IMG/VR virus record: IMGVR_UViG_3300028394_000069
Direction: 5' to 3' (one strand)
DNA: 20,000 nucleotides
Source: an uncultured virus (IMG/VR IMGVR_UViG_3300028394_000069)
Lineage: Duplodnaviria > Heunggongvirae > Uroviricota > Caudoviricetes
The position numbers and the translations under genes were made by a program. Shown here one piece after another: positions 1 to 20,000 of the stretch. Within the stretch, counting starts at the first letter, position 1, and the number at the start of each line of letters is the position of its first letter. The notes below the pieces were generated by a model, which made no database searches, was not told the DNA's origin, and saw only the letters and a program-made list of their open reading frames with translations.

Positions 1-114
1 TACTTCGTTAAGAGGACTTACTTGAGTAGGTACAGGTTCTTTTGGGCCGGCCCATGCAGGAGTACTGAATGATAGGATTAGTGATGCGATTGTGGTTTTT
101 AGTTTATGTTTCAT
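1..114 (-). CDS. Partial CDS running off the window start; exported protein with predicted signal peptide
   Basis: Manual translation from ATG at 114: MKHKLKTTIASLILSFSTPAWA-GPKEPVPTQVSPLNEV..., with basic N-region, hydrophobic core and AxA cleavage motif; open to the window edge. Confidence 0.65.
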   Translation of the reverse strand, partial: MKHKLKTTIASLILSFSTPAWAGPKEPVPTQVSPLNEV

Positions 115-162
115 AATTTATTATTTTATACGGTTTGTTTTAAATATCTACTATTTAAATTT

Positions 163-238
163 TGGTCCTCCAGGTTGGGGTTGAACCAACTGCCCAAAAC
201 TTATGAAGTTTTCGCTCTGACCGATGAGCTACTGGAGG
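163..238 (-). tRNA. tRNA with CAU anticodon (probably Ile2, otherwise elongator Met)
   Basis: Cloverleaf CCTCCAG-TA-GCTC..GAGC-G-AAAAC-TTCATAA-GTTTT-GGGCA-GTTGG-TTCAACC-CCAAC-CTGGAGG-A-CCA. Position 1:72 is paired and there are no GGG/CCC anticodon-stem pairs, so it is not an initiator. C4:G69 and C5:G68 match TilS determinants. Confidence 0.92.
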
Positions 239-248
239 AAAATTATAT

Positions 249-428
249 TTAAGCTTTTGTTTGCATTGTTGCAATTAGATCTTCATACATTTTAATTAAA
301 TGTACTCGATCCTTATCAGTAGGCCATAACCGACTGCCTTTTCTATGTCGAGTTGGTTTTTGTAATTCAATAATTCTAGCTTGATGAGAGGCGATATCTA
401 CTTGAAGAGATGAGGTAGTTTTTTTCAT
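249..428 (-). CDS. Hypothetical protein, 59 aa (not in ORF track)
   Basis: MKKTTSSLQVDIASHQARIIELQKP...ATMQTKA*; its ATG overlaps the TGA of the upstream ORF (ATGA coupling). Confidence 0.65.
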   Translation of the reverse strand: MKKTTSSLQVDIASHQARIIELQKPTRHRKGSRLWPTDKDRVHLIKMYEDLIATMQTKA

Positions 429-679
429 TTGTTGCTGTAATAAACTTCGAGAGGGTGAAGATTAAGTTTAGTATTAGTTACTTTAGTTTTACGTAGGCCT
501 TCATATTTGCCTCGAATACGCTCACCTTTAGCATTATAGAATCGAGCGAGGCTATAATTGTTACCATCAGTGATGATTTGTTGAATAAATTTAGATCTGT
601 TTTGTTTTACCTTTTTAAGCTCATTATACTCAGAAGCTTTAAAAGTCAAAAATTGAATAATTGATTTAATAATTAACAT
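425..679 (-). CDS. Hypothetical protein
   Basis: 84-aa ORF preceded by a GAACT-N4-TATAAT promoter and coupled to the next ORF. Confidence 0.7.
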   Translation of the reverse strand: MLIIKSIIQFLTFKASEYNELKKVKQNRSKFIQQIITDGNNYSLARFYNAKGERIRGKYEGLRKTKVTNTKLNLHPLEVYYSNK

Positions 680-693
680 CGTATTGTTCTTAT

Positions 694-709
694 ATTATAT
701 GATAGTTCA
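694..709 (-). promoter_or_regulatory. YGAACT-N4-TATAAT phage promoter
   Basis: TGAACTATCATATAAT; one of 10 copies, all upstream of minus-strand starts. Confidence 0.75.
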
Positions 710-738
710 TTTTAATCCAGAGACTAATCTAGTTTTTT

Positions 739-746
739 ATTAAATA
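739..746 (+). promoter_or_regulatory. T4-like late promoter (TAAATA)
   Basis: ATTAAATA followed by 5 nt and then ATG at 752. Confidence 0.6.
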
Positions 747-751
747 GTATT

Positions 752-2182
752 ATGTCTATTAATTCTGACGTACGAGCACCGCTACCAACGATTGAGTACA
801 ACAAGTACGTCGAAATTGTTAACGACACTAATTTTCCAAAGCTGAGTACTACTCGACAGACTCCGTACGGCGGTGTTGAAACGTTAGCATTTCCTAAGTA
901 TGCCATGCTAACGTATGATATTACAGCTGATCAGACAAATGGTTTACCGTTTGGAGACAATGCAGCATTAGATGGTTTTGGTAAATTACGAGTCACATCT
1001 CCAAAGACTCTTTTTGATGCTAAGCAATTAACGGGTAAACTTCCTAATATCTTTGATGAAGTTATTAATGGTACCGCTACAAGTGTCTGGCAGAAAGGTG
1101 ATAGCTTAACTAAGATGACTACAGCCGCTAGTGGGGATTATGTCATACGACAAACATCAGCTCGATTTAATTATCAGCCCGGTAAATCAATGCTTGCTTA
1201 TTTTACAGGAGTATTTGCTCCACAAGTTAATGTAACAAAACGGATTGGATTATTTCATGGCTTATCTTCCGCTCCGTATAATCCAGTTGATGGCATCTTT
1301 ATTGAGTCAACGGATGGTCTGACAGGATATGTTGCATTTAGAGTATTAAAAGCAGAAGGTACATACTCTGCTTTATCAGCTGCTCAACCTGCGTGGAATT
1401 TAGATAGATTAGATGGTACAGGTCCTTCTGGATTAACCATCAATTTTAATTTTGCGCAGCTGTTAGTCATTGATTATGAATGGCTAGGTGTTGGGAGAAT
1501 TAGATGCGGTTTTAATATAGCAGGTAAAACTATATATGCTCATGAATTTACCCATACGGCAGGATTAACGGTACCTTATATGACATCTGGTAATCAACCA
1601 GTACGTTATGAAATAAGACAGACTGGAGCAGGATCTGGTACAATGAGCCATATTTGTACTAGTGTTATGTCTGAGGGAGGTGAGGAGTATATTGGTTCTC
1701 CTATTACAGCAGAACTTTCAGCAACTCCTGGTGCGGCGATGGTTGGTGTAACAACAAATGATCTAACATTTAAACCAATTATTGCAGTAAGATTAAATCC
1801 AACAGCTAGTGATCTTAGCCTTGTAGCTAAAAGCGTTCATATCTTTAATTCAGGTGCTAATAGCGTTATATATAGAATTGTTCAGAATCCTACTATAACA
1901 GGAGGCTCACTTGTGTATAATAATTTATTAGATACAGATTTAGTTCAGCTTGCGAACGGTAGCGCATCACTCGGATTATCTGGCGGTACTAACTTAATGT
2001 CAGGCTTTGTAGATAATGGTAGATCTTCTGCTGCCGGAACTGGCGGAGGTGACCTATTAGGTGAGCTAGCTATACTCGGAACTCGTATTAACGGAACTCC
2101 TGATACTTTTGTTATAGCTGCTAAATCTATTACAGGTGCATCTACAGTTTTTGCTGCAATAGATATGATATTAAGAAGTTAA
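752..2182 (+). CDS. Conserved large-phage protein, probably virion-associated and beta-rich
   Basis: 476 aa, G/T/S/A-rich, with motifs FGKLRVTSPKTLFD, RFNYQPGKS and IDYEWLGVGRIR that I recall from large dsDNA virus hypothetical proteins; late-type promoter. Function not established. Confidence 0.6.
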   Translation: MSINSDVRAPLPTIEYNKYVEIVNDTNFPKLSTTRQTPYGGVETLAFPKYAMLTYDITADQTNGLPFGDNAALDGFGKLRVTSPKTLFDAKQLTGKLPNIFDEVINGTATSVWQKGDSLTKMTTAASGDYVIRQTSARFNYQPGKSMLAYFTGVFAPQVNVTKRIGLFHGLSSAPYNPVDGIFIESTDGLTGYVAFRVLKAEGTYSALSAAQPAWNLDRLDGTGPSGLTINFNFAQLLVIDYEWLGVGRIRCGFNIAGKTIYAHEFTHTAGLTVPYMTSGNQPVRYEIRQTGAGSGTMSHICTSVMSEGGEEYIGSPITAELSATPGAAMVGVTTNDLTFKPIIAVRLNPTASDLSLVAKSVHIFNSGANSVIYRIVQNPTITGGSLVYNNLLDTDLVQLANGSASLGLSGGTNLMSGFVDNGRSSAAGTGGGDLLGELAILGTRINGTPDTFVIAAKSITGASTVFAAIDMILRS

Positions 2183-2269
2183 TGGCAGAAGGTAAAAGAA
2201 TCGAACTCTTATCCATTTTCCAGATAGCCAGGATTTCAAGTCCTGTTTGCTGCCTCAGCGCCACCTTCC
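2183..2269 (-). tRNA. tRNA-Ser(UGA)
   Basis: Acceptor GGAAGGT/ACCTTCT, anticodon arm CAGGA-CTTGAAA-TCCTG, long variable arm TATCTG-GAAAA-TGGATA, T arm AAGAG-TTCGATT-CTTTT, G73 and encoded CCA. Confidence 0.9.
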
Positions 2270-2460
2270 GGTTTTCTATTTAATGTAAAGTTGGATTGCA
2301 GCCGTATATCTGCGTTAGGGAAAGTCCAACACTCTCCTGTTTCATCAAGGAACACGACCCATAATAGATCGTGTTCCTGAGAATAGTCAATTACAAAATG
2401 AGCAAAGCCTTTACCTTTTGGTGTTAGTAGAGGTATGGTTGGTTGTAATTGAGTGAGCAT
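2236..2460 (-). CDS. Small conserved phage hypothetical protein; its 3' end overlaps tRNA-Ser
   Basis: TPKGKGFAHFVIDYSQEHDLLWVVFLDETGECWTFPN looks like a widespread small phage family; tightly packed behind the upstream gene. Confidence 0.75.
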   Translation of the reverse strand: MLTQLQPTIPLLTPKGKGFAHFVIDYSQEHDLLWVVFLDETGECWTFPNADIRLQSNFTLNRKPEGGAEAANRT

Positions 2461-2469
2461 TTTAATTAC

Positions 2470-2706
2470 TTAAACTGCTTCTACGGCTTCTACGGCTGGT
2501 TGACGAGCATTCTTCTCTGCAGTAATCTCTCCACGGCGCTGCTTAGCAAGCTTAATAATCTCTTGAAGAAAATTACGAGCTCGAGTGCTGGCAGATTTAT
2601 TACCTTCAGTAAATTTAATGTCGTTCATCATAGCAGCATCGAGATGACCTTGAAGCTCGCTATAGGTTTTGTGTACGTCGGGTTGTTCTGTGTTTTGTGT
2701 TTCCAT
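2470..2706 (-). CDS. Histone H1-like (Hc1 N-terminal domain) protein
   Basis: KFTEGNKSASTRARNFLQEIIKLAKQRR matches the GNKxAxxRARxxxxxLxKxxKxxR signature of the Hc1 family. Confidence 0.7.
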   Translation of the reverse strand: METQNTEQPDVHKTYSELQGHLDAAMMNDIKFTEGNKSASTRARNFLQEIIKLAKQRRGEITAEKNARQPAVEAVEAV

Positions 2707-2733
2707 ATTGGTTTTATTTGTTGTTGAGTTAAG

Positions 2734-2804
2734 TAGACGCTACTAGATTTTAACTAGTACTGGAGTAGAATTAGCTCTACTGCCTCTATTTGGGCTAAGC
2801 GTCT
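2734..2804 (-). ncRNA. tRNA-like element or pseudo-tRNA with an abnormal anticodon loop
   Basis: AGACGCT/AGCGTCT 7-bp acceptor, GCC..GGC D arm, GTAGA-GCTAAT-TCTAC (6-nt loop), ACTAG-TTAAAAT-CTAGT T arm; no encoded CCA. Confidence 0.7.
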
Positions 2805-2810
2805 GTAAAT

Positions 2811-3102
2811 TGGTGCGGATGAGAGGACTCGAACCTCCAAATCAATTGATGACAGATTTTCTTACCACTATAGCTTTCGCTACCATATCTGTTTGTGGTC
2901 TGGACTATACCTTAATCTTAGTATTACTACCTTAGATTCTCGCCGTCTAGTCTCTACACCTTCAAAGATATTTCTATCTTAGCTTGGCTCGGTATTGGCA
3001 TTTTAAAGCGTTCACCGAATTTGACGAGTTCTACTCCTGTCGTTTCCAACAAGGCACTCAATTTCTACAAGTCTGTTGTGTTTACCATTTCACCACATCC
3101 GC
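2811..3102 (-). tRNA. trnL: tRNA-Leu(UAA) interrupted by a group I intron (exons 3069-3102 and 2811-2860)
   Basis: Joined exons give GCGGATG..ACAGA-CTTAAAA-TCTGT..GGAGG-TTCGAGT-CCTCT-CATCCGC-A-CCA. Confidence 0.93.
2861..3068 (-). mobile_element. Group I intron (trnL-UAA / IC3-like), 208 nt, no ORF
   Basis: Inserted after U34 and ends in G. P1 ACUU/GAGU has the U.G splice-site pair. P AAUUCGGUGAAC, Q AAUACCGAGC, R GUGUAGAGACUAG and S AAGGUAUAGUCC (P7 GACUA/UAGUC) are present, with GAAA tetraloops in P2 and P9. Confidence 0.92.
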
Positions 3103-3111
3103 ATTTAAATA

Positions 3112-3723
3112 TTATTTTTGCATATTATGTTTTGTTAAAAGTTTAGTTGCTCTTGAATAATTGCCGCCCTTAGGAGAGAGATTGACATGTATTAGTGCTT
3201 GTCTTATATTAGACTCCTTTATTAGAGATGCAAGTAAGATTTCATCAGAAACTTTGGTTTTACCTGTATTTTTATTTTTACCACAATAAGTGTCGGTTAA
3301 AGAATGACAATTTGGACAAAGTAATCTTAGATTAGATAAAGTATTATTAAAATTATTTCCGTCAATATGATCCAATTCTAAATTAAGCTTTTGTCCTCTC
3401 CATTCACTAAGGTTACAAATTACACATTTATCGTCTATAAAATATTCTCTTAATAGTAATTTTTTAATTGCATGATTAGATAGAGTATTAGATTCACCGT
3501 TTATAAAGCGGCTAACTTGGTTTTGTTGTTTCGTTATAATAGATTTTTCTCTTGCTTCATCATTAAAACCTCCATTTCGTTGATTCATATTATAACAATG
3601 CTTTAATCCAGTTGAGTTTTTAGATCTATTCGCTGGACACGAGTTCCAAGATTTATTACAGATATTTTTACCTTGCTTAGTTATAAACTTTGCTTCATTA
3701 TTACAGCCATATTCACATTTCAT
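3112..3723 (-). CDS. Free-standing HNH homing endonuclease (start revised from 3747 to 3723)
   Basis: CVIC...LELDHIDGNNFNNTLSNLRLLCPNCHS HNH/zinc motif; ATTAAATA plus 5 nt precedes the MKCEYGC start. Confidence 0.88.
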   Translation of the reverse strand: MKCEYGCNNEAKFITKQGKNICNKSWNSCPANRSKNSTGLKHCYNMNQRNGGFNDEAREKSIITKQQNQVSRFINGESNTLSNHAIKKLLLREYFIDDKCVICNLSEWRGQKLNLELDHIDGNNFNNTLSNLRLLCPNCHSLTDTYCGKNKNTGKTKVSDEILLASLIKESNIRQALIHVNLSPKGGNYSRATKLLTKHNMQK

Positions 3724-3728
3724 ATAAG

Positions 3729-3736
3729 TATTTAAT
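3729..3736 (-). promoter_or_regulatory. T4-like late promoter of the HNH gene
   Basis: ATTAAATA-CTTAT-ATG. Confidence 0.6.
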
Positions 3737-3810
3737 ATGGCATACATTGTTTTAATTAAAATATTGATCTTTTATTAATTATATACTCCTTTTCTTGTTA
3801 ATCTACTTTT

Positions 3811-4203
3811 TTAACAGATATATTCAGCTCCATTATAATACCAGATTTTTTTGTATCCTATGCTATTAAGCAAAGCTTGACAATTATCGCAAGGCTTTGA
3901 TACAGCTACTTTATTTTGATTGTCAATACGAATATTAACGAATGTCAAATGCGCGCAATCTTCAAGTCCCATCTTAATAATAGCAGAGCATTCAGAATGG
4001 ATACCTGCAATGTAGTTACCAGTATTGACTTTAGCTTTGTAATGACCAAATTTATGATAACGGTGTTGTTTAGAGTAATCATTATTTGCGATACAAACTA
4101 GCTTTTTTTTATTGAAGACAAACGTAGTATGAAAAGAACGACCGGTCTGATGGGTAGGCTTAAGAGCTTTCGTAATATTCTCAAGCTTGCGAAAATTAAT
4201 CAT
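3811..4203 (-). CDS. Cytidine/dCMP deaminase-fold zinc protein
   Basis: HSE...SKPCDNC (HxE/PCxxC) motifs. Confidence 0.8.
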   Translation of the reverse strand: MINFRKLENITKALKPTHQTGRSFHTTFVFNKKKLVCIANNDYSKQHRYHKFGHYKAKVNTGNYIAGIHSECSAIIKMGLEDCAHLTFVNIRIDNQNKVAVSKPCDNCQALLNSIGYKKIWYYNGAEYIC

Positions 4204-4213
4204 TTTTTAAAAG

Positions 4214-4288
4214 TGGTGCACGTAATAAGATTCGAACTTATGACCCCCTCTTTATCAATGAGGCGCTCTACCACTGAGCTATACGTGC
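4214..4288 (-). tRNA. tRNA-Ile(GAU)
   Basis: GCACGTA-TA-GCTC-AGTGGTA-GAGC-G-CCTCA-TTGATAA-AGAGG-GGGTC-ATAAG-TTCGAAT-CTTAT-TACGTGC-A-CCA; A31.A39 mismatch. Confidence 0.92.
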
Positions 4289-4298
4289 AATTAAAGAG

Positions 4299-4370
4299 AG
4301 GCTCGTGAGTGACTTGAACACTCCTCGTCGGATTACAAAACCGATGCATCGTCATCTATGCTTACGAGCC
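4299..4370 (-). tRNA. tRNA-Thr(UGU)
   Basis: GGCTCGT/ACGAGCC acceptor, TCGGT-TTTGTAA-TCCGA anticodon arm, GAGTG-TTCAAGT-CACTC T arm; CCA not encoded. Confidence 0.87.
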
Positions 4371-4418
4371 AAATTTATATGCTATATAATCATTTTATAT
4401 AGCATATGCAACCGAACC

Positions 4419-4658
4419 TTAAGCAAACTTAAGGCCTTGCTTATTAACCAATCGACCCAATGCGCGAGTATTAACTCGTTCCCACTCAGGCGTATCCAAG
4501 TTAGACATGTCTACAGTACCTTTAGTGCGATTAAGCATCCGAGTCATATTACCAAGTAGATGAAATTCACCTTTGCTATCACGCTCAAGATAGACGTTAA
4601 AGAGCTTAGGATTTTTAGTTGCATTGCGATTTTTGAACCAGGCGGAGTTACGTTTCAT
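4419..4658 (-). CDS. Hypothetical protein
   Basis: 79-aa ORF with an upstream GAACT promoter and a C/A-rich leader. Confidence 0.7.
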   Translation of the reverse strand: MKRNSAWFKNRNATKNPKLFNVYLERDSKGEFHLLGNMTRMLNRTKGTVDMSNLDTPEWERVNTRALGRLVNKQGLKFA

Positions 4659-4723
4659 ATGTTTGTTTTTGTTTTTTGTTTTTGTGTTGTTAGCAGAATT
4701 GCTAAAAGTTTCGTTATAATAAT

Positions 4724-4739
4724 ATTATATAGTAGTTCG
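4724..4739 (-). promoter_or_regulatory. YGAACT-N4-TATAAT phage promoter
   Basis: CGAACTACTATATAAT. Confidence 0.75.
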
Positions 4740-4748
4740 TTTTAACAT

Positions 4749-5213
4749 CTATTTGATATTTTTCTTAGTTAAAAATGATTCTTTAAAAGCAGCATCGTAC
4801 AGAGTATATTGACGGTCGCAAGCTTCAATCTCCCAGGGAAAGTTAAAATAAATATCATTACTGAGAGTATATCTATGCTTTTCTCCTCCCCAATAAAAAA
4901 ACTTATGATCACTTGTTAAGCGATTTTCATGATATTGTTCTGCATGCACTAACTCATGACATACTGTTGACAGAAGTTCATCTATTTTTCCTTTACGAGG
5001 ATCTATTTCCACAGTATGAGTAGTAGAAACATATTGACCGATTAATGCGACATTGCGAATAGGTCTAAAATGTATCTTAATATCTTCAGGTATATTAACT
5101 AGTTCATATAACGTTTTAATATTAGGCTCGATAATTTTATTCAGTTTTTTTACTTTATTGAATAGACATTTATATTTACCATGACGTATAGAGGTTGCAG
5201 CAGTTATAATCAT
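4749..5213 (-). CDS. HExxH zinc metallopeptidase-like protein
   Basis: STVCHELVHAEQY and downstream PWEIEA. Confidence 0.75.
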   Translation of the reverse strand: MIITAATSIRHGKYKCLFNKVKKLNKIIEPNIKTLYELVNIPEDIKIHFRPIRNVALIGQYVSTTHTVEIDPRKGKIDELLSTVCHELVHAEQYHENRLTSDHKFFYWGGEKHRYTLSNDIYFNFPWEIEACDRQYTLYDAAFKESFLTKKNIK

Positions 5214-5226
5214 TTAGTATATATTT

Positions 5227-5242
5227 ATTATAGTCTAGTTCA
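5227..5242 (-). promoter_or_regulatory. YGAACT-N4-TATAAT phage promoter
   Basis: TGAACTAGACTATAAT. Confidence 0.75.
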
Positions 5243-5257
5243 TTCTGGTTTGCAAAG

Positions 5258-6577
5258 TTAAATAGTGTGTTCTAATTCTTCCGCATCATCCGATTCCAAA
5301 TCGACGATTCCATTATCTAGCGCTTCTGATTCTTTAAGATTAAACGCAAACGACTTAAGCTTAAGCGCTCTGAGTCCTTTGGTTTCATTTCGCAAACAAA
5401 TACCTTCAGCAGGAACGCCAGTGTTACACTCTTTGCAGATTTTCTCCATATTAAACGAAGTTTTCAAGCATTTAAGAAATTCATCATGCCAATGAGATTC
5501 AAGCTGTAGATGAGGAAACAAATCCTTCGCTTGACCTTGGTAAAAGATAGGAACATGCTCTAGCTTATTATCCTTGCAGAACTGAATGACCTCCTGCATT
5601 GAATACTCTGTTACTACGTTACTAGGAGACGTATGAGTCACTCGATAAACGACTACTTTAAATTTTCCAGGCTTGCAGCCATAAGTCCACTTACCCTGAA
5701 TCTTACTTCCAGATGGAGTATAACCTACGATTTCCGCATAGATTTGAATTCCATCTGTCAGAGCATGCTCAATCGTTTTAAAGCCTCCGTGCCAAACATC
5801 TTCCTTGTAGTAATGATTGCTTTGCGCAATGAGAGATTTAATCACCGCACGACTAGCATAAACATTTTCGTATTCAGCTAATTGAACATTCAATCCGCAA
5901 AAATTCTTAATTTTCTCCCACCAGGATAAATTTCGCTTTAGTAAAACGCGACCACAGTTGAGACTAGTACCGTGAAATTTATCGGAGATCACAATATAAT
6001 CATCAGGATCAATCAAATGAATGTTATCAGCCAGCTTAGAGGTATCGTAGTGGAGATGATATTGACCTTCAATCAAACGACTTGGCAGTTTTTTTATTTT
6101 TTTACCTGCAATGCCTGGGATTTGCTTTTCGCGGATCAGATATTTCCTACACAATTCTTCACCATCGATGGTATCAAAGGCGTGGTTATCAGCAACATTA
6201 TCCCATTCGGAAACTTTAATTCCGCGCCAAGCCTCAAAATATTCTAGAGGACAAAACAATCCTTCACTTGGAACTTTCATGAATTTGATACACCGAACTC
6301 GTCGCTTATCGCCAAAGTATCCCTTCTTGGTCTGATCAACATTCAACATTTGGTCAGAATGAAGATTATTTTTCGCTGCAAAGGATCCGGCTAGTTGACT
6401 CTCTACTGGAAAAAATACACCCTTATCACCTACTTTAGAGTCTTTTGAAACAATGACAAGATTACCGTTGATAACAGCATGCTGGATATTATTTGCACCC
6501 GGAATCGCCAGCAGCGTTTTCAAAGTAACGTAATGTGCAGCGTAATTTTCGCTGTTTTCGATAGTCAGTTTATTCAT
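5258..6577 (-). CDS. RNA ligase, DRB0094/Rnl2-Rnl5-like, with N-terminal OB domain
   Basis: Nucleotidyltransferase motifs DKFHGTS (I), YAEIVG (III), AEGICL (IV) and LKLKS (V); N-terminal IPGANNIQHA..VGDKGVFFPVES OB-fold. Confidence 0.85.
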   Translation of the reverse strand: MNKLTIENSENYAAHYVTLKTLLAIPGANNIQHAVINGNLVIVSKDSKVGDKGVFFPVESQLAGSFAAKNNLHSDQMLNVDQTKKGYFGDKRRVRCIKFMKVPSEGLFCPLEYFEAWRGIKVSEWDNVADNHAFDTIDGEELCRKYLIREKQIPGIAGKKIKKLPSRLIEGQYHLHYDTSKLADNIHLIDPDDYIVISDKFHGTSLNCGRVLLKRNLSWWEKIKNFCGLNVQLAEYENVYASRAVIKSLIAQSNHYYKEDVWHGGFKTIEHALTDGIQIYAEIVGYTPSGSKIQGKWTYGCKPGKFKVVVYRVTHTSPSNVVTEYSMQEVIQFCKDNKLEHVPIFYQGQAKDLFPHLQLESHWHDEFLKCLKTSFNMEKICKECNTGVPAEGICLRNETKGLRALKLKSFAFNLKESEALDNGIVDLESDDAEELEHTI

Positions 6578-6604
6578 TTTTAATTAAAGTTTTTATTATA
6601 ACTT

Positions 6605-6620
6605 ATTATATACTAGTTCA
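6605..6620 (-). promoter_or_regulatory. YGAACT-N4-TATAAT phage promoter
   Basis: TGAACTAGTATATAAT. Confidence 0.75.
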
Positions 6621-7046
6621 TTATGGTTTTGCAAAGTATACATCCATATATTCAGGTAAATTTGTATAAAATTTAAGAGATTTAGTACTGGCAAGATAGA
6701 TATCAACGACGTACGCTTTACCTTTTGAAGCTTTCTTTTTTGTTACAGCGCTGCCTCTATCTTGTACAATGAAAAGTCCATCATCTAAGATTCCTTTTAG
6801 TCTCGGAATAGATACCTTTGTGCCAAATTTAAAGTCAGGATGAGCAGCGACAGTCACTCCTTGAGTGGCTATCTTAACGCCTGGTGCAGACACTTGAGTG
6901 CCCCATTTTTTATCAGGAGTATAATAAGTTACACGACAAATAAGTTTTTTATATTGTGCCGTCCGTACTGCAGTATAAGTGTTATGTTGAATGCTCTGGC
7001 AGGACGCAAGCAGAGTAGCTAAGCAAAGGCTAATTCGAGTTTTCAT
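6621..7046 (-). CDS. 3D-domain (MltA-like) lipoprotein, putative peptidoglycan-acting enzyme
   Basis: Lipobox LLASC; VTYY..VAAHPD..FGTKVSIP..VQDRG..VVDIY. Confidence 0.75.
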   Translation of the reverse strand: MKTRISLCLATLLASCQSIQHNTYTAVRTAQYKKLICRVTYYTPDKKWGTQVSAPGVKIATQGVTVAAHPDFKFGTKVSIPRLKGILDDGLFIVQDRGSAVTKKKASKGKAYVVDIYLASTKSLKFYTNLPEYMDVYFAKP

Positions 7047-7049
7047 AGG

Positions 7050-8165
7050 TTAGATAGTTTTCTTCCAGACGCTACTCTCACCGCGCCCAATTTTAACAAG
7101 TTTATTTGCATCAACAAGCTCCTTGAGAGTAAGGTAGGCTTGAGAAGGAGTAAGCTTAAATTTTTCAATAATCAGATTTTTAGTAATAAGAGGAGGATCA
7201 AGCTCAAGAATTTCTTTCTCAATATCTTGCTTACGAGTCTTTTTAGATTTACCCATATCACCTTCACGTTTACCGGTGAATTGAAATCCGTTATAACCAA
7301 GAGTTGCAGAATAATCGTTCGTAGGACCGAACCGATTCTTATAGACTGAGAAGATTCGACCACTACTATCTCCCTCTGTATCAGGCATAATTTGAATATT
7401 GACATCGACTGAGTGAGGTACCAGCGAGGATCCTTTCAGCTTACCGTCTTTAGTAAGGTGCATGATAAAGAATACAGCACACTCGTTCTCTTTTGCAGCT
7501 TTAATCAAAGCGCTTACAGCATAACGCTCAAGCTCAGCTTGATTGAGCTTATTCTTAGTAGTCAATGCTTGAAAGGAATCGATGACCAATACATCAAAAA
7601 TTTTAGTCGCCTCAACCAACTCATCAATATCTTGAATATTAGCGATTTGAATATTTTTCACGTTCAAACGGTTGCATGTAAAGGCGATCTGATATTGATT
7701 CTCTTCGCCAGAAGCATATCCAGTATTGTAACCGTTATTTGAGAGAGCTTCCATCAACTGCAAGAGGTAGGAAGTGTTATGATGAATAACACCATTCGGT
7801 GTTATATAGACATGAGGTGCATCAATTGATATATCATAAACTTCCGCATTTGTATTAACAGTTTGAATTGAAGAAATTTTAGATGAACCATAAATCGTAT
7901 CAACTGTTTGACAGTCTTTTACAAATTTACACTCACCTTCTTCAAAGACTAAATGCCGAGATGAAACATTAAATTCATCTCCGTTTTCAAGCTTAACATT
8001 TACAATCTCATGTTCCGTTTTTTTAATATATCCTCTAATAGGTACTACTTCCTTTGTTGGTGTTAAGACATAAAGTTGAGTATCTGTAAACTCGATATTA
8101 TTAATATCATCACCAATGTTAAGGAATTCGAATAGATCTTTAAATGTTACCGTTAATGATTTCAT
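7050..8165 (-). CDS. radA: RadA/Sms-like ATPase, C-terminal fragment (IntC 130 aa plus C-extein)
   Basis: After ...VIHHN come TSYLLQ, YASGEE, VLVIDSFQ (Walker B), HLTKDG..G...HSVD and the RadA signature KNRFG; C-terminus is winged-helix-like. Confidence 0.88.
   Translation of the reverse strand: MKSLTVTFKDLFEFLNIGDDINNIEFTDTQLYVLTPTKEVVPIRGYIKKTEHEIVNVKLENGDEFNVSSRHLVFEEGECKFVKDCQTVDTIYGSSKISSIQTVNTNAEVYDISIDAPHVYITPNGVIHHNTSYLLQLMEALSNNGYNTGYASGEENQYQIAFTCNRLNVKNIQIANIQDIDELVEATKIFDVLVIDSFQALTTKNKLNQAELERYAVSALIKAAKENECAVFFIMHLTKDGKLKGSSLVPHSVDVNIQIMPDTEGDSSGRIFSVYKNRFGPTNDYSATLGYNGFQFTGKREGDMGKSKKTRKQDIEKEILELDPPLITKNLIIEKFKLTPSQAYLTLKELVDANKLVKIGRGESSVWKKTI
7776..8165 (-). mobile_element. 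Split intein C-fragment (RadA)
   Basis: Block B-like FNVSSRHLV, block F VYDISIDAPHVYITPNG and block G IHHN|T. Confidence 0.9.
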
Positions 8166-9159
8166 ATAGTTTATTTTGTATTGCTTTATTATTATATCGG
8201 AGTTCGTTATATCGGAGTTCGTTATAGTTTTTTTCCCAAAAAGTTACAACTTTGTAACCTAATAATTCAGCTATAATTTTTTTTTCTTTATCATGTTTCC
8301 ATATTTCTTTTGCTGTTTTTTTTGTTATAGGGTTAATCCAATTTTCAGAGTATAATTCTGGATTAGCGTGCCATATATCACCATTAAATTCTAATATAAT
8401 TTTAGCTGCATGATTAATAAAATCATATATAAAAAATTTGTTACCTGTATTTATATACCACTGAGATTGCCAATTATCTGACAGTAAATTCCGTATATTT
8501 TTTTCTGGTTTAGAAATTGAAGCATTTAATCGAGATGCAATAATATCGCAAGCTTTTGTATATCCATACTGTTCTATTAACTGATGTCTGTTTCTTCCCT
8601 TACGAGGATTAATAGAAGGGTCACATTCTATAGCTAGCTGCATAGATGTTTGCCATTGATTATTTCTCTTATTTATTATAGCATCAACTTCACTATATGA
8701 GAAGCCTTTATTAAGGTAAAAATTGCGACCTCTAGCCTGTTGTTTTGCTGTATATAAGTTATTATCTTGTTTTGTTTTTACTGATTTTTTTACACGCTGT
8801 AACTTATTTGTATTTGAACGAGTAGTTTGGTGTTCTTTTATTATAAAATCTGATTCTTGCTTAGTATAGCCACGTAAAATATAATAATTTGACTGTAGGA
8901 TTCCTGTTGCCTTCAGGTTATTGACAGTTTTCCATTTATTAAATTGAATCTCTAAATCCCATGCAGACATAGACTCTTTTGTTAAACAGCTATCGAAAAA
9001 ACTCTTAACATGATTATAGTTTTTAAATGGTAAAAAGTTTAACCCCCTTTTTAAAGATATATCAATTAAAAAATCTTCTATATCTTTATAAGATATGCAA
9101 TGTTTTATGACTGTTACATAGGCCTTTTTATTTTTTCGTATACGTTGAGTTATATTCAT
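8140..9159 (-). CDS. Vsr-like PD-(D/E)XK (EDxHD-type) free-standing homing endonuclease between the radA halves
   Basis: YDF..IILEFNGDIWHANP..IWKHDKEK..GYKVVTFWE; N-terminal repeats YYILRGYT and FYLNKGFS. Confidence 0.82.
   Translation of the reverse strand: MNITQRIRKNKKAYVTVIKHCISYKDIEDFLIDISLKRGLNFLPFKNYNHVKSFFDSCLTKESMSAWDLEIQFNKWKTVNNLKATGILQSNYYILRGYTKQESDFIIKEHQTTRSNTNKLQRVKKSVKTKQDNNLYTAKQQARGRNFYLNKGFSYSEVDAIINKRNNQWQTSMQLAIECDPSINPRKGRNRHQLIEQYGYTKACDIIASRLNASISKPEKNIRNLLSDNWQSQWYINTGNKFFIYDFINHAAKIILEFNGDIWHANPELYSENWINPITKKTAKEIWKHDKEKKIIAELLGYKVVTFWEKNYNELRYNELRYNNKAIQNKLYEIINGNI
8191..8226 (-). repeat. 15-bp tandem repeat (2.3 copies) containing an embedded GAACT-N4-TATAAT promoter
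   Basis: ttatatcggagttcg at 8192-8206 and 8207-8221; the minus strand reads CGAACTCCGATATAAC and then CGAACTCCGATATAAT; encodes YNELRYNELRYNN. Confidence 0.9.
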
Positions 9160-9164
9160 ATAAC

Positions 9165-9172
9165 TATTTATG
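9165..9172 (-). promoter_or_regulatory. T4-like late promoter of the Vsr-like endonuclease
   Basis: CATAAATA-GTTAT-ATG. Confidence 0.6.
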
Positions 9173-9182
9173 CCTGCGTGAG

Positions 9183-9446
9183 CTATTTGCCCGCTTTAGC
9201 GGCCAACCACGTTTGGAATTTATTAATAATATCGTCCGATCCAAAAATTTCAATAATCTCATTAGGACCGTGACACTTACCGCATCCAGCTTGAGCCGTA
9301 AGGGTGGTAGCACTTCCAGGAAGAATACCTTCGCCGTACATTTCATCCATCTCTGCGATTCCCGTCTTGATACGATTGTAAAAGATACTAGGAATAGTAA
9401 CATCAGAAACTTTTGTAAAGTTAGAAGAATGATTTAAGAGATTCAT
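9183..9446 (-). CDS. radA: RadA/Sms-like ATPase, N-terminal fragment (57-aa extein plus 30-aa IntN)
   Basis: RIKTGIAEMDEMYGEGILPGSATTLTAQAGCGK resembles RadA R..TG..ELD.VLGGG..PGS..L..G.PG.GK, followed by intein Cys1. Confidence 0.88.
   Translation of the reverse strand: MNLLNHSSNFTKVSDVTIPSIFYNRIKTGIAEMDEMYGEGILPGSATTLTAQAGCGKCHGPNEIIEIFGSDDIINKFQTWLAAKAGK
9186..9275 (-). mobile_element. Split intein N-fragment (RadA), 30 aa
   Basis: CHGPNEIIEIFGSDDIINKFQTWLAAKAGK: block A-like, starting at Cys directly after the P-loop Lys. Confidence 0.82.
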
Positions 9447-9475
9447 TTTGATATATTGGGTTAATTACTTTCTTA

Positions 9476-9491
9476 ATTATATCGGAGTTCA
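9476..9491 (-). promoter_or_regulatory. YGAACT-N4-TATAAT promoter of radA-N
   Basis: TGAACTCCGATATAAT. Confidence 0.78.
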
Positions 9492-10202
9492 TTACGATAG
9501 AGATTCTTTTTGATGCTCTTTCAATTCCAACTCTGCAAGAATTCTGCCTCGACACCAACGATCATCGCCGTATCCATTATAGTAGAACGCAATACTCTCA
9601 TGAAAATGTCCTGTATAAATATGAGAAGCTTTACACTGTCTAAGCAGACTGTCAATATTATTTTTTTCTTCTACACAATCTGTATATAAATTAACGTCTT
9701 GTTTAGGAATATATTGAGGTGGTAGTGGAGACGGAAACAGCCACAAAGGAGCGCTATGCGTAACAAGTACATCACATTCTTGAATTAATTCTGGCTTTAA
9801 TACAAAAGCTTCATCAGGCCACCAACCTCCTCCTTCAGTCTGTCGACTATACCGATCGATAGAGTGAGCACCGCCTGCAAATAAAAATCGTTCATCGTTA
9901 ATAACTTTTAACGTATAATCAGGAATTAATTCAAAGTTTGATAGTTTAAAGTTGTCGTTAAAAGGTTTAGGATCGTCGTGGTTACCTCGAATAGACAAGA
10001 AGGATATATTTCGTTTTTTAAAAAAACTATTTAACCATTTAATATTTTTACTTTCTTGCTCCGGAATGTCAAATCCAATGCCTAAATCACCGACGCAAAT
10101 GAGATAACAATCGCGTAAATTAGCATTAATAATTTTTGATGTGAGATATGTAAATCTACCATGTACGTCTCCAAGTAAGCAAATTAAATTTTTAGATTTC
10201 AT
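9492..10202 (-). CDS. Calcineurin-like metallophosphoesterase
   Basis: GDVHG, GDLG, GNHD, THSAP and GHFH motifs. Confidence 0.9.
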   Translation of the reverse strand: MKSKNLICLLGDVHGRFTYLTSKIINANLRDCYLICVGDLGIGFDIPEQESKNIKWLNSFFKKRNISFLSIRGNHDDPKPFNDNFKLSNFELIPDYTLKVINDERFLFAGGAHSIDRYSRQTEGGGWWPDEAFVLKPELIQECDVLVTHSAPLWLFPSPLPPQYIPKQDVNLYTDCVEEKNNIDSLLRQCKASHIYTGHFHESIAFYYNGYGDDRWCRGRILAELELKEHQKESLS

Positions 10203-10209
10203 TAATCTA

Positions 10210-10225
10210 ATTATATTGTAGTTCG
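10210..10225 (-). promoter_or_regulatory. YGAACT-N4-TATAAT phage promoter (likely leaderless mRNA)
   Basis: CGAACTACAATATAAT, 7 nt before ATG at 10202. Confidence 0.75.
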
Positions 10226-10786
10226 TTAACTCTTTACAATTTCTTTAGATATAGTTGTAGATTTAACCATATATTGCGCTAGGCTAATTATGCCGCGTAT
10301 GAAGTTATCACCTCCATTAAAAGCAATTACTAATTTTTCATCAATATTACTGATTTTTTTTATCTTAAATTCAATGCGCTTAGTATAATCTTCATGAAAA
10401 GAGTAACCATTAAAAAATTTAAAAGCTAATTTATTAAAAAGAGAAAGAAGTTTAAAAGAAATCGTATTAGTAATCCGATGCTTATCAAATATAGGAGCTA
10501 TACATAATTTATTATTATGTCTTATATAATAATTACGCTCAGGGTTAAGAATTTTAAATACACTAGCTCTTAGTTTAGGCCAGTATTTGATATAAAACTT
10601 GTAGCGATATTTTAAATTAGGCTTAACTACCATAATATTTGTCGTATTAAAGTATGTATTAATAGAGCTGCACATATGATCTACAATATTCAGCCACTCT
10701 GTCGGAAAACAGGTATCAGTCTCGTCTGAGTGTGGCGTAAAAATATTAGGATATTTTGTGTGTAAAAAAGAATGATCAGTATTCAT
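10226..10786 (-). CDS. Hypothetical protein
   Basis: 186-aa ORF in a tightly packed operon. Confidence 0.7.
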   Translation of the reverse strand: MNTDHSFLHTKYPNIFTPHSDETDTCFPTEWLNIVDHMCSSINTYFNTTNIMVVKPNLKYRYKFYIKYWPKLRASVFKILNPERNYYIRHNNKLCIAPIFDKHRITNTISFKLLSLFNKLAFKFFNGYSFHEDYTKRIEFKIKKISNIDEKLVIAFNGGDNFIRGIISLAQYMVKSTTISKEIVKS

Positions 10787-10800
10787 AAGATATTAAAAGT

Positions 10801-11037
10801 TTAAGAAGTTAATAGTTTATAAAAAATATAAACTACAGCATATAGGCAAAAGCTCAGTGAAATTGAAACTATACATCCATAAAAGAATGCGAGCTCGTTT
10901 TCAGTTGGTTCTTTTTTTTTATCTTCAGGCGCAGGAATATCCTTTTTGAATATCCTATCATATGCGTCATCATATGTTTTTTTATTAACCTTACGAGGGA
11001 TCGAACCCTTACCACCAGACCATGCACCGTTATTCAT
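10801..11037 (-). CDS. Small membrane-anchored phage protein
   Basis: GGKGSIPRKVNKKTYDDAYDRIF N-terminus plus a C-terminal hydrophobic helix. Confidence 0.7.
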   Translation of the reverse strand: MNNGAWSGGKGSIPRKVNKKTYDDAYDRIFKKDIPAPEDKKKEPTENELAFFYGCIVSISLSFCLYAVVYIFYKLLTS

Positions 11038-11040
11038 ATA

Positions 11041-11286
11041 TTAAGAGCAGGAGTTTCTAGAGAAGTTTTTTACCGCAGAGCGAGCGCCATTAGGAGTAAA
11101 GTATTTTTTATTATCATTCCAGCTTGTACTAGAATGAACTTCAATAACAGGTGTGCACTTATCAAGATATACCATACGGCCGCGCACACGATCAGTACTA
11201 GGTACCCGATTAGCACAAGACTTACAAATAGTAAGCCCAAGACTGACTCGACCGAATTCAACAATTTTTCCACATTCACAGTTCAT
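11041..11286 (-). CDS. C4 zinc-finger protein (DksA/TraR-finger-like)
   Basis: CECGKIVEFGRVSLGLTICKSCA. Confidence 0.65.
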   Translation of the reverse strand: MNCECGKIVEFGRVSLGLTICKSCANRVPSTDRVRGRMVYLDKCTPVIEVHSSTSWNDNKKYFTPNGARSAVKNFSRNSCS

Positions 11287-11292
11287 TTATAT

Positions 11293-11308
11293 ATTATATT
11301 ATAGTTCG
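11293..11308 (-). promoter_or_regulatory. YGAACT-N4-TATAAT phage promoter (likely leaderless mRNA)
   Basis: CGAACTATAATATAAT, 6 nt before ATG at 11286. Confidence 0.75.
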
Positions 11309-11309
11309 T

Positions 11310-11501
11310 TTACAGAGCTTGTTGTTCTTTTTTAATACGTCTTTTAATTGCAATTAATCTTTTGATTGCAAGTTGAGTTTCTAATTTTTGCGTTATAATT
11401 TTTAATTGTATTTTTTGTTTACGTCTAACTTTTTGCTGTGCTTTAGCTTTAAAACAGCAAAAAATAATAATTATTTTATATATTATGTTATGGATATACA
11501 C
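11310..11501 (-). CDS. Small basic hypothetical protein
   Basis: 63 aa with hydrophobic N-terminus and K/R-rich tail; fills the gap between neighbours. Confidence 0.45.
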   Translation of the reverse strand: MYIHNIIYKIIIIFCCFKAKAQQKVRRKQKIQLKIITQKLETQLAIKRLIAIKRRIKKEQQAL

Positions 11502-11520
11502 CGAGATTTAAATGGTATTT

Positions 11521-11841
11521 TTATTTTTTTTCAATAAACTTAGTCGGATTTTTTTCAAACCGCTTACCTAATTTAACTATTCCATTTATAAGCTCTGGTG
11601 AAACTACACCAATTATACCGTATGTAATTGCTTTAGTTAAACTACCGATATCTGTCTGCTCTAATACAAACCACGATATACCTGAAGCAAGAGCAGCAGT
11701 AAATATTCTTTTTACTTGCTCTACAACAGGTATAGGGTTAGGTGCTGATAATAAACGAGCTAACATTGCTAATGCACCTACTACCGGTACTATCCAACCG
11801 CCGCTTATAAACTCTTTAACTAACGATTTTTCAGTATCCAT
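11521..11841 (-). CDS. Small multi-TM membrane protein, putative holin
   Basis: About 3 hydrophobic segments, basic C-terminal tail, CATAAATA late-type motif upstream (11849-11856). Confidence 0.55.
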   Translation of the reverse strand: MDTEKSLVKEFISGGWIVPVVGALAMLARLLSAPNPIPVVEQVKRIFTAALASGISWFVLEQTDIGSLTKAITYGIIGVVSPELINGIVKLGKRFEKNPTKFIEKK

Positions 11842-11882
11842 GTCATATTATTTATGGATATTTGATGATAATCTTAGTTTTA

Positions 11883-12059
11883 TCAATAGCCTTTTTGCAT
11901 AGACCAAGTCATAATTTCGTAATGAAACTCTTTCTCAGTTAAATTTGTTTCAACTGAGATGTAAGAAACAGGGTCGATGTCTCCTGATACATATATGTTA
12001 ATTCTATTACTATTTTTTTCATATTCAAAACGTTTGTCACCAATTTTTTCTTCAAACAT
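11883..12059 (-). CDS. Hypothetical protein, 58 aa (not in ORF track)
   Basis: MFEEKIGDKRFEYEKNSNRINIYVSGDIDPVSYISVETNLTEKEFHYEIMTWSMQKGY*. Confidence 0.65.
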   Translation of the reverse strand: MFEEKIGDKRFEYEKNSNRINIYVSGDIDPVSYISVETNLTEKEFHYEIMTWSMQKGY

Positions 12060-12070
12060 ATGTCTTTTTT

Positions 12071-12325
12071 TTATTCGGGTAATATTGTTTTTAACTCTTT
12101 AACTAATATTTGACTCATTGTATTTGCATAGTCTACTTTAAGTTCTTCACTAAATAAAAACTGCTTATCTACAATTTCTGTTATTATGCCATTATCGTCT
12201 TTTTTATTTATAATAGGGTAAACAAAAATATCGTGTATATTTAAAATATTTTCTGTAAAAGAGTGAATAATATCTACAAGACACTTATTACCTTGCTCTG
12301 TAGTTAAGTATCTTATAATATTCAT
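12071..12325 (-). CDS. Hypothetical protein
   Basis: 84-aa ORF in operon. Confidence 0.65.
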   Translation of the reverse strand: MNIIRYLTTEQGNKCLVDIIHSFTENILNIHDIFVYPIINKKDDNGIITEIVDKQFLFSEELKVDYANTMSQILVKELKTILPE

Positions 12326-12328
12326 TAA

Positions 12329-13192
12329 TTAGTTATTATTTAAGATAAACAATGCACGGTTAGATAGATTGTTTGATGTAAGGTTTCGCAAAAGTTTAGC
12401 AGCAGTAAATTTCTGCTTAGATTCAAACTCTGTGAACGCATTTAGAGCATCCCAGCGAGACTTACCTTCATTACCAGTACCATTAGTAAAGAGATTAACA
12501 ATAGTTTCGCGCTTTTTAATTAGCTGAGGCGTTTCATTCTTCTCTGACGGAATTAGCTGCTGGGTTAATTGCAGCATTTTATCAGTATCGAAAGAAGCAT
12601 TTCGAAGACGTTCAGCAGTACTAGCAAAATTAGCCAACATATTCATATTATTAGCGATATTATTAGCAAAAGCATGAACCTTCTGATCAAAGGTAAAAGA
12701 ATGCCTAATATTTTGACCGTTTGTATTTCGTCGTGATTTACTATCATTATTATTACGCCTAGCCTCAGCATAAAGCAAATTCATCTGATTATCACACACT
12801 AAGCGCAATGAAGAAGGAATCGTTTTATTAGCAGATTTACCAGTATTATCAATAATGGTATAAAAATGACCTATCATTTTATCATTAGAAAGACCTTCTA
12901 CTTCAGGCATAATAGAGCGAATCATTACACGTTGACCATCTTTAAGAAGAGTATATCCATCGTGAGTAATACCACCGATAGTATCGCAGGCAGTCTTAAC
13001 TACATCGAGCATTTCATCAATTTGAATGGGTCGGTAGTCTGCTTTACAAATTCCAAGATGGCTTCGGGAATCTTCTCGCATAAGAGAAAAGGTTGATGGG
13101 ATACGAGCACCTCTCGAATCAAAGACTTCTTCCTTAACAATGTTAAAGGTTGGAATATCTTCGAGAGCGTTAATACTAGTTAGAATAGGCAT
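12329..13192 (-). CDS. DUF932/DUF945 phage/plasmid protein
   Basis: REDS..HLGICKADYRPIQ, SLRLVCDNQM, IRHS and SRWDALNAFTEF. Confidence 0.82.
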   Translation of the reverse strand: MPILTSINALEDIPTFNIVKEEVFDSRGARIPSTFSLMREDSRSHLGICKADYRPIQIDEMLDVVKTACDTIGGITHDGYTLLKDGQRVMIRSIMPEVEGLSNDKMIGHFYTIIDNTGKSANKTIPSSLRLVCDNQMNLLYAEARRNNNDSKSRRNTNGQNIRHSFTFDQKVHAFANNIANNMNMLANFASTAERLRNASFDTDKMLQLTQQLIPSEKNETPQLIKKRETIVNLFTNGTGNEGKSRWDALNAFTEFESKQKFTAAKLLRNLTSNNLSNRALFILNNN

Positions 13193-13220
13193 TTGATTTA
13201 GTTATTGTTGTTATATCGTA

Positions 13221-13236
13221 ATTATATCGTAGTTCA
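13221..13236 (-). promoter_or_regulatory. YGAACT-N4-TATAAT phage promoter
   Basis: TGAACTACGATATAAT, followed by a partial duplication (TACGATATAAC). Confidence 0.75.
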
Positions 13237-13247
13237 TTTTAAAATAA

Positions 13248-14099
13248 TTACCAATTTTTTATTGCTTCAATAATAGCGTCTTTTTCGTCCTGTAATTTAA
13301 ATTCAGGAAAAAGTAGACTTAATTTGTCTGTAGATAAAACACAGTTAGAGCGCGGCGCGGCTAATGCTAATTTGCTAATATCAGTATAAATCCAATACTT
13401 ATTATTAAGATTATGTTTTGTTAATATTTTAACTATGTCTTCTATGTACAATGCTGCAGGATTAACAAAATTTAAAAGTCCTACATCATTAGTTTTAAGC
13501 TTAGAGCTTTTAATAAAAAAGTTTAAAAACTTTACCAAATCATTAATATATGTTTTAGAATTTTTTAGATTACAAATATTATTAAAGCCTATAATTTTGC
13601 TTAAGAAATTTTTATTACACTTTGTATCACAGTATGGCATTCGAATACGAATATTCATTCCATACTCACTCACTAATTCATACGCATGCTTACTCTTACT
13701 ATAAAAAGAACTAGTATCAAACATACCAAAGTTTGGTACATCTTCTTCAGTAAAGTCTTTACTGTATCCTGTATAAATACAACCGGTAGATATATTAATG
13801 AATTCAATATTATGCAGGGAACATATTTTGCTAATATTGTATGGTACCGTTACATTATATTTCCAGCATTCTGCTTTATTTGCTTCAGCTTGATCTATAT
13901 TAGGGATACCGGTATATCCAGAGCAATTTATAATATAATCATATGTATCAGCTAATGATAAGAATGTTGTGAGTGTGTCATTATTAGTGTAGTCTATATC
14001 TTGCTTGCTAATAATTTGAACATGAAAATTATTTTGAGATAAACTATTAAACAATATATTGCCGATATATCCCTTACCGATTATTAGTATTTTTTTCAT
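13248..14099 (-). CDS. RmlD-like NAD(P)-dependent nucleotide-sugar epimerase/reductase
   Basis: GKGYIG Rossmann motif, INCSGYTG.PNID.AE, ISTGCIY, YSKSK (YxxxK) and PRSNCVLS. Confidence 0.85.
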   Translation of the reverse strand: MKKILIIGKGYIGNILFNSLSQNNFHVQIISKQDIDYTNNDTLTTFLSLADTYDYIINCSGYTGIPNIDQAEANKAECWKYNVTVPYNISKICSLHNIEFINISTGCIYTGYSKDFTEEDVPNFGMFDTSSFYSKSKHAYELVSEYGMNIRIRMPYCDTKCNKNFLSKIIGFNNICNLKNSKTYINDLVKFLNFFIKSSKLKTNDVGLLNFVNPAALYIEDIVKILTKHNLNNKYWIYTDISKLALAAPRSNCVLSTDKLSLLFPEFKLQDEKDAIIEAIKNW

Positions 14100-14314
14100 T
14101 AATAATTATTATTAATATATTCTACTATATCGTTGTAATTACAATCTTCATTCTCACTAATTGCTTCTTCAATAATTTTTTTAAATTGTTCAGATAAAAG
14201 ACATAGTTCATCATCTTCTAGATCTAATTCAAGTAGTGTTGAAATATTATCTAGATTTTCGAAGATATTATCTACATACTGACTTAGCTTTTTAAGTATA
14301 GCAGTTTTTTTCAT
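14099..14314 (-). CDS. Small acidic hypothetical protein
   Basis: 71 aa; TAATG overlap with the next gene. Confidence 0.65.
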   Translation of the reverse strand: MKKTAILKKLSQYVDNIFENLDNISTLLELDLEDDELCLLSEQFKKIIEEAISENEDCNYNDIVEYINNNY

Positions 14315-14348
14315 ATTATATAAATATATAATACAAAAAAGAAACTTT

Positions 14349-15032
14349 TTATATATTTTTATAGTGTTTAAGTAAATTAATTATATCACTCTTTAAATAG
14401 TTACAGTGTATAGGAATGAATTTATACTTGTCTAAATAAAATATAACAATCTTACGACATTGTTTCCCTGAGTATTTTTCATACATAAATGCATAAAGTG
14501 ATAGTTGTAGAGCGTAACTATTAAATTCGCAATAATTAAGATGACTTAAAGGTTCATTAAAATATTCATTATACTTGCTTGAAAAATTAAACTTTTTATT
14601 AGTTTTAAAATCTCCAATTGTAAAATATTTATCATGTTCATAAATTAAGTCAGCTGTACCTGCAACTTTATATTCATCGTTGTATAATAATTTTTCACTA
14701 AGAACTTCTTTATATTCATCAATATTATTATAAACAACATCGTCATAACTCTTGCATATGTCGCTATGTTTATTACAAGTAGTTTCAACTTTTGTAATGT
14801 AATCTTCTAAAGCTTTATGAATTTCGGTTCCTTTATCTGTAGCAGTTTTAGTAATATCTTCCCATAATTGTAACACAAACTCTTTTGTTACACCTTCTCT
14901 TTGAGCTACTCTTGTTGCGTGTTTTTCTGTATCAAATTTATTTTTATATTTTGATAATAAAGTTGTTACAGAGATATAGTTTTCACCCTCTGCGTTAGTG
15001 TAAGAGTGTTGCTCTTCATTAAAGAATACCAT
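14349..15032 (-). CDS. PD-(D/E)XK (RecB/Cas4-like) exonuclease
   Basis: SVTT, GTEIH, E..L, AGTADL, DFKT and YALQLSLY motifs. Confidence 0.85.
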   Translation of the reverse strand: MVFFNEEQHSYTNAEGENYISVTTLLSKYKNKFDTEKHATRVAQREGVTKEFVLQLWEDITKTATDKGTEIHKALEDYITKVETTCNKHSDICKSYDDVVYNNIDEYKEVLSEKLLYNDEYKVAGTADLIYEHDKYFTIGDFKTNKKFNFSSKYNEYFNEPLSHLNYCEFNSYALQLSLYAFMYEKYSGKQCRKIVIFYLDKYKFIPIHCNYLKSDIINLLKHYKNI

Positions 15033-15038
15033 ATAATG

Positions 15039-15054
15039 ATTATATGGGAGTTCA
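15039..15054 (-). promoter_or_regulatory. YGAACT-N4-TATAAT phage promoter (likely leaderless mRNA)
   Basis: TGAACTCCCATATAAT, 6 nt before ATG at 15032. Confidence 0.75.
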
Positions 15055-15073
15055 TTATTATATCAAGCTAATA

Positions 15074-15850
15074 TTAATAATAGCTACCATATATATCAGT
15101 CTTATTAGCATCCATATCCAAAACAACTTCTTTAGATGTAATATCAATATCTGTGTTATATAACTTAGCTTGAGAAGATAATTGCCCAACAAGACTAGAA
15201 GACACAATACCAGAGAAAGAATTATCAAACACTTGATCATTAACAGGTTCGCCGGTTAATCCTGGCTCGAATGAATGCTCGTAACGTTTCGCTTTTAATC
15301 TATAAACATAATGACCTAGCAAAGGATTAAGTGAAGATACATCTTGATCAACTCTTTCAGTAATTTCAAAGATTTTAGAACCTCTACCATTAGGTCTATC
15401 GCATCCAAGAGCTGTCATCTCTATTAAATCACCTGATTTAGGTTCAATAGATTGGTTATATAAAGCGTAATTAACTTGCGGAGATAACGTGGTTGTAAAG
15501 GTATTAATGTGAAGATAACCAACTAGGTCGTCCCCCGCGGCATACCCAAATTTTGAAAGGTTAATCGATGCCTCAGTAAGCTCAACAAACATTTGCATAA
15601 CAAAAGGTCCTAAAAATTTACTTGTTGGTTCCTCTCCGTATATAAAGTCTGCAGTATTAAAGTTAAAAGTATTAACATAATAATTAATAGGTACTCCCAA
15701 ACTGTTAATTAAATCGCTATATGCATTATTATATATTAATTGCTCAGCTTGAAAAGTATGTGGACTAAATATCTGACCACATTGAGGTATTGCATTGGCA
15801 GCAAAAATATTTAAAGGGTCACAATTTACGGTATTAGTATTACAACTCAT
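15074..15850 (-). CDS. T4 gp14-like neck/head-completion protein
   Basis: EQLIY..DLI..LG....YY, D.IYGEEPTSKF, LSKFG...DD and PKSGDLI resemble gp14 motifs. Confidence 0.7.
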   Translation of the reverse strand: MSCNTNTVNCDPLNIFAANAIPQCGQIFSPHTFQAEQLIYNNAYSDLINSLGVPINYYVNTFNFNTADFIYGEEPTSKFLGPFVMQMFVELTEASINLSKFGYAAGDDLVGYLHINTFTTTLSPQVNYALYNQSIEPKSGDLIEMTALGCDRPNGRGSKIFEITERVDQDVSSLNPLLGHYVYRLKAKRYEHSFEPGLTGEPVNDQVFDNSFSGIVSSSLVGQLSSQAKLYNTDIDITSKEVVLDMDANKTDIYGSYY

Positions 15851-15852
15851 AA

Positions 15853-16191
15853 TTATCTTTTTCTACAAATACCTTGTTGAATACCGCCGCGACTAACTCT
15901 CATAGTAATAGAAACATTAGAATTTCCTATTACCTTAGTTTTTCCAGGTGCAAACTTCATATTATATAATTTTAATAAATGATTAAGCTTTGATCCTCCA
16001 ATAGTTATATTATTTGCCTTACCTCTACTTATTTTATCTACAACAGGGTCTTTATGTTCATAGTCTATTGGTGCAGTGTTGACATGTTTACGTTGATGTG
16101 CTCTATTAATATTTTTACCATTACTCATGTTAACATTTAAAATAGAGTTACCTTTATAGTATTCTAAAATGTATTTCCGAAAAGATGTCAT
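15853..16191 (-). CDS. Hypothetical late protein
   Basis: MTSFRKYILE N-terminus typical of T4-like head-associated proteins; ATTAAATA 6 nt upstream. Confidence 0.65.
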   Translation of the reverse strand: MTSFRKYILEYYKGNSILNVNMSNGKNINRAHQRKHVNTAPIDYEHKDPVVDKISRGKANNITIGGSKLNHLLKLYNMKFAPGKTKVIGNSNVSITMRVSRGGIQQGICRKR

Positions 16192-16204
16192 TATTATTAT
16201 TTAA

Positions 16205-16238
16205 TAAAAAACCCAAAGGACATAACATCCTTTGGGTT
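16205..16238 (-). terminator. Rho-independent terminator
   Basis: 11-bp stem AACCCAAAGGA/TCCTTTGGGTT, 7-nt loop, T-run on the minus strand, downstream of 16261..17208. Confidence 0.8.
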
Positions 16239-16260
16239 CTCTTTTTTATATATTATTATG

Positions 16261-17208
16261 TTACAGCTCGAACATATTCTTACCAACTTCAGACCTGGTA
16301 TCAGATTGTACTTTGTTAGTCTTACCGTCAGCATATTTTGCATTAACTAAAGCATGACCATAATCACCGACATGTCCTACAGTATCAGTATACTTTGAAT
16401 GTACCTGTTCTTTTGGAGCTTTTAAATTACCAACTTTGTTATTCTTACCGTTGTTATATTTGATATTCATTGGCTTAGCATGACTAGTTGTAGAGCTAGG
16501 ACTAACAGCTGTTTGTTCATCTTCCTCATGCATATCATTTTCGTCTCCCATACCATCATCCTCCATACCATCGTCCTCCATACCATCGTCCTCCATATCA
16601 GACTCTTCATCACCTAAAGCAGCTTGCATAACGTCAATAAGCTTTTGAGCAGTCTCACGATCAAGAGTAAAGGTTACTTGATCTTCAGTCTCGTCGACGG
16701 GATGTCCGTTCATAAGGGCGTTTATATCGTCGCTTTCATCATAATCACCTTCATCACCAGGAGCACCAGCACCAGAGGGAGAGAAGTTATTACCCATCAC
16801 ATTTTCATAAAGTTTTTCGAATACAGATTTCTTACTCATAAAATTATTTAAGCTTCTCTTAACTATTTTTCTACTTTCTCCTAAGTTTTTTTTCTGATTA
16901 GCTTTACATTCAGCACACTCATCACAATCACAACCCTCTTCAGCATGCTTACAATGTTCTTTTTCACCTTCCTCATCCTCTTCAGATAACTTATTAATAT
17001 TATATAAATTATCCTTTTTTTCTTTATCTGATAGAGTGCGCCTATCAACAGCTTTCTTTGTAAATCCGCTTCTTTCAAGAGGCCCTCCATCCTTTAAAGG
17101 AGCTTCGCCAATCTCATTTACTTTTTCTTCAATTGTCTGGACATTACTAAGCATGTCGCCGTATATACTACCAATTGAATTAAGATCTGTATTTTTTCTT
17201 TTTGACAT
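16261..17208 (-). CDS. Acidic, largely disordered late protein (possibly prohead core/internal)
   Basis: D/E-rich, (MEDDG)x3, a Cys cluster; perfect TATAAATA promoter and its own terminator. Function is inferred only. Confidence 0.7.
   Translation of the reverse strand: MSKRKNTDLNSIGSIYGDMLSNVQTIEEKVNEIGEAPLKDGGPLERSGFTKKAVDRRTLSDKEKKDNLYNINKLSEEDEEGEKEHCKHAEEGCDCDECAECKANQKKNLGESRKIVKRSLNNFMSKKSVFEKLYENVMGNNFSPSGAGAPGDEGDYDESDDINALMNGHPVDETEDQVTFTLDRETAQKLIDVMQAALGDEESDMEDDGMEDDGMEDDGMGDENDMHEEDEQTAVSPSSTTSHAKPMNIKYNNGKNNKVGNLKAPKEQVHSKYTDTVGHVGDYGHALVNAKYADGKTNKVQSDTRSEVGKNMFEL
16548..16596 (-). repeat. 15-bp coding tandem repeat x3 (MEDDG)
   Basis: ccataccatcRtcct x3. Confidence 0.85.
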
Positions 17209-17213
17209 ATAAG

Positions 17214-17221
17214 TATTTATA
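17214..17221 (-). promoter_or_regulatory. T4 late promoter consensus
   Basis: TATAAATA-CTTAT-ATG(17208). Confidence 0.7.
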
Positions 17222-17226
17222 ATTAT

Positions 17227-17889
17227 ATGGCAAAAAAAAGTTCAAAAAGCGAATATTATTTAGGTAACCCGAATTTGCCAAATAAGCACTGGAAAGAAGA
17301 GTATACCTTAAAAATGGTAAATGATTTAAAACAATGTAAAGAAGATTTACTTTACTTTGCAGAAAATTTCTTTTATATTATTGATCCAGATAAAGGTAAG
17401 CTTAAGATAGAGCTTTTCGATTATCAAAAGAAAGCACTTAATACTCTCTTAAACAATAGACAAGTTATATTATTAGCAAGTCGGCAGATCGGTAAAACGA
17501 CAATGCTGACAATTTACGCATTATGGATAGCTTGTTTTAATGAATATCAAAATATTATTATTGTAGCTAATAAAGAATCTACGGCTATAGAAATATTTAG
17601 AAGAGTTAGGTTAGCATACGAAGAGATGCCGAACTGGTCCAAGCCTGGTGTTAAGGAATACGGTAAGACATCACTAGAGCTAGAAAACGGTTCACGTATC
17701 GGTATTAGTACTACCACAGGTTCTGCTGCTAGAGGTGCTTCTATAAACTGTATAACAGGTGAAACATTTATAACCTTACGTGATAAAGAAACAAATAAAG
17801 TATTTGATATTACTATAAAGGAGTTAGAGTATATAATAAGCACAAACGGTAAAATTATACCTATTTTTATTGAAAGCGAAGTTGTCTAA
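17227..17889 (+). CDS. terL: Terminase large subunit (gp17), N-terminal fragment (174-aa extein plus 46-aa IntN)
   Basis: YLGNPNL, LFDYQK (adenine-binding), ASRQIGKTT (Walker A), IELENGS-like LELENGS, AARGASIN followed by intein Cys1. Confidence 0.93.
   Translation: MAKKSSKSEYYLGNPNLPNKHWKEEYTLKMVNDLKQCKEDLLYFAENFFYIIDPDKGKLKIELFDYQKKALNTLLNNRQVILLASRQIGKTTMLTIYALWIACFNEYQNIIIVANKESTAIEIFRRVRLAYEEMPNWSKPGVKEYGKTSLELENGSRIGISTTTGSAARGASINCITGETFITLRDKETNKVFDITIKELEYIISTNGKIIPIFIESEVV
17749..17886 (+). mobile_element. Split intein N-fragment (TerL), 46 aa
   Basis: CITGETFITLRDKETNKVFDITIKEL: block A plus the I.eL helix. Confidence 0.9.
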
Positions 17890-17902
17890 AATAAGTCGTT
17901 AG

Positions 17903-17910
17903 TATAAATA
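17903..17910 (+). promoter_or_regulatory. T4 late promoter consensus for the GIY-YIG gene and terL-C
   Basis: TATAAATA-TTTAG-ATG(17916). Confidence 0.7.
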
Positions 17911-17915
17911 TTTAG

Positions 17916-18779
17916 ATGATGAGAAATGATCCTAATGATAATCGTAAATATAACTATTGTTACAAAATAACAAATCATATTAATAAAATGATATATATTG
18001 GTGTACATAGAACTGATAATATTAATGATAATTATATGGGATCTGGTAAACTTATAAAACGATCAATCTTTAAATATGGTATAGAAAATTTTACTAAAGA
18101 AATATTAGCATTTTTTGATACATATAAAGAAGCTTTAGAATATGAAAGAAAGATTGTTACTATAGATTTTATTGAAGAAGATACAAATTATAATTTAAGA
18201 GAAGGTGGCTATGGTAATTGTGCGTTATCTACGATACAAAAAGCAATTATATCGGAAAGTAAAAAACAATTATATGCAAATAATGAGCAGTATCGTGAAA
18301 AAATGAATATAATCTTTAAAGATCCTATAAGAAACACAAAAATTGGTAAAAAAGTTAAAACATGGATATTAGAAAATCCAGAATTACACAAAGAAAAAAT
18401 GGATAAAATTAATTATAATCCAACTAAAATAAAAAAGACAGCAGCTAAACATCGAGGTATGAAAAGATCTGATGAAGCTAAACGTAATATGTCTATTTCA
18501 CATCTTAATCTGTCAGCAGAGCAAAAGAAAGCTAAAAGTGGCGTAGGTTGTTTTTATATTATAAATAATGAAACTAAAGAAGTTAAAAGACATATAGGTG
18601 AGATACCATTAGGTTGGAGTAGAGGTTCTGGTCCTAAGAAAAATAAAGAAAGATATAAATCTCTTAATAAAGGATCTTTTTTTGCTTATAATATACATAC
18701 AGGCGAGTTAATAAGATTACAACAAGGTACTGAAATACCTCAACATTACATAAAAGGAAGACCTACAAAAAATGGCTGA
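17916..18779 (+). CDS. Seg-like GIY-YIG homing endonuclease between the terL halves
   Basis: YCYKITN..NKMIYIGVH, YMGSG, KYGIENF.KEIL and YNLREGG; NUMOD3-like HRGMKRSDEAKRNMS; C-terminal EIPxxWxxG-type repeats. Confidence 0.9.
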   Translation: MMRNDPNDNRKYNYCYKITNHINKMIYIGVHRTDNINDNYMGSGKLIKRSIFKYGIENFTKEILAFFDTYKEALEYERKIVTIDFIEEDTNYNLREGGYGNCALSTIQKAIISESKKQLYANNEQYREKMNIIFKDPIRNTKIGKKVKTWILENPELHKEKMDKINYNPTKIKKTAAKHRGMKRSDEAKRNMSISHLNLSAEQKKAKSGVGCFYIINNETKEVKRHIGEIPLGWSRGSGPKKNKERYKSLNKGSFFAYNIHTGELIRLQQGTEIPQHYIKGRPTKNG

Positions 18780-19113
18780 TTTACAAAATTATAAATGTAT
18801 TGAAAATACGAGATTTGAAGTATTAACTGATCAAGGGTTTAAAGACTTTAAAGGTTTAATAGTAGGTGAAAATATAAATAAAATAAACTTACGATTTAAT
18901 AATGGTATAGAACTTAACTGTACACCTAAGCATAAAATTATACTTAAAAACAATGCAATAGTTTATGCTCATAATTTAAACGTTGGTGATGTAGTATACA
19001 ATGACTATGTTATTGAAGAGATTAATATGTTTATCTCAAACGATAAAGTATATGAATTACTTGAAGTAGCAGATACACATAAATACTTCGCAAATGGGAT
19101 ATTAAGTCATCAA
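18772..19113 (+). mobile_element. Split intein C-fragment (TerL), Gln-terminal
   Basis: FEVLTDQGFKDF, block B LNCTPKHKII, block F VYELLEVADTHKYFANG and block G ILSHQ|C. Confidence 0.9.
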
Positions 19114-20000
19114 TGCTTAATTATTGATGAAATGGCCTTTATTGAGCCTGAGTCGATATTACAAGACTTTTGGCGTTCAGTCTTTCCTACTATATCGCGT
19201 TCAAAAAAATCAAAAGTACTTATTGCATCTACTCCTAACGGTACCGGTAATCTCTTTCACACCTTATTTGATGGAGCAGAAAAAAAAGAAAATGAGTTTG
19301 TATATGAAAGAATACTTTGGTCAGCTATACCAGGAAGAGATGAAGAGTGGAAGCAGAAGCAAATTAGAGCTTTAGGTTCTACAGAATCATTCTTACAAGA
19401 ATATGAAACGGTATTTCTTGCAACCGGAGACTCTTCTTTAGATGATGAATTATTTTATAAATTATCTCAAAATTGTAAACCAGCACCTATAATATTAGAT
19501 GAAGGTCATTATCAGATATGGGAAGAACCTGACGCGGCTCGTGTATATGTAGCAGGAGTTGATATAGCAGAAGGAGTCGGGGTTGATGCTTCAGTTATTC
19601 AAATATTAGATATTACTGATTTAGCACAAATTAAACAAGTAGCAGTATATCATAATAATAATATTGCGCCTCTCGAATTTACAAATAAGCTCTATAACAT
19701 ACTGCGTAATTGGGGCAGTCCAATTGCTTTAATAGAACGTAATAACTGCGGCGCGCAAGTAGTTGATAGACTAGTCTTCGACATGGGATATGAAAAAATT
19801 GTATCTTATGGAGCAAAAGTAGCAGGTAGAAATAGAGCGCAAATGGGAATGATAGCTCATACTAATACCAAATATAAAGGTATTTTAAATATGAGATATT
19901 TCCTTAATGAAGTAAAATGCATTGAATTTAACGATATAGACACATTAAAAGAGTTAAAAGACTTTGTTAGGCAGCCTAACGGAACCTGGAGAGCTAGAGG
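18772..20000 (+). CDS. terL: Terminase large subunit C-terminal fragment (IntC 114 aa plus C-extein), partial and missing from the ORF track
   Basis: Manual translation from ATG 18772: MADLQNYK...ILSHQ|CLIIDEMAF (Walker B), ASTPNG (coupling motif), FLQEY, VAGVDIAEGVGVDAS and IERN (RNase H-fold nuclease); open to the window end. Confidence 0.93.
   Translation, partial: MADLQNYKCIENTRFEVLTDQGFKDFKGLIVGENINKINLRFNNGIELNCTPKHKIILKNNAIVYAHNLNVGDVVYNDYVIEEINMFISNDKVYELLEVADTHKYFANGILSHQCLIIDEMAFIEPESILQDFWRSVFPTISRSKKSKVLIASTPNGTGNLFHTLFDGAEKKENEFVYERILWSAIPGRDEEWKQKQIRALGSTESFLQEYETVFLATGDSSLDDELFYKLSQNCKPAPIILDEGHYQIWEEPDAARVYVAGVDIAEGVGVDASVIQILDITDLAQIKQVAVYHNNNIAPLEFTNKLYNILRNWGSPIALIERNNCGAQVVDRLVFDMGYEKIVSYGAKVAGRNRAQMGMIAHTNTKYKGILNMRYFLNEVKCIEFNDIDTLKELKDFVRQPNGTWRAR

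Follow-up and report, generated by a model that had tools for sequence, protein, structure and literature searches.

A candidate promoter for the downstream half of a fractured phage radA gene, located within the intervening endonuclease gene

The split radA locus and its nuclease

The stretch of viral DNA analysed here (20,000 nucleotides, the window) derives from a phage that is, by its sequence, AT-rich and T4-like. Its GC content is 32.8%, profile searches found a T4-type terminase domain and, weakly, a neck protein, and TAAATA late-type elements are present. G001, a longer record of this phage, shares 16,557 bases with the window, differing at 2 of them. Two close relatives (L001, L077) carry a near-identical element, and L002 represents an intact, intein-less radA allele. 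The same split radA occurs in two distant phages, G005 (L069) and G004 (L070); lineages with DNA number three. The features of the window locus, in the direction of transcription, are:

9476..9493 (core 9476-9490), minus strand: promoter-class site AAT-GAACTCCGATATAAT of radA-N, 29 nt before the ATG
9183..9446, minus strand: radA-N, a 57-aa RadA/Sms-like N-extein with Walker A GCGK at its end, plus a 30-aa N-intein
9186-9275, minus strand: N-intein of radA-N, first residue Cys
9165..9172, minus strand: late-type promoter CATAAATA, 5 nt ahead of the nuclease ATG
9148..9165, minus strand: weak 7-bp hairpin across the nuclease start codon, -3.0 kcal/mol
8140..9159, minus strand: Vsr-like (EDxHD-type) putative homing endonuclease, free-standing, 339 aa
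8206..8226 (core 8206-8220), minus strand: upstream unit of an in-frame 15-bp tandem duplication, -10 box TATAAC with one mismatch
8191..8208 (core 8191-8205), minus strand: embedded promoter-class site AAC-GAACTCCGATATAAT, 25 nt before the radA-C ATG (8165)
7050..8165, minus strand: radA-C, a 130-aa C-intein and the RadA C-extein, the latter beginning with Thr
7776-8165, minus strand: C-intein of radA-C, ending HHN, then TSYLLQ

An enzyme gene is broken here by a split intein, with all parts on the same strand. Between the halves lies a free-standing endonuclease ORF, which is preceded by a late promoter element and overlaps radA-C with its final 26 nt. The order N-extein/N-intein, endonuclease, C-intein/C-extein resembles that of the fractured genes of Dassa 2009, in which a split intein is combined with a free-standing Vsr-like or GIY-YIG endonuclease. 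The late TATAAATA element is likewise common to both, and possibly also the hairpin at the nuclease 5′ end; the 3′ overlaps with the downstream start range from 6 to 69 nt in that study (PMC2677866). The main text of that paper contains 0 occurrences of 'RadA'. The intact L002 allele reads GCGK-TSYLLQ continuously, thus radA in the window is broken inside an atypically split intein. Profile searches of the radA locus gave Pfam Intein_splicing at E 3.4e-07, below cut-off, and a match to the Pho radA intein at E 2.4e-4. The catalytic end residues are present, and the two halves would be expected to trans-splice to an intact enzyme.

The ORF between the halves resembles a Vsr-like endonuclease gene, and its product is presumed to be active. 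D246, E257 and G260 are invariant and H264 is at least 90% conserved in 80 aligned relatives, while N259 occupies a position where D is usual. Profile or fold matches to I-Bth0305I (3R3P), Vsr (1CW0) and 3HRL were present, none of them at E 0.001; a DUF559 match (E 0.011) was below cut-off. I-Bth0305I, intron-encoded in recA, is the prototype of the EDxHD family. The two proteins may share a C-terminal Vsr-like nuclease domain, with weak profile and fold matches to 3R3P, but here the motif reads E-F-N-G-D-x-W-H and the N-terminal domain is a different one (PMC3239194). The last strand of the catalytic domain is W308-E309, and in the predicted structure the tail forms helices 309-322 and 326-336. 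The embedded site lies right after this strand.

The late-type nuclease promoter reported by the first-pass annotation, CATAAATA with 5 nt to the ATG, was found. TAARTA stands exactly 5 nt before the ATG at 4 of 19 long ORFs in the window and at 8 of 51 in the relative G002. The start-codon hairpin, with a z value of -1.09, does not reach significance by itself. In L070 a stronger hairpin encloses the late motif together with the ATG, and in L069 a strong hairpin immediately precedes the ATG. Elsewhere in the window, a free-standing HNH endonuclease ORF (3112-3747, minus strand; Pfam HNH E 0.0022) has few long ORFs around it.

A promoter-class site in the nuclease tail

The window contains 10 exact copies of the pattern GAACT-N4-TATAAT, on the minus strand only. 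Allowing at most one mismatch, 12 matches were found against 1.59 expected, a count reached by 0 of 200 shuffles. The core GAACTCCGATATAAT is present on the minus strand both at 9476-9490 and at 8191-8205, the two positions named at first pass, and the claimed distance of 25 nt between the embedded site and the radA-C ATG holds. The promoter consensus of the phage is located within the endonuclease ORF and 5′ of the next gene, as in the T4 cases discussed below. In the nuclease frame it reads E-L-R-Y-N, and the tail of the 339-aa ORF reads YNELRYNELRYNN. RNA synthesis from this site would start near 8184. The embedded sites were kept out of the training of all scoring matrices, as was a further in-ORF site of G004. 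On the matrix of its own phage, the window site scores 31.1, within a training range of 17.6-31.9, and 0 of 73,332 non-training positions score as high.

The 15-bp tandem duplication described inside the nuclease ORF was confirmed. Three tandem 5-codon units of the form E-x-x-Y-N follow one another at 8191-8235 (minus strand), namely EKNYN, ELRYN and ELRYN. In a -10 box the final T is critical. None of the 30 other G001 sites has the TATAAC of the upstream unit, suggesting that this unit is probably weak or silent. An assembly artefact of one record was rejected, as the duplication is also present in G001, L001 and L077 and thus common to four records. Four of four closer homologues (47-87% identical) lack it, each having a single EL(R/G)YN. 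The duplication as the route of promoter arrival was likewise rejected, since these proteins (P0002-P0005) have one ELxYN without it, as seen at the protein level. Judged by these comparisons, the duplication is recent, dispensable and incidental, and may have arisen by slippage, in frame, from one TATAA word to another at a distance of 15 nt. The tails of P0003 and P0004 are codon-compatible with an overlap of the P0008 start; those of P0002 and P0005 fit 0 of 8 starts. In the nuclease family, the codons for W-E-x-D-Y-K/N are close to the promoter consensus of this phage, a possible route to a new promoter.

The radA-N promoter, surroundings included, is the same in L002, whose radA is intact and lacks the intein, and is, on this comparison, part of the resident phage background. 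The cassette behaves differently from its flanks. Between the window and L001, the N-intein is 100%, the nuclease 99.3% and the C-intein 99.7% identical, the flanking phosphoesterase gene 77.8%, the N-extein 97.1%, the C-extein 88.4% and the next gene 95.3%. An element of 99.3-100% identity between flanks of 77.8-97.1% fits recent movement as a unit, in this one pair; an empty allele exists (L002). The pattern fits a cassette whose promoter moves with it, whichever radA-N promoter is resident.

The embedded site had been described as an exact copy of the radA-N promoter, with the CCGA spacer shared by these two sites alone. Inside the 20-kb window the sharing is indeed unique; in G001, CCGA is the modal spacer, found at 13 of 30 sites and at 11 of 28 without the two radA sites. 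The impression of a copy arose because only the narrow window had been viewed. Ten other promoters of G001 match the embedded site over 17-23 nt, the radA-N promoter over 15 nt. In its fuller form the motif reads AAY-GAACT, with a difference at the Y between the two radA sites (AAT at radA-N, AAC in the nuclease). In L001 and L077 the embedded spacer is still CCGA while that of the radA-N promoter is TCGA, and the two cores differ at 1 position in these relatives, at 2 in G005 and at 3 in G004. By these counts, the 15/15 identity is a consensus occurring twice, a match of promoter class and not of exact sequence. Matched stoichiometry can therefore not be read from sequence identity, and the copy claim is not upheld.

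Distant phages and other fractured genes

RadA-C of G004 and G005 is 44-45% identical to that of the window phage, with the same intein split point; the orthologous nucleases are 31 and 36% identical. The motif of G005 is AAAACTAGA(A/C)TAY(A/C/-like)T, a pattern that was loosened after this locus had been seen; it lies 6-9 nt before the ATG at 7 of 7 sites found. The G005 nuclease gene ends with AAACTAGAATACAAT, 6 nt before the radA-C ATG. This site is identical to two of the six other sites and 2 bases off the phage's own radA-N promoter. The nuclease tail after W-E comprises 17 aa, compared with a family median of 23. In G004 the motif is G-GAACT-N4-TATAAT (25 sites, 3 of them GAACC), and the nuclease gene holds GAACCCTACTATAAT, 32 nt before radA-C and 3 bases off the own radA-N promoter. 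Whereas the G005 site is strong, that of G004 is weak: all 23 training sites have higher scores, and its score is reached by 5 of 69,202 other positions. In the protein the G004 site coincides with an N-P-T-I-I peptide, which is also found in unrelated family members.

The embedded sites thus stand 6 nt (G005), 25 nt (window) and 32 nt (G004) before the radA-C ATG. They lie 19 nt (G005), 23 nt (G004) and 33 nt (window; its upstream unit 18 nt) downstream of the conserved Trp codon, in reading frames 1, 2 and 0, respectively. Each scores best on the matrix of its own phage (G005 29.8, G004 13.6, window 31.1). The motif is strand-specific and almost wholly intergenic. Internal sites in ORFs of at least 100 aa number 1 in 19,557 nt in G001 and 1 in 6,660 nt in G005, both in the nuclease gene, and 2 in 22,197 nt in G004 (nuclease and phosphoesterase genes). 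When synonymous codons were resampled with the tail protein fixed, the motif was kept in 257 of 20,000 cases for G005, 741 of 20,000 for G004 and 7,229 of 20,000 for the window; codon choice in the window is consequently no independent evidence. The evidence for the window is instead the ELxYN tail, present in 5 of 155 nuclease relatives, all of this clade, and in none of the 150 others.

The promoters of the three phages form a family (A/G)AACT-N4-TA(T/C)AAT with lineage-specific variants (30 sites in G001, 25 in G004, 7 in G005), often situated 5-7 nt before the ATG, i.e. leaderless. In G001, the 30 sites fall within 36.7 kb. A conserved -35 box was found in none of G001, G004 and G005, and a literature search on motifs of this type yielded nothing relevant among the papers listed. 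Searches of metagenome contigs, of genome contigs and with P0075 revealed no new split-radA locus beyond L077, a close relative and the one radA locus among 7 metagenome contig loci, and pattern scans for more had 0 matches.

The terminase gene of the window provides a second fractured gene:

17227-20000, plus strand: terminase large subunit gene, N-half 17227-17889, C-half from 18772
17916-18779, plus strand: GIY-YIG gene splitting the terminase gene, 8-nt overlap with the C-half

The terminase intein has an N-part of ~46 aa and a C-part ending SHQ, followed by Cys. The GIY-YIG gene has a late-type promoter at 17903 (TATAAATA, 5 nt, ATG), and its last 159 nt contain no early or late motif. 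In the relative L001 the terminase gene is intact. In L087, a related nuclease (33% identity over residues 91-314) splits a gene that is, by sequence recognition, presumably clamp-loader-like; the nuclease tail is ordinary and without a site, although the record has two GAACT-type sites. Among distant nucleases, a motif near the stop codon was found at one of 101 distinct loci (from 136), which is the G005 locus; this survey is a weak control because most of those phages probably use other promoters. Viral contigs were scanned for W-E-x-D plus promoter; among 80 of the 81 loci listed, the 2 Vsr-like ones are the two sources of the pattern. The controls are few or weak, and none contradicts an embedded promoter.

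The same atypically split type of intein (N-part of ~20-40 aa) occurs in clamp-loader-like ATPase genes of other phages, with or without a nuclease in between:

L087 4478-7359; L072 3251-5125; L076 2194-5158; L073-L075: clamp-loader-like split-intein loci

At L074 (4001-5721), the clamp-loader-like gene is apparently in three pieces with two intein junctions. In L089 (315-7678) and L115 (347-7623), a stretch of less than 8 kb contains two adjacent genes, each interrupted by a Vsr-like nuclease.

Known systems and interpretation

Embedded promoters of downstream genes are described in phage T4 for segG (gene 32), segA, segE, mobB, mobC and mobE (nrdB) (PMC2988022, PMC2790892); segG, segA, segE, mobB and mobC are listed by Edgell 2010 (PMC2988022). 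There, as would be the case here, a promoter located in the endonuclease ORF compensates for the silencing of the nuclease and makes loss of the nuclease gene less likely. The T4 insertions are intergenic and the promoter substitutes a pre-existing one, whereas here the break is inside a gene (PMC2988022, PMC2790892). The embedded site is no stand-in for a displaced promoter, as the intact L002 has no site there, and unlike in T4 the downstream product is half a protein that needs trans-splicing. In Aeh1 nrdA-a / mobE / nrdA-b, an early gene is likewise split and the endonuclease is silenced by RNA structure; that locus differs in having no intein and one early promoter with read-through for both halves, and the account consulted describes no separate promoter of the downstream half (PMC3045599). 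For fractured genes, Dassa 2009 listed promoter creation as a hard step in gene fission and left downstream transcription open; transcription signals of the downstream half in the 3′ end of the element were one of two options (PMC2677866). No such 3′ promoter is named in the relevant parts of that paper (PMC2677866); here a site is identified and follows the motif of each phage.

The embedded site is considered real and probably functional as the radA-C promoter, with a probability of about three in four. radA-C would then probably be transcribed from an early-class promoter of its own, which the mobile element carries. The proposal that both halves have promoters of their own is retained to this extent: an early-class site precedes radA-C apart from the late nuclease promoter; exact copying and fixed stoichiometry are dropped. 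In the proposed mechanism, a cassette of a 30-aa N-intein, a Vsr-like nuclease and a 130-aa C-intein would have split the phage radA at Walker A. The nuclease would be kept quiet early by its late-type promoter and the start-codon hairpin, and its late RNA would be nearly leaderless. Untranslated RNA is subject to Rho-dependent polarity. About 1 kb of poorly translated RNA would lie between the radA-N promoter and radA-C, polarity being the likely cost of read-through, which would account for a cassette that carries a standard early (pre-late) promoter. A separate radA-C transcript would be made in the same time window as radA-N, allowing the halves to trans-splice. The embedded site would travel with the cassette and probably also guard the nuclease gene against deletion. 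An early timing of the class is suggested by its TATAAT box and by how densely such sites cluster ahead of small ORFs.

Alternatively, the site may be active but mainly boost downstream genes or protect the nuclease, with radA-C served by read-through from 9476 and 10210. An intrinsic terminator between radA-N and the nuclease was not found, so that read-through could serve radA-C, and such promoters precede very many genes here. The fractured nrdA of Aeh1 runs from one early promoter (PMC3045599), and retention has been argued for the embedded promoters of T4 (PMC2988022, PMC2790892). However, the downstream genes needed no internal site, as the intact radA of L002 is without one, and the placement just before radA-C is the same in three lineages. 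A role of this kind is regarded as unlikely.

It is very unlikely that the site is a by-product of coding for E-L-R-Y-N, unused as a promoter. It is in frame with this peptide, 36% of the synonymous resamplings keep it, and the structure prediction places the tail in helices. Against this stand the absence of ELxYN from all 150 other relatives examined, the three frames and peptides in three phages, and the G005 site, which matches two of six other promoters exactly and lies in a tail of 17 aa, against a family median of 23. That the embedded site is a radA-N promoter copy kept identical for matched amounts of both halves is scarcely credible: the identical cores in the window and the common 6-nt promoter-to-ATG spacing of the G005 halves are outweighed by the 11 of 28 other G001 promoters with the same 15-mer, the ten longer matches, the divergence in relatives, the movement of the cassette apart from the radA-N promoter, and the differing leaders together with read-through and late transcripts that could reach radA-C past a junction without a detected terminator, from which matched amounts do not follow.

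If the embedded site serves as the radA-C promoter, its origin may differ between phages. It is possible, although doubtful, that one cassette gained a C-half promoter separately in each lineage, fitted to each motif by three routes. In the window phage, a 15-nt slippage of the W-E-x-x-Y-N codons of the nuclease (GAA-N6-TATAAY), which are near the promoter spelling, could have produced it. In G005, a captured genomic leaderless promoter may have replaced the C-terminal helix, and in G004 point changes may have accumulated over the pre-existing N-P-T-I-I peptide.

The first-pass view that the arrangement was undescribed cannot be maintained in view of the T4 embedded promoters and the proposal of Dassa 2009 (PMC2988022, PMC2790892, PMC2677866). 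Among the titles and abstracts searched, mostly of non-subscription literature, none reported that a 3′ promoter had been identified at a split-intein locus. The novelty is an identified site that fills a predicted slot and, unlike in T4, a point at which no promoter existed before insertion. The locus further contributes a RadA-like host protein whose intein is split atypically, into 30 and 130 aa. If separate gains of the kind outlined above took place, acquiring the promoter would be what allows a fractured state to persist in an early gene, and fractured genes of the late class would depend on the late promoter of the nuclease; the late terminase gene in the same window represents this alternative arrangement. 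For an early gene, these loci offer a candidate, testable answer, in which the invader brings a promoter of the host-phage class to a place where the intact gene had none.
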